Origin: an uncultured Chloroflexia bacterium
GTDB lineage: Bacteria; Chloroflexota; UBA6077; JACCZL01
Direction: 5' to 3'
NCBI GenBank assembly: GCA_963765765.1
Contig: CAVXYC010000023.1
Coordinates: forward strand, 384,001-448,000
DNA: 64,000 nt
Position numbers and translations under genes: made by a program
The notes under the pieces: generated by a model
The model's input: the letters and a program-made list of their open reading frames with translations, nothing else
The model's database searches: none
What the model was told of the DNA's origin: nothing
In this document: positions 1 through 64,000 of the stretch, one piece after another
How positions within the stretch are numbered: the first letter of the stretch is position 1
Layout of the letters: every line of letters begins with the position of its first letter

Positions 1-674
1 GTCTCCGGCCGGCGCGTGAGGCGAAGCGTCACCTCGGTGACCACTCCCAGAGTGCCCTCGGCGCCAACCATCACGCCCAAAAGATCGAGCCCAGGTGTAT
101 CCAGCGTAGCGGCGCCCAGATGACTGATCTCGCCGTCGGGCAGCACAACGGTCGCGCCGAGCACGTGATTGGTTGTGAAGCCGTATTTCAGGCAGTGCGC
201 TCCGCCGCTGTTTTCGGCCACGTTGCCACCCACGCTGCACACTTGCTGACTGGATGGATCCGGCGCGTAGTAATACCCGCGCGGCGCCACGTGCTGGGTG
301 ACGTGCAGATTGATCACTCCGGGCTCGACCACGATGCGCGCGTTGTCGTAATCCACGGAGATGATTCGATTCATGCGCGCCAGGCTAATGACGATCCCAT
401 CCTCAACTGGAAGGGCCCCGCCAGAAAGGCCCGTACCGTGCCCTCGGGCGACGAACGGAATGCCATGCTCGTGGCACAGCTTTACAACCCCCTGGACTTG
501 CGCTGTGGAGCGTGGAAGCACGACGGCCGCGGGCATCACCTGGTAGTTGGTGAGACCATCTGACTCATAGGTGCGTAAGCGCTCGGGCTCGCTCAGCAGG
601 CCATCAGCGCCCACGATCAGGCGGATGCTCTGCAGGACCTCGGCATTGACGCGCGGGTGTGTGATCGTCATCAT
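1..674 (-). CDS. glcD: FAD-linked oxidase, glycolate oxidase subunit GlcD-like (runs off the window start)
   Basis: Manual minus-strand translation: MMTITHPRV...PFVARGHGTGLSGGA...YYAPDPSSQQVCSVGGNVAENSGGAHCLKYGFTTNHVLG...GAEGTLGVVTEVTLRL. Absent from the ORF track because it lacks a stop in the window. Confidence 0.85.
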   Translation of the reverse strand, partial: MMTITHPRVNAEVLQSIRLIVGADGLLSEPERLRTYESDGLTNYQVMPAAVVLPRSTAQVQGVVKLCHEHGIPFVARGHGTGLSGGALPVEDGIVISLARMNRIISVDYDNARIVVEPGVINLHVTQHVAPRGYYYAPDPSSQQVCSVGGNVAENSGGAHCLKYGFTTNHVLGATVVLPDGEISHLGAATLDTPGLDLLGVMVGAEGTLGVVTEVTLRLTRRPE

Positions 675-747
675 GCGACTCGCTACGATCATACCGTGCA
701 GTGGTCTGCATCTGTCGCGTATGTGATTTAACGCTCGGAGGTCGATT

Positions 748-1122
748 GTGCCAAGCTCGCCATCCGCGGATGACACGCTCGCTGTGGTCAACGCTTTCAA
801 TACCGCGTTCAACCGGCATGACGTGGATGCCGTCATGGCGCTTATGACGGAGGACTGCGTCTTCGAAACGACGGGTCCTGCTCCGGACGGAAAACGCGCA
901 GAAGGTCAGGCGGCCGTTCGGGAAGCCTGGGCGGAGTTTTTCGCGGCTTCGCCAACGGACGCGTTCACTGCCGAGGAGATGTTTGCGGTCGACGATCGCT
1001 GTGTGGTGCGCTGGCGGTTCGAATGGAACGCCGCCGACCCGGCCGGTCATGTGCGTGGCGTGGACGTGATTCGTGTCCGCGATGGAAAAGTCTCAGAGAA
1101 GCTGGCGTACGTGAAAGGTTAG
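748..1122 (+). CDS. SnoaL/NTF2-like protein
   Basis: FNTAFNRHDVDAVMALMTEDCVF...RGVDVIRVRDGKV pattern; GGAGG before GTG. Confidence 0.85.
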   Translation: MPSSPSADDTLAVVNAFNTAFNRHDVDAVMALMTEDCVFETTGPAPDGKRAEGQAAVREAWAEFFAASPTDAFTAEEMFAVDDRCVVRWRFEWNAADPAGHVRGVDVIRVRDGKVSEKLAYVKG

Positions 1123-1176
1123 CGGACCGGAGAGTTAAGCCTACAGACGGCTCCCATCCACCGGTCGTGTCTAGCC

Positions 1177-1713
1177 TTAGTTTCCCCGCACCGCGTACAT
1201 CTCGCGCCGCGCACTATCACGGGCGGCGTCGATGGCACTCAGGACAGACGCGGGGTCGGGGATATCGGTCAACGTAAAAATGTTGGTAGATCCGGCAGTT
1301 TCACAGCGAACGTCCCCATAGTTGAACAACGTATGGAGAATCCCATTCTTGTAGATGGAGAAGTCCTGGAGGTTCACTAGATCGGCGCTTGAAAGATCGT
1401 GATTGAACCAATTCTGTCGCTTTGAGTCGATCAAACGTTGATTGGTCAAAATCCATAGATCGTGCTGGTATTGGTACCAGGCGAAATAGGCAGACACGCC
1501 CCAGCACAGTATCCACGCAATGCCGGCGAGCGTGGCGACCTGCTGCAGAATCGGATCGACCGGAGCAAACGCGCTGATGCTGCCCGCCGCCGCTCCAACA
1601 GGAACGAGCGCCAGAAAAATGATCCCCAGCAAGCGCGGGTAGAGGAACATCCAGTGACGCCGAACCAGCAGCACCGGGTGCTCCCCATCCTGCATGACGA
1701 CTGGCAGATTCAT
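1177..1713 (-). CDS. Membrane protein with bacterial PH (bPH_2-like) domain
   Basis: VRRHW, two hydrophobic helices, then ILTNQRLID...LFNYGDVRCETAG...IPDP. Confidence 0.75.
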   Translation of the reverse strand: MNLPVVMQDGEHPVLLVRRHWMFLYPRLLGIIFLALVPVGAAAGSISAFAPVDPILQQVATLAGIAWILCWGVSAYFAWYQYQHDLWILTNQRLIDSKRQNWFNHDLSSADLVNLQDFSIYKNGILHTLFNYGDVRCETAGSTNIFTLTDIPDPASVLSAIDAARDSARREMYAVRGN

Positions 1714-1903
1714 GTGCCGCTACCTCCGCTCCCTTGAAGTATCGACCCGTCTGATACGCGAGAAGAGTGTAGTGCGAAGTGACTTGCGGAAGTCGTAATT
1801 CAATGCAAGCTGCATAAATGAAATTAGAATTGATGGGCCGGCTGCCATAATGTGACGGCTCTCTAATTCCGACGCTCTTCGTCGACCCCCATCCGCGGAG
1901 TCA

Positions 1904-3718
1904 ATGACCTTCCCTCAGAAATCGGTAGATTCTTTCCAGGACGAGCGAGAACAGCAGGCGCTTCGTTACCGCTTGCTGATGGATCGCACGCAGGACCTCA
2001 TCCTGTTCATGCGAATGGACGGTCAGATCGTTGAGGCCAATGCCGCGGCTGTGGCGACGTACGGTTACGACCACGAAACGCTGCGGCGGCTGAATATTCG
2101 TGACCTGCGTGACGCAACAACAACTCCGGCCGTACCGGGCCAGATGGCCACAGCGAATAGCGACGGAATTCTGTTTGAGACGCGCCATCGCCGAGCGGAT
2201 GGGACGTCCTTTCCCGTTGAAGTGAGCTCCATTGGCGCCGACCTCGATGGCGAGCGTCTGCTGATCAGTGTGATTCGCGATTGCACTGTCCGATATGAGG
2301 CAAAGCAGAAGCTCGAGGAAAGTGAACAGCTCCTCGATCGGGCGATGGTCGCGGGCGGTATGTTCGCCTTCACCTGGGTGATCGAGTCAGGTCAGATCGA
2401 CCGGACCGAAAGCGGGGCGCTGGTATTGGGTGGCGATGTACCGCAAGCAGACACCTGGAATCGATACATCAGCTCCGTTCATGCCGCTGATCGCGAACAT
2501 TATCAGGAGCTGTTCCTTGGTCTATCGCCAACAATGGCGTCGTATAGCACGCTATACCGATACGTCCGACGCGATGGAACGATTGCTGTCATCGAGGAAA
2601 GCGGTGCAGGCGAGTTCGACGATCAGGATGAGCTTGTGCGAGTGCGCGGTCTGGCCGCCGATGTAACGGAACGGCGCCGCAGCGAGTCAGAGCGCCGCCA
2701 GCTCACCGAGCTGCTCGCCCAGACGAGTGAGCCCATCTTCGTATGGGAGCTTGACGGTGTCATCACGTCCTGGAACGCTGGCGCGGAGGCGTTATACGGG
2801 TACACCCCCGATGAGGCATTGGGTCAGTCGGCACACAGTCTGCTGCGCACCATTCATCCAATTCCGTGGCAGGAGATCCGCACCACGCTGGAAGCCGAAG
2901 GGCAATGGCTCGGCGCGCTGATTCACCACACCCGAGATGGGCGTCAGGTCACCGTAGAGAGCCGGAAAAAACTCGCGGTGATCGACGGTCAGCGACTTGT
3001 GATGGAGTCCAACCGCGACATTACCGAACAAAAGCGCCTGGAGCGCATGCAGCGCGAGTTTATCGCGCTAGCGGCCCACGAGCTGAAAACGCCGCTCACA
3101 TCGCTGAAGGGCTTTGCGCAGCTTCTCCAACGGGGCGTGCATACTGAATCGTCACTGGAGACGATCGTCAAGCAGGTCAATCGACTCGACCGGCTCGTAA
3201 GCGACCTGCTCGATATCTCACGATTGGACACCGGTCGGCTGGAGCTTCGACGAGGCGAGCTGGATCTTGTTCCGCTCCTGGACCAGCTTGTCAACGAAGC
3301 CCAGGCATCCACCGATATTCACCGCTTAGCCTTGATGCACCGATCAGAGCCCGTGCTGGGTGAGTGGGACGAGGACAGATTGACGCAGGCCTTCCAGAAC
3401 CTGCTGTCCAATGCGATCAAGTACTCCCCCGATGGAGGGCCGATCGAAGTTACCATTCGTCCGGGGGATCACGAGGTGGTCGTGAGCATCCGCGATCATG
3501 GCCTCGGAGTGAGCGCCGACGACCTGCCCCGAATCTTCCAGCGATTTCAACGGCTCGACGCGGCCAAGGACGCCGCTGGCGGTCTGGGTCTGGGGCTTTC
3601 CATCACCCACGCGCTGGTCGCGGCTCACGGTGGCCGAGTTTGGGCGGAGAGCTCGGGCGAGGGTCACGGAACGACGTTCCTGGTCGCACTCCCGACGCTG
3701 AATGAAGGAGCCGCCTAA
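1904..3718 (+). CDS. Multi-PAS sensor histidine kinase
   Basis: Three PAS/PAC segments, AAHELKTPL H-box, NLLSNAIKYS N-box, DHGLG and GLGLGL G-boxes. Confidence 0.95.
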   Translation: MTFPQKSVDSFQDEREQQALRYRLLMDRTQDLILFMRMDGQIVEANAAAVATYGYDHETLRRLNIRDLRDATTTPAVPGQMATANSDGILFETRHRRADGTSFPVEVSSIGADLDGERLLISVIRDCTVRYEAKQKLEESEQLLDRAMVAGGMFAFTWVIESGQIDRTESGALVLGGDVPQADTWNRYISSVHAADREHYQELFLGLSPTMASYSTLYRYVRRDGTIAVIEESGAGEFDDQDELVRVRGLAADVTERRRSESERRQLTELLAQTSEPIFVWELDGVITSWNAGAEALYGYTPDEALGQSAHSLLRTIHPIPWQEIRTTLEAEGQWLGALIHHTRDGRQVTVESRKKLAVIDGQRLVMESNRDITEQKRLERMQREFIALAAHELKTPLTSLKGFAQLLQRGVHTESSLETIVKQVNRLDRLVSDLLDISRLDTGRLELRRGELDLVPLLDQLVNEAQASTDIHRLALMHRSEPVLGEWDEDRLTQAFQNLLSNAIKYSPDGGPIEVTIRPGDHEVVVSIRDHGLGVSADDLPRIFQRFQRLDAAKDAAGGLGLGLSITHALVAAHGGRVWAESSGEGHGTTFLVALPTLNEGAA

Positions 3719-3799
3719 GAGCGTCCTCCCGATCGTTGGTTCGGTTTCCCGCTGTGATGAGATTGTGCTATCCTAGCGCGCACTGTAGGCGGGTGGAAA

Positions 3800-4905
3800 A
3801 TGCGGCGAGGCGGGACACCCCGAATCCGGGTCGAGGTATTGTCCCGAGCTGCCGTGGTACTGACGCTCCTCCTGCTGCTTCTTCCAACGCCCCGTGGCAC
3901 CGCCGACGAGCTCCAAGTAGCGGTCGACCCGGCGACGGATTCAGTCACTCCCGCCGCGTCGGTCGGAATTACCTGTCTTTCGGCCGCTCAAATTTCGTTT
4001 TATCCGCCAGCTCCGCAGCCGGAGCGCGTCGTTCGGATCGATGTCCTCGCGCCATTTTGGTCCGCGCAGGTTATGCTCTTGAGCTCACTTCCTCTGTACT
4101 TTGAGAGTGAGCTCCAGGAATGGAACGGGTATCGGTGGAGCTGGTTCACCTGGTCTGCCGAGCCAGGGCGAGCTCGAATTTACGTTCCTCGATTCGGTGC
4201 GCTCCGAATGCGCCACGGCCAGGCTCTTCATTGGGCAGACTCCTGACATGGTCGTCGATGACACGGTCCCGGCCGATGGCATCGGAGCGGTCAGCCCGGC
4301 CGATAGCATCGGACCGGTCAGCACAGAGCCTTACAAGCCGACAGCGACGCGGACCCCGCGCGCGGCCTCTTCGAACGGCTCTAATGATTCTGATGATAAT
4401 GACAATACGTCTACCACCTCGGGGCGTGATCCGACGGCAACACGCACACCGTCACCGACCCGCACGGCATCACCTACTCGAACACCATCGCCTACGCGAA
4501 CATCGTCGCCCCCTCGAATCAACGGGCTCGAGGACCTCGTTTGCCAGCCAACCGCCCGAGCCCACCGAAACACGCACGCCGTCCCCCACACGGACATCAT
4601 CCCCCACGCGCACGCCCTCGCCGAGGGCTACGGACACCCCGCAACCGAACGTTATAAGCACGGACCCAGTCTCGGCCATCTGTGGCAACACGCTGACCAT
4701 CAAAGGCCGGGGATTCGGAGCCAGCCGAGTCGCCGTTGATGGCAAGGTCACCTTGGCTGCCCGCGAGGTATCTGCCTATGAGAGCTGGAGTGACACAGAG
4801 ATCCGTGTGGTTGTTTCGCCCAACACGCCGCCTGCTGCAGAACAGCGGTTGGAGGTAACCACGCGCGGCGGAGGGGACGGGCTGGGCATCAGGGTTTCCT
4901 GCTAG
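3800..4905 (+). CDS. Secreted Thr/Pro-rich protein with C-terminal IPT/TIG-like domain (split over three frames)
   Basis: Signal-like LTLLLLLL in 3800..4246, (TRTPSP)n repeats in 4101..4739 and 4120..4905, C-terminal LTIKGRGFG...SWSDTEIRVVV. Two inferred indels. Confidence 0.65.
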
Positions 4906-5035
4906 GGCTTCAAAAACTGGAACGCAGACATAGAGGAAGCTTTCTCTGTCCTTTGCGTCCCTCAGATCCCTTCTCCAACCGCCGATGGTAGAATCCGGCC
5001 CGCGCCGGGCCACCCGGCGGAGGAGCTTTCATCCC

Positions 5036-5974
5036 ATGGAATATCGCCAGCTCGGATCGTCCGGCCTCAAAGTTTCCATGATCGGCCTGGGGTCCAACAC
5101 CTTTGGTGCGACCGCCGAGGAAGCCGGATCAATCGAAGTCATCAACACGGCCATTGAGCACGGCGTCAACTTTATCGATACCGCCGACGTGTACTCCTTC
5201 GGAACGTCCGAGGAGTACGTCGGCAAAGCGATCAAGGGCAAACGGCATGGCCTGGTGATCGGCACCAAGGTCGGCATCACCATGAGTGACAAGCCGAACG
5301 ACGCCGGCCTCTCACGTGGGCACATCATGAGCAGCGTGGAAGCATCGCTTAAGCGACTGGGCACGGACTACATCGATCTCTACCAGGCGCACACGTTCGA
5401 TGCGGCCACGCCGCTTGAAGAGACGCTGCGGACGTTCGACGATCTCGTGCGACAGGGGAAAGTGCGCTACATCGGCTGCTCCAACTGGACGGCCTGGCAG
5501 CTTGCCTGGGGTCTGGGTGTTCAGAAGAGCAACGACCTGGCGCCGTGGGTCAGCGTGCAGCCTGAGTGGAACTTCGTAAACGGGCTCCAGGATCCGCATC
5601 TGCAGCCGGCCTGCCGAGAATTTGGCGTGGGGATCATTCCTTACATGCCGCTCGCCGCTGGAGCGCTCACCGGGAAGTACACACGTGGCGAAGCTCCGCC
5701 GCCCGGCACGCGCCTGGCCGATAGACCTCGCACGCGCCGAATTCTTGGCGATCGCCTTTTTGACCTGATCGAGGTTGTGACGCCATGGGCGGAAGCGCGC
5801 GGCCACACGCTTCCCGAGCTAGCCATAGCCTGGCTGATCGCCCAACCTGAGGTGAGTACCGTCATCGTGGGCGCCCGGCGGGCACCGCAGGTGGTCGAAA
5901 ATCTCAAGGCCGCCGACTGGATTCTTACCTCTGAAGAGCGTGACGAGGTGACGGCGCTAGTGGATAGCGTCTGA
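5036..5974 (+). CDS. Aldo/keto reductase
   Basis: MEYRQLGSSGLKVS, FIDTADVY, SLKRLGTDYIDLYQAH, GKVRYIGCSN. Confidence 0.95.
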   Translation: MEYRQLGSSGLKVSMIGLGSNTFGATAEEAGSIEVINTAIEHGVNFIDTADVYSFGTSEEYVGKAIKGKRHGLVIGTKVGITMSDKPNDAGLSRGHIMSSVEASLKRLGTDYIDLYQAHTFDAATPLEETLRTFDDLVRQGKVRYIGCSNWTAWQLAWGLGVQKSNDLAPWVSVQPEWNFVNGLQDPHLQPACREFGVGIIPYMPLAAGALTGKYTRGEAPPPGTRLADRPRTRRILGDRLFDLIEVVTPWAEARGHTLPELAIAWLIAQPEVSTVIVGARRAPQVVENLKAADWILTSEERDEVTALVDSV

Positions 5975-6021
5975 GCCACCAGCCTGGCGTAGCTGTAAGT
6001 GTCCGGAGCCTTTAGAAGAAT

Positions 6022-6111
6022 CCGTAGCCGCGAGCATCCTGCCCGCACGCGGGGCGCTGCCCCTGGCTCAATGCCGCGCTACGCGACCGGGCTAGAAGCT
6101 CGTCGCTACGG
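6022..6111. repeat. Degenerate inverted REP pair (GTAG-type)
   Basis: CCGTAGCCGCGAGCATCCTGCCCG and inverted CGGGCTAGAAGCTCGTCGCTACGG between convergent genes. Confidence 0.6.
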
Positions 6112-6209
6112 GAGACTTCGAAGTTCGCCAATAGCTAGAGATCCCGATCGGGACAGACGGACCGGCCGCGGTCCCGCGGCCTCGGCACCTGCAGTGGTCG
6201 AAGGAAGAA

Positions 6210-7565
6210 TTAGCGCGAGCGGAAATCGCTCGCGAGGTTGGCGATGTCCGATTCGTCTTCGAGTCGCTGAACGCGCTTGATCACGTCTTCTATCCGCCCA
6301 GTGGTCAGTAGCCCGTTGGCATAGCGGCGGAATTTCTCCGCCATCTCGTCAAAGGTGTACGGGTTGGTAGGGCGCGCCCTTCCAATCCTTCACCTGCATG
6401 GAGTAGGTCGAGCCATCCAGCATTAGGGTAATCTCCGCGACCGGCTGGCCAGGCTTGCCAAATTGGTCAGTGTGCTCGTCGAGCTCGATCATCTGCGCGA
6501 GCCGGGTCACGTCAGGATCCTGGAGATCGAGATTTACCCAGACACGCGGATCGGAAGCATCGTGGCACAGAGCCAGTCCGGCTGACCAGGGCAGGCTATA
6601 TTGTGCGCCCATGTGAGTGGTCGGCTGGCGGTCTGAGTGACGACCTTCCATCATGCGACTCGCACTGGCGACCTTCAGCTCTTTGATGTCCTCCGTGCGA
6701 ATGCGACGGGCACGTCGGAACGCGGTAAGTCCATCGATCACGGCGTGGAATGAGATGTGGCACGGGTAGGCCTTGAGGACCATCTGGGAAAGCTCCCAGC
6801 GCTCGCCCAGGGCATCGAGCAATCGCTCAGGCTTCGGAGACGGTGAATAAGCGTGGAGGAATCCATGACTCCCCTCGAGCACCGTGGACGGCCCGGTAAA
6901 GCCGCGTTGCGCCAGAAGCGCGCACTCCACGCCCATCTGGGCCCCTCGGCCGAGGTGCAAGCGCTTGGTCATGGCGCCCTCGCGGAAGAACTCCACCAGT
7001 CCACCGCCGTGCGAGCCGGCAATGCCGAGCGCGTGCAGTATGGTGTCCGCATCCATCTTCAGCAGCATGCCGGTGGCTGCCGCCGCGCCGAACGCCGCGT
7101 TGGTGCCTGGACCGTGAAACCCCCGCTCGTCCTCAACCGCACGCGTCGCGGCCAGACCGATTCGGCACAGGATCTCGTAGCCTGTGGCCACCGCGGTCAG
7201 GAATGACCGGCCGTCCGCGTGCTCACGCTCTGCAATAGCCAGCGCTGCAGGAAAGACGGCTCCGCTGGGATGGCATGAGCCGGGGTAAACGGGTGGTCAA
7301 CCTCGAAACCTCCAACGGCGACGCCATTGACCAGCGCGGCGTAGGCCGGCGAGGTCGTCCAGCTTCGACCGAAGACCGTGCAAGGCCCGATGGATGTCTC
7401 CTGCGCCAGGTCGGCCACCATGTCTGACCATGGTGTGCGCGCACCCGCGCAGCCGGCAGCAAGGTCATCGAGGATGTAGATGCGCACGGACTCAATAACA
7501 TCGGCGGGGAGATCGGCGTATGTCGTCTCAGCGGCAAATTTGGCCAGGCGGCGTGACTCGTCCAT
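6210..7565 (-). CDS. MmgE/PrpD family protein (frameshifted near 7280 and 6370)
   Basis: LAKFAAETTYADLP, AALVNG, GYEILCRIG, RGFH, TKRLHLG, KAYPCH. C-terminus (NPYTFDEMAEKFRRYA...) read by hand in another frame to TAA at 6210. Confidence 0.9.
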
Positions 7566-7674
7566 GCGGCGCATTATACGCGCGGCATACGAGGTCTGAA
7601 GCGGTTCACGTATTGCTGGGCGCCTATGATCTTCTCTGCTACGATCCTCGCAATCTGCGCGAGGAGCCTGACCC

Positions 7675-8775
7675 GTGGCACAGCGCGTAACGATATCTCG
7701 GGCTTTCTTTCAACGTGTCGCCGCCGGAGCCGCCGCGCTCTTGCTGACCGCCTGTAGCTCGCCCGCCGGGCCGGTCGCTAAGTCTGCCGCGCCTGCGTCT
7801 GACCCCGGCTCGAGCAAAATGCAGGAGTACTACGAGAAAGCCAGGGCCTCAGGCGACCTGAGGGTGACCCTCTATAGCGCCGGGCCCGAGTATCGGCCTA
7901 TCTTTGATCTCTTCCAGGAACGATATCCGGGAACGCAGGTCGAGGGTGTGCTCGTGCGCGGCCCTGAGATGATCCAGCGGTTCCAGGCCGAGGCCACCAG
8001 CGGTCGACGCATTGCCAACGTGGCCGCGACGGGCGCCACCACAATGTCCACCCTGGAGCAGCAGGGGCTCTTTGCCGAGTGGGAGGGCCCGCCAAACGCG
8101 GCGGACCTTCCAGAGATTCCTCTTACCTCGGGGAAAGCGCGATGGCCCTATGCGCAGAATGCTCACGGCTTCGTCGTAAACACGGAACAGATACCCGAAA
8201 ACCGCATCCCGACAACTCGCCAGGACGTACTGGACCCATTCTTCAAGCCCAAGGGCAAGCTGTTGGTGGACGATCCCCGCGGCGGCGGTCCCAGCATCGA
8301 GTTTTTTACCTACACCTACGATCAGCTCGGCCAGGCGTGGATGGATTCCTTGAAAGGCCAGGACATCACCTGGACCCGCGAGCGTGACGGTGCGCCGAGT
8401 CAGGTCGCGCGCGGAGAGTACGCGATGTTCTTTCCGGCCGCCATTACCGTCGCGGAGCTGGATCTCCAGCGCGGCGCGCCACTCAAGGCCGGCTGGTTCC
8501 GAGATGGCGGCGCCATGATCGTCTCGCTCAATCTGGGAGTGGTGAAAGACGCACCGGGGCAGGATGTGGCCAAGCTCTTCGTGAGCTGGATCACCGGACC
8601 AGAGGGTCAGAAAGCGATTGCTGAGAAGTTACAGACCTACCCCGCATTGCCCAGCGCTCCCTCACCTGCGGGCTACCCTTCGCTTCAGGACATCAACCCG
8701 AGTCACCGTTCTGCGGATCAGATCCGCAGGAACAACGAGTACATTCAGCTTTTCGACGGAATGTTTTTCAAATAA
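7675..8775 (+). CDS. ABC transporter solute-binding lipoprotein (Fe3+/thiamine-binding-like family)
   Basis: LLLTAC lipobox, QVARGEYA, AKLFVSWITGPEGQ; paralog of 62907..64000. Confidence 0.85.
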   Translation: MAQRVTISRAFFQRVAAGAAALLLTACSSPAGPVAKSAAPASDPGSSKMQEYYEKARASGDLRVTLYSAGPEYRPIFDLFQERYPGTQVEGVLVRGPEMIQRFQAEATSGRRIANVAATGATTMSTLEQQGLFAEWEGPPNAADLPEIPLTSGKARWPYAQNAHGFVVNTEQIPENRIPTTRQDVLDPFFKPKGKLLVDDPRGGGPSIEFFTYTYDQLGQAWMDSLKGQDITWTRERDGAPSQVARGEYAMFFPAAITVAELDLQRGAPLKAGWFRDGGAMIVSLNLGVVKDAPGQDVAKLFVSWITGPEGQKAIAEKLQTYPALPSAPSPAGYPSLQDINPSHRSADQIRRNNEYIQLFDGMFFK

Positions 8776-8866
8776 TCGAATAGGACGCCGGTGCCAGATT
8801 GCAGGACCTGAGACCGGTGCGATCGCCAGCCATATCCTGATACCCTCCGCTGCTGGAGGACCCTTC

Positions 8867-9889
8867 ATGACAGCATTTCAAGCGATTGACGCGGATGGCC
8901 ATGTCCTGGACAATCGCGACCTGATCATCGCTCGCCTACCTAAGGCGATGCGTGAGCGCGAATGGGCATTTGTGCCGCGCAATACCTGGGACTCGACGCT
9001 GGGCGGCAAGCTTGGTCAGCATGAGGTCAATGCGCCGGAATGGTTGGCCGCCATGGACGAGGGCCCCATGGAGCAGGCCGTGCTCTTTCCAACGCGGCTG
9101 CTCAATATCGGCTGCGTCCAGGAGCGCGAGCTGGCGGGGGCTCTGTGCCAGGCTTATAACAGCTACCTCTTCGATGAATATCTGAAGTTCAGCCCACGCT
9201 TCAAGGGCGTGGCCGTGCTACCCATGCAGGACATTGAGGCCGCGGTCGTGGAGCTGCGACGTGCCGTCACCGAGCTCGGGATGGTCACCGCTATGCTTCC
9301 CACAAGCGGAACACCCGGACGTCCACTCTTTGGCCACCCGATGTACGATCCGCTTTTCGAGGAAGCGCAGCGCCTCGGCGTGCCGCTGGCCTTGCACGCA
9401 AACGTAACCAACCCGCACGGGCCGGAGATTGATCCCTTCGAGCGGATGATCGAATCGCACACGGTCGTGCATCCGTTCGGGCAGATGCGCCAGCTCACCA
9501 GCATGATCTGGGGTGGCGTCTTCGAGCGCTTCCCGCGCTTGACATTCGCGAGCCTTGAGGCGGGCGCCACGTGGGTACCGTTCTTCATGGATCGGATCGA
9601 CGAGGAGGGCGAGAAGCGCGCATCCGTGGAGGCTCCGAACGTTCCCGATGATCCGAGTCGCTACTTCAAGGAAGGACGCATCTACGTCCACTTTGAAGCG
9701 GGCGAAGGGTTGATCCCCGAAACGCTGCAATACGCGGGTGAGGACTGGTTCGTCTACGCCTCGGATTTTCCCCACTGGGACCACGAGTATCCGCGCTCTC
9801 TCCAGAAGATGCGCGACCATCCTCGGCTGAGCGAAGAAACGAAGGTCAAGATCCTGCGAGAGAACGCTAAGCGGCTGTTCAAGCTATAG
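8867..9889 (+). CDS. Amidohydrolase-2 family protein (decarboxylase/hydratase-like)
   Basis: IDADGHV, GVPLALH, GVFERFPRL, YASDFPHWD; GGAGG RBS. Confidence 0.9.
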   Translation: MTAFQAIDADGHVLDNRDLIIARLPKAMREREWAFVPRNTWDSTLGGKLGQHEVNAPEWLAAMDEGPMEQAVLFPTRLLNIGCVQERELAGALCQAYNSYLFDEYLKFSPRFKGVAVLPMQDIEAAVVELRRAVTELGMVTAMLPTSGTPGRPLFGHPMYDPLFEEAQRLGVPLALHANVTNPHGPEIDPFERMIESHTVVHPFGQMRQLTSMIWGGVFERFPRLTFASLEAGATWVPFFMDRIDEEGEKRASVEAPNVPDDPSRYFKEGRIYVHFEAGEGLIPETLQYAGEDWFVYASDFPHWDHEYPRSLQKMRDHPRLSEETKVKILRENAKRLFKL

Positions 9890-9914
9890 CCTAGTTCTCA
9901 TCGTGGTAGCATCC

Positions 9915-9945
9915 CTCCCGCCGTGATGCTCTTCCACGGCGGGAG
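9915..9945 (+). promoter_or_regulatory. 11-bp stem-loop covering the Shine-Dalgarno of the enoyl-CoA hydratase gene
   Basis: CTCCCGCCGTG-ATGCTCTTC-CACGGCGGGAG; GGGAG ends 5 nt before ATG 9951. Confidence 0.5.
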
Positions 9946-9950
9946 AACCT

Positions 9951-10736
9951 ATGGCAACCGAAACGTCTGAGCTGCTTTACACGACCGAAGGGCCGTTGGC
10001 CTTCGTCACGTTCAATCGCCCCGAGGCTCGCAACGCGATGACCTGGGGCATGTACGACCGCCTCTACGAATTGTGCGATGAGATCGACGCCGACCCGGAC
10101 GTCCGGGTGGTGATATTTCAGGGAGCGGGCGATCGCGCGTTCGTCGCCGGTACTGATATCTCACAGTTCCAGTCCTTCTCGGAAGAGCGCCACGCACTGG
10201 AGTACGAGGAGCGTATCGAGCGCATCCTTAGTCGACTCGAAAGTCTTGCCCGTCCAACCATCGCGCTCATTCGCGGCTATGCCGTCGGCGGCGGCCTGGC
10301 CATCGCGGCCAGCTGCGACCTGCGCTACTCCACACCCTCGGGGAAGTTCGGCGCCCCCGTGGCCCGAACGCTGGGCAACTGCATGGCTATCGGCAATTTC
10401 GCGCGGCTCACCGACTTGATCGGTCCGATGCGTACCAAGGAGCTGCTCTTCACCGCGACATTCGCCGACGCGCAGCAAGGCCTGAACCTCGGCCTCATTA
10501 CCGAAGTGGTGGAGCCCGACCAGATCGAGGCGCGCGTACGCGAAGTGGCCACGCTCATCGCCGAAAACGCCCCGCTCACCGTCCGCGCTACCAAGGAAGC
10601 CGTCCGCCGCCTCGCCGAGCACCGCCGCCCCGGTGGCGGCGAGGACATCATCCTCTCTTGCTATATGAGCGAAGACTTCAAAGAAGGCATGACGGCGTTC
10701 TTGGAGAAGAGGCCGCCGGCCTGGAAGGGCCGCTAG
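9951..10736 (+). CDS. Enoyl-CoA hydratase/isomerase family protein
   Basis: FNRPEARNA, AFVAGTDI, GYAVGGG, EGMTAFLEKRPPAWKGR. Confidence 0.95.
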   Translation: MATETSELLYTTEGPLAFVTFNRPEARNAMTWGMYDRLYELCDEIDADPDVRVVIFQGAGDRAFVAGTDISQFQSFSEERHALEYEERIERILSRLESLARPTIALIRGYAVGGGLAIAASCDLRYSTPSGKFGAPVARTLGNCMAIGNFARLTDLIGPMRTKELLFTATFADAQQGLNLGLITEVVEPDQIEARVREVATLIAENAPLTVRATKEAVRRLAEHRRPGGGEDIILSCYMSEDFKEGMTAFLEKRPPAWKGR

Positions 10737-10740
10737 GCAA

Positions 10741-10816
10741 AAAGACCTAAGAGACGGCAAGGACATAAGGGACATATGGCGATCGTCGCAGATGTCCCAT
10801 CCGTCCCATAGGTCCC
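10741..10816. repeat. Inverted arrays of degenerate 9-mer tandem repeats
   Basis: AAAGACCTA AGAGACGGC AAGGACATA AGGGACATA ... TGTCCCATC CGTCCCATA GGTCCC. Confidence 0.65.
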
Positions 10817-10835
10817 GGAGATTGGAGAATCCCTT

Positions 10836-11826
10836 ATGACCTTGACCCTCACTCTCGGGTGTGGAGACTACGACCGCACCTCCGCTCTCCGCACGGGGGA
10901 GGTGCGCCCGGAAGGCATTGAGCTCAACTATCTATCTTTTGAACCTGAAGAGGTCTTCTGGCGGATGGTTCGCTACCGCGAGTTCGATGTCTCGGAGCTT
11001 TCGCTGGGAAGCTACATCGTTCGCCGCTCCAAGGGCATTGACGATCTCGTGGCGATCCCCGTCTTCCCGTCCGCGGATGTTCCGACACTGCAGCATCTAC
11101 GTTCACGCGGGCGCCGGAATTCAGGAGGCGAAGGATCTTGTCGGGAAGCGCATGGGTGTGCCGGAGTATCAGATCACCGCGGCGACCTGGGCGCGCGGCA
11201 TTCTGGAGCACGAGTTTGGCATTCATCCGCGTGACGTAAGCTGGCACACGGGCGGGCAGCGCGAGCCGGGCCGCGTGGAAAAGCAGCATATCAATGTGGG
11301 TGAAGGTATCCACATCGAGTCATTGCCCGAGGGCCACACGCTGGATCAAGCGATCGCCGCGGGCGAGATCGATGCGCTCATTGCACCTCGGCACCCGTCC
11401 ACGTTCATGGACGGTAGCGGCCGCGTGAAGCGACTGTTCCCCAACTTTAAGGAGCTGGAGCAGGACTGGTATCGACGCACCGGCATCTTCCCGATCATGC
11501 ACACCATCGCCATTCGCAAGGACATCCTTCAAGCGAACCCCTGGGTAGCGCGCTCTCTGATGAAGGCGTTCGAGGAGGCCAAGAAGCGCACCTTCGTGAC
11601 CACTCCGGCGCTCTCCGCGCTAAAGGTAAGTCTACCGTGGCTCATGGATGAGTGGGAGCAGACGGAAGCGCTCATGGGCAAAGACTTCTGGCCCTACGGG
11701 GTGGACGCGAACCGAGAGAACATCGCCACCCTGATCCAGTACTCGTATGAGCAGGGGCTCATCGATCGGGTGCTCGGAGTAGATGAGTTGTTTCCGGAGT
11801 CGACGGGGGAGAACTACAAGATCTGA
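10836..11826 (+). CDS. 4,5-dihydroxyphthalate decarboxylase-like protein (frameshift near 11075)
   Basis: LTLGCGDYDRT, EFDVSELSLGSY, AIPVFPS then RMFRH...GVPEYQITA...GIFPIMH...DFWPYGV. Confidence 0.85.
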
Positions 11827-11850
11827 CCTCAGACTGACTTCGATCGCGTA

Positions 11851-11860
11851 TGGATATCCA
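11851..11860. promoter_or_regulatory. Perfect palindrome upstream of the antitoxin, candidate autoregulatory operator
   Basis: TGGATATCCA about 40 nt before the RHH antitoxin start. Confidence 0.4.
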
Positions 11861-11899
11861 GATATAGCTGGCTCAAGATCGCATGTGGGGCGGAGTTTG

Positions 11900-12173
11900 A
11901 TGCCCAAGGTACTGGTCAGTCTGGACGCGCAGCTCCTCGAGCGCCTGGATCGAGAGGCGCGTGAGCGAAGGGTATCCCGAAGCGCGATGCTCGCTGAGCT
12001 CGCTGCCAAAGGGCTGGGAGAGCCGCACTGGCCCGGGAGCCCGGCCCGAATCGCGCCAGCCGCTGGAGCGAATTAGAGCGATGTTTACCGAGGCGGGGAT
12101 CGCCGAAGACTCCACTGCCGTGATCCGCGCCATGCGGGATGAGCGGTCGGAACACTATGCACGCCGAGGGTGA
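11900..12173 (+). CDS. Ribbon-helix-helix (CopG-like) antitoxin (frameshift near 12020)
   Basis: MPKVLVSLDAQLLERLDREARERRVSRSAML, continuing in another frame to DSTAVIRAMRDER; GTGA overlap with the PIN gene. Confidence 0.8.
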
Positions 12174-12576
12174 ATGAGCTCGTTTTGGACGCCTCGGTCC
12201 TGGTTAAGTGGTTCAAGTCCGCTGGTGAGCAACATTTCGCGCCGGCGCGCGACCTCTACGATCGTTTCAGTCGCGGCAAGCTGGTTGTTCTCGTGCCCCC
12301 ACTGGTGTTTCTCGAGCTGCTGAACGCCGCTGCCCGTGGGTGGCGATGGGGAAACCTATCAGCTCGAGACGTTTTGCCGGCGATCTTGAGCTTCTCGGCC
12401 TGGAGGTCCGCCAACCGGCTCTGGTCCGCGTCGCTCATTGGTGCGCTCGAGGTCTCACGGCTTACGACGCCGCCTATGTCGCACTTGCGGAGGAGCGGCG
12501 CACCGTGGTCGTAACCGAGGATGAGCAAATCATCACGGTGGCCGGGGACCTCGCTCGGACGCTTCGTAAGGTGTGA
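12170..12576 (+). CDS. VapC-like PIN domain toxin (frameshift near 12355)
   Basis: VLDASVLVKWF, ELLNA, LTAYDAAYVALAE, VVTED. Confidence 0.85.
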
Positions 12577-12652
12577 CGTCGGAGTACCACTTCGCCCTTC
12601 GGCGTAGGTGAATTCCTGTTCGTTCCGCCGAGTCCTCGTACAATCGTCTGCC

Positions 12653-14119
12653 ATGTCCGGGACACCAACGCTTCTTCTCCGACCTTACACGACCGCCGAT
12701 CACGATGCCGTCATGGAGGTTCACCGACTAGGGCTCCAGAACGCCGGCCGAGATCCTGAGCCGGGGCCCTGGGATGCTGATCTCGGGCATATAGAGGATT
12801 ACTACCAGCGAGCTGGCGAATTTCTGGTGGGTGAGTGTGACGATCGTATCGTCGCGATCGGGGGGCTGCGCGTCCTGCCCTCGGGTGTTGGAGAGCTGAA
12901 GCGCATGCGCATCCACCCTGAGTATTTCGGACGAAGCTACGATCAAATGCTCCTCGATACGCTAACCGACCGCGCGCTGGCGCTGGGGGCGAATCGACTA
13001 TTGTTGGACATCGATGAGCGACGCGTCCCCGCGCAAGAGCTTTACGTCCGCAATGGCTTCGTTCGTCAGGGCACGCTGGTGGTGGGTCGCACTCCGAGCA
13101 TCATCTTCGAGAAGCCGCTCGATGCTGAAAACACCGACGATCTCGATGCGCTCCTGGGCAAAACCCTCATAGAGGCAAATCTCAGCGGGATCGCGGTGGC
13201 CTGGCGGCGAGCCCACGTGGATCCCGTCATCAAGATAGTGAGCAACGATATTCACGGTGCTCCACTCACCACTGACGCTCTGTACCCAACAGCGTCGCTC
13301 ACAAAACTCACCGTCGCGTTAGCGATACTGAGACTCGTTGACCAGGGTGCACTTGATCTCGATGCGCCTCTGAAGCACGTTCTTCCCGAGGCAGCCGCCG
13401 AACGAGCTACGCTGCGCAGCTTGCTCTGCCATACGGCCGGGCTGCCAGAAATGCCGATGGTCACGGTTGGAACCTGGCGGGAGATTGGCCCATCATGCTT
13501 GACCACCCCACCCGAGCATGAGCCCGGCACTCGGGTGCTCTACAGCAACCAGGGATACGGGCTGCTGGGTATTGCGCTGGAGCGCGTGACCGGGCGACCC
13601 TTCGGCGAGGCGCTCCGATTGCTGGTGATCGAGCCGCTTGGTCTGGATGCGCACGTGGCAGATGCGCTTCTACGCCGGCCAGTGCAGGGCTGGAAGTTCA
13701 GGGTGCTTCCCGCCGGCGGCGTGTTCATGACGATAGAGGCGGCCTTGATGCTCGTTGAAGCCTTCAAGAATCCACCGATCGGGTTTCTCAGCGAAGCGCT
13801 TGTCTCCGCCGCGACCACCGACCAGACGGGCGGTGTGCCTGGCGGGGTGAGCCCGCGGATGCAATGGACGAAGTGTCCTTGGGGCCTAGGTCCCGAGATC
13901 CACGACGATCGCTATTCACTCTGGATCCCGCGCTCAGCCGGCGCTTCGTCCTTCGGGCACGCCGGTGCCAGCGGCTGCGTTGCCTGGTGCGACCCAGAGG
14001 TCGACGTCTCCTGGGCCATCCTGACGGTACCGCCAAGCGATCGCTCCGCAGACATCCGTTGGCACCTTCAAAGCCGCCCGAATCTAGCGGATATCGGCGA
14101 AGCAATCCTCACTCAATAG
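12653..14119 (+). CDS. GNAT acetyltransferase fused to a beta-lactamase-family serine hydrolase
   Basis: N-part GELKRMRIHP...AQELYVRNGF; C-part ASLTK (SxxK), LLCHTAG, YSN (YxN), FGHAGASG. Confidence 0.8.
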   Translation: MSGTPTLLLRPYTTADHDAVMEVHRLGLQNAGRDPEPGPWDADLGHIEDYYQRAGEFLVGECDDRIVAIGGLRVLPSGVGELKRMRIHPEYFGRSYDQMLLDTLTDRALALGANRLLLDIDERRVPAQELYVRNGFVRQGTLVVGRTPSIIFEKPLDAENTDDLDALLGKTLIEANLSGIAVAWRRAHVDPVIKIVSNDIHGAPLTTDALYPTASLTKLTVALAILRLVDQGALDLDAPLKHVLPEAAAERATLRSLLCHTAGLPEMPMVTVGTWREIGPSCLTTPPEHEPGTRVLYSNQGYGLLGIALERVTGRPFGEALRLLVIEPLGLDAHVADALLRRPVQGWKFRVLPAGGVFMTIEAALMLVEAFKNPPIGFLSEALVSAATTDQTGGVPGGVSPRMQWTKCPWGLGPEIHDDRYSLWIPRSAGASSFGHAGASGCVAWCDPEVDVSWAILTVPPSDRSADIRWHLQSRPNLADIGEAILTQ

Positions 14120-14213
14120 CAGAGCCGCATCCCGTAAGGGTGCGGTCCCTCAGTGAACGCTCCGACTCCGGCAACATTCATCAACCAGCCTCCTCGGAAG
14201 TCCCTCAGCTTAG

Positions 14214-14828
14214 CTACCGATAGCTCGCCTGGGTCTTCACCGCACCGTCCCATTCGCTCACTGGTGAGGCGTGCCACGCCCAGTCGGCGCCCACACGCGG
14301 ATGGCCTGGAAGATCGGCGCGGCCGGTTGCCCACTGCAACGTTTGCCACGGGTCTGTGTCTGCCGGAGCCCAGGGAAATAGACGAGCCAGCACCTGGCTT
14401 ACCAGATCCGCGGGTGGATTGAACTCGAGACCCATGCCCCGCGCCACGTCATGCGTGTGTACGAGCATTTCAATGCAGCCCATGGCAACGTAGCCATCGC
14501 GATCAGAGCGGCCGAATGTATGGTATCCGCGTGTCTCAGGCGACGCCGCGCGCGCTACCTGGCAGAGCACGGCCGCGCGAAGCTCCACGATGTGGAGGAG
14601 ATCCGCGGGCGTGCATTCCGGGTGGCTCACCAGCTGGAAAGGCAGTCGCTTGGAATCAGGGCCGGCGAGATAGAGCGAGTACCGGTCCAATGCATGTCCG
14701 ACGTGCTCCATGGTAGTTCGGCAATCCCAGTCCAGCCCACCGGCGCGTGTGGACCAATCCGCCGAGACAACCGGTCCAAGTGCCCCCAGCATGGCCTCGG
14801 CAGCATGCCGTGCGATTTCAGGCTGCAT
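14214..14828 (-). CDS. Maleylpyruvate isomerase N-terminal (DinB-like) domain protein
   Basis: DWDCRTTMEH, EMLVHTHDVARG, LARLFP, LQWATGR. Confidence 0.8.
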   Translation of the reverse strand: MQPEIARHAAEAMLGALGPVVSADWSTRAGGLDWDCRTTMEHVGHALDRYSLYLAGPDSKRLPFQLVSHPECTPADLLHIVELRAAVLCQVARAASPETRGYHTFGRSDRDGYVAMGCIEMLVHTHDVARGMGLEFNPPADLVSQVLARLFPWAPADTDPWQTLQWATGRADLPGHPRVGADWAWHASPVSEWDGAVKTQASYR

Positions 14829-15013
14829 CGTTTCTCCCTTGATTGCGGACGTTGTGATGCCTCTGTGACGTTTTTCCCGCTTGAGTCAGGAACGTAATGT
14901 GCCCGCGATGCGCTTGTTATGGAATGTGGGACTCCCGAAGTGGTTGGGCCCTCGAATTCTATTCCAGGCAGCGTACGCCGAAAGGCGGATCAGACTTACC
15001 ACAGGGGGTGGAC

Positions 15014-15250
15014 ATGAGTCTGCACCGAAGATCGAATACCGCGACGCAGGGAAGCTGGCTTGCGATAGCCGCCATGGCTATTGCCGCTCTCGCGGTGGTC
15101 CAGCTTGTTATTGGCTCCAAGCCGATTGTCTGGCTACTGGTCGCCTGCGTGGCAGTCTGGGGCTTACTGGCGCAAGCTAGTCGTTCGGAAGACTCCAGGC
15201 CGATTCGCATGCGGCCCAGCTATCACCGCTCTCGCCCGGCAGGCCGTTAA
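15014..15250 (+). CDS. Small two-helix membrane protein
   Basis: G-rich RBS, two hydrophobic stretches, basic tail. Confidence 0.5.
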   Translation: MSLHRRSNTATQGSWLAIAAMAIAALAVVQLVIGSKPIVWLLVACVAVWGLLAQASRSEDSRPIRMRPSYHRSRPAGR

Positions 15251-15348
15251 CTCGAGACCTGGAGCCCACGCGACCGTTCTCAACCGTCGCGTGTTACGCG
15301 TACAATGGCAGCGATGTCGGCTCCGTCACGCCGCTTCAGGAGCTATGC

Positions 15349-15570
15349 ATGATCTCCGTCTACTTGCGCAATGGTGATCTGGCCGAAGTGAATGCCGAGT
15401 CGATCGAGACGCGAAGCTGGGCGCTAGCCGACGGCAGCCAGCTCAACAGCGTTGTCTGTCTCGACGCTGCCGGTAGCATTGTGGGCCAATTCGTGATGGA
15501 TCAGATCACCGGCTGGGCGTTGAGCGAGGAAGATGACATCTTCAACTTCGATCCCGACGACGATGATTAG
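15349..15570 (+). CDS. Small acidic hypothetical protein
   Basis: AGGAG RBS; beta-rich pattern and DPDDDD tail. Confidence 0.6.
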   Translation: MISVYLRNGDLAEVNAESIETRSWALADGSQLNSVVCLDAAGSIVGQFVMDQITGWALSEEDDIFNFDPDDDD

Positions 15571-15692
15571 AGTCGGTCCGAGCCTCCTCGCGTGAGTTGA
15601 CGGCGGGCTAGTTCGGGAATCAAGTAAGGGACCGTACTCTCACGGGATGCGGCGCTGCTCCCCAGTTAAGTCGTGCTGAAAGACTCCAGATC

Positions 15693-16391
15693 GTGCGATC
15701 ATCCCTAGACCCTTCCGTATTGACATTTGATTGCTTCGGTACGCTTATCGACTGGGAGCGGGGCATTCTGACTGCGCTCCAGCCGATTCTGCGGGCGCGT
15801 TCGATCAGCCTGGACGATGACGATGTGCTGGAGCGGTTCGCTCCGCTTGAGGCGGCAGCCGAGGCCGGTCCGTACCTTACCTATCGCGCGGTGCTCGGGC
15901 AGGTAGTTGACGGGTTTGGCGAACAGCTCGGATTCGCAGCCACGCAAGCTGAGCGTTACGCGCTCAGCGAGTCGGTACCCTCGTGGCCGCCGTTCGCCGA
16001 CACTGGCCCAGGACTGCGCGCGCTCAAGACTCGATTCAAGCTGGCGGTCATTACCAACTGCGATACCGATCTGTTCGCCGCCACGGCCAAGCAGTTCCCC
16101 GTCTCATTCGATGAAGTCATTACTGCTGAGCAGGTGGGCAGTTACAAGCCGTCCAGGAAGAACTTTGAAGTAGCTTTCGAGCGCCTGGGCGTCCCCCGCG
16201 AGAATATTCTCCACGTCGCGCAGAGCCTGTATCACGATATAGCCCCAGCACGTGAGCTTGGCCTCACCACCGTTTGGGTCAATCGCCGAGGGAACGCCTC
16301 TGGCAGCGGCGCTACGCCGCAAGCAGCGGCGACGCCGGACTACGAGGTGCCCGACCTTCGATCGCTTGTGGAGCTCCTGGGCCTGCTTTAG
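15693..16391 (+). CDS. Haloacid dehalogenase type II (HAD superfamily)
   Basis: FDCFGTLIDWE, GSYKPS, LHVAQSLYHDI. Confidence 0.9.
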   Translation: MRSSLDPSVLTFDCFGTLIDWERGILTALQPILRARSISLDDDDVLERFAPLEAAAEAGPYLTYRAVLGQVVDGFGEQLGFAATQAERYALSESVPSWPPFADTGPGLRALKTRFKLAVITNCDTDLFAATAKQFPVSFDEVITAEQVGSYKPSRKNFEVAFERLGVPRENILHVAQSLYHDIAPARELGLTTVWVNRRGNASGSGATPQAAATPDYEVPDLRSLVELLGLL

Positions 16392-16414
16392 GCGCGAACT
16401 GTCGTAGCGCCCCG

Positions 16415-17706
16415 TTACACCGGCGCTAGCATGCCCTCGCGGTGCTGCTCCAGGAAGCGTTCGAAGTTTCCGTGCTCGGAGACCGCGTCGTACGATCGGA
16501 TGCTGTAGACGTCCCCGTTGTAGGGCGCCATGGGGGCCTTGCCTTCCTTCAGATCCTTCGCCATGCTAAGCAGCCGCCGTCGGACCGAGATGATGGCCAG
16601 ATCCGATGTCCCTAGACGCTCACGCGTACGGTCCATGACTCGGCCCATTCCTTCCGTCATCGCTCGATCCTGTGTCGGCACTCGGAAGATACCTGTGTAA
16701 TTGCGCGTGCGCTGCATCTCGCGGTCCATCAAGTAATCATTCGACTTCTTGGTCTGCGGATTCCAGATGGTGGTTACGCCGCCTTCAGGAAAGTGGACGG
16801 GGCCGTAATCGTTTTCCCGCTCCCATGCCTTTCCGTAGCCAAACGCCTCGTTTTCATCGTCCGTGATCGGTCGGTCGGCCCGGTAGCGGAAGCTGAATAC
16901 CGCGGTGTGGTAGTCATCGATCGGTACCCAGGCGCGACCCGTCACCGGCCAGCTTTTGTTCGCAATGATCGTGTGAAACGGCATGAGCCATTGCGTCACA
17001 CGCCAGTTGTAATTGCCATCATGCGTGTCGTACCGACCACCGTACGCCATGCCATAGTCCGTGTGATGCGTGGAGAGTCGCGGAGACTTGGTTGCCATGA
17101 CCTCAAACCGGCGGGAGGTCTGCATGAGCGTCCGGGTCGGTCGCCGAGTGGAGAAACATGCTGTGCGACGTATCGATGTCGCCTTCGAGTGCCTGCAGCC
17201 AATTGCAATCGGCCAGCCATACGATCACCGAAAGATGGCCATCTGGAACCAATGTCCACTCGAGCCGTGGAAGCTCGGGCTCGAGGTCCGGGGGGCCCAT
17301 GTAAATCCAGACCACTCCAGCTTGCTCTCTACCGGGGTACGCGGCTCACGCGGACCTTGTGCTTGAAGTTGCTCTCGAGTGGCTCATTGGGCATGTCCAC
17401 GCACGCGCCGGAAGTATCAAACTTCCAGCCGTGATAGACGCATCGGAGTCCTTCTTCCTCGTTACGGCCGAAGAAGAGCGAGGCGCCGCGATGCGGGCAG
17501 TTCTCAGCGACGAATCCTATCCTTCCGTTCGTATCGCGGAATGCGACGAGCTGCTCACCCAGAATTCTCACCCGGACTGGCGGCGCGTCCGGCTCTGGAA
17601 TCTGCCGCGAAAGAAGCGCCGGCACCCAGAAACGGCGCATCAGCGCACCCATAGGCGTTCCCGGACCAACCTGAGTCACAAGCGCGTTGTCTTCACGTGT
17701 CAGCAT
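16415..17706 (-). CDS. Rieske non-heme iron oxygenase, phthalate 4,5-dioxygenase/LigXa-like (two frameshifts)
   Basis: CPHRGASL...CVYHGW Rieske motif, NWLQALEGDIDTSHSMFLH iron motif, QDRAMTEGMG; pieces 17329..17706, 17103..17315, 16415..17125. Confidence 0.9.
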
Positions 17707-17818
17707 GGCGTCCCCTTCGAGCCGCGGCTCGGAACAGTCAGTACTGGGAGCGTAGGGACTTCACCTATGCGAGTCAAGGCGAGAGGTCGACACTGCCACT
17801 GGCGCCCGATGTGATCCG

Positions 17819-18383
17819 CTAAGGCACGTCGGAGTAAATCGTATAGCCCTGATCTCGCAGCTCGTCATAAAGCGCCTCGAAGTCTGCTTGTCCCGTCGGG
17901 ATGACGCGTTCATCCGCGACGACGAGCGCTGCCTGCGCCCGCATCCCAGACGTAGCGTGTGTCGACGATGACGGCAGGACAGCAACGCGCATCCGTCGGC
18001 CCGTAGCGCGGCGCGATGATGCGCACATCCGGATGACTTTCACGATTGAGCCCTCGAACTGCCACTGTCGCGCTCCGCACGCCAGTGACACTGACCAATA
18101 CGCGACCGTCGTCAGGATCTCGTACCCAGTAGGACACACTGCAATTGGCTCCGCACCCACTTTCATACTGCACGGTATAGGCGTGGTTGATCTCCCAGCT
18201 CTCGCACGCCATCAACGCGGCGCAGCGACGCTCTGGCGGATCATCCTGGGCAGAGACGAGGCTAGCGGGAACGAGGGTGCCTGCCGCGAAAGCGAGAGCT
18301 GCCAGCAGCGTCAGAATGGCGACACGCAATGTGGGGGCGAACCTCCGGCGAGCGCTGGTCTGTGCGCACAGACCGACGCGCAT
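17819..18383 (-). CDS. Secreted Cys-rich protein with LppP/LprE-like YxxxDxxCCP motif (frameshift near 17930)
   Basis: Hydrophobic signal ending VSA-QDD; YGPTDARCCP; tail continues in the 17819..18166 frame. Start uncertain. Confidence 0.5.
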
Positions 18384-18499
18384 TTTCCAGAACTGGACGT
18401 CGTGGGAACAATCGATGGCGAGACGGCTGTTAGCGAATGCGCCGTCGATCTCGTTGCCTCTACATGGCGAACATAGAGGAGTTACCCCTTGAAGCGGCC

Positions 18500-18890
18500 T
18501 GGTCAGCCTCGGCGATGCCGGGCGGCTCATTACCTGATCCACGGCGTCGAGCAACACGTCAATATCAAACGGTTTGTGGATGAGCGTGGACGCACCCATG
18601 GAAACAGCCTTGCGTTGAGCATCCCGATCGGCGCTCACGACGATGAACTCGGGAGCTGGGCCATTCCCGGCGCGCAGAGCGTCCGCCACGTGGACGCCAT
18701 CATAGATTGGCAGCCCAAGGTCGAGAATAACCAGCGACGGCTGATACTGGGTGGCGCAATTCAGGGCTTCACGGCCGTCGGAGGCGCTGACAACGTTGTA
18801 CCCACGATCGTCAAGCATCCAGAGAATGAGTTGACAAATCACAGGATCATCCTCCACCACGAGAATGACATCCGGATCGCGCGGAGCCAT
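18500..18890 (-). CDS. Single-domain response regulator (3' end uncertain)
   Basis: ILVVEDD, VILDLGLP, VVSA, KPFD receiver motifs. Confidence 0.85.
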
Positions 18891-19337
18891 GGACACCTCT
18901 TCCCTCGTCCGATACAGCCTCGAATGCGCAGGATACGTACCACGCTAAGTAGCGGTACAGGATGCGGCCACAAACGAGTGCTGCCCGCCGATGGGGAAAG
19001 TCGGCGGGTTGCCTGGCGGTGGCTGGCGTGCGCTTCGAGTCACACTTCGTCGAGCAGTGATGCTCTGGCGAAGTGGATGCGGCTGACAGGTCGCGCGACC
19101 AACTTCGTGTGGAGGCCGCGGTCGCAGCCTTCACACGATTAGAACGCCGCGCCACACTCGAGGGGATGGCCCGTTTCAACGCACTTGCAATTGCTCTGAT
19201 AGTTGGAGGCGGGCACTGGCTTGGAGCTCCCTTTGTCGCTCACCGCGAGCACGCAGCAAACAGTGGCGACCAAGAGGCCCTGCGGCGGGTGCCACATCAG
19301 ACAGCCAACCCGCGGCGGGTCATAACGGGATCCGCAG

Positions 19338-19547
19338 CTATTGCTTCACCGCCTCTGGATCCCACTTCAGAGCGATGGTTCCGCCACAGTGCTCGTGACC
19401 TGGCTGAGTCCGATCGCACCCATAGGTGCGTGCGCACATCTGACACGTGACCTCGCCGGTCGACCCATCGTGAATTAACATCGACGCGTTGCAGTTCGAG
19501 CAGCTACCTGCAATGAGCGAAGATCCAGGGGTGGTGTGCCTCGCCAT
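19338..19547 (-). CDS. Small zinc-ribbon protein
   Basis: AGGAAGGA RBS; CSNC...DGSTGEVTCQMC plus C...HEHC. Confidence 0.6.
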   Translation of the reverse strand: MARHTTPGSSLIAGSCSNCNASMLIHDGSTGEVTCQMCARTYGCDRTQPGHEHCGGTIALKWDPEAVKQ

Positions 19548-20004
19548 GGTGGATTTCCTTCCTATCAGGGTGGATCAATAAACTCAGTCACGCCACCCGC
19601 TATGTTTGACTCAGGCTATTCGCTACTTCAGATATGGGCCGGCAACCGCGGGATTAGGACGTCCAGTTGTACTGGGTGTTTACCGTTGTACTTCGGAAAG
19701 CGGCGTTACGCGGAATATCATGCCGACTCGAACTGCCACCGAGGGGTTTCCGAAACGTGCGGGCCTTCACCCGGGCGACATAAGCCGCTTGATTGCTTTG
19801 GGCGGAACGATGCTAACAGAAAGTGCCTATCGAATTCGCCGGAAAGTAGCGTTGTAGCAACGTTCACTGAACATTCTTTACGTAACATAGGAGATGATGC
19901 GCCTGGGAGGCGCGCAATGCCATAGACTTCATAGGGAGACTGCCTATCGCGATGATCGTGAGGCTGCTCTCCTGTCCCCTAAAGTTTCCGAAGAGGTGCG
20001 CCAA

Positions 20005-20295
20005 TTGACCTACGTCATCGCCGAGCCCTGTGTCGATGTGAAGAACAAGTCGTGCGTCGATGTCTGTCCCGTGAGCTGCATTTATATCGAAGACGACACG
20101 GTCGACCGTACGCTGTACATCAATCCTGATGAGTGCATTGACTGTGGAGCCTGCGAGCCTGAGTGCCCCGTGAACGCGATCTTCGAGGGCAGCTCGTTGC
20201 CGGACAACTGGAGCGAATACGCTGCGCTCAATGCCCAGTGGTTTGAGGATAAGGACGCGGTTCGCGCGAGAATCGACGAGATAAAGCCAGCGTAG
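20005..20295 (+). CDS. Ferredoxin (FdxA-type dicluster)
   Basis: TTG start after GAGGT; TYVIAEPCVDVKNKSCVDVCPV...ECIDCGACEPECPV. Confidence 0.95.
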   Translation: MTYVIAEPCVDVKNKSCVDVCPVSCIYIEDDTVDRTLYINPDECIDCGACEPECPVNAIFEGSSLPDNWSEYAALNAQWFEDKDAVRARIDEIKPA

Positions 20296-20403
20296 GCACC
20301 CATCGGCCGAGCCGATTCGTACCGAGCCACACCTGAATTTGCAGCGGATTTCAATTCAGGTGTGGCCACGGCGGGATGCAATTCCGCTTACCGCAACGTC
20401 CGC

Positions 20404-20841
20404 CTAGGTCAAGTGCATAATCTCCAGCCCGCCCCACGCGTCGCGCAAGTACTCGGCGACCAGGCGTCGGTGGCAATGATGAGGCTGATCCTCGCTGCAC
20501 AACAGCACGCTGCCGTCTATCTGCTCCGGCAAGACCGCCCGATCGATCTCGCGCTCGCGCAAAAGGTCTAAGAACTTTCGCTCGTAAGCTGGCCAGCCTT
20601 CGCCTTGCTTCCGGTATGTGTCCAGTAATGTCTGAGTAGGCGCGAGAATCGGCAGGTGCAAGTAGTCCATTTCGCAGATCTCGCGCAGGAAGTACTCGAG
20701 ATCTTGCCGCTTCGCAAAGCCGGCAAGCTGCGACACGTTGTTGAGACGCACGTCAAGCAATCGTTGCGCACCCGATTCGCGCAACAGCGTGAAGAAGGTT
20801 TCGGCGGACTTCTTCGTAAAGCCGATCGTGTGAACTTTCAT
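20404..20841 (-). CDS. DUF488 domain protein
   Basis: TIGFTKKSAE, LLDVRLNN.SQLAGF, LLCSEDQPHHCHRRLVAEYL. Confidence 0.9.
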   Translation of the reverse strand: MKVHTIGFTKKSAETFFTLLRESGAQRLLDVRLNNVSQLAGFAKRQDLEYFLREICEMDYLHLPILAPTQTLLDTYRKQGEGWPAYERKFLDLLREREIDRAVLPEQIDGSVLLCSEDQPHHCHRRLVAEYLRDAWGGLEIMHLT

Positions 20842-21022
20842 GGCACCACTGTCTCAATTTTCCGATTGACGTGAGCGATGCGTCTCGGGATTGAGCGTGC
20901 AACCCTCGGCAAGCACGTGACGCACACCGTACTCCCCGCTGAGAAAATCCTGTCATACCGCGATTTGGATAGACGGTGAAGCTGGTGGCCACGCATCACT
21001 AACTTCCAGGTCGGCCGCTGTG

Positions 21023-22849
21023 TCAGGCGCCAAGCACTCGCACGCCTGACTTCAATGACCACTCGCCGAGCTCAATGATCCCGACGCTCTCGGAGTTTCG
21101 GTAGCGATCCAGCCAGGCGCGATCGTGGGTCGTGAGGATGAGACGACTGAACCGCGGAGCTTCCCGCACGAGCATGTCCATGAAGCGGTCAACGTGCGGC
21201 TCGTCCACGGACGTCACCACGTCGTCCAGAATGACAATGCTGCGATCTGTGGCGAAACGTTTGGCCATTGCCAGAAAGACGCAGATCCCAAGCGTGTCGA
21301 GATGAGATTCACTGTAGTACGCCTGCGGCGGAAGATCGTCACGATCCTGAAATCCGGCATCCAGCTCTATGGAGCTCGATGCTTGCCGCTTCAGCGCAAA
21401 GCGTACGCGGCCCAACGGCTCGTCCGGGTGAATGCTGGAGTACAGGCGGCCTACGTCATCAGCCACGGCATCCAGGATGTCCTCGGCGTACTGCTTGCGC
21501 TCAGTGGAAACTCGATGAAAGATCGCCTCCATGCGGCGCAGCAGTGTGCGCTGACGGGACACGCTCCCGGCCAGCGAATCCACTCGCTCGGCGGAGAGGC
21601 GAATGGCCGAATGCTGGTTCAGGGCTCGCTGCGTCGACTCGCGTCGCGCGCCTAACGCCTGGATCAGGGGCGCCGTCGCGTCCAATGCGGCGCGCGCCTC
21701 CGCTTCGGCTGTCTCTGTCGCTTCGCCCTCACGCGACAGGATGCTATAGGAGCTCCAGCTCACTGGCATGGCTAGCACCTCGTCCAGGTGGCCTCGGTTG
21801 ATAAGCCGCATGGTGGCCCTGGCACGCTCACAAAACGCCGCGCGAGCGTCCTCCAGTACGGCTGAGCTGCGCGTGAGCTGGGTCTCCGCCACACTCGTGG
21901 CCTCAATGGCGCTCATGAGCTGCCCGGCCCGAGCGATTCGTTGCTGCAATCGGTCGTGAACGGTATCCGCTTCGATAGACTGCTCACACACCGGGCAGTT
22001 CCGAATCGTTCGCCATGCACCGATGAACGCCTCGGCGTCGCGCAAGAGCTCCAGGAGCTCTGCTGCTTGCGGCGACTGAGCGCTCGCCTGCTGGCGTTGC
22101 TCGCGAGCTGTGCCATGCGCCTGACTGGATTGGCGGTAGCCTTGCGAAGCGCGATCGAGCTGGCCGCGCGCTTCTATTGCGGAGCGATACGCTGATTCAA
22201 CGTTGACCATCTCATCGATGGCAGCTCGCATCTCGATGAGATCTTGTCCCGCCTGACTCATGGCCCAGTCGTGGGCGTTGGCGCCTGGACGCCCCTCAGC
22301 CTGCCAGAGCTGCTGCAGCGAGTCCTGCGCCTGAGCAAGCAATTGGGCATCGGACTGGTACTGGCGGTCTATGGCGCGAACGGCCGACCGAAGCGTAGCT
22401 TCCGATCTCTCGATGCCGGGGAGCGCCAGATAGTCCTTTAGCGCCTCGTAGCGCTTGCTTGGCGGCGCCTCGATGACGTTCGTAACATCGCGCCTTCGCA
22501 GAATGTGCGCGTCCGGGCAACCCTCTTCAGGATCTACCATAGGCCCGCGGCGACCCAGCGAAGCGGTCCAGGAAGATCCATCGTCGGCACGTAAGTGCAC
22601 GGAGAGTCTCTCGGGTGATGATCCCAGCGAAGTTACGTGCTTGCGAGCGGATTCACCGAGTCCGAGACTGTAGTTCTCGAGCGATCCGAAATTGCGGTTA
22701 CAGAGGAAGTCGAAGGCATCCACGATGGTGGACTTGCCGGCTCCGTTCTCTCCATAGAGCAGCACCACTGGACGCTCGGAATCCAATCGCACCGACACCG
22801 GCACGGTGGCCCCGCGAAACCCGCTGAGCCCGAGCTCAGTAATTCGCAT
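21023..22849 (-). CDS. Rad50/SbcC-like ABC ATPase with coiled coils and zinc hook
   Basis: GFRG, Walker A GENGAGKST, central CPVC, signature YSESH, Walker B IVILDD, H-loop TTH. Confidence 0.9.
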   Translation of the reverse strand: MRITELGLSGFRGATVPVSVRLDSERPVVLLYGENGAGKSTIVDAFDFLCNRNFGSLENYSLGLGESARKHVTSLGSSPERLSVHLRADDGSSWTASLGRRGPMVDPEEGCPDAHILRRRDVTNVIEAPPSKRYEALKDYLALPGIERSEATLRSAVRAIDRQYQSDAQLLAQAQDSLQQLWQAEGRPGANAHDWAMSQAGQDLIEMRAAIDEMVNVESAYRSAIEARGQLDRASQGYRQSSQAHGTAREQRQQASAQSPQAAELLELLRDAEAFIGAWRTIRNCPVCEQSIEADTVHDRLQQRIARAGQLMSAIEATSVAETQLTRSSAVLEDARAAFCERARATMRLINRGHLDEVLAMPVSWSSYSILSREGEATETAEAEARAALDATAPLIQALGARRESTQRALNQHSAIRLSAERVDSLAGSVSRQRTLLRRMEAIFHRVSTERKQYAEDILDAVADDVGRLYSSIHPDEPLGRVRFALKRQASSSIELDAGFQDRDDLPPQAYYSESHLDTLGICVFLAMAKRFATDRSIVILDDVVTSVDEPHVDRFMDMLVREAPRFSRLILTTHDRAWLDRYRNSESVGIIELGEWSLKSGVRVLGA

Positions 22850-23021
22850 CGGCCGGCAATGTGCTGAGGTCCTGTTGCACCTCGTGCACCCAATCGTCCG
22901 CCGTCATCGTTCCATCGGCCAGCCGCTGGCTGATTCGTGCAAGCGTCTCATCGCCCAGCAGGTCTTCGGCACGCAGCGCAGCGATGATGCGATCGGCCAC
23001 CTGGCGATCTGAGGCGCTCAT
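22836..23021 (-). CDS. 61-aa helical hypothetical protein coupled between toxin and ATPase
   Basis: ATGA overlap with the PemK stop and 14-nt overlap with the ATPase start; amphipathic helices. Confidence 0.7.
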   Translation of the reverse strand: MSASDRQVADRIIAALRAEDLLGDETLARISQRLADGTMTADDWVHEVQQDLSTLPADANY

Positions 23022-23365
23022 TGTGTCCCTGCAACAGCGAATAGGCTTCCAAGCGCTGTTCTCACGGCAGACTGGTCGTTCAGCCCGAGTTGGCCCAGGT
23101 TCTCAAGAATCAGCCGATCGTCCAGTGTGAAAAGTTTGAGCCGTACGACTGACGCGTGATGAAGACCAGCAGCTTCCAGATCTTGGACTCGATGATCGAG
23201 AGGCCATGCGCTGTGGTCGGCGGAGGTGATCATGGCCAGCACAGCTTGACTGACCGAGCTCAATACAACCGCCGACGAGATGATCAGTGCTGGCCAGCGT
23301 GTCGTCGCTTCACGGTCGGCAAACGGGAGCGGAAGACGGACAAGGTCGAACCGCTCACAAGTCAC
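23018..23365 (-). CDS. PemK/MazF family toxin
   Basis: ERFDLVRLPLPFAD...RWPALIIS...AMITS...AAGL...SVVRLKLFTLD; GTG start overlaps the antitoxin end. Confidence 0.85.
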   Translation of the reverse strand: MTCERFDLVRLPLPFADREATTRWPALIISSAVVLSSVSQAVLAMITSADHSAWPLDHRVQDLEAAGLHHASVVRLKLFTLDDRLILENLGQLGLNDQSAVRTALGSLFAVAGTQ

Positions 23366-23585
23366 GGTAGGCTTCGTCATCCTCCGGGGAGCTCCACTCG
23401 CTCAGCGTGGACTCCAGGCCCCGTAGGGGCTCTATGTCGAGCGGATGCGCACGCCGAACCGCGACTCGACCATCTTCATGCACGTCCCAGACGATCGAAT
23501 CGCCCGGCCTCACAGATAGTGCAGTCCGCACCTCACGGGAAACAGTGGTCTGCCCCTTAGATGTGATCTTCGCGACGGCAATCAT
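23355..23585 (-). CDS. AbrB/MazE/SpoVT family antitoxin
   Basis: AKITSKGQTTVSREVRTAL...PGD; tail LSEWSSPEDDEAYRDL. Confidence 0.9.
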   Translation of the reverse strand: MIAVAKITSKGQTTVSREVRTALSVRPGDSIVWDVHEDGRVAVRRAHPLDIEPLRGLESTLSEWSSPEDDEAYRDL

Positions 23586-23595
23586 GTCCGAACTT

Positions 23596-23621
23596 CTTAC
23601 GTCCTTACCGCCGTACCTTAC
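23596..23621 (-). promoter_or_regulatory. Three GTAAG direct repeats upstream of the antitoxin, candidate operator
   Basis: CTTAC on + strand at 23596, 23604 and 23617. Confidence 0.45.
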
Positions 23622-23793
23622 CATCCATTGTCTGCCTGCTCAGAATTGAGGACCTTCGAAGTGAGCGATGATGGATGCCATCGGGCGGGTAAAAGCCGCC
23701 AATCGAAGGGGCTTGACCTTCACGCGGAGGTCGTCCGAAAACGCAGACCCGCCACGGTCGACCGCGCGGGGGTAGACCCCAGAGACGTAGACG

Positions 23794-24916
23794 TTACCGA
23801 TAAACCCCGTTATGACCAAGGCTGATCTTGCCCGGTTGTGGGAAATACGTGAGGCCATGGGGGCCCGCGCCGGTGCGGATGCGATGCAGCAGGCCTCCGT
23901 TGTTTGAGTCCACCACGTCTACCCAGCCGTGATAGCGTGACGAGACCCAAATTTGCTGCCCGTCCGGGGATACCTGCACCATGTCCGGACTACCGCCGAT
24001 CCGCCACGTCTGAGCGATGCCGACCGCTTCCACGTCGATGACGGAAATCGAACCTGCCAGACGATTCGTCACGTAGATAGCCCGCGCATCGCGACTTATA
24101 GCCATGCCGTGCGCACCCGCGCCAGTGGGTAGGAAGGCGATCTCGCGCATCGCTTCCGGGTCCACCACGGAGACTCCGTTTCGGCCCTGGTTGCAAACGT
24201 AGAACACGTCGCCAAGCGGGGAAAGCTTTACGTCGACCGGCAGCCCGCCCACGCGGACCACACCGGCCACCTGCATGTTGTGGACGTCCACCTTCACGAA
24301 TTCTCCGCCGAACTCGCAGCTCACCATGAGAAACGAGCCATCGGCTGAGAAATCCGCATGGTCCACACCCCGCCCGGGGATCTGCAAGCGTCGTAACGGC
24401 TCCCAGGTGAGGATGTCGTAGAAGTCCAGCCGATTGAAGTATTCCGCGGCCACAATTGCCTTGGTGCCGTCAGGCGAGAAGTAGAGGTTGTACGGAACAG
24501 CCGCCGGAATGCTATGCGGCCACGCGACCGGAGTGGATATCGATCACGGCAAGCCGGTTGGAATCCATCACGTTGACCATCAAGCTGGACATGTCCGGCG
24601 ACGGACCAACGTGATGTGGCGTGCGCCCGACGAAATAGCGATCGACCACCTGCATGGAGGCCGGGTCAATGACCGCAACGTCTCCGCCGAGCTCGTGGGG
24701 CACGTACACCCGCGGCGGCAGGTCGCGCAGCGCAGGATTGATGAATTTCTCACTGATCGTGTTGGCGTAGACATTGAAAGGGGCAGGCGATGGTTCGGCA
24801 ATTTGCGGCGCGGGCGCCTCCCGCTGGGCGCCCAGCGCGGGTCTTGGGAGCGCGGCCAGGGCCAGGCTTGCGCCAAGGCCACGAGCGAACTGGCGGCGGC
24901 TAATGGGGTCGGGCAT
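23794..24916 (-). CDS. Tat-exported YVTN/YncE-type beta-propeller protein (frameshift near 24510)
   Basis: SRRQF twin-arginine signal; repeated YVTNR, FYVCNQ, SPDG, GAGPHG blades. Confidence 0.85.
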
Positions 24917-25042
24917 AACGTCGCGAATTCTAGTGCGCGCTTGTCGCGGCGGCCAAGAATTCGGGTTGCATTCAGGTTGGATGTGAGCCTGCAAACCAAC
25001 GGAAACTAGCCGCTCCCACCGGCCACGTGACACAATTTACCC

Positions 25043-25945
25043 ATGCTTCGTATTCACCAGGAGATGTCGCTGCGCTCGCCATTACTGCTGGCCGCGTTCG
25101 GGGGCTGGCCGGATGCGTCGTTAGCCGCCACAGGTGCGCTTAAGTATCTGCGGGCGAAGTACGAGGTAACCCGCCTGGCCGAGCTGGATCCTGAGGCGGT
25201 GTTTTGCTACTCGATCACGCGGCCAATCACCAGCATGCTCGATCGAGGTCGACGCGCGTTCCGTTATCCGGAGCTGGTGATCTACGGACTGCCGCTACCA
25301 TTTGCCGAGCGCGACCTGGTGCTTATCACTGGTCCGGAGCCGGACCTCATGTGGCGAGAATGCTGCCGAACCATCGCTGAGTACGCCGGGCAGATAGGCG
25401 TACGAAACGTGGTGACGTTTGGCGCATTTTACGCGCAGGTTCCACACAATCTTCGCCCACCAATCTTCGGGCGGGCAGTGGATCCGGGCGATCGGGAGCG
25501 GCTCTCAGCGCTTGGTATCCAGGACACATCATACGAAGGTCCCACCGGTTTTCCGACTGCGCTGGCTGACGCCACGCAGCAGCTCGGTATCCCGTCAACA
25601 GGCCTCTGGGCTGCCGGCCCGATCTATCTCCAGGGGGGCACCAATCCAAAGGTTGCTCTCCGTTTGCTTCGAGTAGCGGAGCGCATGCACCGTGTGGAGC
25701 TTGGCCTGGGAGAGCTTCGGGGAGCGTCACAGGACCTGGACCGTCGAATTGACGAAGCGCTCCGCGCGCGCCCGGAATTGGAGAGGTTTGTTCAGCGCAT
25801 GGCCGGGCTTGGTGAGCCGGACAGCGAGCCAGGAGAGACGCTTGACGCAGCGGACGAGGCCGAGCTGCCTACGCCGGAAGAGTTCCTCCAGTCATTGGAG
25901 GAGTATCTGCGTGAGTCACGACCCCGGGAATCGGACGAAGATTAG
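25043..25945 (+). CDS. PAC2 family (proteasome assembly chaperone-like) protein
   Basis: AAFGGWPDA, GPEPDLMW, VPH, YEGPTG, NPKVAL. Confidence 0.9.
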   Translation: MLRIHQEMSLRSPLLLAAFGGWPDASLAATGALKYLRAKYEVTRLAELDPEAVFCYSITRPITSMLDRGRRAFRYPELVIYGLPLPFAERDLVLITGPEPDLMWRECCRTIAEYAGQIGVRNVVTFGAFYAQVPHNLRPPIFGRAVDPGDRERLSALGIQDTSYEGPTGFPTALADATQQLGIPSTGLWAAGPIYLQGGTNPKVALRLLRVAERMHRVELGLGELRGASQDLDRRIDEALRARPELERFVQRMAGLGEPDSEPGETLDAADEAELPTPEEFLQSLEEYLRESRPRESDED

Positions 25946-25978
25946 CGGCTGGCTTCGTTCAGCCAGTGTGTAAGGCTA

Positions 25979-26007
25979 TTGACATGCGCTCGGTGAGCGG
26001 ATAGCGT
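25979..26007 (+). promoter_or_regulatory. Sigma70-type promoter
   Basis: TTGACA-17 nt-TAGCGT, 33 nt before GTG 26041. Confidence 0.55.
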
Positions 26008-26040
26008 ATCGACCGAATCTCAATTTGGATCGGTGCGCTT

Positions 26041-26487
26041 GTGCCAGTAGTCAGTGTCAGTTTGTGGCTTCATATCGCGGCGGTCGTGCTTGCCATTGGA
26101 GGCACGTCGTTCGTTCTCTTTGTGCTCGGCCCCACGTTGCGCCGGGTCCCCGGAGAAGCGCAGCAGCAGATATTTGCTGGTATTCGGACGCGTTTCTTCC
26201 CCATTGTCTGGGGCTGCATTGCCGTCATTCTCCTGAGTGGCCTGGCGGCGGCCGGGTCGCTGCAAGTGCTTCGGCCGCAAGTGTTGTTCGGTACGACTTA
26301 CGGCTGGCTACTGACGACGAAGATACTTCTGGCGCTCATCCTATTTACCTGCGCGCTGCTTATCACGCTGCCGAATGAGGGCCTTGCCCGATTTCGCGCC
26401 CGCGCCACGCAGTATCAGCGCATGATCGTGAGCATTGCCGTGATCATTATCTTGATCGCGACTTCATTGAGGTATGCGCCGCGGTAG
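26041..26487 (+). CDS. Four-helix membrane protein (CopD/DUF4149-like)
   Basis: WLHIAAVVLAIGG, FGTTYGWLLTTKILL. Confidence 0.75.
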   Translation: MPVVSVSLWLHIAAVVLAIGGTSFVLFVLGPTLRRVPGEAQQQIFAGIRTRFFPIVWGCIAVILLSGLAAAGSLQVLRPQVLFGTTYGWLLTTKILLALILFTCALLITLPNEGLARFRARATQYQRMIVSIAVIIILIATSLRYAPR

Positions 26488-26526
26488 GAAATTCGGGCGG
26501 CAGACCGCGTCTCTTGCAAGCACCTA

Positions 26527-26535
26527 TGCTATACT
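26527..26535 (+). promoter_or_regulatory. Extended -10 promoter candidate for rpsU
   Basis: TG-C-TATACT about 245 nt upstream of the S21 start. Confidence 0.45.
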
Positions 26536-26781
26536 GGCGCAAGCCGCCGGATGCGTTCGTACGATTGTGCGAGATGGCGTCTAGCAGGCAGACCAGCGCA
26601 TGTTGCCCCGGCTGACAGTTGTACTGGTCCGGTATGAGCGCATTGTCCCTGATGCGCGACCGCGTTCTTGAAGCTGACGGTCCGAAGCATTGGTCGTCCG
26701 CGCTCGGAGCGCCGATAATGGTGAAGTCACAGCACTCGGCCGACCCGTCGGCTGCGTAGTGTAGACCTCTAAGGAGAAGCG

Positions 26782-26970
26782 ATGCAGGTTGTGTTGCGAG
26801 AGGGCGAATCGTTTGAAGCGCTGGTCAAGCGTTTCAAAGCGGGTGTAGAGCGGGAAGGCATTCTCCGCGATTACAAGCGAAAGCGGCGTTTCAAGCCGGC
26901 GCACGAAGTGCGACGCGAGAAGATTCAAGCGGCAATGCGGCGGCGGCGGCGAGCGAACCGATCGCGATAA
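26782..26970 (+). CDS. rpsU: 30S ribosomal protein S21
   Basis: AAGGAG RBS; VVLREGESFEALVKRFK...GILRDYKRKRRFKP, Arg-rich tail. Confidence 0.9.
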   Translation: MQVVLREGESFEALVKRFKAGVEREGILRDYKRKRRFKPAHEVRREKIQAAMRRRRRANRSR

Positions 26971-27047
26971 CATGGCAGCCCCAATGAATAGCGGTCGGGT
27001 CTGGAAGTGTCCCACCTGTGGGCGCACTCGACCCGGTGCCATGGCCA

Positions 27048-27438
27048 CTAACAGTGGCCCGATTTGTCGATACGACCTTTCAGAAATGCGCCTTGTGACC
27101 GTGGTCGGCTTCTCCCCCGGCGGGCGGCGGTGGATTCGGTGGCCGCCCGCGTCGACCCGGAGGCCAGGCTTTTCCGGATGGTCCACCCCGCCGTCCTCGA
27201 GATCCAAATCGAGATCCCAACGGCGATCCCAATGCTAAGCCATCCCAACGTCGACGTCGGCGAAATGAGCGGCCCGCGGCACCTCCAGGTGCACCACCTG
27301 ATCCCATTGATGAGAATGAACAGACCGTAGCCGAAGGCGAAGATACCAGCGAGGCCCAACGTCCGGCACGCCGAAATCGCCGAGGCCGCCGTCGCGGTCG
27401 ACGCCCAGATGGCACAGAAAACGGCGTTGTGTCCTCAT
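27048..27438 (-). CDS. Hypothetical membrane protein (boundaries uncertain, probably frameshifted)
   Basis: Two hydrophobic helices (LAGIFAFGYGLFILINGI; LGWLSIGIAVGISIWI) after an Arg-rich leader in another frame. Confidence 0.35.
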
Positions 27439-27580
27439 CCGATCAGAGTCCCCCGAGCGCAAGCGAGTCCTCCGCTACAGACTAAACCGGTCCCCATCAA
27501 GCTCCTGAATCGACATCGAAGCACGTGTCGGTCGATGCCTTGTGTGCGGCGCTGCATCGGTGCGTTACCATGGCCGCACT

Positions 27581-28154
27581 ATGGCTGACGCATTTCACAT
27601 TCTCGGCCTCCCCAGTACGTTGCGGGCCAGGTCCTTCAATACGGGGCTGCTACGAGCCGCCGCATGACGTCGCGCCGGACGGAGTGTCTGTCGAGATCTT
27701 TCCTATCCAGACGCTGCCGTTTTATGACCAGGATCTCGACGGAAGTGATGACGAGCCAGGCCCAGTGCGCGAATTCCGAGAGAGGGTCCGCGCCGCGGAC
27801 GCATTGCTCATAAGCTGCGCGGAATACAGCCATTCCATAACGGGCGTGCTTAAGAATGCACTGGATTGGGCGTCAAGGCCGCTTCCCAACCATCCTTTGA
27901 AGTTCAAGTCCGTGGCTTTGGTCAGCGCCACAGGCGGCGCTTCCGGCGGAATCCGATCAAAGCTCGCCATTTTGCCTGTGCTGGAATCGACCGAGACGTA
28001 TCTGATGATGCGCCCGGAGCTGATGATTGGCGGAGCTCGCGAGAAGTTTGACAAGGAAGGCAACCTTCTGGACGAAGCCCTACGGGCGCGTCTCGGCCAG
28101 GTCGTTGCCGCGCTGGTGGACTTCAGCCAGCAGATGAAGAGCATCACTCCCTGA
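27581..28154 (+). CDS. NADPH-dependent FMN reductase (5' end frameshifted)
   Basis: TLRARSFNTGLLRAA read by hand; LPFYDQD, AEYSHSITGVLKNALDWASR. Confidence 0.85.
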
Positions 28155-28365
28155 GCTGAAGGTGCCTTCATGGCGCGGGGAGTACAAGAGAAGCGACTCG
28201 GACAGTCTCCTTCGCTAGCCCGGCACCCTTAACAGATCGCGCATCAATCCTCCCCGTTTGACCAGGCACCGACCTGGCCAAACGGCTGATCCGATTCAGC
28301 CATTCCGCTCCGTAGGATTTGAGCAGAGAGCACGGTCCCTGGGCCGCGACTCCAGGGAGTAGGAC

Positions 28366-29280
28366 ATGACCAACGACTCATCAGAATCCAGCAACTTGCT
28401 AAGCCAGCTTTCCGAGCACCTCGCCGATACAGTGGCGCGTGCTGCCGCGTCCATTGTGCATGTTGATGCGCGGCCACGATATGGCGCTTCAGGCGTTGTC
28501 TGGACGGACGGCATTGTAGTGACGGCGGATCACGTAGTGGAGAGAGAAGACGGCATCTCGGTGACGCTTGCGGACGGGGAGGCACAGGCAGCAACCCTGG
28601 TCGGCAGGGATCCTGAGAACGATCTCGCAGTGCTCCGAGTGCCCCAGCTCGCGGCGCCAGCTATTCAAAAGGGCGCGCTGCCGCGTGTAGGCAGCTTGTC
28701 ATTGTTGGTAGCGCGCCCAGGACGCTTGGAGCAGGCTAGCCTGGCAGCGGTCCGGTCGGTGGGCGATGCGCCGCGACGGGGTCGCGGAGCTTCGCCTCTT
28801 CCCTTGATAGCAGTCGACCTCACATTTCACCCAGGCTATTCTGGCGGTGGCCTTGTAGACGGCGAGGGTCGACTTCTCGGGATCGCGAGCTCGGGTTTTG
28901 GACGGGGGCAAGGTGGCGGTGTAATCATCGGTCTGTCCCGTGTGGAACAAGTTGTCGACACACTCGTTCAACACGGTCGAATCCGGCGCGGGTACCTTGG
29001 CGTCACCAGCCAGCCAGTGGAAATTCCTGCTGCAATGCGGAGTCAAGTGGACCAGGCACGCGGCCTTCTCATCCTGAACGTGGCAGAGGCGAGCCCCGCG
29101 GAGCGGGCTGGGATCCTGATGGGAGACGTCCTGGTTGCGATCGCTGGCGAGCCTACCCAGGGGCCACGGGAGCTCCGCGCCCAGCTTACCGCTGAACGAG
29201 TTGGTCAGGCCGTGCCGGTGACTGTGTTACGTGGCGGCCAAGTACAGGGGCTTACCGTCACGATTGGCGAGCAGGAATGA
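28366..29280 (+). CDS. Trypsin-like serine protease with PDZ domain (HtrA-like)
   Basis: TADHVV, DLAVL, PGYSGG triad motifs; RGYLGV, SPAERAGILMGDV. Confidence 0.9.
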   Translation: MTNDSSESSNLLSQLSEHLADTVARAAASIVHVDARPRYGASGVVWTDGIVVTADHVVEREDGISVTLADGEAQAATLVGRDPENDLAVLRVPQLAAPAIQKGALPRVGSLSLLVARPGRLEQASLAAVRSVGDAPRRGRGASPLPLIAVDLTFHPGYSGGGLVDGEGRLLGIASSGFGRGQGGGVIIGLSRVEQVVDTLVQHGRIRRGYLGVTSQPVEIPAAMRSQVDQARGLLILNVAEASPAERAGILMGDVLVAIAGEPTQGPRELRAQLTAERVGQAVPVTVLRGGQVQGLTVTIGEQE

Positions 29281-29327
29281 CCGGTAGCAATCCCCGGTAG
29301 CCGCCGGTTGACCTCAGGAGCCAGCCA

Positions 29328-29945
29328 ATGGCGGTGATTCGGGTGGCGCTGGTGGCCCGGACTCTTCCAGTCCGGGCTGGCCTGCGAGCACTTCTCGACG
29401 GCGATGTGCGATTCCGCGTGATCGGTGACTTTCCTTCCGTGGACGCTATTGATCTCGGTACGCGCGAAGAGACGCAGGTGCTCTTGCTCGACGGGGAGGC
29501 CCTGAGCATGCTTACCACCGTATCGACCGAGACGCTGCCTGGACTTGTGTTACTTGGCGGGGGCGCGCTGCTGCGCTCCCAGCTTCTCAAGCTTGGCGGC
29601 CCGGTAGGTCTTCTGGACGCTGATGTTTCGAGTGAACAGATCAACGCGGCGATTGTCGCGGTAGCAGCCGGGCTAACGGTAACTGAGCCTGGGGCGGTCG
29701 GCTCGATGGGGACAGCGTTGCGCATGGATGACGACGAATTCGATCAACCGGAGTTGACCTCACGAGAGCGGGAGGTGCTCGAGCTCGTTGCGGCAGGCTT
29801 GCCAAACAAGGGCATCGCGTTGCGTCTGAATATCAGCGACCATACGGTGAAGTACCACCTGACCTCGGTGCTCAGTAAACTAGGCGCAGCCAGTCGAGCC
29901 GAGGCCGTGGCCCTCGCCGCGCGCCGAGGACTGATCGCGCTCTAA
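29328..29945 (+). CDS. LuxR/NarL family transcriptional regulator
   Basis: LTSREREVLELVAAGLPNKGIALRLNISDHTVKYH; divergent receiver domain. Confidence 0.9.
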   Translation: MAVIRVALVARTLPVRAGLRALLDGDVRFRVIGDFPSVDAIDLGTREETQVLLLDGEALSMLTTVSTETLPGLVLLGGGALLRSQLLKLGGPVGLLDADVSSEQINAAIVAVAAGLTVTEPGAVGSMGTALRMDDDEFDQPELTSREREVLELVAAGLPNKGIALRLNISDHTVKYHLTSVLSKLGAASRAEAVALAARRGLIAL

Positions 29946-30067
29946 TCTCGGGGCGCCACGTCCCTCGGCTGCCCTAGCTGACGCCGGCTCAGTCCGCCTG
30001 AGTCAGTGAGAACGGGTTACACGCGGGTGCGAGACACGCGCCACCGCGGAGTGCTCTTCTGAACCAG

Positions 30068-31216
30068 TTACGTTGGACAGGCTACGGTGTAAGTCCAGGC
30101 GGTGCCTGTGGGTCCGGTGACCCGAACCGTGATGCTGGTTGATGTGCCTGGTCCGTACGTGATCGAATGTGTCGCCGCGCCAGAGACATTGCCCGTATCC
30201 AACAATACGTGGCCCTCGTAGATCACTTCGAATCGATCGGGAATTCCGAAGGCGTCGCGGATGAACTGGAACGTGCCGCTCGTTCGACCCAGCGCGTGCA
30301 CCGTCGTAGTGACGCCTTCGCCGCCGCTATTTGTCGCGTTGTTACAGGGCACGGGAGTGCCCGTTCCTGCGCCTGGCGTGGGTGACGCCGCCGTCGAGGA
30401 GGTGGGTGTCCCCGTGGCGGAGGGCGTAGGGGTGCCCGGTGTTGTTGTGGACGTTGGAAGACTATCGTCGTCCTTCTTCTGCTTGTCGATATCCGAGCGC
30501 GTCTCGTTGACCCGCCCGGCCTGGACCTGGCCAGCAGGCCGACCTCGCGTGTCGCCCTGACGGGCCTGCTCAGCGGTGGTGAATCCTTCGAGGAGCGCGT
30601 TCCATGGCCCGGCGTCGAGCGCCGCCCGGAAGTAGTTGCAGCCGCGATCTCGAACGGGGACCTCGAACCAGACACCCATGCCCGACATCAGCGTGCAATT
30701 TTCGACGGTGATTGGCTGTGTCGACTCCACATTGATGAAGATCGAGAGGCCCTCCTGGGGGCCATATACCGCCAACTGGCTGCCGCGCACCAGGGCCACG
30801 GCCCCGCCAGATTCCACGCGGTAGGCCGAGCCGGAGTCCGCGAACGTCTGCATGTGGCTCACCGAGATCCCGAATACCTGACGGAGAGACACATCGATGC
30901 GCTCGCCCTGGCGACTGACCCGCTCGACCACCAGAATGGTCTGGTCCCCGAGCTCGATCTCCGTGCCGGTGAAGAACGTGATCACTGCGCCCGATGCAGA
31001 CAGGGTGCGAATCTCATCACCAGGAGACACGGTCGTTCCTGATGGGGCCGGCTGGATGGCCGAACCATCCGTCCGAATGACCGCCACGCTTCCACGCAAG
31101 ACGGTCATGGTAGCCCCCTCCCCGACTTGCGCCAAAGAAGGCGGCCCCACCGGGATCAGCAGGGTCAACAGCCCCAGCACAGCGAGGCTTCGGACCACAA
31201 GCACACTCAAACGCAT
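30068..31216 (-). CDS. Secreted FecR-domain protein with Thr/Pro linker and C-terminal beta domain
   Basis: Signal peptide; VSPGDEIRT...ITFFTGTEIELG...AVALVRGS; TPTP linker; IPDRFEVIYEG...WTYTVACP. Confidence 0.7.
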   Translation of the reverse strand: MRLSVLVVRSLAVLGLLTLLIPVGPPSLAQVGEGATMTVLRGSVAVIRTDGSAIQPAPSGTTVSPGDEIRTLSASGAVITFFTGTEIELGDQTILVVERVSRQGERIDVSLRQVFGISVSHMQTFADSGSAYRVESGGAVALVRGSQLAVYGPQEGLSIFINVESTQPITVENCTLMSGMGVWFEVPVRDRGCNYFRAALDAGPWNALLEGFTTAEQARQGDTRGRPAGQVQAGRVNETRSDIDKQKKDDDSLPTSTTTPGTPTPSATGTPTSSTAASPTPGAGTGTPVPCNNATNSGGEGVTTTVHALGRTSGTFQFIRDAFGIPDRFEVIYEGHVLLDTGNVSGAATHSITYGPGTSTSITVRVTGPTGTAWTYTVACPT

Positions 31217-31457
31217 CGTTCAGGACCTCTCTGGGATTGCGCCAGTATACGCATCGACATTTTCAGGATCAATATGATCGTGAGATTCCCAAGGGCAACG
31301 CCCTCTAGTGCACAAAAAGACACGGTTGGCGGGCAGTGCCCGGCGCCGACCTGAGACGCCAAGGACACCTTTCAATAGCTCCAACGGTGACGTCCGAATG
31401 CTCCTTCCGTTGACGCTGCCGGGCTGGGATTTCTAGACTTCGGTCGGGAGACCTGCC

Positions 31458-32183
31458 ATGCCGTTGCGCGCTATAACGTTCGATCTCTGGGGAACGATCA
31501 TCCATGATGAGGACCCTCCAGAGAAGGTCGCGAAACGTCGGGCAATTATCCTGGGCGCTCTGGCCGATGCAGGTCACCCATTTGAGCTCGAGGAATATCG
31601 GGCGGGCATTCGCGCCGCCAACCGCATCGCCAAGGAGCGGATCGAGCGCGAGCGAGTGGACATCGGGCCTGAGCAGCGCTGGAACCTCGTGACCCGCGAG
31701 CTGGGCATCCCGGACGGGAAAGTTCCCTTCGAGCGGATCGCTCCGGCGTACGTGGACGTGACCGTGGAGTTCCTCCCACCGTTGCTGCCGGCAATTAGAG
31801 ACACGCTTGCGGAGCTTCAGGGCAAGGTGAAGATCGGCTTGATCTGCAACACCGGGTTCACCGGTGGAGAGCCCCTACGCCAGGTCCTCAACATCCACGG
31901 CATCTCACGTTATTTCGACGTGCTGACCTTCTCTAATGAGTTCGGCTACTTGAAGCCGGATCCACGGATTTTCGAGCACACACTAGAGCGACTCGGCGTT
32001 CGTGCCGCGGAATCGTTGCACGTGGGTGACGTTGAGGATGCCGACGTGGCCGGGGCCAGGGCCGTGGGCATGTACGCCGCTCGTTACGCTCCTGATGGGG
32101 ACGGCGAGACCGACGGCGATTTGCTCGTTCGAGATTGGCGCGAGTTTGTGGCGCAGCTCGAGCGACTCTGCACTCGCGATTGA
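31458..32183 (+). CDS. HAD family hydrolase
   Basis: FDLWGT, ICNT, KPDPRIF, HVGDVEDADV. Confidence 0.9.
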   Translation: MPLRAITFDLWGTIIHDEDPPEKVAKRRAIILGALADAGHPFELEEYRAGIRAANRIAKERIERERVDIGPEQRWNLVTRELGIPDGKVPFERIAPAYVDVTVEFLPPLLPAIRDTLAELQGKVKIGLICNTGFTGGEPLRQVLNIHGISRYFDVLTFSNEFGYLKPDPRIFEHTLERLGVRAAESLHVGDVEDADVAGARAVGMYAARYAPDGDGETDGDLLVRDWREFVAQLERLCTRD

Positions 32184-32246
32184 TGCCTGCGGCTAACATT
32201 TTCTGAGAGACTTAACGTTCTCCGGGACCTCAACATTGACATACCT

Positions 32247-32975
32247 TTGACGATCACTGAACCGGCTAACCGCCTGACTAAGTCCAGCCTCGACCGAGCG
32301 GTGGATGCGCTGGCATTGGCCGACCCGGATCTCGCTCGGGTCGTAGAAGCGTTCAGTTATCCACCATTGTGGGATCGGCCGCCGGGCTTCCCTACTCTGG
32401 TCTACATTGTTCTGGAACAACAGGTATCACTTGCCTCGGCCCGAGCGGCGTTCGATCGTCTTGCCGCCGCGGGGCCGGTAACGCCGGAGACCTTCCTTCG
32501 GCTGTCCGATACGGAGCTACACGCAATCGGTTTCAGCCGTCAGAAGACGGCGTATTGCCGCGGGTTGGCCGCGGCCCTGGATTCGTCTCAGCTCGATCTG
32601 GCGGCCGTTGACGAGCTCGACGATGACGAGGCGCGCTTCGCCCTCACCCAGCTCAAGGGGATTGGGCCGTGGACAGCCGATATCTACTTATTGATGGTTC
32701 TGTGCCGGCCCAACATCTGGCCGACGGGAGACCTCGCGCTGCTGCAGGCGCTTCAGGAGGTCAAGGGCCTTGACCGTCGCCCGACCTCCGCTGAAGCCCT
32801 GGCCATCGCTGAAATCTGGCATCCGTGGCGCGCCGCCGCCGCGCGGGTACTCTGGCACTGGTATCTCAGCACGCCGCGACAGCGACACGTATCCAGTAGC
32901 GCCAGGCGACGAGCGGATGAGCCAGTATCGACAGCGGAACAATCAACTCCAACATCGCGGCGATCATCGCGATAA
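32247..32975 (+). CDS. alkA: DNA-3-methyladenine glycosylase II family protein
   Basis: VLEQQVSLASA, HhH LKGIGPWTA, WPTGDL, WHPWR. Confidence 0.85.
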   Translation: MTITEPANRLTKSSLDRAVDALALADPDLARVVEAFSYPPLWDRPPGFPTLVYIVLEQQVSLASARAAFDRLAAAGPVTPETFLRLSDTELHAIGFSRQKTAYCRGLAAALDSSQLDLAAVDELDDDEARFALTQLKGIGPWTADIYLLMVLCRPNIWPTGDLALLQALQEVKGLDRRPTSAEALAIAEIWHPWRAAAARVLWHWYLSTPRQRHVSSSARRRADEPVSTAEQSTPTSRRSSR

Positions 32976-32981
32976 GCAAGC

Positions 32982-33623
32982 ATGCCACGCCAGAATCGTG
33001 TCACCCCGTTCAGCACTACCATCGCCACGTCCGCGCGCGGACGCTGGCTCGGCAACCGTGGATGTATTCATGACGATCTCGGTCACATTCGCCGGCTGTA
33101 CCAAACCCGGCGATGGATCATTTGCCAGCTTCAGTTCAAGGGGAGGCGCCGGAATCTGATGCAGCCCGGTCGCTGGACCGAGCTGTTTTTCCTGGATGAA
33201 GCCACCGCGTTCGCCGCCGGTCACCGACCGTGCGCCTACTGTCAGCGAGCTCGTTATGAAGAGTTTCGATCGCTATGGGCCCACGCTAACCCGGAGCTCG
33301 CCAACGGCCCCAGGCCGTTGGCCGACGAGATCGACGCGAGGCTGCACACTGAGCGCCTGGATACCGGACGGCAGCGAGTCACATATCCGGGGACTCTCGA
33401 AACGCTTCCTGATGGAGCCTTTGTTGTTCACGACAATAGGGCCTGTCTCGTGCGCGCCTTGAGTCTCTTCCCGTGGCATGCCGAAGGTTACGGCGAAGGG
33501 ATGGCGCTCCCACCGGAGAGCACAGTGCATGTATTGACCCCACGCTCCACGGTCAAGACGATCGCCGCTGGATTTAAGGTTCAGATCGACGGGTCCGCGG
33601 GACCCCTGAGGCCGCGGTGCTGA
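32982..33623 (+). CDS. Conserved hypothetical protein with Ada-like metal-binding motif
   Basis: GNRGC, WIIC, FFLDEATAFAAGHRPCAYC. Confidence 0.75.
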   Translation: MPRQNRVTPFSTTIATSARGRWLGNRGCIHDDLGHIRRLYQTRRWIICQLQFKGRRRNLMQPGRWTELFFLDEATAFAAGHRPCAYCQRARYEEFRSLWAHANPELANGPRPLADEIDARLHTERLDTGRQRVTYPGTLETLPDGAFVVHDNRACLVRALSLFPWHAEGYGEGMALPPESTVHVLTPRSTVKTIAAGFKVQIDGSAGPLRPRC

Positions 33624-33704
33624 ATCCGAGCGATAATAGATTTCGGGAGCGGGGCCGATCGTGCCACAACTCAGCATGCCCGATTCCATGGCGGCAAGTT
33701 GCAC

Positions 33705-34505
33705 ATGCCGAAGCAGATGGACGCTACGAACGAGCTTTCAAGACACGAGCTAGTCACCCAGCTTCGCGAGATTGGCGTACAGCAAGGCAGCGTTTTAGTC
33801 GTTCATACGTCGTTTCGAGCAGTGCGTCCTGTTCAGGGCGGACCACTCGGACTCATCCAATCACTCCTTGAAGTCCTGGGTCCGAACGGAACACTGGTAA
33901 TGCCCGCCTGGCCGGCGGACGACAAGGCACCGTACGACCCGATCTCGACACCCGCCTCACCAGACTTGGGGATCGTCGCGGACACATTCTGGCGGCAGCC
34001 CGGAGTGGTGCGTAGCAAGCACGTGAATGCATTCGCCGCGCTAGGTCCGCATGCGCACGACGTGAACGTCGATGTGTTCCCTCTGCCGCCTCATATTCCG
34101 GAAAGCCCGATCGGTCGCGTGCACGATCTGGACGGTCAGGTGCTGCTTCTGGGAGTTGGCCACGATGCCAACACGACGCTGCACCTGGCTGAAATCATCG
34201 CGAACGTTCCGTATCGCATCCCACGAACGTGCACGGTGTACGAGAACGGCCACCCCATCCAGGTCGACTACGGCGAGAACGACCACTGCTGCGAGCGATT
34301 CAGCCTGGTCGATGAATGGCTCCGTACGCGCGGCCTTCAGTCAGAAGGCCCAGTTGGTCACGGTCATGCTCGGTTGATGCGCTCGCGAGACGTCGTCAAC
34401 GTAGCATGCGAAGCCCTCGCACGCGATCCGCTGATCTTCCTGCACAGGCCCGAGGAAGGCTGCGACGACTGCGACGAGGCTAGGGCCAGTATTCGAAGCT
34501 CATAA
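33705..34505 (+). CDS. aac(3)-IV: AAC(3)-IV-like aminoglycoside 3-N-acetyltransferase
   Basis: GTLVMP, PDLGIVADTFWR, DGQVLLLGVGHDANTTLHLAE, ENDHCCERF, EGPVGH, RDPLIFLH, GCDDCDEAR match AAC(3)-IVa as I recall it. Confidence 0.85.
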   Translation: MPKQMDATNELSRHELVTQLREIGVQQGSVLVVHTSFRAVRPVQGGPLGLIQSLLEVLGPNGTLVMPAWPADDKAPYDPISTPASPDLGIVADTFWRQPGVVRSKHVNAFAALGPHAHDVNVDVFPLPPHIPESPIGRVHDLDGQVLLLGVGHDANTTLHLAEIIANVPYRIPRTCTVYENGHPIQVDYGENDHCCERFSLVDEWLRTRGLQSEGPVGHGHARLMRSRDVVNVACEALARDPLIFLHRPEEGCDDCDEARASIRSS

Positions 34506-34727
34506 GCATCGACCGCAGGGGCGAATCCCAGATTTCCGCGACATCTGACTCTGGCGCCTGGCTTTTTCGGCACGCTCGCTGCACTGGCGGATCGCCTGAT
34601 GCGACAGGCAATGTATGACTGATCATCGACGTTACAGACATGTAACGGAACGCGCCTCTGTCCATGGCTGAAGGCGAATGGCGGGTGGGCCGATCGACGC
34701 CTCGGGCCCTAAGATTGGAAGTGTCGT

Positions 34728-37700
34728 TTGCGGACTGACGACACGCTGGAGCTGCCTGTGTCGAGCCTGGATTTTGCCCACCTGCACGTTCATACCGAGT
34801 ACTCCATGCTGGATGGACTCTCAGGAGTGGACGAGCTGGTGCACCAGGCCAAGGACTACGGCATGTCCGCCCTGGCAATCACCGATCACGGCTCCATGTT
34901 CGGCGCGCTCGACTTCTACAGCGCCTGTAAATATGCCGGCATCAAGCCCATCATCGGGGTGGAAGCGTACGTGGCGGCGGGCGACATGGCCGGTCGGGGA
35001 GCCCAGGAACGCCACTACAACCACCTCGTGCTTCTGGCCCAGAACGCCGAGGGCTATCGCAACCTGATGCAGCTCGTCTCAAAAGCGCATCTCGAGGGCT
35101 ATTACTACAAGCCGCGTATCGACCATGCCCTGCTGGAGAAGCACCACGAAGGGCTGATCGCGCTGTCCGGCTGCCTGTCCGGTGAAGTAGCGGTGGCCAT
35201 TTTGAATGACGATATGGCCAAGGCCAAGGAAGTGGCCGGCTGGTATCGCGATGTTTTGGGGCCCAAAAACTACTACATCGAGATCCAGGAGCATGGCCTG
35301 GCCGAAGACGCTCGCGTGACTGCCGGCCTCACCCAGCTCGCCCGCGAGCTGGACCTTCCACTGGTCTGCACCAACGATAGCCATTACACGACCAAGGCAC
35401 ATGCCGAGGCGCAGGACCTCCTGCTCGCCATACAGATGAACACCACGCTTGAAGATCCAAAGCGTATGCGCATGCAGCCCAATGTCTTCTATCTGAAGAC
35501 GGCGCAGGAGATGGCCGAGCTCTTTAAAGAGTTTCCGGACGCGGTCAAAAATACGCTGGAGATCGCCTCGCAGATCGATCTGAATCTGCAGTTTGACCGC
35601 CTGCAATTTCCGGAGCTCGGTCACGTCATTCCCGAGGGGCACGACGCCGACAGCTACCTGGCCCACGTCTGTCGGACCCGTCTCCCGGACAAGTATTCGA
35701 ACAACCGCCAGAAGGCCGAGGATCGGCTCGAATACGAGCTGGGTGTCATCCGCACCACTGGATTCAGCGCCTACATGCTCTTTGTCTGGGACTTCGTGCG
35801 CTGGGCGCGCGAGCACGACATCGTGTGCGGGCCGCGCGGCTCCGCCGCCGGGAGCATCGTGCTCTACCTCCTGGGTATCTCGGATGTGGAGCCGCTGGAG
35901 TTCAGCCTCACGTTCGAACGCTTTCTGAACCCAGAGCGCATTCAGATGCCCGATATCGACATGGACTTCGCCGACGATCGGCGCGAGGAAGTCATCCAGT
36001 ACGTCGTGGATCGCTACGGCCGCGATCACGTTTCGCAGATCGTGACCTTTGGACGACTACTGGCACGTGCTGCCATCCGCGACGCGGGTCGGGCAATGGG
36101 CTACCAGCTCAGCGAGATTGATCGCGTCACCAAGATGATCCCGCAAATCCCGGTGGGCTTGAAGATCGACGACGCGCTGCGAATGAACCGCGAGTTCTCG
36201 CAGCTCTACGATGGCGACCCTCGCGTAAAGATGCTCGTGGATCGCGCCAAATCCATTGAGGGTGTCACCCGCCACGCCTCCACGCACGCTGCCGGGGTGG
36301 TCGTCTCTCGCGATCCCCTTACGGACCACGTGCCGCTGGCCCGAGTAGCCAAGAACGACGACATGGTCATGACCCAGTACTCCCAGAAGGGGTTGGAGAA
36401 GATCGGTCTGCTCAAGATGGACTTCCTGGGCCTGGCCAACCTGACCATGCTGGAAAAGGCAATCCGCAACGTCGAGGAGACTCGCGGAAACAAGGTCGAT
36501 CTGGCCACCATGCCGCTGGACGATCAGAAGACCTACGACATGCTGGCGCGCGGCGAGACCAATAGCGTGTTCCAGCTTGAAGGTCGCGGCATGACGCGCT
36601 ACATCCAGGAGTTGAAGCCGCAGACCATTCATCACCTCGCGGCCATGATCTCGCTCTATCGCCCCGGGCCCATGGCGCACATTCCGTCGTATATCGCACG
36701 GAAGGACGGCCGCGAGAAGGTCCACTACCTGGATGACTCCCTCGTTCCGTTGCTCGAGGAGACGTACGGCATCATCGTTTACCAGGACCAGGTCCTACAG
36801 CTTGTCCAGAAAGTGGCCGGCTACTCGCTGGGCCAGGCCGATATCCTGCGTCGCGCCATGGGTAAAAAGATTGCCGAAGAGATGCGTCAAGAGAAGGCGC
36901 ATTTCGTCGATGGCGCTACCAAGCAGGGATACAAAAAGGACGTTGCCGAGAAGCTCTGGGAGTACATCGAGCCGTTTGCCGGATATGCGTTCAATAAGGC
37001 GCATGCCGTCTGTTACGCCTACACCTCCTATCAAACGGCGTACTTCAAGGCGAACTTTCCCGTTGAGTGGATGGCCGCTGTGCTCACCACTGAAGCGCTG
37101 GATACGGCCAAGGTGGTCTCGGTCATCGGCGAGTGCCGTCGTCTGGGAGTGCCGCTGCTGCCCCCTAGCGTCAATCGCAGCAAGCCGCGGTTTACGGTCG
37201 AGGCAATCTCCGATGAAGATGGTCACACGTCCGATTCCGACGGAGAGCCGCTACTGGGCATCCGATACGGACTCGCCGCCGTTAAGAATGTGGGTGAAGG
37301 CGCAGTAGAGCTGCTGATTGCCGAGCGCGAGGCCAACGGCCCGTTCCAGACCTTCGAGGAATTTTGTCGCCGTGTGGACCTGCGCACGATGAACAAGCGA
37401 GTCATCGAAGCGCTGATCAAGTGTGGCGCCATGGACGAGTTCGGCGAGCGCGCGCAGCTACTGGCTGCGGTCGACCAGTTTATGGCCGCGGGCCAGCGAG
37501 ATCAGAAGGCCATGGGCGCGGGCCAGACGAGCCTGTTCGATCTCGGAGACTCGAGTAGCGCACCGGCGGTGAGCGTCAGTTTGCCCAACATCACGCCCGC
37601 GGGCACCGAGCAGCGTCTCGCCTGGGAGAAGGAAGCCCTAGGGCTCTATTTCTCGGAGCACCCATTTGAGCGAGCTTCTCGCTGGTTAAGCTCACGGGTC

Positions 37701-38690
37701 ACCGTTGATACCAGTCAGGTCACACCTGAGATCAGCGGAGAAATGGTGACTGTCGCGGGGATCATCACCGAGGTGCGGCGCATTATCACCAAGCGGAATG
37801 AGACGATGGCACGCGTGATCGTGGAAGACCTCCACGGATCGGTGGAAGTGATCGCCTTCCCCAAGACGTATGAGCGCACTGCCGAAGCCTGGAAAGAAGA
37901 CGCCGTCGTCATCCTTCAGGGAAAGGTCGAAGTTCGCGAGGAGCAGGTCCAGATCTTGTGCGAGACTGCTGACCTCTGGACTATTCCTGAGGGTCAGGAG
38001 CCGCCGCCTCCGCTCTACAGCCAGCAGAGTGAAACAAGTCGGCCAAATGGGCATGGCTATCGGATGCAGCGCTCCTCGCCCAATGAGAATGAACACTCCC
38101 AGAACAACGGGGCAAAGAGTACTAGGACGAACGGGACCAATGGCCATGCTGCGACGGCAACTGCCAATGGCGACAACGCCGATCGTCCACCGATCTCCAT
38201 GAAGTTGACGCTACGGCGTACCGGCGATGCGCCCGCCGACATACGCACGCTCGAGAAGCTTCACAAGCTCCTCGAGTCCGCGAACGGCAAAGACCCGTAT
38301 GAGCTCGAGCTTGTATCCACGCAGAAGCGAGTTCGTATTGAGGCGCCTGACTCAAAAACTGACTTTAATGCTGATCTGGAGATTGCCCTCCGCCGCCTAC
38401 TCGGCGCGGAGAACGTCGTCGTGCAAGCGGCCATGATGCCGATGCCCGAAGGGCCCGCCACCGACCTGGAGCCGCCGCCATTCCCGGATCCAATCATGGA
38501 CTATGAACCGGATGACGATGTTGAGGCGTACTTCCCTCCGCCGCCCTCGGTTGCTACGAGCCCGAAGCCACCAGCGGACGATCCCGAAGAAGCCCTCATG
38601 GCCGCGCGAATCTCCGGCAATCTGCTCCCCGGAGAATCACCCCTGCCAGGCGTCGAGGCGCGGCGATCATGGTGGAGTAACGAGGATTGA
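34728..38690 (+). CDS. dnaE: DNA polymerase III alpha subunit
   Basis: HLHVHTEYSMLDG PHP domain, RGSAAGS, PDIDMDF, HAAGVV, KMDFLGL, FNKAH, OB fold. Confidence 0.98.
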   Translation: MRTDDTLELPVSSLDFAHLHVHTEYSMLDGLSGVDELVHQAKDYGMSALAITDHGSMFGALDFYSACKYAGIKPIIGVEAYVAAGDMAGRGAQERHYNHLVLLAQNAEGYRNLMQLVSKAHLEGYYYKPRIDHALLEKHHEGLIALSGCLSGEVAVAILNDDMAKAKEVAGWYRDVLGPKNYYIEIQEHGLAEDARVTAGLTQLARELDLPLVCTNDSHYTTKAHAEAQDLLLAIQMNTTLEDPKRMRMQPNVFYLKTAQEMAELFKEFPDAVKNTLEIASQIDLNLQFDRLQFPELGHVIPEGHDADSYLAHVCRTRLPDKYSNNRQKAEDRLEYELGVIRTTGFSAYMLFVWDFVRWAREHDIVCGPRGSAAGSIVLYLLGISDVEPLEFSLTFERFLNPERIQMPDIDMDFADDRREEVIQYVVDRYGRDHVSQIVTFGRLLARAAIRDAGRAMGYQLSEIDRVTKMIPQIPVGLKIDDALRMNREFSQLYDGDPRVKMLVDRAKSIEGVTRHASTHAAGVVVSRDPLTDHVPLARVAKNDDMVMTQYSQKGLEKIGLLKMDFLGLANLTMLEKAIRNVEETRGNKVDLATMPLDDQKTYDMLARGETNSVFQLEGRGMTRYIQELKPQTIHHLAAMISLYRPGPMAHIPSYIARKDGREKVHYLDDSLVPLLEETYGIIVYQDQVLQLVQKVAGYSLGQADILRRAMGKKIAEEMRQEKAHFVDGATKQGYKKDVAEKLWEYIEPFAGYAFNKAHAVCYAYTSYQTAYFKANFPVEWMAAVLTTEALDTAKVVSVIGECRRLGVPLLPPSVNRSKPRFTVEAISDEDGHTSDSDGEPLLGIRYGLAAVKNVGEGAVELLIAEREANGPFQTFEEFCRRVDLRTMNKRVIEALIKCGAMDEFGERAQLLAAVDQFMAAGQRDQKAMGAGQTSLFDLGDSSSAPAVSVSLPNITPAGTEQRLAWEKEALGLYFSEHPFERASRWLSSRVTVDTSQVTPEISGEMVTVAGIITEVRRIITKRNETMARVIVEDLHGSVEVIAFPKTYERTAEAWKEDAVVILQGKVEVREEQVQILCETADLWTIPEGQEPPPPLYSQQSETSRPNGHGYRMQRSSPNENEHSQNNGAKSTRTNGTNGHAATATANGDNADRPPISMKLTLRRTGDAPADIRTLEKLHKLLESANGKDPYELELVSTQKRVRIEAPDSKTDFNADLEIALRRLLGAENVVVQAAMMPMPEGPATDLEPPPFPDPIMDYEPDDDVEAYFPPPPSVATSPKPPADDPEEALMAARISGNLLPGESPLPGVEARRSWWSNED

Positions 38691-38772
38691 GATCGTGCTT
38701 GCGGAACCATTTCTCATTTCACCGGCCACTGTGTCTGTGCTCGGCTCCTTCGCGTTAGTCTGAACGATGTGA

Positions 38773-39006
38773 ATGAAAAAGATCGACGCACTCGAAGCCG
38801 GAGCGCCTTCATGATGAAGTGCCGCGGGTGAGAGCATTGCCATCACTCGGCTGGGCCAGACAGTCGCCGAGCTCGTCCCACCTCGGACCCAGGTTGTTCA
38901 GGATGCTATAACGAGCGCTCGAAGAGTGGCGCGGCTACCGTGCCAGGCAAGGACTTCGTCTCAGTGCCTCTCGCTCCGCGAAATGACCAAGGGCGATCGC
39001 CGGTAG
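38773..39006 (+). pseudogene. Decayed Phd/YefM-type antitoxin, no partner toxin
   Basis: MKKIDALEA, early stop/deletion, then AAGESIAITRLGQTVAELVP...SLREMTKGDRR*. Read by hand; not in the ORF track. Confidence 0.7.
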
Positions 39007-39043
39007 GGCTCTTTCCACGACCCAACCATGTGCGCTCTGCCCC

Positions 39044-39670
39044 TCAGACCTCTTTGAGCGTCGCCCTCATCCGCTCTCCCAAAGCCTGTTGATCTGGGTC
39101 ATCGCTGGTAATTAGCCGATCCAGTACGTGCTTCTGATCGACCGCGGGGCGGTTCTGACTGACTTTGAACTTGCCCTCCAGCCGCGTGATCGGTATCTCA
39201 AATGCAACGATGCCCTTCACCATGCCGGCGTAGTATTCATCCGGCAGGTCCATGACCCAGGGCTCGTCCCGCCCGGTTTCGTTGGTCTTGACGAGTCGTT
39301 CCAGCACTGAGCGAACGTCGGCCTCGTCGTTGATGATGTGTGGTTTGCCGTAGGCATGCACCACGGCGTAGTTCCATGTCGGGACGCTCGGATGCACCTC
39401 GTACCAGGATGGTGAGATGTAACCATGCTCGCCCTGGAAGATGACCAGCGCATCGTCCCCGTCGACGAAATCTCGCCACTGGGGATTGGCTCGCGCCATG
39501 TGAGCGATGAGGGTGCCATCGTCGCCAGATTCGCGATCCAGCATGAACGGCAAGTGACTCGCAATGAGGCCGTTCTGCGCGTGCGTCACAAGCGTGGCGA
39601 AGCTAAACCGTTCAATGACCTCGAAAATGGCCGATTTGTCATGAACGGCGAAGAGCGGCGGAATGTACAC
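39044..39670 (-). CDS. FMN-binding PaiB-family protein
   Basis: GGAGG then GTG; YIPPLF, HMARANPQW, YISPSWY, VPTWNY, GKFKVSQNR. Confidence 0.9.
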   Translation of the reverse strand: MYIPPLFAVHDKSAIFEVIERFSFATLVTHAQNGLIASHLPFMLDRESGDDGTLIAHMARANPQWRDFVDGDDALVIFQGEHGYISPSWYEVHPSVPTWNYAVVHAYGKPHIINDEADVRSVLERLVKTNETGRDEPWVMDLPDEYYAGMVKGIVAFEIPITRLEGKFKVSQNRPAVDQKHVLDRLITSDDPDQQALGERMRATLKEV

Positions 39671-39707
39671 AAGCCAACCTCCGGAGCTAAACGATAGCAC
39701 CAGGGCA

Positions 39708-39730
39708 TGTAGTGAGCGCTTCAGCGCTTT
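39708..39730 (+). repeat. Single REP copy
   Basis: TGTAGTGAGCGCTTCAGCGCTTT, identical to 50009..50031. Confidence 0.8.
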
Positions 39731-39760
39731 GCCAAGGGACGCACGGGACGTAACAGAGCC

Positions 39761-42390
39761 CTACGTATTCCTTTCGTCTGGCATGGCTCCAATCGTCACT
39801 GTTCCCGCATCGCCATCGACGGTGATCGTCTGGCCATTCTTGATGAATTGCGTGCCCTGGCCTGTGCCCATGACGGCTGGGATACCGTACTCGCGCGCCA
39901 CAATGGAGCCGTGCGCGAGTACGCCGCCGATGTCAGTTACCAGACCGCGGGCGTGGGCGAAGAGCGGCGTCCAGGCCGGTGTGGTGATCGGGCAGACTAG
40001 GATAGTCCCGGGTTGCATTGCGCCAAACTCAGCCGGGGACATGACGACGCTCGCAGGAGCGGTGACTCGACCCGGACTGACCGCAAAGCCTTTGAGAACG
40101 TTGGTCGTTGATTCATTGCGTCGCTGCGTCTCGCGGGCTGAAAGATCGATGACGCCGATGTGGAACTTGTACTCGGGCGGTACCGCGGCGGGCGGATGGA
40201 GCCGCAAGCGGGAGCTCCTCAGGTCTCGTCGATCCCTCGCCGTACGCGCCAGATCGCGGCGTGGTTCGCCACGCGCCCGCGCCGCGATACCGCCCTGCAG
40301 CTCGCTGCAATTGAGATAGAACACGTCATCGGCTTTGTGCAGCGTGCCGGATTCGACCATTCGCCGCCCAAGCTCTAGCGCCATCTTCCGAAGAGTTGGC
40401 CAACCGTAGCCCAGGTAGAAGAGCGCTTCCTCTCTATTGGGCGCGAATCTCCACGCCCAACTCAACAGCCGCTTGAAGATCTTGCGACGAATTGGATCAA
40501 GCGATCTGCTCGTCTCACGAGCTAGAGCGTTGCGCTCCCGCACAATGCGTTGTCGGCGAGTCGTCGTGTCGACGCGTGACTGAGCAGCCATGGCCTTCAG
40601 CGTCACCAGGACTGGAAGTGGGTCGTCCATTTGCGTCGGCTCCACAAAGTCCAGGCTGTAGATCTGGTGACCGTAGCGCGCGAAATAGCTTTTCAGTCCC
40701 TGCATCAGTCGCGTTGCGTCCGCCCGATGTTCCAGCACGGTGAGCAAGTCCTCGGCCGATGCCTCAGAGAACAGCGACTGGAGAGAGCTGGATCGGCGGA
40801 CCTGATCCGCTAGAGATTCGAGCTCTTCTTCGGAATCCAGTGTCTTCGAGGGGAGTCCTCGCAGGAGCTGACTACTATGAAGATTCTTACCAGGTATGAA
40901 CGAAATTAGGAATGAGTCAAGGAGGCTGTCGGTTACTTTGGCCTGACCGATGACCAATGCCGCGTTGAACCAATAGCTGGCGTCTGCCCAGGTGATGCTC
41001 CGGATTCCTTCAAGCAGCATTGCATCATTCGTCTGGCGCGGGTCAAGCGCTTTCCAGCGGTCGACTTCGGCGAGATAGGTCGGGATGGCCTGATCCTTCC
41101 AGGCCGGGACGGCATGTTTGAAGAGCGAAGGCAATCCTCGCGAGAACACCTTCGCGTAGAGGGCCACGGAGTCCCAGCCAATGCGCGTATCCGCGCGCAT
41201 GTATGCGTAGCCGTTGACCGTGATGCACAGCGGCCTATCCAGGAAGGCGCCAAGTGAGACACCCATATCGAGCACGTCCATGACTTGATCGGCCGATCGT
41301 TCAAGCCCCTGACCTAGATAGAGCTCGTCGAACAACGGCGAAAGCGGACCCGGTATGTGCTCTACGATCTGGCGGCGGATCCACTTAGCTCCAGGGATCG
41401 GCGATTCCCATCGCACGTCGCGCAGCGGCGGAGCGGGTAGTCCCGTAATTGGGCGTGACTGCAGTAGCCAGAGTCGACCCTCGGCAAAAGCCCATTCGAT
41501 ATCCTGCGGTACATCATCGAAGTGCTTCTGGAGTCGCATGCCCAGCGTGCCCAGCTCTTTGAGCTGTGCATCGGTCAGCGCACGCTCGGCTTGCTGCGCA
41601 GCACCGACGGTGACCATTTCGGTACCGTCGGTGCTGGTAACGATCTTCTGAGATTTTTCACCGATCTGAACGGTGACGATGGAAAGGTCGTGATTCCTCA
41701 GCGTGTACGTATCCGGCGTCACCTGACCGCCGACTACCGCCTCGCCCAGACCGTAACTGGCATTGACGACTAGCTCGGCTCGGTCGCCGGTGGCGGGGTT
41801 GGCGGTGAACAGGATGCCGGCGACATCGGCTGGCACCATCGCTTGAACGACAACGCCCATCGCCACACCGCGATGATCGATCCCGAGCCGATCGCGATAG
41901 TGAATCGCCCGCTCAGTCCAGAGGGAAGCCCAGCATTTGCGCACCGCGGAGGCGAGCGCGTCGATTCCGCGTACATTGAGAAACGTGTCTTGCTGGCCGG
42001 CGAAGCTTGCCTCTGGAAGGTCCTCGGCGGTTGCCGATGAGCGAACTGCAACAGCCGTATCCCGCCCGACCAGACTGACGTAGGCCATACCCAGTTCCGA
42101 TTGCAGCTCATCTCCGAGGGGTGTTATCTCAATCTTCTTACGCAACGCCGCTATGAGCAATTCTGACGAGTCCTGAGAGCGCTCCGAGAGGACGCGATCG
42201 ACCTCAGTGTCGAGCTTGTTCTCGATCATGAATGCGCGATAGGCACCGGTGGTGACGTGGAAGCCGTCGGGCACAGGAAAGCCGGCCGCGCGTGTGCTGG
42301 CCAGCGACGCGCCCTTGCCGCCAACGCGTTCAATGGTGGCACTGGGATCGTCGAGTGGCAGGAGAAGAGGGGGAGCTGGGTTGCGCTCAT
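39761..42390 (-). CDS. PEP-synthase/rifampin-phosphotransferase-like protein (5' frameshift at G-run 42369-42373)
   Basis: VGGKGASL, VAVRSSATAEDLPEASFAGQQDT, QDIEWA, LQSRPIT; C-terminal swivel domain GGVLAHGSIVAREYGIPAV. Confidence 0.9.
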
Positions 42391-42456
42391 GGGTACTTCG
42401 AGTGCGTGGAGTGGTCTATCGACCCTTCACCTATAGATTAATCCTCTCCCCGTCAG

Positions 42457-42498
42457 AAGCCACGAAGGAGCGCGGAAATCCGCGCCCCTTCGTGGCTT
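42457..42498 (-). terminator. Hairpin downstream of the DoxX gene
   Basis: AAGCCACGAAGGAGCGCGG-AAAT-CCGCGCCCCTTCGTGGCTT. Confidence 0.7.
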
Positions 42499-42500
42499 GA

Positions 42501-43028
42501 CTAGGCTGCTCGCTGGAGCTCTGATCCCGCTTCACTCTCGGCGGGCGCTCTGGTCGCAAGCGCTGCAATCACTCCGCCGATGGCCAGCACCAGCGTAACG
42601 ATGAGCGTTTCGGGCATGGGAAGCGAGATACCGAGCGCAGCGTCCAGGGACCATGCCCCCGGGCCGCTTATGGCTACCGTCAGCGAAGCGGCGATGAGGA
42701 CGAGCAGGTATTCGAGGCCGCCGTCCTGAGCCCAGAAGCGGGGCCAGTGCGCCAGGATGATGGCGATCAGCATGGCCGCGATGATGCTGACTGAGCCGAG
42801 CGGATTCAGGAGGCCAAGAGCGAGAAGCAGGCCACCACCCGCTTCACTCAATCCGGCCAGAAAAGCCCAGAACTTGCCCGGCCGCAACCGGAATTGATTC
42901 TCAAAGAAGCCGCCCACACCGACCAGGCCATAGCCTCCGAACCAACCAAAGAGCTTCTGAGCGCCATGACCGAACATGAGCGCGCCAATCACGAGACGCA
43001 ATAGAAGCATCCCCAGGTCGTACGACAT
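42501..43028 (-). CDS. DoxX family membrane protein
   Basis: LLLRLVIG...HGAQKLFGWFGG...GGLEY...GPGAWSLD. Confidence 0.9.
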   Translation of the reverse strand: MSYDLGMLLLRLVIGALMFGHGAQKLFGWFGGYGLVGVGGFFENQFRLRPGKFWAFLAGLSEAGGGLLLALGLLNPLGSVSIIAAMLIAIILAHWPRFWAQDGGLEYLLVLIAASLTVAISGPGAWSLDAALGISLPMPETLIVTLVLAIGGVIAALATRAPAESEAGSELQRAA

Positions 43029-43138
43029 CGTTTCCTCCGCGGCGAGATCGAATGAACGATTCTTGGCTGATCTCGCTATAGTAGCTATATAAACAGTAGT
43101 TACTTGAAGAATATTCCCGGGCAGAGGACAATGTGCGT

Positions 43139-43495
43139 ATGACGGATCACGGAGAAGTTGGCGAGCTGTGCGTCGTCTATCACCGGGCAATTGAGCTGCT
43201 TGGTCGACGTTGGACCGGCGCCATCTTGCAGATCATGCTCGGTGGCACGCATCGCTTCAATGACATCGCGGCCGCCATCCCCGGCCTAACCGATCGCATG
43301 TTGTCTGAGCGACTCAAGGAGCTCGAGGCTGAGGGTATGATCACCCGCACCGTGATCCCTGATACGCCCGTCCGTGTTGAATACCGTCTCACGGAAAAGG
43401 GCGCCTCGGTGGGCCCGATCGTGCAAGCCATCGGCGTCTGGGCGCATGAGTGGCTGGCGGATGAATCGGAGTCAGTGCCTGCTGGGCACCGTTAG
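43139..43495 (+). CDS. HxlR family winged-helix regulator
   Basis: C.VYHRAIELLGRRW, MLSERLKELE, PVRVEYRLTEKG; divergent from DoxX. Confidence 0.9.
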   Translation: MTDHGEVGELCVVYHRAIELLGRRWTGAILQIMLGGTHRFNDIAAAIPGLTDRMLSERLKELEAEGMITRTVIPDTPVRVEYRLTEKGASVGPIVQAIGVWAHEWLADESESVPAGHR

Positions 43496-43601
43496 CGAAC
43501 ATAGGAGGAAGGCAGGAATACCTGCCTACTTCATAAGTCCGTGGCCTGATATCTCCATGACATGAAGTCGAAAATCGGTTCTTGAGGTCCCTGCGTTCCT
43601 T

Positions 43602-43937
43602 TCACGACACCGCCGTACCGGGCGGTACGTCGCGATCCGGGGTGAGCAATGAGAACTCCTCGCCCTCGGCTCGTCCGCCGGCGGCGAGGAGCATGCCCTG
43701 GCTCTCAATGCCGCGGATCTTCGCCGGCTCGAGATTGGCGACGATCACGATCGAGCGTCCCACGAGGTCTTCAGGCGCGCGGAAGTTGGCGATGCCTGAG
43801 ACGATTGTTCGTTGTTCTGAGCCGAGATCGATGCTCAGCTTGAGCAGCCGATCCGTTCCCTCAACCCGTTCCGCGGATAGGACCTTCGCAACCCGCAGGT
43901 CCAGTGTTTTGAATTGGTCGATGCTTATGGTTTCCAT
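43602..43937 (-). CDS. Stand-alone tRNA-binding domain (MetRS C-terminal/Trbp111/CsaA family)
   Basis: LDLRVAKVL, RTIVSGI, VANLEPAKIRGIESQGMLLAA; AAAGGAG RBS. Confidence 0.9.
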   Translation of the reverse strand: METISIDQFKTLDLRVAKVLSAERVEGTDRLLKLSIDLGSEQRTIVSGIANFRAPEDLVGRSIVIVANLEPAKIRGIESQGMLLAAGGRAEGEEFSLLTPDRDVPPGTAVS

Positions 43938-43949
43938 TGTGTCTCCTTT

Positions 43950-44042
43950 GTAGAGCGGGCGTCCCTGCCCTCCCCGGTGGCAGTCAGGACGCGTGGAGCT
44001 AAACGACTGTCCCCCGCCGGCGGGGCAGGGACTCCCCTCTAG
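43950..44042. repeat. Degenerate inverted REP pair
   Basis: GTAGAGCGGGCGTCCCTGCCC and inverted GGGGCAGGGACTCCCCTCTAG. Confidence 0.55.
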
Positions 44043-44059
44043 AGCAATGCGCAGGGCGT

Positions 44060-44847
44060 CTAAAGCGACTTCACCGCCCCGCCATCCACGACGATGACCT
44101 GCCCGGTCACGTAGCTGGCCTTCTCCGAACAAAGGAATACCGCCACGTTCGCCAGCTCTTCCGGTGTTCCGAGGCGACCCATTGGTATCGCTGCGACGCT
44201 GGCCGCGCGGACTTCCTCGACGGTTTTGCCCAATCGTTCGGCGTTGGCCGCGTCGGTGTGATTCAGGCGTTCGGTGGCAATGCGGCCCGGCGCGATCACG
44301 TTCACGGTGATGCCTTCTTTCGCAATCTCGTTTGAAAGAGACTTAGAAAGGCCGACCACGCCGGGGCGCACGCCGTTGGAAAGAATCAAGCCTTCGATCG
44401 GCTGCTTCACCGAACTGGAGGCGAGTGTCAGCAGACGACCCCATCCGCGCTCCTTCATCGAAGGTAAAACCGCGCGGTAGAGACGCACGGTGCTGAGAAG
44501 GTTTAGCTCGAAGGCCCGCTGCCAGGCTGCGTCGTCGAACATGTCGAACTGCCCCGCCGGCGGGCCACCGGCATTGTTGAACAGGATGTCGATCTGTCCC
44601 CACTTCGCCAGTGTCTGGTCTACGACACGCTGGATGTCCTCGGGGTTCGTGACATCCGCCGTCAGCGGTAAAAGCTCCGCGCTCGTCGCGCGCGAATCTC
44701 ATCGGCCGCCGCGTCGATGCTCGTCTGATCGCGTGAGAACATCGCCACCTTTGCGCCCTCTGCAGCAAGCCCGGCGGCGACGGCTTTTCCTATACCTTTG
44801 CTCGATGCCGCGACGATCGCGACCCGGCCGGCGAGTCCTAGATCCAT
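44060..44847 (-). CDS. Short-chain dehydrogenase/reductase (frameshifted near 44690)
   Basis: MDLGLAGRVAIVAASSKGIG, NNAGGPP, VNVIAPGRIAT, YVTGQVIVVDGG. Confidence 0.9.
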
Positions 44848-44866
44848 GTCAATCCATCCCCTCGAG

Positions 44867-44965
44867 TGAATGAAGAATTAAGAATGCAGAATGCAGAAGA
44901 TCTAGGTTGTCCGCCAAAGGTGACCGACATCGCTCAGCTTCATTCTGCATTCTAATTCTTCATTT
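44867..44965. repeat. Inverted arrays of heptamer tandem repeats (AGAATGC-type)
   Basis: TGAATGA AGAATTA AGAATGC AGAATGC ... TCATTCT GCATTCT AATTCT TCATTT; includes the MarR stop codon. Confidence 0.8.
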
Positions 44966-45400
44966 CCTAAGCACGTCCTCGATTACTTCCGCCGCTCTTC
45001 CTAGCAGCGCGATCTCGGAGGCCGGCAATCCTCTTAATAGCAATGCGAGCTGTTCTATGCGCCGACCTCGACCACGCTCCAGCACAGTCTTGCCATTCGG
45101 CGTGATGTGAATCCACTGCACGCGGCCATCCCCCTCATCAGCAATACGCTCAACGAGCCGGGCGCGCTCGAGCGCCGCGACGATTCGCGACATGGTCGGC
45201 CGCGAGACTTGCTCAGCGGTCGCGAGTCCGCTTAGCGTTTGCGGACCGCCAAATCCCACGACGGAAAGCGCCGAGAGTCGGGCGGCGCTGAGGCCCAGTG
45301 CCTCGTCTTCTTTGCGCAATCGCCGAAGCAGGTGAATGGCAGCCGAGTTGAGCGCCGACGCTACCTGCTCAGTCTGCGAAACAGGGCCGGGCTCGTTCAT
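44960..45400 (-). CDS. MarR family regulator
   Basis: LSAARLSALS, EQVSRPTMSRIV, DGRV. Confidence 0.9.
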   Translation of the reverse strand: MNEPGPVSQTEQVASALNSAAIHLLRRLRKEDEALGLSAARLSALSVVGFGGPQTLSGLATAEQVSRPTMSRIVAALERARLVERIADEGDGRVQWIHITPNGKTVLERGRGRRIEQLALLLRGLPASEIALLGRAAEVIEDVLRK

Positions 45401-45501
45401 TGCACCATTACTCGCTCGGGCGTATAGTTGTCTATGCTAAGTAGTTTCAATAAACCCATGATCTACGAAGGCAAGGTGCCTCTTCAATCGGGAGGATACA
45501 C

Positions 45502-45897
45502 ATGACCGACGCTGTACCGGGACCATCGCGCATCGGCCAGATCGCAATCAATATCAAGGACCTGGATCGCGCGGTCGCCTTCTATCGCGACGTGCTCGGC
45601 CTCACGTTTCTCTTCCAGGCGCCGCCCTCCTTGGCATTCTTCGACTGCGGTGGCGTGAGACTCATGTTGAGCCCGCCAGAAGGACCTGAGCACGATCATC
45701 CTTCATCGGTCATCTACTATGTTGTAGATGACATCCACGCCGCCCATGCGGACGTCGTTGGACGCGGCGCGGAATCGGTGGGAGAGCCTCACCTTCTCGC
45801 GAAAATGCCAGATCATGACCTCTGGATGGCGTTCGTCAACGACACGGAGGGAAATGTGGTTGGCCTCATGAACGAGGTCCGGCCTCCCGCGGCGTAG
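45502..45897 (+). CDS. VOC/glyoxalase family protein
   Basis: IGQIAINIKDLDRAVAFYRDVLGL, DTEGN. Confidence 0.9.
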   Translation: MTDAVPGPSRIGQIAINIKDLDRAVAFYRDVLGLTFLFQAPPSLAFFDCGGVRLMLSPPEGPEHDHPSSVIYYVVDDIHAAHADVVGRGAESVGEPHLLAKMPDHDLWMAFVNDTEGNVVGLMNEVRPPAA

Positions 45898-46029
45898 CGG
45901 AGTCACTTTGGACTGCGGCGGTCTTCGCCGCTTTCAGCGAGGCTGGAAGCCGACCTCCGTGTCGCTCCGCTCGGTGGGAAAGCGGCGAAGACCGCCGCAG
46001 TCCAAAATTGGATCGAATGGACTTGTCTT

Positions 46030-47088
46030 TTGCCAACCCTCACCGCTGCTGAGCTGACAGCCTTCGCCACCACTCTCCTGGAGCAGGCCGGCGTATCGCC
46101 CGCACACGCCGCTATCGTAAGCCGCTCGCTGGTGGACGCCAACCTCGCCGGGTATGACAGCCACGGCGTTCAGCGACTGCTTACCATGTTGCGGGCGATC
46201 AGGCAGGGTCGAGTGAAACTGGACGCGGAGCCGTTCATCCTGCGCGATACGCCGGTCGTGGCCGTAGTGGATGGTGACTGGACCTTCGGCCAGGTCGGCG
46301 CGCGGTTCACCGCAGAGCTGGCGGTGAGGAAAGCTCGTGAGTCGGGGTTGGCAGCGGCCTCGCTCGTGCGCAGTCATCACACAGGTCGTATGGCCGAATG
46401 GGTGGAGATTGGCGCCCAGGCCGGGTTGTTCACCATGGCCGTCACGGCCACCGGCAATGACCTTTCCGCGGTTGTTCCCACCGGTGCCATCACCGGTGCG
46501 CTCGGTACAAACCCCATGGGCTGGGGCATTCCGCGCCCGAATGGTGAGCCGCCGATCATTGTGGATTTCTCTACTGGCGCCACGTCCATTGGAAACGTCC
46601 AGCTCGCCAGAGCGCGCGGCGAGCTTCTTCCCGAGGGGCTGATCGTCGATAGCTCCGGGGAGCCTTCCAATGACCCATCTGATTTCTTCAACGGCGGCTC
46701 CATTCTGCCGATGGGCGGTCACAAGGGCTACGCGCTCTCTGTAGTTATCGAGATGCTGGCAATCGCCCTGGGCGGCGGTGATCAAGTACCCACCGACCAG
46801 CATTCGCAATCCCTGCTCATCATCTGCATCGACCCGGACGCGTTCTGGCCGAATGGAGAATGGGCACCGACGGTGGAGCGCATCGTTGAGCGCATCACCT
46901 CCACGCCCACGGTGTCCGACGTGGAGCGTGTGCTCTTGCCCGGAGAGCGCTCCGCGGCAGTTCGGGCGCAGCGCACGCGAGAAGGCATCCCGATTCCGGA
47001 CGCCACCTGGGAAGCTCTCCAGGGCGCTTCTGATGGTGGCGCTCAGTCCACCATCGAGGGGCGCCGACGAGCGATGGACCGCGGCTAA
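46030..47088 (+). CDS. Ldh_2 (type 2 malate/L-lactate dehydrogenase) family oxidoreductase
   Basis: GYDSHGV, HHTGRM, LGTNP, GGHKGYAL, LPGE. Confidence 0.9.
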   Translation: MPTLTAAELTAFATTLLEQAGVSPAHAAIVSRSLVDANLAGYDSHGVQRLLTMLRAIRQGRVKLDAEPFILRDTPVVAVVDGDWTFGQVGARFTAELAVRKARESGLAAASLVRSHHTGRMAEWVEIGAQAGLFTMAVTATGNDLSAVVPTGAITGALGTNPMGWGIPRPNGEPPIIVDFSTGATSIGNVQLARARGELLPEGLIVDSSGEPSNDPSDFFNGGSILPMGGHKGYALSVVIEMLAIALGGGDQVPTDQHSQSLLIICIDPDAFWPNGEWAPTVERIVERITSTPTVSDVERVLLPGERSAAVRAQRTREGIPIPDATWEALQGASDGGAQSTIEGRRRAMDRG

Positions 47089-47246
47089 GGCCGTCGACCC
47101 GCCTCGATCTCGCAACTTCCTCGAGCCGAACCGCGTCGAACCCGGCAGAGCCCGAGGCGTCTGTCGAGTCCCGCTCTCGGGCTCGTGTTTCGCGTGACCT
47201 GTGCTGGATATGACCGACAAGACAGAGCGCCGCTGCGAGGAGCACC

Positions 47247-48150
47247 ATGCCTACACATCGACCGTTTCGATTCGGCGTCGTAGCGTCACAGGCACAATCG
47301 GCTGATGAATGGATTGCGAAGGCGCGCCGCGTCGAGTCGATGGGCTTCGCCACGCTGGTCATGCCCGACGTGCTGGAGCATGTGCCGGCGGTATTCCCGG
47401 CGCTGGCGGTGGCCGCGACTGCGACGACCCGGCTTCGTGTCGGAACCTATGTACTGGCGAACGACTACCGCAACCCGCTCATGACGGCGCGTGAGGCGAG
47501 CACCCTTGATTTGTTATCGGGTGGGCGGTTCGAGCTGGGTATGGGCGCCGGCCGCCCGGCTCAGACGCCGACTACAAAAAGCTCGGGATTCCATTCGAAT
47601 CGCCCGGGCGCCGCATCGAGCGGCTTGAAGAAAGTCTCGGGGCTATCAAAGCGCTGTTCCATGGCGAGACGATCGCTCAGAATGGACAGCATTACACCCT
47701 GTCGGAAAGCACGCTATTTCCCCGGCCCGCCCAGCAGCCGCATCCACCGATTCTCGATTGCCGGAACCGCCAGGCGCATCCTGACCCTGGCCGGGCGAGA
47801 GGCTGACATTGTCGGAATTGGTGGTCGGCCCAATGAAGCCGCCGACGCCGTTGAGGAAAAAATCCAGTGGGTGCGTGACGGGGCCGGAGGTCGTTTCGAT
47901 CAAATTGAGCTCAATGCCAACCTCATGGCCGTGGGTGACCGCGTGCATCCTCAAGCGCTTCAGTGGCTGGGAATGGACGAGGCCGAAGTCCGGCGCTCGG
48001 AATCGCCATTTATCCTGCTGGGCAGCGCCGAACGAAATGGCCGACAAGCTCGAGGCGCGCCGCGAATCGCTAGGGTTCTCCTACCTCCTCGTGTCCGAAA
48101 GCTTTCTCGAGCCATTCGCGCCGGTTGTGGAACGGCTAACTGGTCGATAG
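47247..48150 (+). CDS. LLM-class, probably F420-dependent, oxidoreductase (several frameshifts)
   Basis: RPFRFGV, LRVGTYVLANDYRNP, LSGGRFELGMGAG, LAGREADIV, FAPVVERLTGR in a last frame. Confidence 0.85.
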
Positions 48151-48357
48151 CCGAACGCTATTCGCCCTGAGCTGATTGCTCAGGTGGCGCGTTCACGCGG
48201 TCAGGCAGCGTGATGAGTACATCCGTTTCCTGATCGGGAAGACTGGTGCGGAGCCGCTGGACAGGCACAGACGCCTGTCCCATCAGTGTCGCCGCTCCAC
48301 ACGCGCACTCCCGAGCGCCTCTGCTATGCTGCACCTCATCTCGGGAGGTGGGCCAGT

Positions 48358-50001
48358 ATGGAGTGGATGACGGGCGGCGAGGCGCTGGTTCGATCGCTCA
48401 AAGCCAACGGCGTGCGCGTCATATTTGGACTTCCCGGGGTTCAGCTTTACGGCGTCATGGCCGCGCTGCGCGACGAGCCTTCGATCCGATTCATCAATAC
48501 GCGCAACGAGCAGGCAACCACCTACATGGCCGATGGCTATGCGCGCTCCAGCGGTCATGTCGGCGTAGCGTTCGTCGTCCCCGGCCAGGGAATCCTGAAT
48601 GCCTCTACCGGACTCAGCACCGCTTATGCGGCGTCTTCTCCCGTACTGCTGATAGCTGGCCAGGTTCCACGCGGGCAGATCGGCAAGAAGATGGGCTTGC
48701 TGCATGAGATCGACGATCAGCAAGGCGCCATTGCCAGTATCACCAAGTGGCGGCAGCGTGCCACCGAGGTAGAAGAAGTGCCGGCCATGGTGCGTGACGC
48801 GTTCAGTCAATTGCTGAGCGGACGACCCCGTCCGGTCGAGATCGAGATGCCGCCCGAGACGATGGAGGATGATGGCGAAGCTGAGCTGGTGGGACCCGCC
48901 ACGTTCGGTAGGCAGGCTGCCTCCGAGAGCGACATCCACCACGCAGCCGAAACGCTTCTACGGGCAGATCGAGTGATGATCTATGCTGGCGGCGGAGCCA
49001 TTGGCTCGAACGCGGGTGAGGTAATCGCGGCATTGGCGAAGCACCTTCAGGCTGGCATCGCCACTTCGCCCGAGGGCAAAGGCATCATTGATGAGCGCAG
49101 CGAGCTGTCGTTGGGCTCCGGCGTCTTTCCCACCTCCGCGTTGAACGCCTACGGCGCCACCTGCGATGTCATTCTGGCCGTGGGCACGCGTCTGGTGCGG
49201 CCGCCATTCGGTCCGGATCAGCGTGTCATTCACGTGGATATTGATGCTGACGAGATGGGTCGGCAGCATGCCAATACGATGCCGCTCATTGGCGACGCGC
49301 GGCTCACACTCGAGAAGCTACTGGAGCACGTGCGGGATGGCGGTACACCACGCGCATCGCGCTCGGAAGAGCGAGCCGCTGTGCGCGAGGCTGTGGCGTC
49401 GGCCGACACGCGCGAGCCGAACTCGTCCATCACGAAGAGCCTGCGAGCCGGTACTCCTGAAGACGCCATCGTGATCGCCGGGATGACGCAGATCGGCTAC
49501 TACTCGCGCACGTTCTGGCCCGCCTACGCGCCGCGTACCTATCTGACCTCTAGCTACTCCGGGAATCTCGGCTTCGAGTGGCCAACGGCCCTGGGCGCCA
49601 AGGTGGCCAATCCGGACACGCCGGTGATCGCCATCGTGGGTGATGGCGGCTTCCTGTACAACGCCAACGAGATGGCCACGGCCGTGCAGCACGGTATCAA
49701 CGCCGTGGCCGTGGTCTTCAATGACGGTGCCTACGGCAATGTGGCGCGCGACCTGGACGAGGAATGGGGTGGTAGCTACGGCGCCGACCTACAAAACCCC
49801 GACTTTGTAAAGCTGGCCGACGCCTACGGCGCTCTTGGCCTGCGAGCCGAGCAGCCGACGGATGTCGGCCGCCTGGTGCAGGAAGCGCTGCAGGCCAACC
49901 GCCCGGCCATCGTGGAAGTTCCGGTCCCGCGTATGGCTCGGCCCGTGACCTTCGCCGGCGGTCGCAAACCCGTGCGCCATCCCTCACGGAGCGGAAGTTG
50001 A
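48358..50001 (+). CDS. Thiamine-diphosphate-dependent enzyme (acetolactate synthase-like)
   Basis: IFGLPGVQ, RNEQ, GDGGFLY...VFND ThDP motif. Confidence 0.92.
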   Translation: MEWMTGGEALVRSLKANGVRVIFGLPGVQLYGVMAALRDEPSIRFINTRNEQATTYMADGYARSSGHVGVAFVVPGQGILNASTGLSTAYAASSPVLLIAGQVPRGQIGKKMGLLHEIDDQQGAIASITKWRQRATEVEEVPAMVRDAFSQLLSGRPRPVEIEMPPETMEDDGEAELVGPATFGRQAASESDIHHAAETLLRADRVMIYAGGGAIGSNAGEVIAALAKHLQAGIATSPEGKGIIDERSELSLGSGVFPTSALNAYGATCDVILAVGTRLVRPPFGPDQRVIHVDIDADEMGRQHANTMPLIGDARLTLEKLLEHVRDGGTPRASRSEERAAVREAVASADTREPNSSITKSLRAGTPEDAIVIAGMTQIGYYSRTFWPAYAPRTYLTSSYSGNLGFEWPTALGAKVANPDTPVIAIVGDGGFLYNANEMATAVQHGINAVAVVFNDGAYGNVARDLDEEWGGSYGADLQNPDFVKLADAYGALGLRAEQPTDVGRLVQEALQANRPAIVEVPVPRMARPVTFAGGRKPVRHPSRSGS

Positions 50002-50003
50002 CG

Positions 50004-50160
50004 ATGCTTGTAGTGAGCGCTTCAGCGCTTTTCCGGCGAACACCTCAAGCCAGCACAGCGATGCGGCCGACGGATTCATGAGTGGGCCGAACGTGGCCGG
50101 ATCCAGTGGTCTATGCCGATGCGTTCGCCGAAAAAGCGCTAAAGCGCTCACTACAAGCAT
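50004..50160. repeat. Inverted REP doublet (REPIN-like)
   Basis: ATGCTTGTAGTGAGCGCTTCAGCGCTTTTCCGGCGAAC (50004-50041) pairs with GTTCGCCGAAAAAGCGCTAAAGCGCTCACTACAAGCAT (50123-50160). Confidence 0.9.
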
Positions 50161-50175
50161 TGCGACGCCGCAATC

Positions 50176-51165
50176 ATGAAAACCCTCATCGTCGACCTCA
50201 CCGAGCGCCTCGAGATGGTTGCGCTGCCCATACCGGAAGAGCTCGAGGCAACGTATTCCGACTGGACGACACTGGCGGACCTGGCTCCCAGACTGGCCGA
50301 CGCCGAGGCGCTGTTTTGCACGCCGCTCGTGCCGATTGACACGGAATTTCTAAACGCAGCGCCAAAGCTACGCGTCATCCAGCTCCAGAGTGCCGGGTAC
50401 GACAAGGTTGACCTGGCAGCCACGCGGGCACGCGGCATTCCCGTGTCTCACGCACCCAATGCCAACGGCGCTACGGTGGCCGAGCACGTCTTCATGGTCA
50501 GCATGGCGCTCCAGCGACAGCTCTTCGACTCGCATCGGAGCATCGTTGAAGGCAAGTACCAGGACATGAAGTGGGCCATCATGCGCCACGGCAATTTCGA
50601 GCTGATGTCCAAGACACTCGGGATCGTGGGATTCGGCCGGATTGGTCGGCAGGTGGCCAAGCGCGCCGCCGCGTTCGACATGCAGACGATCTACTACGAC
50701 ATCGTTCGCGCGAGTCCCGAGGACGAAGAGCGCTTCCAGGTGACTTACTGCGACACGATGGATGAAGTGCTCCGTCGTGCGGACATCCTCACGGTTCACA
50801 CGATCCTGGACGAGTCCACCTACCACCTTATCGGCGAGGAGGAGCTGTCCATGGTGAAGCCCTCCGTGCTGGTGCTCAACGCGGCGCGCGGTCCCGTGGT
50901 GGATCCCGCGGCACTGGCGGATGCGCTGAAATCGGGACGCGTGGCCGGCGCGGCAGTGGACGTCTTCGAGACGGAGCCCGCCCCCGCGGACGACCCGCTG
51001 GTACAGCTCGCGAAATCCGGCTTCGAGCGGCTCATTCTCACACCGCACGTGGCCGGCATCACCGATGCGGCGCAATACCGCGCGCTGAAGCACGCCCTGG
51101 AGAACCTGGTGCGGTTCACGCGGGGCGAGAAGCTGCTGGATGTCTGTAACGGAGTCACGCAGTGA
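50176..51165 (+). CDS. D-isomer-specific 2-hydroxyacid dehydrogenase
   Basis: GIVGFGRIG, NAARG, DVFETEP, TPHVAG. Confidence 0.95.
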   Translation: MKTLIVDLTERLEMVALPIPEELEATYSDWTTLADLAPRLADAEALFCTPLVPIDTEFLNAAPKLRVIQLQSAGYDKVDLAATRARGIPVSHAPNANGATVAEHVFMVSMALQRQLFDSHRSIVEGKYQDMKWAIMRHGNFELMSKTLGIVGFGRIGRQVAKRAAAFDMQTIYYDIVRASPEDEERFQVTYCDTMDEVLRRADILTVHTILDESTYHLIGEEELSMVKPSVLVLNAARGPVVDPAALADALKSGRVAGAAVDVFETEPAPADDPLVQLAKSGFERLILTPHVAGITDAAQYRALKHALENLVRFTRGEKLLDVCNGVTQ

Positions 51166-51238
51166 TCCCGAACCAGCGTGACCGGTTCTCACCCGCCGAA
51201 TTCTCGGTATCTAGAAAACAAACTATCGACGCGGCATC

Positions 51239-51319
51239 TGTCATCCTGAGTGCAGCGAAGGATCTTCCCCACCGTAATCGATCACGGTGGGAAGATCCTT
51301 CGCTGCACTCAGGATGACA
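51239..51319. repeat. Long near-perfect inverted repeat element
   Basis: TGTCATCCTGAGTGCAGCGAAGGATCTTCCC...GGGAAGATCCTTCGCTGCACTCAGGATGACA (31-bp arms). Confidence 0.95.
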
Positions 51320-51412
51320 ACTTCCGAAATCGCGGTCCGCCATGGCGAATCGCTTCGACCGAACACTTGGCGCGCCTCTTGACGCGCTTGATTTCATAGG
51401 GGACGTGAGACG

Positions 51413-52405
51413 ATGAAGACTCTTGTCATTGGCCTGACGGATCGATTGGAGCGGGCAAACCTGCCGGTACCGGCCGGGTTGGAGCTGCAATACGCGGAGA
51501 TGCTCTCTGCGGATGAGCTCGCGCCACAGCTTGGTTGGGCAGAGGCAATCTTTACGAATCCGCGCGTGACCATTGACGACAATTTCTTGAGCAAAGCACC
51601 GAACCTCAAGTTCATTCAGCTTTCCAGCGCCGGCTTCGAGCGGATCGACGTCGATGCCATTCAACGACGCGGCGTCATCGTCGCCAACTCGTCCGGCCAG
51701 AACGCCGACGCCGTGGCGGAGTGGACGCTGATGTGCATGCTGGCGCTTCAGCGTGAGCTGCTCCCCAGCCATCGCGCGCTCAGCGATGGCAAATACGTCG
51801 CGTTCAAGGACGATCAGATGGCGCGCGGCCTGCCCGAGCTGGGCGGCAAGACGCTGGGCATCATCGGGCTGGGGAACGTCGGCAAGCGGGTGGCTCGTCG
51901 TGCCAAGGCGTTCAACACCGAGACGATTTACTACGACATCGTTCGTCCCTCTGCCGAAGAAGAGAAGGAGCTCGGCGTCACCTACTGTGACACAATGGAT
52001 GAGGTGCTGCGCCGAGCAGACATCCTGACCGTGCACGTGCCGTGGACGCAGGAGACCTTCCACCTGGTGGGTGAGGAGGAGCTGAGCATGCTCAAACCTG
52101 GAGCGCTGGTTATCAACGCCGCGCGCGGCCCGCTGGTGGACCCAGTGCCGCTGGCCAAAATGCTCAGAGAGGAGCGACTTGCCGGCGCCGCCCTGGACGT
52201 CTTCGAGACGGAGCCCGCTCCCGACGCGGACCCGATCATTCAGCTCGCCGCCAGCGGCTTCGCCAATTTGCTGGTCACCCCGCACATGGCCGGCGTCACC
52301 CGAGAAGCGCAGCTCAACACGCTGAGCCATTCATTAGAAAACCTCGCTCGCGTCGCGCGCGGCGAGCAGCCCACCACTATTTGCATCGGCCCGAAGGGCC
52401 AGTGA
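51413..52405 (+). CDS. D-isomer-specific 2-hydroxyacid dehydrogenase, tandem paralog
   Basis: GIIGLGNVG, NAARG, TPHMAG; shares YCDTMDEVLRRADILTVH with the upstream copy. Confidence 0.95.
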   Translation: MKTLVIGLTDRLERANLPVPAGLELQYAEMLSADELAPQLGWAEAIFTNPRVTIDDNFLSKAPNLKFIQLSSAGFERIDVDAIQRRGVIVANSSGQNADAVAEWTLMCMLALQRELLPSHRALSDGKYVAFKDDQMARGLPELGGKTLGIIGLGNVGKRVARRAKAFNTETIYYDIVRPSAEEEKELGVTYCDTMDEVLRRADILTVHVPWTQETFHLVGEEELSMLKPGALVINAARGPLVDPVPLAKMLREERLAGAALDVFETEPAPDADPIIQLAASGFANLLVTPHMAGVTREAQLNTLSHSLENLARVARGEQPTTICIGPKGQ

Positions 52406-52470
52406 AGAGTGAAAAGTTAAGAGTGAAGAATTGGATCCCACTCTTAACTCTTCACTCATAACTCTTAACT
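52401..52470. repeat. Inverted arrays of heptamer tandem repeats (GAGTGAA-type)
   Basis: AGTGAA GAGTGAA AAGTTAA GAGTGAA ... CTCTTAA CTCTTCA CTCATAA CTCTTAA; includes the upstream stop codon. Confidence 0.85.
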
Positions 52471-52486
52471 GATCCGGAGGATCACC

Positions 52487-54129
52487 ATGAAAGTCGCCGC
52501 GGCAATCGCCGAGATTTTGAAGCTCGAGGGGATCGATACGATCTGCGGATACCCCGTGAACGGCGTGTTGGAAGCTGGCGCGGCGGCGGGCATCCGGCCG
52601 GTCATCGTGCGTCAGGAGCGCACCGGTCTGCACATGGCGGACGCTATGAGCCGCCAGAGCAGCGGCGAAAAAGTCGGCATCTTCTGCATGCAGTACGGCC
52701 CAGGCACTGAGAACGCCTTTGGTGGCGTGGCCCAGGCGTACAGCGAGGCCGTGCCGACTGGTAGTCATCCCCGGCGGGTATCCGCGCGGACAGGCCAATG
52801 TGCGCCCCAGCTTCAGCGCCGTGCTGAATTTCCAGCACGTGACCAAGTCGGTCGAGACGCTCACCAGCACGGAGCAGCTCGTTCCGATGATGCGGCGAGC
52901 GTTCACTCAGGCCAAGAACGGCCGACCCGGGACCACCATGGTCGAGATCCCGCAGGACATGTGGACCGAAGACGTGCCGGAGCCGCTCAACTACATCCCC
53001 ACGCGGAAGATCCGCACCGCGCCCGATCCTGACGACGTGCGACGCGCCGCCGAAGCCCTGGTGGCCGCGCAGCGACCCGTCCTGTACGCGGGTCAGGGTG
53101 TCCACTATTCCAAGGCCTGGGCCGCGTTCAAAGAGCTCGCCGAGCTGCTGGAAGCACCCGTGACCACCAGCCTGGAAGGCAAGAGCGCCTTCCCTGAGAA
53201 CCATCCGCTGTATCTGGGCGCGGGCGGTCGAGCGCATCCGGGGCCGGTCCATCGCTTCCTGGCTGATGCGGACATTATCTGCGGTATCGGCGCCAGCTAC
53301 GGCGCCACGTCATTCGGCGTGCAGATTCCGCGTCGGCAAGACGCTCATCCAGAACACCATCGATCCGATGGACATCAACAAGAATCACCCGACGGCGTTC
53401 CCGCTGGTGGGCGATGCCAGGCTCACTCTCGAAGCGCTCGTCGCGGAAGTGCGGGACCGCCTGGGTGACAAGCCGCGCGGTCGAGCCAATGAGATCGCGG
53501 CAAGCATCAAGTCCATGCGCGCCTCGTGGCTCGAAGCATGGATGCCCAAGCTAACCGATGCGTCCACTCCCATCTCACCGTACCGCGTGCTCTGGGATCT
53601 GCTGCACACCGTGGACGTGCCAAACACCATGCTCACGCACGATGCCGGCAGCCCGCGCGATCAAATCAGCCCGTTCTGGGAAGCGATAACGCCAAACAGC
53701 TACATCGGCTGGGGCAAGAGCACCCAGCTCGGCTACGGCCTGGGCCTGGCCATGGGCGCCAAGCTGGCGAATCCCGACAAGCTGTGCATGAACTTCTGGG
53801 GCGACGCCGCGATCGGCTTCACCGGCATGGACTTCGAAACGACTGTACGTGAGCGTATCCCAATCATGTCAGTGCTCTCCAACAACTTCAGCATGGCCAT
53901 CGAGCTCCCCGTGATGCCCGTCTCCACCGAGAGCTACCGCGCCACCGACATCAGCGGCAACTACGCCGAGTTCGCCAAAGCCCTCGGCGGCTACGGCGAG
54001 CGCGTCACCGATCCCAACGAGATCGTCCCCGCCATCAAGCGCGGCATCGAGAAGACCCAGGAAGGGACCCCCGTGCTGCTGGAGTTCATTACCCAGAAGG
54101 AGACGAAGACCTCGGTGTTCTCCAGCTAG
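52487..54129 (+). CDS. Thiamine-diphosphate-dependent enzyme (two frameshifts)
   Basis: VRQERTG.HMADA, QYGPG, HDAGSPRDQ, GDAAIGFTGMD...NN; pieces 52487.., 52719.., 53266... Confidence 0.9.
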
Positions 54130-54242
54130 TTGCGAACGAATTGACGCCGCTGTTGAAGAGCGGCAGTCGCGAACGGAATCACGCCGCTGATCACAGCTAG
54201 TTGCGACTAATCGACGCCGCTGTTCAACAGCGGCGTCAATTC
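54123..54242. repeat. Compound palindromic element
   Basis: Perfect 20-bp inverted repeat GAATTGACGCCGCTGTTGAA (54138-54157)/TTCAACAGCGGCGTCAATTC (54223-54242); internal direct repeat CAGCTAGTTGCGA (54123, 54194); each arm is part of a self-complementary unit. Confidence 0.9.
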
Positions 54243-54245
54243 AAC

Positions 54246-54270
54246 TTGCAGCAATGCCAGAGTGCCGCTC
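54246..54270 (+). repeat. 25-bp direct repeat, copy 1
   Basis: TTGCAGCAATGCCAGAGTGCCGCTC; one mismatch to 54782..54806. Confidence 0.9.
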
Positions 54271-54509
54271 AGGTGGGGAGGGACATGAGGGTGATGGACA
54301 TGGCTATCTGGCATGAAGAACATGGCGGATCTATGGGAGACATGGTGAAAAGCTTGTCGCAGTTGAATAAGGCTGAAGTGTTCGTGGCGCTCGCGTATTA
54401 CTGGGAATATAGTGAAGAGCTTGAAGTCAAGGAAGACACAGGCGAAGCTAAGGACAGAGAGATAAAGTTTGGGCTTATGGAGATGTTAACTTTTAGATCA
54501 CTTGGCTGA
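54271..54509 (+). pseudogene. 5'-truncated, heavily substituted DUF433-type antitoxin
   Basis: MRVMDMAIWHE...QLNKAEVFVALAYYWEYSEE resembles the DUF433 pattern (IRVMDI..W...PQL..ADV.AALAYY.DHREE). Confidence 0.8.
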
Positions 54510-54781
54510 AGTCAGATTTCAACTCGAAGAGCATATTGATTCAGCAATAGAGTCAGGGTTGATCAGTCGGGGATTCAGGCTGAGACAACAGCGGCTCTGG
54601 GTCTCTGCGGGGACAGAGAAGAGACACAATTGGAGGCAGCTTTTGAAGGAGGTAGAGTGGTAGTCACTTTAGATTTAGATTTACACCACTTGCATCACGC
54701 GGGAGCGCAGCATATCGGAATTGTTTAACTGCCTCGACCTAACCGCAGGATCGGGCGAGTCATTGAGTGTCTGCTGATGAT
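54502..54781 (+). pseudogene. 3'-truncated, heavily substituted DUF5615 PIN-like toxin
   Basis: By hand: (M)AEVRFQLEEHIDSAIESGLISR/GIQAETTAALGLCGDREETQLEAAFEGGRVVVTLDLDL..LH.AGAQHIGIV*; frameshift at G-run near 54570, TAA at 54726. Confidence 0.8.
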
Positions 54782-54806
54782 TTGCAGCTATGCCAGAGTG
54801 CCGCTC
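54782..54806 (+). repeat. 25-bp direct repeat, copy 2
   Basis: TTGCAGCTATGCCAGAGTGCCGCTC. Confidence 0.9.
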
Positions 54807-54826
54807 GGCCTCGGGCCGCGAGATCT

Positions 54827-55395
54827 ATGCCTCAACCGCGGGATTGGCACGGGATGTGGGAGATGTCCGCACGGCTCTTGAGAGAGCGGACAGGCGAAGA
54901 CGTGGACGCCTGGAATCGGCGCGTGAAGGAGCACGACCCGGTCGATGAGGCAGCTCTCCGCGCGTGGCTGAATGAGCAGGGTGTCTCGGGCTACCCCCAG
55001 TCACTCCTGGTGATGGAGCGACTTCGGGTATCCGGATTTCCTGACTGCCTCGGCCGACGAGCTGATCGATGGCCAGTACAAAGATCGAGAGCAGCTTCGG
55101 CCGATTTTCGATGCGATTGTCACCGCGGCGGCATCGCTAGAAGGCGTCGAGGTGCAGGCGCGCAAGACCTACGTCTCGTTGATCACGCCGCGGCGCACGT
55201 TCGCTCGCGTTCAGGCCACCACGCGCAATCGCCTGGATCTTGGGCTGCGGCTGGAGAAGGACTCACCAGGCGGCCGCCTCACGCCCTCCAGGATCCACCC
55301 GACGATGCCGCTTCAAATCAGCTTCAGTAGTCTCGAGGAGCTGGACGACGAAGCGCTCGAGTCGGCTGCAGAAGGCGTACAGCGAGAATCTCTAG
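54827..55395 (+). CDS. DUF5655-type protein (frameshifted)
   Basis: LRERTGEDVDAW...AWLNEQGVSGY; RKTYVSLITPRRTFARVQATTRNRLDLGLRL; ends LQKAYSENL*. Confidence 0.75.
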
Positions 55396-55724
55396 GGCAA
55401 CGTTCCAAACACAATATTCGCGAACGCGGCTCTCAGCCACCTTCTTTACTTCTCATGCTTCAGACCTCTTTATGGACACATTGCGGCAGACTGCATTCCG
55501 GATTACCCCACTAATCCGTGTCAGCCCGAGACGCTCCAGGCGCCAACACTCCAGGCGCCTGGGGCCCACTCCGATGAACACTGATGCGGCTGGATTTCCA
55601 GAGCACTTCTTACTGGGTAGTGGCGTGTTCATGGGAGGGGCGAGGGATCGCATCCGACATCCGGGAGCTCTAGTGTCGGAAGCCGGTCGCACCATCGCGA
55701 TGTCGGAAGGCTCCGATGTCCGGT

Positions 55725-55750
55725 GAGATCCCTCGTCCCTCGGGATGACA
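55725..55750 (+). repeat. Diverged half-copy of the 51239..51319 element
   Basis: GAGATCCCTCGTCCCTCGGGATGACA resembles the right arm AGATCCTTCG...CTCAGGATGACA. Confidence 0.6.
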
Positions 55751-55900
55751 GGGAAACTGGTGGCGCGCTTCGTCACGGGTGTTCATCGTGCGGTGGGTGC
55801 GGTGGCCCAAGGAATACTTCTGCAGGACAAGGAGATAGGCTCTCCGTGTGAAATTCCTGACACGATCTGCCAGGAGTTTGTGGCAAGCTGAAGGCGAGCC

Positions 55901-57056
55901 ATGCCCGACGTCATTCGCGTTTCCCGAGAACAAGCGCTTGCGTTCAGACTCTCAGGCCACCATCTGGCGAAGCGAGAGCCACTGGAATCGCTGGAGAAGG
56001 TCGCGGCCGCATGCGGCGTACGAAACACTCCGCCAGGCTCGGCGGCGCTGGGGCTGCTGGCCCGGTTGGATGGGCTGACGCCGGAGGATTTCGATGCGGC
56101 GCTCGACGCGAAGGGCGAGCTTGTCGAAGTGCTGAGCGTGCGTATCTCTCCGTTGCTGGCTCCCAGGCGTGACGTCGACGTTTTCACGACCGGTGCGTTG
56201 CCGCGCACGGATGCCTCGCTCGAATCGTCGCTGGTGAATTTCAAGGCGGCGCTGAAGGATGCCATGGTCACACCCGCTGAAGGGCTCGAGTTAGCTGTCT
56301 CGGCAGCAAACGATGCTCTGGCAGACGGCGGACTCACACGAGGAGAGCTGAGCGCGGCGATCACCCAGAAGCTACCCGAGCCGCTCACGGCGTGGTGTCC
56401 GGGCTGTAAGGTTCACCATGTGCCAGAGACGCTCTTCCGCCTTGTGGGCGTTCACGGTGCGTTCGTGATCTCCCGCCAGGGCAAACAGTCCACCTACGTG
56501 CGCGCCGATCGGGTGCTCGGGAAGCGACGGAAGTCAAACGCCACGAAAGTACGCGCCGAGCTGCTGCGTCGATACATGCGCTGCTTCGGACCGAGCACCG
56601 CGGCGGATTTTGGCGCGTGGGTGGGTATCCCCGCATCGGAAGCGAAGGAGGACTGGGACCGGCTTGCCGATGATCTTGTGGAGGTGGACCTGAACGGACG
56701 CCAGGCCTGGATTCTCACGGATGATGCGAAGATTCTGAGTCGATCCGCCGTCGGCAGAAGGTGTCCGACTCCTGCCTCCATACGATGCGTACCTGGACCA
56801 GCGAGACCGTACTACGCTGATTCCCGATAAGTCGCTCCAACGCCGGGTCTGGCGAGCCATCGGCAATCCAGGCGTTGTCCTGCGCGGCGGCGTGGCTGTT
56901 GGCACATGGCGGACCCAGAAGAAGGGCAAGCGGCTCGCCCTGACGGTGGAACCGTTCGCCGAGCTCTCTGCACGGGCCAGGCGTGAGATCGCGGACGAGG
57001 CGGAGCTGCTCGGGCCGTTTCGCGAGTGCACCCAAGTTGAGACGGCTTTCCAATGA
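55901..57056 (+). CDS. AlkZ/YcaQ-like (HTH_42) winged-helix protein (frameshift near 56750)
   Basis: EQALAFRLSGHHL, LLRRYMRCFGPST.ADFGAWVG, RLLPPYDAYL, NPGVVL...VGTWR. Confidence 0.85.
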
Positions 57057-58171
57057 GCCCGGCGGTCCTGAAACCGGGTGACACGCTAACCGTCGCCCAA
57101 CTCAATAGGGCCTTACTCGCTCGACAACATCTGCTGATGCGTAGCCAATTGACGGCGGCCGAGATGATCGAGCATCTGGCTGGCATGCAGGCCCAGGTGC
57201 CCAACTCGCCGTACGTCGGCTTGTGGTCGCGCATCGAGCAATTCAAGGCGTCTGAGCTGGCGGACATGGTGAGGCAGCGCCAGGCCGTGAGGCTGTCGCT
57301 CATGCGCCAGACGTTGCATCTGGTCACCGCGCGGGATTGTCTCTGGATGCGGCCCGTGATGCAGGCCACGCTGCATCATGGACTCTTCGTGGGCAGCGTG
57401 TTTCGACAGGGCCTTGTTAACGTCGATATCGATGAGGTCGTCCAGCTTGGCCGATCGCTCGTCGAAGAGCGGCCTCTTACGATGACCGAAGTGCGCGCCG
57501 TGTTTAAGGAACGCTGGCCTGAGCGCAATGCCGAGTCGCTCGCGGCGGCGGTGTACTACCTGCTGCCGATGATCCAGGTGCCGCCCCGCGGGGTGTGGGG
57601 GCAAGGCGGACTGCCCCGCTGCACCACAGCGGAATGCTGGCTTGGCCAACCGCTCTCCCAGGAGACCGAGCCGGACCCTCTTATCTTGCGCTATCTGGCG
57701 GCGTTCGGCCCCGCGACAGTGGCCGACGTTCAAGCCTGGTCCGGGCTGCGCACCCTCAGCGAGCCGATCAATCGGCTTCGCCCGCTGCTGGTGACCTTCA
57801 AAGACGAGCGAGGACGGGAGTTGTTCGATATTCCGGATGGACCGCGACCGGACTCCAGCGTCGCGGCGCCTGTACGCTTTCTGCCAGAGTACGACAATCT
57901 TCTCCTGGCGTACGCGGACCGCTCACGCGTCATACCGGAACACTTCCGCAGGATCATCTCGACGAGTCTGGGTCGTCCGACATTTCTGATGGATGGATTC
58001 GTCGCGGGGTTCTGGAATGTCTCTAAGGGCAAGCAGAACGCCACTCTCCAGATCGAGTCGTTGGACAAGCTTTCGAAGCGACACCAGGCGCAGCTCGATC
58101 GAGAGGGAAAAAGACTGCTTACGTTTATCGCACCCGATGCTGCTAAGCAAACCGTTTTGTTCAATATATAA
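57053..58171 (+). CDS. AlkZ family DNA glycosylase (HTH_42)
   Basis: LNRALLARQHLL, GMQAQ (QxQ), MRQTLHLV, RYLAAFGPATVAD..AWSG, FLPEYDNLLL. Confidence 0.9.
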   Translation: MSPAVLKPGDTLTVAQLNRALLARQHLLMRSQLTAAEMIEHLAGMQAQVPNSPYVGLWSRIEQFKASELADMVRQRQAVRLSLMRQTLHLVTARDCLWMRPVMQATLHHGLFVGSVFRQGLVNVDIDEVVQLGRSLVEERPLTMTEVRAVFKERWPERNAESLAAAVYYLLPMIQVPPRGVWGQGGLPRCTTAECWLGQPLSQETEPDPLILRYLAAFGPATVADVQAWSGLRTLSEPINRLRPLLVTFKDERGRELFDIPDGPRPDSSVAAPVRFLPEYDNLLLAYADRSRVIPEHFRRIISTSLGRPTFLMDGFVAGFWNVSKGKQNATLQIESLDKLSKRHQAQLDREGKRLLTFIAPDAAKQTVLFNI

Positions 58172-58320
58172 GAACAAAATCGCTTGGCTCGGACGCTTCC
58201 CTTCACGACTGAGCCCGCGCGGACGTACAGTGCTAGCACTAGCACCAAGCACGCAGGGGGCGATCGTACTCACGCGTCAGCTGTGGTTGCTCTAGCCTGG
58301 AAACCTCAGGAGGACCCGAC

Positions 58321-59636
58321 ATGTTGAGTCGAGAAGACAACGAGCTGCTGTGCCGCACCGGCCCCGGAACACCCATGGGCGAGCTGTTCCGCCGCTTCTG
58401 GCTGCCGGCCATGCTGGCCAGCGACCTGCCCGGCCCCGATTCTGAGCCCTGGCGCCTGCAGATCCTCGGCGAGCGGCTCGTCGCCTTTCGCGACACCAAC
58501 GGCGAAGGTCGGCATCCTGGATCGGCACTGCCCGCATCGGCTGGCCGACCTGTGGTTCGGCCGGAACGAGGAGAGCGGGCTGACTTGCGCCTACCACGGC
58601 TGGAAGTTCGACGTCGAGGGCAACACGGTCAGCATGCCGACCGAACCGGCCGACAGCGACTTCAAGGAGCGCTTGAAGATCAAGAACTATCCGGCCAAGG
58701 AGTTCGGCGGGGTGGTGTGGGTCTACATGGGGCCCAAGGAGCTGGAGCCGGAGCTCCCGCAGTTCGAGTGGGCGCGAATTGCCGACGACCAGCGGTGCAT
58801 TCGGAGCTGGATGCAGGAATCGAACTATATGCAGGCGGCCGAGGGCGAGATCGACTCGGCTCACGTGAGCTTCAACCACCGCTGGTTCAATCCCGATGAC
58901 CAGCCGGCCGGCGCTCCGCCAGACGAACCGTACCAATACCAAAGGCACGGTGGTGAACTGGCAGGATGGCGCTCCGCGTCTCACTGTCAAGGAGACTGAC
59001 TACGGGATGATGTACGGCTCTCGCCGCCAGACTGGTGACAATGAGTATTACTGGCGCTGCACGCAGTTCATGCTTCCGTTCTACAGTCTTATCCCCCAGC
59101 CAAAGTATCCCCGCGGCGGCCGCTGTTGGGTGCCGATGGACGACGAGCACTGCACTGTGTTCCAGTACAACCATCATCCCGATCGAGCGATGACGGAGCA
59201 GGAGCGCTTTCGGGCCAGCTCCAGTCCGGAGGGGCTCACCAAGCAGGTCTACAAGCTGCCCGGGGACCGCACGCTGATCGATTGCTGGCGCCCGCGCCGT
59301 ATCCGCGACAACGATTACTTGATCGATCGCGAGATGCAGCGCACCCAGAACTTCACCGGCATTGCCTCAGGTCGAGAGCAGGACATGGCGATGACGGATG
59401 GGATGGGCTTCATTCCGGAGCGCTGGCGGGAGCACCTCGGGACTACCGATGTCGCAATCATCGCCGCGCGTAGGATTCTTCTGAAGGCTGCGCGCGACCT
59501 TCAGAACGGCATCGAGCCATACGCGCCACACCATGGCGACCTCTATCATATTCGTCCGATCGACGTGATCAGCGAAGACGATGAGTTCGATGCGCTGCTG
59601 GAGCGGCACGGAGATATGGCAGCGGCGCGCATCTAG
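58321..59636 (+). CDS. Rieske non-heme iron oxygenase, paralog of 16415..17706 (two frameshifts)
   Basis: GPGTPMGELFRRFW, HCPHR...CAYHGW, NYMQAAEGEIDSAHVSFNH, EQDMAMTDGMG. Confidence 0.9.
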
Positions 59637-59638
59637 AA

Positions 59639-59729
59639 TAGTTACAAATGCAAAATGCAAAGTGGCGGCCGCGAGAATCCACGCTATTTGTGGTTCCCAC
59701 TTTTAACTTTGCACTTTGACTTTTGAACT
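59639..59729. repeat. Inverted arrays of heptamer tandem repeats (AAATGCA-type)
   Basis: TAGTTAC AAATGCA AAATGCA AAGTGG ... CCAC TTTTAAC TTTGCAC TTTGAC TTTTGAAC; fills the gap between convergent genes. Confidence 0.75.
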
Positions 59730-59732
59730 CGC

Positions 59733-60264
59733 TTAGATCAGTCCCGCGATCGCAAGCAGTGCTCCCACCGCCATGACCGGTACTGGATGGATGTTGCCGA
59801 AGCGCATGAAGACGACCAGGCTGATGCCGGTCACGAGCAGTGCTGGCGGCCGATGCGTTCGCGCCGGTGGCGACGATAAATCCGCTGGCCACCATGAGCC
59901 CCACGGCAATTGGCGCGAGTCCGCGCTGAATACGCATCAGCCAAGGCTTGACTGAGTCGCGCCGGCCCAGGCGATAGGCCGCGTACGCCAGGATGGACGA
60001 CGGCAGCACCACGGCAACGGCCGCCACCACCGCGCCCACCCAGCCGGCTACTCGCCAGCCGATCAGGCTCACAACCATTGCGTTCGGTCCTGGCGACATC
60101 TGGGCGATGGCGTATACGGCGGCGAATTCCTCATTCGTTAGCCAGCCGTGTCCACCCACGGTCTGACGATTCAGCTCTGGAATGATCGTGTTGGCGCCGC
60201 CCACGGCAACCAGCGAGAGCGGTGCGATAATGAGGACGAGCTGTAGCAGGACGGACGTGTTCAT
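59733..60264 (-). CDS. Short-chain chromate transporter (ChrA-like), second subunit (3' frameshift)
   Basis: SLVAVGGA, AIAQMSPGPN, IGWRVAG, GLAPIAVGL. Confidence 0.85.
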
Positions 60265-60831
60265 CTCGGCTCCATCTTCCAGGCGACGGCCATGCTGAGC
60301 GGACCCAACACCAGCAGCACTGGAATGAGCGGCAGCCGCGCGATACCAACGCTGATGAACGCCAGCACGGCCATGCCGATGGCCCAGTACTCATGGCGGA
60401 ACGGCTTGATGAGCTTGAGCCCGTTTGTCAGCATGAACCCTGCAACCACTGCCGCGGCGCCACGCAAGCCCGGTACGCACAAGGTCCAGCTCAGCACCAC
60501 GATCGTAGAGGGCCCCGAGGATCATCATGATGATCACCGGCGGGCCACAGAACCCAAGTATCGCTACGATTGAGCCGATCGGCCCGTGTGTCATGGCACC
60601 GATCCAGACGGTCATGTTGATGATGTTGCCGCCGGGCAGCACCTGGCACACGCCCAGCATCTCCCCGAATTCGCGATCGGTGAGCCACCTGCGCTTGTCG
60701 ACCAGCACGCGGCGAGCCCACGCCAGCGCCCCACCAAAGCTCGAGAGCGTGATCTCGAGATACGTAAGAAATAGATCGATCAGTCGGACCCCCGCCAGGC
60801 CCGTGTGCGGCACCGTACCCTCGGCCATCAT
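60261..60831 (-). CDS. Short-chain chromate transporter (ChrA-like), first subunit (frameshift near 60480)
   Basis: SSFGGAL, VDKRRWL, CQVLPGGN; ATGA overlap with the partner. Confidence 0.85.
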
Positions 60832-60942
60832 CCCTCCAGCCGATGGGGATTGTAACGGTGACGCGCTCCAGACGATTGCGGATCGACCATGATTGGTCTA
60901 CGCTCCATCGTGCAGTCCACTCGCGCCAGAAGGGGAGAGGTC

Positions 60943-61500
60943 ATGTTCAAGCTCGAGCGCTTTATCGAAAAATGTCATGACGCGCTGAGAGAACAGAGTC
61001 CTCAAGCAGCGATGAACGAGCTCATGCGGCAAACGGTATTGGAACCCGCCGGGGTAGCAGCCGAGCTGGGTGAGCCTACCGAGGGAGGTATCACCGTTCT
61101 GCACCGTTCCGCGGAGCTCACCGTTCTCAATGTGGTTTGGGCGCCTGACATGTCAGTCAATCCGCACAATCACTGCATGTGGGCGGTCATCGGCGTGTAT
61201 GGCGGCACCGAAGACAACACCTTTTTCCGACGTGCCGGCGTTGGGTTCGAGCAAGTTGGCGGCAGGTCAATCGAGGAGCGTGATACGTTGACCCTCGGCG
61301 AGCATGGTATTCATGCCGTTCGCAACTCGCTCACGCAACTCACCGGCGGCCTCCATGTCTACGGCGGCGATTTTCTTGGCGCGGATCGTCGAATATGGGA
61401 CCCAGAGACGTGGGAAGAAAGCGCCTACGATCCCCAGAGGACGATGCGACAGTTCACCGAAGCAAATGAGCGCTGGGCGGCGAAGCAAGGTCAGACCTAG
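60943..61500 (+). CDS. Cupin, cysteine dioxygenase type I-like
   Basis: VVWAPDM...PHNH.MWAVIGVYGG.E.N, GIHAV.N, LHVYGGDF. Confidence 0.8.
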   Translation: MFKLERFIEKCHDALREQSPQAAMNELMRQTVLEPAGVAAELGEPTEGGITVLHRSAELTVLNVVWAPDMSVNPHNHCMWAVIGVYGGTEDNTFFRRAGVGFEQVGGRSIEERDTLTLGEHGIHAVRNSLTQLTGGLHVYGGDFLGADRRIWDPETWEESAYDPQRTMRQFTEANERWAAKQGQT

Positions 61501-61507
61501 ACGGGCA

Positions 61508-61636
61508 CTGGGACCGCCGACATCCTGTCGGCTCGGCCCATCGCAGGGCCGCCTCAAGTGAATCAGGCAGCAGATGTTGTGGCCACCGCGATCCGTCCCC
61601 TCAGGGGCCGGGCCGACAAGATGTCGGCGGTCCCAG
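61508..61636. repeat. Inverted REP doublet (32-bp arms, 2 mismatches)
   Basis: CTGGGACCGCCGACATCCTGTCGGCTCGGCCC / GGGCCGGGCCGACAAGATGTCGGCGGTCCCAG. Confidence 0.9.
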
Positions 61637-61730
61637 CGGGTGCGGCGGCGCTCTGCATCTGATCGTTCCACTGCTAGACTAGTAGCACGCGACCACGCTC
61701 AACGAAGATCGCGCTTAGCGGAGGGCAGGC

Positions 61731-62819
61731 ATGAAGTTCGGAACGTTCCACTTGCTCCAGTGGCACGAGGGTAAGAGCCAGGCGCAGGTATTCAAGGAGA
61801 CGGTGGAGTTGGTGAAGCTCTCGGAGGAGCTTGGGTTTGACTCAGTCTGGCTGGCCGACCACCACTTCTCCCGCTACGGTCTCGGCTCGTCGGTGCTCAC
61901 CATTGCCTCGCACCTGGCGGGCGTGACTTCCAAGCTGAAGATCGGCACCGCCGTCGTCGTTCTGCCCTTCTACAACCCCCTGACCGTGGCCGAGGTCGCC
62001 GCGACCGTAGACAACTTGAGCGACGGTCGACTGATCCTCGGGGTTGGGCGCGGCTACCAGTGGTCCGAGTTTCACCGACACAACGTGCCGTTTGAGGAGT
62101 CGCGCGATCGGTTCGACGAGGCGCTGGAGATCATTCTGCGCGCCTGGACCGAAGAGGAGCTGAACTATCAGGGCAAGTTCTGGCAGATCAACGGCGCTGA
62201 AGTACTGCCCAAGCCGATTCAGAAGCCGCATCCGCCTATTGCCGTGGCCACTCTCTCACAGGATGGTTTCCGCAACGCCGCGCGACGCGGCCAGAGCGTG
62301 ATCTGTGGCGGGTCCACCGGAACTGTCGCGGGAATTACTCAGAACCTGGCGCTATATCGCGATTCGCTGGCTAGCGCCGGCTTTGCCTACGATCCCGGCA
62401 GCGTCATCATCTCCCGTCCGGTCTACGTTGGCCGCACGCGAGAAGAGGCAAAGGCCGTCGCCGGCGGAGCAGAGCGCCTGAACTGGTTCCTGGACGCTCA
62501 GCGTCGCGTGGCTCTGCCACCGGCGGATCGATGGGACTTGGTGCCGGAGAAGGAGCGCCCAGTCATCGAGCGCATGCGCTGGCGCAGCGAGCTGACCTGG
62601 GATGAAGCGTTCGATACGATGGGCATTTCAGGCTCACCCGACGACTGTATCCAGCAGCTTGAAGAGCTGGACGGCATCGTGGGCGGCCTCGAGACGCTGA
62701 TCTGCAGCTTCGCCTTGGGCGGCTTTGATTTCAAACAGACGGCTGCGTCGATGGAGCTGTTTGCCAGAGAAGTGATGCCGAGGTTTGCTGAGAGGCCGTT
62801 AGCCACTGCGGCCGGTTAA
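61731..62819 (+). CDS. LLM-class flavin-dependent oxidoreductase (luciferase-like)
   Basis: GFDSVWLADHHF, IGTAVVVLP, GRLILGVGRGY, PKPIQKPHPP. Confidence 0.95.
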   Translation: MKFGTFHLLQWHEGKSQAQVFKETVELVKLSEELGFDSVWLADHHFSRYGLGSSVLTIASHLAGVTSKLKIGTAVVVLPFYNPLTVAEVAATVDNLSDGRLILGVGRGYQWSEFHRHNVPFEESRDRFDEALEIILRAWTEEELNYQGKFWQINGAEVLPKPIQKPHPPIAVATLSQDGFRNAARRGQSVICGGSTGTVAGITQNLALYRDSLASAGFAYDPGSVIISRPVYVGRTREEAKAVAGGAERLNWFLDAQRRVALPPADRWDLVPEKERPVIERMRWRSELTWDEAFDTMGISGSPDDCIQQLEELDGIVGGLETLICSFALGGFDFKQTAASMELFAREVMPRFAERPLATAAG

Positions 62820-62838
62820 GTTGTAGGCGCTCGCCTGA

Positions 62839-62886
62839 GATCCCACCCCAGCCCTCCCCGCGCACGGAGAGGGCTGGGGTGGGGTC
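62839..62886. terminator. C-rich/G-rich hairpin between convergent genes
   Basis: GATCCCACCCCAGCCCTCCCCG-CGCA-CGGAGAGGGCTGGGGTGGGGTC; no U-tract, so it may be a repeat element rather than an intrinsic terminator. Confidence 0.6.
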
Positions 62887-62906
62887 CTCGCTGCGTCTTG
62901 GAAGTG

Positions 62907-64000
62907 CTATTTAAAGAAGATCTTGTCCATGGCCTCAACGTACTCGTTGGAGTTCTCAATCTGCTCCGCGGTACGTTGTTTCGGTTTCACTTCGGCGGCC
63001 GAGGGCCAACCCGCGGGTGGTGGCGCGCCGGGCAGTACGCCATAGACGCCGACCTTCTCGCCCAGGATCTTCTGGCCCTCCTCAGAGAGGGCAAAGCTTA
63101 TCCACAGCTTGGCCACGTCCTGCCCGGGCGCGTTCTTCACCAGGCCCACGTTGCTGATGACGCCCGTGGTGCTGCCCTCACGCAGCCAGACGATCTTGAC
63201 CGGCGCGTTCTTCTCCAATCCGAGAATCTCGCTGGTTACGTTGACGGGTAGAAAGAGCGCGTACTCCCCGCGCGCCACCTGCGGCGGCGCGGCGTCGCGG
63301 TCGCGCACGAACGTCGGCTCCTGGGCTTTGAGCTTCTCCATCCACTCCTGCCCGAGGTCGTCATAGGTGACAGTGAACCAATCCGTGCCCGGGCCATTCC
63401 CCCGAGGATCCTCGAACAGCAGCTTGCCCTTACCCTTCCAGAACGGATCCAGCAAGTCCTCGCGTTTGGTGGGTATCTTGTCTGCCGGAACCAGGCTGGT
63501 GTTTACGACGACGCCGAACATGTTCTGGCTCACCGCGATGCGAGCTTTTGACGGAGGAATAGTCTGAGGTAGCAGATCCCTGGTTGGCGGACCCTCCCAC
63601 TCGACGAAGTAGCCCTGCTGATCCATGCCGTAGAGCGAAGTTGCGCCACCCCACACGACGTTGGCGATGTGCCTGCCGCTAGCCGTTTCCGCACCGATGC
63701 GCTGGAACGTCTCGATACCGCGGAGATTGACCGACTCAGCGGATGTCCCCGGGAATTTTTGTTTGAACGCTTCGATGAACGGCTGGTACTCGGGACCCGG
63801 GCCATACTGGACGACGTTCATTTCACCTGAGGCACGCGCCTTCTGGTAGTACTCATCCAGCTTTGCCGCGACCGGGTCTGATTTGGTCGCCGCGGCTGGC
63901 GCTGCTTTCTCGGCCGGTTTCTCCGCGGCGGGGGCTGGCTTCTCGGCCGCCGGTTTTTCAGCGGCGGTTGTCGGAGCGGCCGCAGGCTTAGCCGGCGCGG
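62907..64000 (-). CDS. ABC transporter solute-binding protein (5' end outside window)
   Basis: Open frame to the window end with PAAEKPA linker; shares DPRG.GP, QVARGEYA and APGQDVAKL with 7675..8775. Confidence 0.85.
   Translation of the reverse strand, partial: APAKPAAAPTTAAEKPAAEKPAPAAEKPAEKAAPAAATKSDPVAAKLDEYYQKARASGEMNVVQYGPGPEYQPFIEAFKQKFPGTSAESVNLRGIETFQRIGAETASGRHIANVVWGGATSLYGMDQQGYFVEWEGPPTRDLLPQTIPPSKARIAVSQNMFGVVVNTSLVPADKIPTKREDLLDPFWKGKGKLLFEDPRGNGPGTDWFTVTYDDLGQEWMEKLKAQEPTFVRDRDAAPPQVARGEYALFLPVNVTSEILGLEKNAPVKIVWLREGSTTGVISNVGLVKNAPGQDVAKLWISFALSEEGQKILGEKVGVYGVLPGAPPPAGWPSAAEVKPKQRTAEQIENSNEYVEAMDKIFFK

Follow-up and report, generated by a model that had tools for sequence, protein, structure and literature searches.

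In the window, i.e., the whole stretch of 64,000 nucleotides that was analysed, the gene of a zinc-hook ATPase and that of a 61-aa protein form a conserved, translationally coupled two-gene cassette, and the clade of this ATPase has lost the HEPN domain found in most of its relatives. The locus as a whole is best explained, with a fair degree of likelihood, by an ordinary, independent and lineage-restricted type II toxin-antitoxin (TA) pair, AbrB–PemK, placed upstream of a RloC/LmuB-like cassette which is effector-less and still selected, with the DUF488 gene as a neighbor that may or may not belong to the cassette.

Five ORFs are present on the minus strand (AbrB/PrlF-like, PemK-like, 61-aa, 608-aa ATPase, and DUF488). 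They are listed here with the features located in or next to them:

23596–23621, minus strand: three GTAAG direct repeats with spacings of 13 and 8 nt, shortly upstream of the likely start of the antitoxin; candidate TA operator
23355–23585, minus strand: probable AbrB/SpoVT-fold (MazE/PrlF-type) antitoxin, 76 aa from the ATG at 23585; the longest ORF is 23355–23624
23018–23380, minus strand: PemK/MazF-family toxin, 120 aa, with an ATG start (alternative GTG at 23365)
22836–23021, minus strand: 61-aa helical protein, putative partner of the ATPase, with conserved G37, D43, and W44
21023–22849, minus strand: 608-aa Rad50/SMC-like ABC ATPase with coiled coil and zinc hook (Pfam, PADLOC, NCBIfam, alignment A1, AF2 model, Foldseek)
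22730–22753, minus strand: Walker A motif GENGAGKS of the ATPase, G33–S40 (G33, E34, N35, G36, G38, K39, and S40 invariant in A1)
22370–22426, minus strand: outgoing neck helix, residues 142–160, predicted contact of the 61-aa protein in the complex model (E150, R154, and A156 invariant in A1)
21986–21997, minus strand: zinc-hook CPVC, C285–C288, at the coiled-coil apex (C285, P286, and C288 invariant in A1)
21488–21547, minus strand: returning neck helix, residues 435–454, predicted contact of the 61-aa protein in the complex model (R451 invariant in A1)
20404–20841, minus strand: DUF488 protein of the PADLOC PDC-M45C type, on the same strand and 181 nt downstream of the ATPase

The stop codon of the antitoxin (23355–23357) overlaps the start of pemK, the PemK stop and the 61-aa start share the ATGA at 23018–23021, and the stop of the 61-aa gene (22836–22838) is located 14 nt into the ATPase ORF, which is separated from DUF488 by 181 nt. 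The ORF calls and junctions agree with the earlier note, which had described minus-strand genes with overlapping starts and stops followed by DUF488 after 181 bp, and the GTAAG repeats it had reported near the TA genes were seen in three copies. Neither a sigma-70-like promoter nor an intrinsic terminator was found in 19800–24600. The surroundings consist of housekeeping genes, i.e., those of S21, DnaE, a Rieske oxygenase, an HtrA-like protease, and PAC2. Two further genes of the window appear frameshifted. Contigs of an RNA library touch the ATPase and the AbrB/PemK junction; the signal is weak, as such a library can contain DNA.

The ATPase is of the Rad50/SMC-type zinc-hook ABC family, as had been proposed. 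Its sequence matched Pfam AAA_21 and AAA_23 above the cut-offs (SMC_N below), Rad50 heads are its best sequence matches in the PDB (2e-9), and Foldseek related it to SMC, Rad50, LmuB, and JetC with E-values of 1e-13 to 1e-8. In the AF2 model (pLDDT 86.8), CPVC is placed in an apical loop (residues 279–293) between the helices 262–278 and 294–351. The sequences GENGxGKS, SESHLDTLG, and LDD as well as H575 are invariant in A1, and Walker A, Walker B, the H-loop, and CPVC are all intact in the window protein. The domain scan of the neighboring ORFs located no Mre11/SbcD gene adjacent to the ATPase, also in agreement with the earlier note. The distribution of the cassette is patchy: it was found in 2 of 39 genomes from the order and in 5 of 401 from a phylum sample, the unpublished G174 being among these five.

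No family of Pfam, NCBIfam, or PADLOC was matched by the 61-aa protein. A same-strand ORF of 44–96 aa ends 80 nt or less from the ATPase start in 64 of the 69 loci which contain the N-terminus of the ATPase plus 250 nt or more of upstream sequence. W44 is invariant among the 36 sequences of alignment A5, and a profile of the small protein retrieved 1050 cluster representatives at E ≤ 1e-3, the best 150 of which are all free-standing proteins of 56–100 aa. The complex model of the 61-aa protein and the ATPase showed an ipSAE of 0.76, the best control having 0.02. Of 80 solved complexes, 58 reach this ipSAE mark, as do 2 of 110 mismatched pairs; these counts are only approximate here, own alignments having been used. 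The runs share at least 95% of the contacts, with a partner pLDDT of at least 82. In this model, composed of one ATPase monomer and one partner (the real assembly is probably dimeric), residues 142–160 and 435–454 of the ATPase face residues 1–22 and 33–52 of the small protein, W44 included. The 61-aa protein is predicted by this model to bind the head-proximal coiled-coil neck of the ATPase, i.e., the site that kleisin N-termini occupy on SMC necks. Both the conserved arrangement of the loci and the complex prediction, a check suggested in the earlier note, support its suggestion that the small protein goes with the ATPase. Measured against the copy of the same genus, dN/dS was 0.13 in the ATPase gene, 0.30 in the small gene, and 0.07 in PAC2, which served as comparison; the cassette is thus still under purifying selection.

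Most relatives of the ATPase are approximately 787 aa long and carry a C-terminal HEPN-fold domain and a Zn-ribbon, both of which are missing from the window protein; it stops at the ATPase head without any tail. The extra tails of the relatives are 161–187 aa, their C-terminal domain was modeled with an AF2 pLDDT of 90.9, and the histidine of RNxxGxH is invariant in 33 sequences. The best structural matches of this domain are all HEPN domains, namely those of 2hsb (Z 10.0, rmsd 2.6 over 116 residues), SsR10 (Z 8.8), Csm6 (Z 8.0), and HEPN-MNT toxins (Z 7.9 and 7.8). Z-scores of 8–10 may, as the tool warns, reflect a common helical arrangement, and the HEPN call is that of fold plus motif. The respective Foldseek matches were weak (best E-value 0.11), and Pfam recognized just PaREP1, in 2 of the 33 sequences. 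A tblastn search revealed no HEPN remnant in the window or in the loci L001 (same genus) and L008. The window clade includes six members, all of 604–615 aa and with 67–78% identity (613 aa for the L001 copy), and short, HEPN-less forms have at least seven origins in the tree.

Among the 30 well-flanked loci of the family, a DrmD-like SNF2 helicase is found in 19, a type III methylase (Mod) in 18, and Res in 16; PADLOC identified these neighbors as DrmD (3.8e-212), MTase_III (3e-221), and REase_III (7.5e-215). The nearest relatives are HEPN-fused and embedded in restriction-modification (RM) genes. The defence link which the earlier note had given to the ATPase is borne out for its family elsewhere by these neighbors and fusions of the relatives. 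In the genome of the window (92% complete), no DrmD-like helicase was found; the REase_III search had no match either, a result of little weight as its control matched nowhere. The short-form pairs of G077 and G054, from another Chloroflexota family, adjoin ABC transporters, tRNA synthetases, and glyoxylate-cycle genes, and short forms among such housekeeping genes also fit a non-defence role.

PemK matched the Pfam family PemK_toxin (PF02452; 1.6e-9, 38.3 bits against a cut-off of 23.1) over profile positions 1–108 of 109, and its homologs carry the source name mRNA interferase MazF; the comparison of its sequence with solved structures gave nothing beyond noise at E ≤ 1. For the antitoxin, Pfam PrlF_antitoxin (1.8e-7, 31.7 bits against 32) and MazE_antitoxin (4.4e-5, 23.8 against 24.7) are just below their cut-offs; NCBIfam gave a PrlF-family match (1.3e-9) and an AbrB domain (2.9e-4, 20.5 against 28.3); the sub-cut-off PrlF, MazE, and AbrB matches are mutually consistent. 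The GC3 of pemK is 0.58 versus 0.68–0.75 in its neighbors. The pattern GTAAG-N3-9-GTAAG has two matches in the 64 kb, both at 23596–23621 (0.14 expected; 2 of 100 shuffles reach two). A soil-metagenome contig of approximately 95% identity is without 8 nt at 23594, a deletion that would break the frame from the ATG at 23624, and the repeats are therefore probably non-coding. The ATG at 23585 is the more likely antitoxin start, and the repeats are probably the operator of the TA promoter.

The earlier note had joined the TA pair, the ATPase, and DUF488 in one system, a proposal which was not sustained. The syntenic locus L001 includes PAC2, a YNCE propeller, the small gene, and the ATPase, with 281 nt in place of the TA genes. 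PemK and AbrB had no tblastn match in 111 ATPase loci, and the PemK profile had one match in 113, i.e., L100, which matches just 45 P-loop residues of the ATPase and is not a true homolog; none was found beside true homologs. On contigs sized like those of the next-closest ATPases, P0002 and P0004, a word-indexed search found no PemK homolog. Among the close relatives, only L001 was read directly, the absence for P0002 and P0004 is drawn from unequal contig sizes, and P0003 and P0006 were left out. PemK-like genes are common, and 8 of 10 family genomes have them at other places. The coupling of PemK with the 61-aa gene looks like an insertion accident and not a conserved design. The ATGA junction itself is tighter than expected from random insertion, which counts against an independent TA. 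It is very improbable that the four genes compose one system in which the HEPN-less ATPase and the 61-aa protein sense DNA ends or invaders and control the PemK RNase, the toxin or antitoxin perhaps being sequestered or released by them. The overlapping stops and starts of the four genes, the fact that both the lost HEPN domain and PemK are RNase folds, the absence of a terminator-like site, and the RNA-library contigs (weak, DNA being possible) point in this direction, but in L001 the small gene accompanies the 613-aa ATPase (dN/dS 0.13) without the TA, so that the short form predates the pair or exists without it; PemK was not found beside true homologs in the 111 and 113 loci or on the P0002 and P0004 contigs, it already has a cognate antitoxin, and its GC3 is atypical. 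Besides the DUF488 gene of the locus (Pfam 2.4e-21, 77.1 bits against 22.2; PADLOC PDC-M45C 8.7e-72, positions 1–144 of 145), no other was found in the genome. Its orthologs, with 81% and 77% identity, are on two JGI contigs, 7551 and 13059 nt in length, sizes identical to those of the contigs of P0002 and P0004; as judged from these sizes alone, DUF488 and the ATPase probably share a contig in two close relatives, and simple inheritance of the gene order could account for this. Since no terminator was found between them either, a three-gene unit made up of the cassette and DUF488, with the latter as a trans effector or cofactor of the HEPN-less ATPase, has some small chance. Its same-strand position 181 nt downstream and its match to a PADLOC defence-candidate model favor such a unit. 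The same DUF488 type is found elsewhere in family relatives, so that its site in the window clade is not an ancestral DUF488 locus. None of the 113 ATPase loci has DUF488, however, G012 (92% complete) retains a selected cassette without it, and in distant kin the partners of DUF488-C are a DUF488-B paralog and a double AAA+ ATPase. The PDC-M45B-type paralog, which precedes the C-type gene in relatives, is present in G017 and G015 and absent from the whole genome of the window, where a search with it finds the C-type gene alone (2.6e-6); PDC-M45A is not among the PADLOC matches listed (for the ATPase, the best 25 of 49). The searchable literature contained no published DUF488 function and nothing under the term PDC-M45, which reportedly originates from a study of Pseudomonas hotspots. 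From the co-occurrences proposed in the earlier note, that with RM genes was found (type III, in the majority), that with PemK, whose absence the note had named as refuting its proposal, was never seen with true homologs, and that with DUF488 failed in the 113 loci yet probably holds for the two contigs.

A housekeeping role, in which the HEPN-less pair would be an SMC-like complex for DNA repair or chromosome handling in a few Chloroflexota, is unlikely. The flanking genes of the window, those of the pairs in G077 and G054, and the purifying selection on the pair agree with it; the patchy distribution given above, the lack of an adjacent nuclease partner, and the HEPN-fused, RM-embedded nearest relatives do not. 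Equally doubtful is a decaying, now functionless relic of a RloC-like gene without its RNase: the HEPN domain is gone without remnant, the DrmD-like helicase was not found in the 92% complete genome, and two other genes of the window appear frameshifted, but the dN/dS values (0.13 and 0.30), the intact ATPase motifs, the uniform length of the six-member clade at 67–78% identity, and the at least seven origins of short forms contradict decay. There is also little likelihood that the zinc-hook sensor, after shedding HEPN, governs with the 61-aa subunit the adjacent PemK RNase, the DUF488 enzyme, or both. If true, this would be a natural swap of a fused effector for operon-encoded ones and would tie SMC-type DNA sensing to a classical TA pair.

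According to the preferred explanation, an independent TA pair upstream of an effector-less cassette, the ATPase has two coiled-coil arms ending in the CPVC zinc hook, and the 61-aa protein would clamp the head-proximal neck. In most relatives, the ATPase with the HEPN RNase fold sits between the DrmD-like SNF2 helicase and the type III RM pair, and by analogy with RloC and PrrC the RNase may serve as an abortive second line of defence, gated by the ATPase, which would read the state of the DNA. In the window clade, a sensor or ATPase module without fused effector remains, which presumably senses DNA. As the PemK stop overlaps the 61-aa start, transcription from the TA promoter probably continues through the cassette.

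No named system was found for the gene combination, in line with the earlier note; in the PADLOC run which it had recommended, the ATPase matched LmuB and DUF488 matched PDC-M45C, whereas AbrB, PemK, and the 61-aa protein matched no family. The TA genes share with MazEF/PemIK a probable AbrB/SpoVT-fold antitoxin gene overlapping a PemK/MazF toxin gene, upstream repeats, and homologs named MazF, but the toxin is divergent and its stop overlaps the start of the next gene, which is not part of the TA. DUF488 corresponds to PDC-M45C end to end, without the B-type partner in the genome. With SbcCD/Mre11-Rad50 the zinc-hook Rad50-type ATPase is common; the adjacent Mre11/SbcD phosphoesterase gene is lacking, the coiled coil is much shorter, and the distribution is patchy.

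The best PADLOC match of the ATPase is the Lamassu protein LmuB (PDLC03859, 1.8e-18, residues 146–585 only; 5e-27 to 7e-31 for relatives), and its fold matches LmuB chains (PDB 9hqu, 9hqx, 9uxh) with 4e-11 to 1.5e-9, although cohesin, condensin, and Rad50 score as well in Foldseek. Lamassu also combines an SMC-like sensor with a small accessory subunit. On the contrary, the window locus has no LmuA-type effector gene, the 61-aa protein matches no LmuC or other PADLOC model, and the effector of the relatives is a fused HEPN and not a separate LmuA.

RloC is described, in the available portions of PMC2610378 and PMC3710099, as a Rad50-like zinc-hook ABC ATPase of 658–897 aa fused to a HEPN-type anticodon nuclease; the triad R-x3-E-x36-52-H of its nuclease is given in PMC2610378. 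The window protein differs by the absence of any nuclease domain and by an AAA_13 score of 19.0 bits against a cut-off of 36, which some relatives pass (L024 51.3, L009 37.7, L010 36.7). The HEPN of the relatives has RNxxGxH instead of that triad, DrmD-like SNF2 and type III RM genes are in the majority here (19/30), unlike the 8/73 for RloC, and the conserved 60-aa partner gene is not mentioned for RloC in those portions of the two papers. The architecture of the ATPase is RloC-like: in the window protein and its relatives, a coiled coil bearing a CXXC zinc hook interrupts the ABC head, and weak Pfam AAA_13 matches occur; the 787-aa relatives further share with RloC the C-terminal HEPN-fold domain, a size within 658–897 aa, and an occasional to frequent linkage to type I/III RM.

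The five ORFs described in the earlier note are present in the window sequence, with the junctions given there:

23355-23624, minus strand, AbrB/PrlF-like antitoxin ORF
23018-23380 from an ATG, or from a GTG at 23365, minus strand, PemK-like toxin ORF
22836-23021, minus strand, 61-aa ORF
21023-22849, minus strand, zinc-hook ATPase ORF of 608 aa
20404-20841, minus strand, DUF488 ORF, preceded by a gap of 181 nt

The ATGA at 23018-23021 is common to the stop of the PemK-like gene and the start of the 61-aa gene, and the ATPase ORF contains the stop of the latter, 14 nt inside. The Pfam matches are PemK_toxin (38.3 bits vs. a cut-off of 23.1), DUF488 for gene 20404-20841 (77.1 bits), AAA_21, AAA_23 and SMC_N for the ATPase, and PrlF and MazE, both slightly below cut-off, for the antitoxin. 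NCBIfam agrees with these family calls.

GTAAG is repeated three times at 23596-23621, and the spaced pattern has two matches in the window, both located there, compared with 0.14 expected. In a related contig from a soil metagenome, 8 nt within the repeats are missing, as would suit a candidate operator that is not coding and translation of the antitoxin from ATG 23585. A scan of 19800-24600 found neither promoter-like nor terminator-like sites, and thus operon boundaries could not be drawn. None of the short Logan contigs from soil metagenomes bridges the junction of PemK and the small gene; a single odd Logan joint, from 22754 to 23449 (side 22), is too weak for use. Contigs from an RNA library touch the ATPase and the toxin-antitoxin (TA) pair, which is no demonstration of transcription.

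A YNCE-like beta-propeller gene (23794-25033, minus strand) lies in two ORFs, 24512-25033 and 23794-24453, with the frame change placed by tblastx at about 24516-24518; a frameshifted pseudogene or an indel of the assembly would account for this. At 16415-17706 (minus strand), a Rieske domain ORF (17329-17706) and a LigXa_C-like ORF (16415-17125), separated by ~200 nt, look like halves of a single Rieske oxygenase alpha subunit and may represent a second frameshift. The genes for an aminoglycoside 3-N-acetyltransferase family protein (33699-34505, plus strand; Antibiotic_NAT, 1.4e-53) and for a GNAT and beta-lactamase-fold fusion (12608-14119, plus strand) are ordinary soil-bacterium genes, with no relation to the finding.

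The TA pair was not found beside the ATPase in the relatives searched. In L001, the syntenic same-genus locus and the one close relative whose context was read directly, the ATPase is 70% identical to that of the window and the order is PAC2, an intact YNCE gene of 390 aa, 281 nt, the small gene and the ATPase; AbrB and PemK are absent. The contig of L001 ends 574 nt past the ATPase in low-complexity, repeat-like sequence (L001:4700-5273), which probably broke the assembly. Searches by tblastn with the PemK and AbrB proteins of the window gave no match in 111 loci of relatives. A PemK profile built from nine sequences and run on 113 loci (1.02 Mb) matched once, in a locus (L100) that resembles the ATPase in a 45-residue P-loop stretch alone. 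As indirect evidence, the contigs of the close ATPase homologs P0002 and P0004 measure 7551 and 13059 nt, and none of the 20 PemK homologs with E<=1e-10 comes from a contig of either length. PemK-like genes are found elsewhere in 8 of 10 genomes of the family, two of them with antitoxin-tail matches directly upstream. The GC3 of PemK is 0.58, compared with 0.68-0.75 around it. The DNA alignment of the window with L001 across the insertion site revealed no recognisable insertion scars, the intergenic DNA being unalignable. By sequence, neither PemK nor DUF488 has solved relatives.

Gene neighborhood and structure prediction mark the 61-aa protein as the partner of the ATPase. Of 70 loci in which the match extends to the N-terminus of the ATPase, 69 have at least 250 nt upstream, and in 64 of these 69 a same-strand ORF of 44-96 aa ends within 80 nt of the ATPase start. 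The alignment was made from 36 visibly alike sequences, leaving out more divergent or N-terminally extended ORFs and a second subfamily in L081, L084 and L091-L094; W44 is the same in all of them, and G37 and D43 in nearly all. With the profile, 1050 cluster representatives were retrieved at E<=1e-3, of which 321 also pass E<=1e-10; the top 150 all have lengths of 56-100 aa. No family of Pfam, NCBIfam or PADLOC matches the protein, and in the Atlas it meets unnamed clusters alone (63-64 aa, scores 0.81-0.84). The best of three controls scored 0.02 and the predicted complex of the protein with the ATPase 0.76; the latter level was attained by 58 of 80 complexes of known structure and by 2 of 110 mismatched pairs, counts that hold roughly because our own alignments were used for the model. 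At least 95% of the contacts are common to the runs, and the partner pLDDT is at least 82. The small protein is thus predicted to grip the coiled-coil neck of the ATPase, with residues 1-22 and 33-52, W44 being central, placed against the two head-proximal helices (142-160 and 435-454). SMC necks are bound by kleisin N-termini at the equivalent place.

The small protein encoded upstream of more distant ATPases (L081, L084, L091, L092, L094, L135:8139-8324 and L136:5845-6024) is a different one: 59-65 aa long, it has an 'I.D.F' helix at its N-terminus and lacks the DW motif, and it looks like a second, analogous partner subfamily.

The ATPase of the window terminates at its head. Among the 74 homologs, the six closest (67-100% identity) have 604-615 aa; most of the others, at about 760-825 aa, align over the full query and have 161-187 extra residues at the C-terminus. 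In 33 aligned tails a single histidine is invariant, as part of RNxxGxH, and a CxxC...CxC ribbon lies C-terminal to this motif. The model of the tail (pLDDT 90.9), searched against 48,161 chains, matched HEPN domains best: 2hsb (Z 10.0, rmsd 2.6, 116 residues), SsR10 (Z 8.8), Csm6 (Z 8.0) and HEPN-MNT toxins (Z 7.9 and 7.8), with further matches to sacsin, AbiA, LsoA and RnlA. Foldseek also placed HEPN proteins first, weakly (best E 0.11), and the only Pfam family found was PaREP1, a family of the HEPN clan, in 2 of the 33 tails. The structure tool warns that a Z below about 13 may reflect a common helical arrangement, so that fold and motif have to be taken jointly; they point to a HEPN-fold domain.

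No trace of this domain was found by tblastn with nine tails in the window, L001 or L008; the same search found it in L054, in another frame. In the midpoint-rooted FastTree, which was limited to the 68 hits with 590 aa or more (six fragments below that length were dropped), forms of ~600 aa occur at no fewer than seven separate places among those of ~780 aa, and the window clade of six is all short. Compared with the copies in the same-genus relative, the ATPase has a dN/dS of 0.13, the small gene one of 0.30 and the neighboring PAC2 one of 0.07, values that are rough because dS is near saturation. The zinc hook and catalytic motifs are intact. The window ATPase is best read as having lost its HEPN domain within a cassette still under selection.

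The DUF488 protein matches the PADLOC candidate PDC-M45C end to end (8.7e-72) and is unusually conserved: proteins of 145 aa assigned to Acidobacteriota, Saccharothrix, Meiothermus and Calidithermus are 65-70% identical to it, and there are at least 7996 matches at E<=1e-20, 8000 candidates having been scored. The same type lies 3' of a second DUF488 (PDC-M45B type) in G017, G015, G014 and the unpublished G018, and in the first two genomes the pair is also 3' of a double AAA+ ATPase; none of the gene's neighbors in the window is present at these loci. In family relatives, at L128:6260-9782 (minus strand) and L129:3067-7128 (plus strand), the double AAA+ ATPase has 832-855 aa (PADLOC IetA, ~5e-80) and is followed by PDC-M45B and PDC-M45C type genes in tandem. 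The genome of the window has the C type alone, with no B-type copy. No published function of DUF488 and no papers on PDC-M45 were found in the literature searched.

The environment of the ATPase family was studied in 54 loci with a match of at least 400 residues, 30 of them with 3 kb or more on both sides; genes of high-GC relatives were detected by targeted tblastn and HMM searches. Within 6 kb of the well-flanked ATPases, a DrmD-like SNF2 helicase is found in 19 of the 30, a type III methylase in 18 and a type III Res in 16 (PADLOC scores 3.8e-212 for DrmD, 3e-221 for MTase_III and 7.5e-215 for REase_III). The intervening variable genes include Schlafen/AlbA_2, DUF2130, AIPR, HNH, GIY-YIG, HigBA and AbiE. 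The recurrent order is DrmD-like SNF2 helicase, variable inserts, 60-aa protein, zinc-hook ATPase-HEPN, type III Mod and type III Res (L002-L021 and L051-L075, e.g., L002:42-13157; 16-19 of the 30), in Nitrospirota, Acidobacteriota, Proteobacteria, Deinococcota and others. In the literature searched, neither a name for this cluster nor a description of the five-gene arrangement and its small subunit was found, and the Dnd reappraisal paper and the RM review hold nothing similar to the pair.

The surroundings in the window are housekeeping genes (ferredoxin, response regulator, YNCE propeller, PAC2, S21, DnaE, Rieske oxygenase and an HtrA-like protease). Its genome (92% complete) has no DrmD match; a REase_III search of it found nothing, uninformatively, as the control likewise matched nowhere. 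Of 39 genomes of the order, 2 have the ATPase, as do 5 of the 401 in the phylum sample, one of these five being the unpublished G174. In two others of the five, G077 and G054, ATPases of 652-656 aa with a 59-61-aa gene upstream sit among transporters, tRNA synthetases and glyoxylate-cycle genes. Among the matches listed in a metagenome scan for the closest relatives, all have at most 44% identity.

On balance, we consider it fairly probable that an independent type II TA pair was inserted directly upstream of a conserved cassette, composed of a neck-binding small protein and a zinc-hook ATPase that lost its HEPN effector and is still selected. The cassette would likely be read through from the TA promoter, incidentally. 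A unit of small protein, ATPase and DUF488 is improbable: DUF488 orthologs (81% and 77% identity) come from JGI contigs whose lengths, 7551 and 13059 nt, equal exactly those of the contigs of P0002 and P0004, so that these are very probably the same contigs, adjacency not being seen, but DUF488 is found in 0 of 113 ATPase loci and is absent from G012, a genome with the cassette, whose ferredoxin contig (C291) shows no homology to the DUF488/ATPase region past the ferredoxin.

A housekeeping SMC-like role, with the genes around the cassette in the window and the G077 and G054 pairs to be set beside the restriction genes of most relatives, is more doubtful still; equally so is a decaying relic, to be weighed between the missing tail and the low dN/dS with intact motifs. 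Least probable of all is the TA-coupled defence system of the earlier note: the junctions are as it described, but the TA pair is missing from L001 and from the 111 loci searched, and DUF488 from the 113 ATPase loci searched. The composite of TA, ATPase and DUF488 is most likely an accident of neighborhood, and the original claim thereby loses most of its weight.

What emerges is a widespread, unnamed 60-aa family, almost always encoded 5' of a RloC/LmuB-like zinc-hook ATPase, the pair being wedged in most genomes, with a fused HEPN, between a DrmD-like SNF2 helicase on one side and a type III restriction-modification pair on the other. Should the small protein prove to be a minimal kleisin-like regulator, this would offer a compact model for the way SMC-type sensors gate an abortive RNase that backs up a restriction system. 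As a sensor without effector, the clade lacking HEPN would be a natural separation-of-function variant for experiments on such gating.

In the AF2 model (pLDDT 86.8), the ATPase has head lobes at 1-118 (N-terminal) and 481-608 (C-terminal), long outgoing (146-278) and returning (294-473) helices, and C285-P-V-C288 in the loop between them. A sequence search of solved proteins places Rad50 and SMC heads nearest to it, and the fold comparison matches cohesin, condensin, Rad50, Lamassu LmuB and Wadjet JetC at 1e-13 to 1e-8, with no single best family. The best PADLOC models are LmuB (1.8e-18, partial) and mad3 (6.7e-15). RloC has been described as a zinc-hook ABC ATPase of the Rad50 kind that carries a HEPN domain at its C-terminus (PMC2610378, PMC3710099), and the HEPN-bearing relatives of the window ATPase show the same architecture. 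However, the RloC triad is R-x3-E...H and the tails of the relatives carry RNxxGxH, and the window ATPase reaches 19 bits with Pfam AAA_13 vs. a cut-off of 36. Because of these two differences, the family is named RloC-like rather than RloC.

Follow-up and report, generated by a model that had tools for sequence, protein, structure and literature searches.

A cytosine-depleted DUF433/DUF5615 operon fragment between direct repeats in a soil bacterial chromosome: a possible capture-linked mutation cluster

Clusters of strand-coordinated mutations are well known from eukaryotic cells (for example PMC11230362, PMC3542020). In kataegis and in the clusters that follow damage to single-stranded DNA in yeast and human cancers, a base of one strand is changed many times over a few hundred bases. 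There C goes to T, G and A, as expected from deamination or alkylation plus abasic-site bypass, and an association with DNA breaks has been proposed. In Sinorhizobium meliloti, experiments have shown that NHEJ captures heterologous DNA at chromosomal double-strand breaks, and a non-homologous fragment enters the break without a transposase or an integrase (PMC6379672). DGRs mutate template adenines to any other base in a localised, base-specific manner, for which they need a reverse transcriptase, an accessory protein and a TR/VR pair. We describe here a bacterial locus that shares features with each of these systems: an operon fragment, enclosed by direct repeats beside a palindrome, in which one strand has lost about half of its cytosines.

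The locus belongs to a 6.49-Mb MAG of a soil bacterium (91.8% complete, 6.85% contaminated), in which the insert and its repeats are located inside a 484-kb contig. Positions refer to the window, the whole stretch of 64,000 nucleotides that was analysed. A preliminary description, made from this DNA alone, had reported the order palindrome, first repeat, 511 bp of insert and second repeat, and its coordinates and counts were reproduced exactly (Table 1). The two repeats agree at 24 of 25 positions, with an A/T change as the sole difference. The two arms of the palindrome, at 54138-54164 and 54216-54242, show 96% complementarity. As single-stranded DNA, the element folds at -47.3 kcal/mol (z = -6.5), which was matched by none of 200 shuffles, and it shows no terminator-like T run. 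The proposed genome search for the 25-bp repeat and the palindrome found both to be unique, with no further copies of the repeats or of parts of the palindrome in the genome when up to 4-5 mismatches were allowed.

Table 1. Features of the locus, in window coordinates
Feature	Coordinates	Strand	Remarks
Thiamine-pyrophosphate (TPP) enzyme gene	52484..54129	+	Upstream context; three frames, two frameshifts
Compound palindrome	54123..54242	.	120 nt; inverted repeats I1 and I2 with internal direct repeats; hairpin of ~105 nt
Direct repeat 1	54246..54270	+	Duplicated target; 8/8 cytosines kept
Cytosine-depleted tract	54266..54686	+	Zero CC; GG = 42-44
Insert, doubly truncated DUF433/DUF5615 operon fragment	54271..54781	+	511 bp; alignments, phmmer
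DUF433 C-terminal part, frame 1	54276..54509	+	Lacks roughly the first 25-45 residues; natural TGA end; alignment A1
DUF5615 N-terminal part, frame 2	54508..54573	+	Followed by a frameshift near 54573; alignment A2, hmmalign
DUF5615 continuation, frame 1	54573..54782	+	Interrupted by an in-frame TAA (54726-54728); final ~16 residues missing
Direct repeat 2	54782..54806	+	The ATG at 54827 lies 21 nt downstream
Downstream ORFs	54827..55514	+	Two frames; assigned to no family (DUF5655 only at E 0.12); context

The upstream gene carries Pfam TPP_enzyme_C on 53266-54129 (E 3.9e-23), and tblastn with the intact 579-aa protein of a relative returns HSPs in frames 2, 3 and 1. Synteny with the 40 relatives searched ends at ~54121, and the spacer is common to none of them. 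An Rfam scan of 50000-59000 gave nothing beyond two chance-level eukaryotic miRNA rows, and the promoter and terminator scan returned 0 and 0. None of the public runs contains the stretch (best word share 0.07). Contigs from four runs cover only the gene ends and include one partial relative. The palindrome and the repeats lie outside their cover and the junctions are spanned by none of them, which speaks neither for nor against the presence of the structure; 54810-55000 is covered by near-identical short contigs from two soil/rhizosphere runs.

The insert had been described as an internal piece of a DUF433/DUF5615 operon cut at both ends, and the alignments of the two genes bear this out. The DUF433 alignment begins at the G-x-R-I-R-V motif and reaches the natural stop; that of DUF5615 extends from ~residue 4 to ~residue 95 of ~111. 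The DUF5615 profile scores 26.4 bits (cut-off 23.8) over 54561-54770, one TAA included, and a 32-aa piece alone stays under the cut-off with 16.7 bits. The Pfam DUF433 profile has no match on the insert, where the N-terminal part of the domain is missing; phmmer nevertheless matches this part to two proteins that are both Pfam DUF433 (P0007 and P0012; 40-43% identity, E 1e-6 to 1e-3). The best matches of the DUF5615 part (P0003-P0005) are 44-47% identical. The gene order, DUF433 directly followed by DUF5615, is that of 49 of the 80 related loci fetched from genome contigs. The insert shows clear in-frame homology, and a single frameshift over 507 nt sets it apart from sequence of raw-read quality. 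Truncated twice, frameshifted and carrying a nonsense codon, it is non-functional.

A close source of the fragment did not emerge from the searches. The best protein identity in an exhaustive phmmer search of 1.84 billion representatives was 40-48%. With alignment A1 as query, the best identity was 45% in genome contigs and 48% among the matches listed for metagenome contigs; a single protein as query found no match in the latter. In a search for homologous proteins, the DUF433 piece retrieved itself alone, and 0 of 76 candidates passed for the DUF5615 piece against longer proteins. At the nucleotide level, blastn and tblastx against its own genome returned the insert alone, the best match in the 40 relatives was at chance level (E 0.006), and blastn against plasmids and phages gave no match.

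The hand counts of the preliminary description, 56 C and 133 G for 54271-54660 and ~24% C for 54691-54780, could be repeated: the former segment holds A113, C56, G133 and T88 (C 14.4%, G 34.1%; GC skew 0.41), and the latter 22 C in 90 nt (24.4%). The smooth fade with distance from the palindrome, proposed on the same basis, did not hold up: counts of C in 60-nt steps vary from 6 to 13 across the tract, with a stepwise recovery after ~54686, and the final ~95 nt of the insert show no depletion of C. The patch skew of 0.406 is the most extreme positive value among the 259,348 300-nt windows of the genome, whose 99.99th percentile is 0.304, and of the two inspected patches that exceed it in absolute skew, one is a tandem repeat and the other a low-complexity stretch rich in C. 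The depleted tract is also the longest CC-free run of the genome, with 421 nt compared with 221 nt for the next non-repeat run. Only 1 of 20,000 shuffles reached zero CC, and the 49 intact homologous operons that served as controls contain 26.6 CC on average and at least 6. Over the 507 nt homologous to these operons, the insert skew is 0.31, compared with a mean of 0.014 (sd 0.072, maximum 0.25) in the operons. Where the genome is locally low in GC, long open reading frames reach an absolute skew of ~0.2-0.3, and composition alone is thus not decisive. Enrichment of CsrA-type GGA was considered and rejected (16 observed, ~14.5 expected from composition by our own arithmetic).

The substitution spectrum was obtained at obligate sites, those codon positions where the amino acid shared by at least 50% of the 49 intact operons leaves no choice of base. 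At these sites the insert has lost C at 15 of 27, G at 8 of 64, A at 6 of 33 and T at 8 of 39, and the difference between C and G is significant (Fisher p = 4e-5). Controls lose 0.19 ± 0.09 of their C (maximum 0.39) and 0.124 ± 0.038 of their G. The C-minus-G loss gap is 0.43 in the insert, 0.21 at most among the 49 controls, and 0.16 in L107, the most skewed control in this comparison (skew 0.29). By our tally of the per-site table, ~50-60% of the obligate C is lost in each quarter of the insert. Overall, the insert departs from the consensus at 42 of 92 sites (controls, 20% ± 6), and the columns changed include some that are 96-100% conserved in the controls (I>M, L>K, A>V, D>E and L>H), which marks the changes as unselected. 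The cytosine deficit is a derived, strand-specific loss. The individual changes named earlier against the family consensus (FQLEEH, AEV, YWEYS, ATG for Ile, TTA for Phe and TAA for Tyr) are all present in the per-site table. The accompanying claim, that departures fall mainly at + strand C, stands in that C was hit and G was spared. Strict C-exclusivity is not supported: in the tract alone (~415 nt), losses are C 12/22, G 4/53, T 7/32 and A 6/28, with T and A above the controls. The pattern is closer to pyrimidine-to-purine change with C dominant than to change at C alone.

The nearest relative in nucleotide sequence is a 479-nt contig from a soil-metagenome run (X1), which matches 54289-54406 with 82% identity over 118 nt and 21 differences. 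Of these differences, 14 are listed: 8 of them have C and none has G in the contig, whereas in the window C stands at 1 and G at 7. Two of the 14 show A in the relative, and 3 are T-to-purine changes. At six of the listed sites, the residue encoded by the contig is that of the consensus (I, D, I, F, P and T). Both the consensus table and this contig confirm that cytosines went to A, T and G, beyond T alone, as had been proposed. Over the 118 nt, with 14 of the 21 differences taken into account, the relative has a GC content of ~0.51 and a skew of 0.17, compared with 0.40 in the window, so that ~40% of the local skew is already found in it.

Loss of about half of the cytosines of one strand with the guanines kept points to one-strand damage or error-prone copying before or during capture. 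The best reading of the locus, which we regard as nearly an even call, is a strand-coordinated mutation cluster that arose on the fragment either before its capture at a DNA break or in the course of it. According to this reading, a foreign or ectopic piece of a DUF433/DUF5615 (PIN-like) toxin-antitoxin operon would have been captured in the spacer that separates two genes of the + strand, next to the hairpin-forming palindrome, with duplication of 25 bp of target. The fragment, or the part of it that forms the tract, may have been single-stranded or damaged on one strand. Candidate lesions would be cytosine deamination or alkylation giving rise to abasic sites, or alternatively damage to the guanines of the complementary strand by oxidation, alkylation or depurination. 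The lesions might then have been fixed by error-prone fill-in or translesion synthesis during end-joining into a chromosomal break. From the left junction onward, over ~415 nt, this would have turned about half of the + strand C (- strand G) into A, T or G and removed every CC, leaving + strand G at the family background rate. The data show the anatomy of the locus, the derived loss specific to C, the sharp left boundary and the uniqueness in the genome; we infer that a break occurred, that the DNA was single-stranded, which lesions it bore and which kind of polymerase acted on them. The palindrome beside the site, the sharp left boundary and the absence of CC are indirect hints of an origin in single-stranded DNA at a break or fork. 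If a break at the palindrome were resected 5' to 3', the strand laid bare would be the - and not the + strand, so that this geometry fits only with lesions on - strand purines. The genome encodes the proteins for end-joining, with one Ku match (E 5e-43) and two ligD_pol matches over the cut-off of 214.7 (243 and 221 bits). The earlier suggestion of a capture-linked process gains support from repeat 1, which adjoins the tract and kept all its cytosines, so that the changes should predate or accompany capture rather than have accumulated later in place. At a 55% loss rate, our arithmetic puts the chance of such retention at ~0.002.

Part of the signal is inherited, given the skew of the X1 relative itself and the correlation between skew and C-minus-G loss gap among the controls (r = 0.57). 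It is conceivable, though unlikely, that inherited composition and ordinary decay explain the whole of it, the fragment having come from a donor replicon with a strongly purine-loaded coding or leading strand, or having decayed there as a pseudogene under strand-asymmetric mutation bias, as in a rolling-circle or single-stranded replicon, and its capture having involved no special event. The most skewed intact homologue (0.25) and the long open reading frames in low-GC parts of the genome speak for such a donor. The insert gap, however, is twice the control maximum, and L107, in spite of its skew, stays far below it. In addition, G loss in the insert is at or below the functional background although 30-35% of the highly conserved columns are changed, no control has fewer than 6 CC, and the six consensus-restoring differences to the X1 relative are derived in the window. 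A gradual loss in place, by transcription- or replication-linked strand-biased damage or repair after insertion, is highly improbable. A non-functional insert between co-oriented genes, in a region of positive local cumulative skew, would be exposed to it, but it should also have stripped repeat 1, which differs from repeat 2 by the single A/T change, and the palindrome, which retains 28% C. The upstream + strand gene has negative GC skew, and the end of the insert is not depleted.

A dedicated system, either DGR-like retro-insertion by a reverse transcriptase misincorporating at template C or a defence acting on incoming DNA that was later fixed (a single-strand cytosine deaminase or dCTP depletion), would account for the depletion of the mRNA-sense strand, the change of C into all three other bases, the elimination of CC and the sharp left boundary, as the tract begins exactly at the junction. 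We consider it quite improbable. The genome, 91.8% complete, has 0 RVT_1 matches at E <= 0.001 and no second, template-like copy of the insert, and the base targeted is not A (C 15/27, A 6/33); these results do not support the resemblance to DGR-style mutagenesis drawn in the preliminary description, and a DGR-like origin is unsupported. Titles and abstract openings of the DGR papers surveyed mention no mutagenesis at bases other than adenine. The cluster is also a single instance: other extreme-skew patches of the genome, being repeats or containing long open reading frames, were rejected as further cases, and the three other skewed non-repeat patches inspected contain long open reading frames or are repeats, with no fragment among them that looked decayed or hypermutated. 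To an artefact of assembly or sequencing, in the form of a chimeric join or an unpolished low-coverage patch, we give very little credence. The contamination of the MAG, the frameshifts in both genes neighbouring the insert and the lack of a public run with the stretch would fit an artefact. The in-frame homology with a single indel, the near-identical flanking repeats within a large contig and the partial relative in an independent run (X1) argue against it, and we know of no platform error mode that removes C but not G on one strand.

If real, the fragment records the physical state of DNA in illegitimate capture, with one strand damaged or copied in an error-prone manner. Horizontally captured DNA could then arrive heavily mutated already, which would affect the age of pseudogenes and the identity of donors as deduced from divergence and composition. 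A broader idea, which we rate as a long shot, is that soil bacteria hypermutate incoming or captured DNA at the C of one strand, especially CC, to any base. For example, a single-strand cytosine deaminase or a nucleotide-pool defence would act on DNA that enters by transformation or conjugation, and the abasic sites would then be bypassed. Such a process would be a prokaryotic analogue of APOBEC-type restriction, and the fragment would have survived it and become fixed. Titles and abstract openings in the literature searched include no natural, fixed strand-coordinated mutation cluster in a bacterial chromosome. Long CC-free or GG-free runs in recognisable gene fragments with flanking repeats offer a signature by which metagenomes can be searched.

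Among mobile elements, a transposable element or MITE was rejected, as the repeats and the palindrome are unique in the genome and the insert encodes the operon fragment alone; the genome has 3 Y1/HUH transposase matches, none of them near (nearest Y1, 88 kb off). An integron cassette was likewise rejected, with a best integrase_gron score of 49.5 bits against a cut-off of 265 and a single-copy palindrome. The insert shares gene order and overlap with DUF433/DUF5615 (PIN-like) two-gene modules, but it differs from the intact ones in its two truncations, its frameshift, its nonsense codon and its low identity. From DGRs it differs in that C is changed, without a reverse transcriptase or a second copy. 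With the capture in S. meliloti it shares a host that has Ku and LigD; deletions at the insert ends are described there, and the passages available mention neither a 25-bp target duplication nor a mutation cluster in the insert (PMC6379672). The likeness to kataegis lies in the many same-strand changes of one base, seen at the obligate sites of the tract as C against G and in the X1 comparison as 8 C losses against 1 C gain. The kataegis cases are eukaryotic or engineered, whereas the changes here lie in a bacterial chromosome, are fixed and are confined to a fragment that appears foreign and captured; CC rather than TC is apparently eliminated, and T and A are somewhat affected too. With these differences, the cluster at this locus would correspond, in a bacterium, to the kataegis described from yeast and human cells.

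The two 25-bp direct repeats enclose 511 bp (54271-54781) in which DUF433 has no N-terminus and DUF5615 stops ~16 residues short of its end. This insert is therefore an internal piece of a DUF433/DUF5615 operon, as the preliminary description had recognized. A profile search scores its DUF5615 part at 26.4 bits (cut-off 23.8), and the Pfam DUF433 model has no match on it. Among 1.84 billion representatives searched exhaustively with phmmer, 35 proteins reached E ≤ 0.001, including the window's own ORF; the closest others are 40-48% identical to the insert, and all 10 matches checked against Pfam are DUF433 or DUF5615. A DUF5615 ORF (E < 1e-20) lies directly 3' of the DUF433 match in 49 of 80 related loci on genome contigs. 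The 49 intact homologous operons used as controls leave out loci L037, L055 and L110, whose match does not start at locus position 1501. Three further DUF433/DUF5615 modules of the host genome (contig positions C19:259210-259727, C28:9635-10227 and C19:55383-55801, the last with its DUF433 match in two pieces) have ordinary composition (GC 0.54-0.59, skew -0.06 to 0.01) and no DNA-level similarity to the insert.

Features of the insert and its surroundings
Feature	Position	Remarks
Thiamine-pyrophosphate enzyme gene	52484-54129	upstream of palindrome
Compound palindrome	54123-54242	arms 54138-54164 and 54216-54242, 96% complementary
Inner hairpin of palindrome	54209-54241	16-nt
Direct repeat 1	54246-54270	25 bp; differs from repeat 2 by one A/T
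DUF433-type C-terminal half	54276 to TGA at 54507	frame 1
DUF5615 (PIN-like) start	after DUF433 part	frame 2; frameshift near 54573
DUF5615 continuation	~54573 to insert's right end	frame 1; in-frame TAA at 54726
Direct repeat 2	54782-54806	25 bp; 21 nt 5' of ATG at 54827
Downstream ORF	54827-55514	opens at ATG 54827; no assigned family
AlkZ-like DNA glycosylase gene 1	55901-56830	PF06224, E 1.3e-32, profile positions 2-232 of 329 only
AlkZ-like DNA glycosylase gene 2	57053-58171	PF06224, E 3.2e-82

With 91.8% completeness and 6.85% contamination, the host assembly (6.49 Mb, 33 contigs, 61.2% GC), in which the window occupies C23:384001-448000, is a metagenome-assembled genome. As single-stranded DNA, the palindrome is predicted to fold at -47.3 kcal/mol (z = -6.5). 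Searching the genome for repeat and palindrome, as the preliminary description had suggested, gave no other copy with 4-5 mismatches allowed. The thiamine-pyrophosphate enzyme gene falls into three frames when matched to a relative's intact 579-aa protein, with two frameshifts (near 52760-52830 and 53334), and either is a pseudogene or bears assembly indel errors. The downstream ORF switches frame near 55020-55150 and shows only sub-threshold similarity to DUF5655 (E 0.12).

The insert has a deficit of C on the + strand. The 56 C and 133 G counted earlier in 54271-54660 are exact, and this patch has the highest positive GC skew (0.406) among 259,348 300-nt windows of the whole genome; the two inspected patches that exceed it in absolute skew proved to be a tandem repeat and a low-complexity stretch rich in C. 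Controls have a mean skew of 0.014 (sd 0.072) and a maximum of 0.25, the latter in a cyanobacterial copy at 36% GC; across the 507 nt with homology to them, the insert reaches 0.31. The 421 nt at 54266-54686 contain no CC and form the genome's longest CC-free run, ahead of a 318-nt simple repeat and a run of 221 nt. GG occurs 42-44 times in this tract, while the homologous 412 nt of the controls hold a mean of 26.6 CC (minimum 6). When the tract was shuffled 20,000 times, a sequence free of CC arose only once. The surviving C follow G (22), T (18) or A (16), never C. Elsewhere, extreme skew marks a tandem repeat with a PLTPNP-type peptide unit (C14:291426-291950) and a ~320-nt triplet repeat encoding poly-Asp or poly-Ser (C18:72343-72660); the window's second most skewed patch is 4291-4700 (C 40%, G 23%, skew -0.27).

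Aligning the insert to the intact operons and scoring loss by base, restricted to codon bases fixed by the consensus amino acid in columns with at least 50% control agreement, places the loss mainly at C, in line with the preliminary description. The insert has lost 15 of 27 C (controls 0.19 ± 0.09, maximum 0.39) and 8 of 64 G (0.124 ± 0.038; Fisher's test for C versus G in the insert, p = 4e-5), together with 6 of 33 A (0.098) and 8 of 39 T (0.073). Up to 54685 the losses are C 12/22, G 4/53, A 6/28 and T 7/32; right of it, C 3/5 and G 4/11. The gap between C and G loss is 0.43, compared with 0.21 at most in controls and 0.16 in the most skewed one (L107). The insert departs from consensus at 42 of 92 sites (controls 20% ± 6), including columns 96-100% conserved among controls, so the changes were unselected, yet G was spared.

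None of the public sequencing runs contained the stretch. A 479-nt contig from X1, one of four soil/rhizosphere runs compared, is 82% identical to 54289-54406, with 21 differences. At the 14 listed, the X1 contig has C 8, T 4, A 2 and G 0, and the window G 7, A 4, T 2 and C 1. Six differences in frame 1 give X1 the family-consensus residue (I, D, I, F, P, T) where the window has M, G, M, L, S and N, so the window copy is the derived state. From X1 to window the listed changes are C>G 4, C>A 2, C>T 2, T>A 2, T>G 1, T>C 1 and A>G 2. Computed from these 14 of 21 changes, X1 has skew 0.17 and GC 0.51 over the shared stretch (window skew 0.40); part of the bias was therefore inherited. In two other such runs (X2, X3), short contigs are 97.6-99.3% identical to 54810-55000.

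Neither symmetric drift nor a donor of low GC can account for this pattern, as the preliminary description had objected: C is halved and highly conserved residues have gone, yet loss of G stays at the functional background. The intact repeat 1, in which all 8 C survive as in repeat 2, contradicts asymmetric decay in place after insertion. Since the tract starts at the junction of repeat 1 and insert, and C is back to normal (24%) over the insert's final ~95 nt, the process hit the fragment, not the locus; instead of the smooth fade from the palindrome first described, the right end is step-like. An assembly or sequencing artefact is unlikely because the 507 nt of homology stay in frame but for one indel, and the insert is bracketed by the repeats within a 484-kb contig.

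What fits best is a cluster of strand-coordinated mutations, gained at a time when the fragment existed as a single strand or had damage to one of its two strands. This reading comes from one instance, and is weakened by that, by the partly inherited skew, by the raised T and A losses, and by the |skew| of up to 0.2-0.3 in other low-GC patches with long open reading frames in the genome. One such patch (C9:7261-8440, 46% GC, frame on the - strand; + strand C 18% and G 28%, with C 14-16% in two subpatches) shows that |skew| near 0.3 is possible for long open frames here; it may be a foreign island.

The neighbours of the insert are metabolic genes. The preliminary description had looked for a reverse transcriptase in the window; extended to the genome, this search gave no RVT_1 match. 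Nor did the genome yield a second copy of the insert usable as template or an integron integrase above cut-off, and the nearest of its three Y1 transposase matches is 88 kb off. AlkZ-like enzymes excise alkyl-guanine and crosslink lesions, and two such genes stand in tandem ~1.1 kb downstream of the insert; that they lie so near a tract with - strand guanines lost is probably a coincidence. The genome carries one Ku, two LigD polymerase domains over cut-off and one ComEC.

In a strand-coordinated cluster, lesions at + strand C or - strand G, which fit equally well, might have been fixed by an error-prone polymerase, either ahead of the fragment's capture at a putative DNA break or in the course of it. 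Bacterial NHEJ is documented to capture heterologous DNA (PMC6379672), and strand-coordinated mutation clusters are documented in yeast and human cells.
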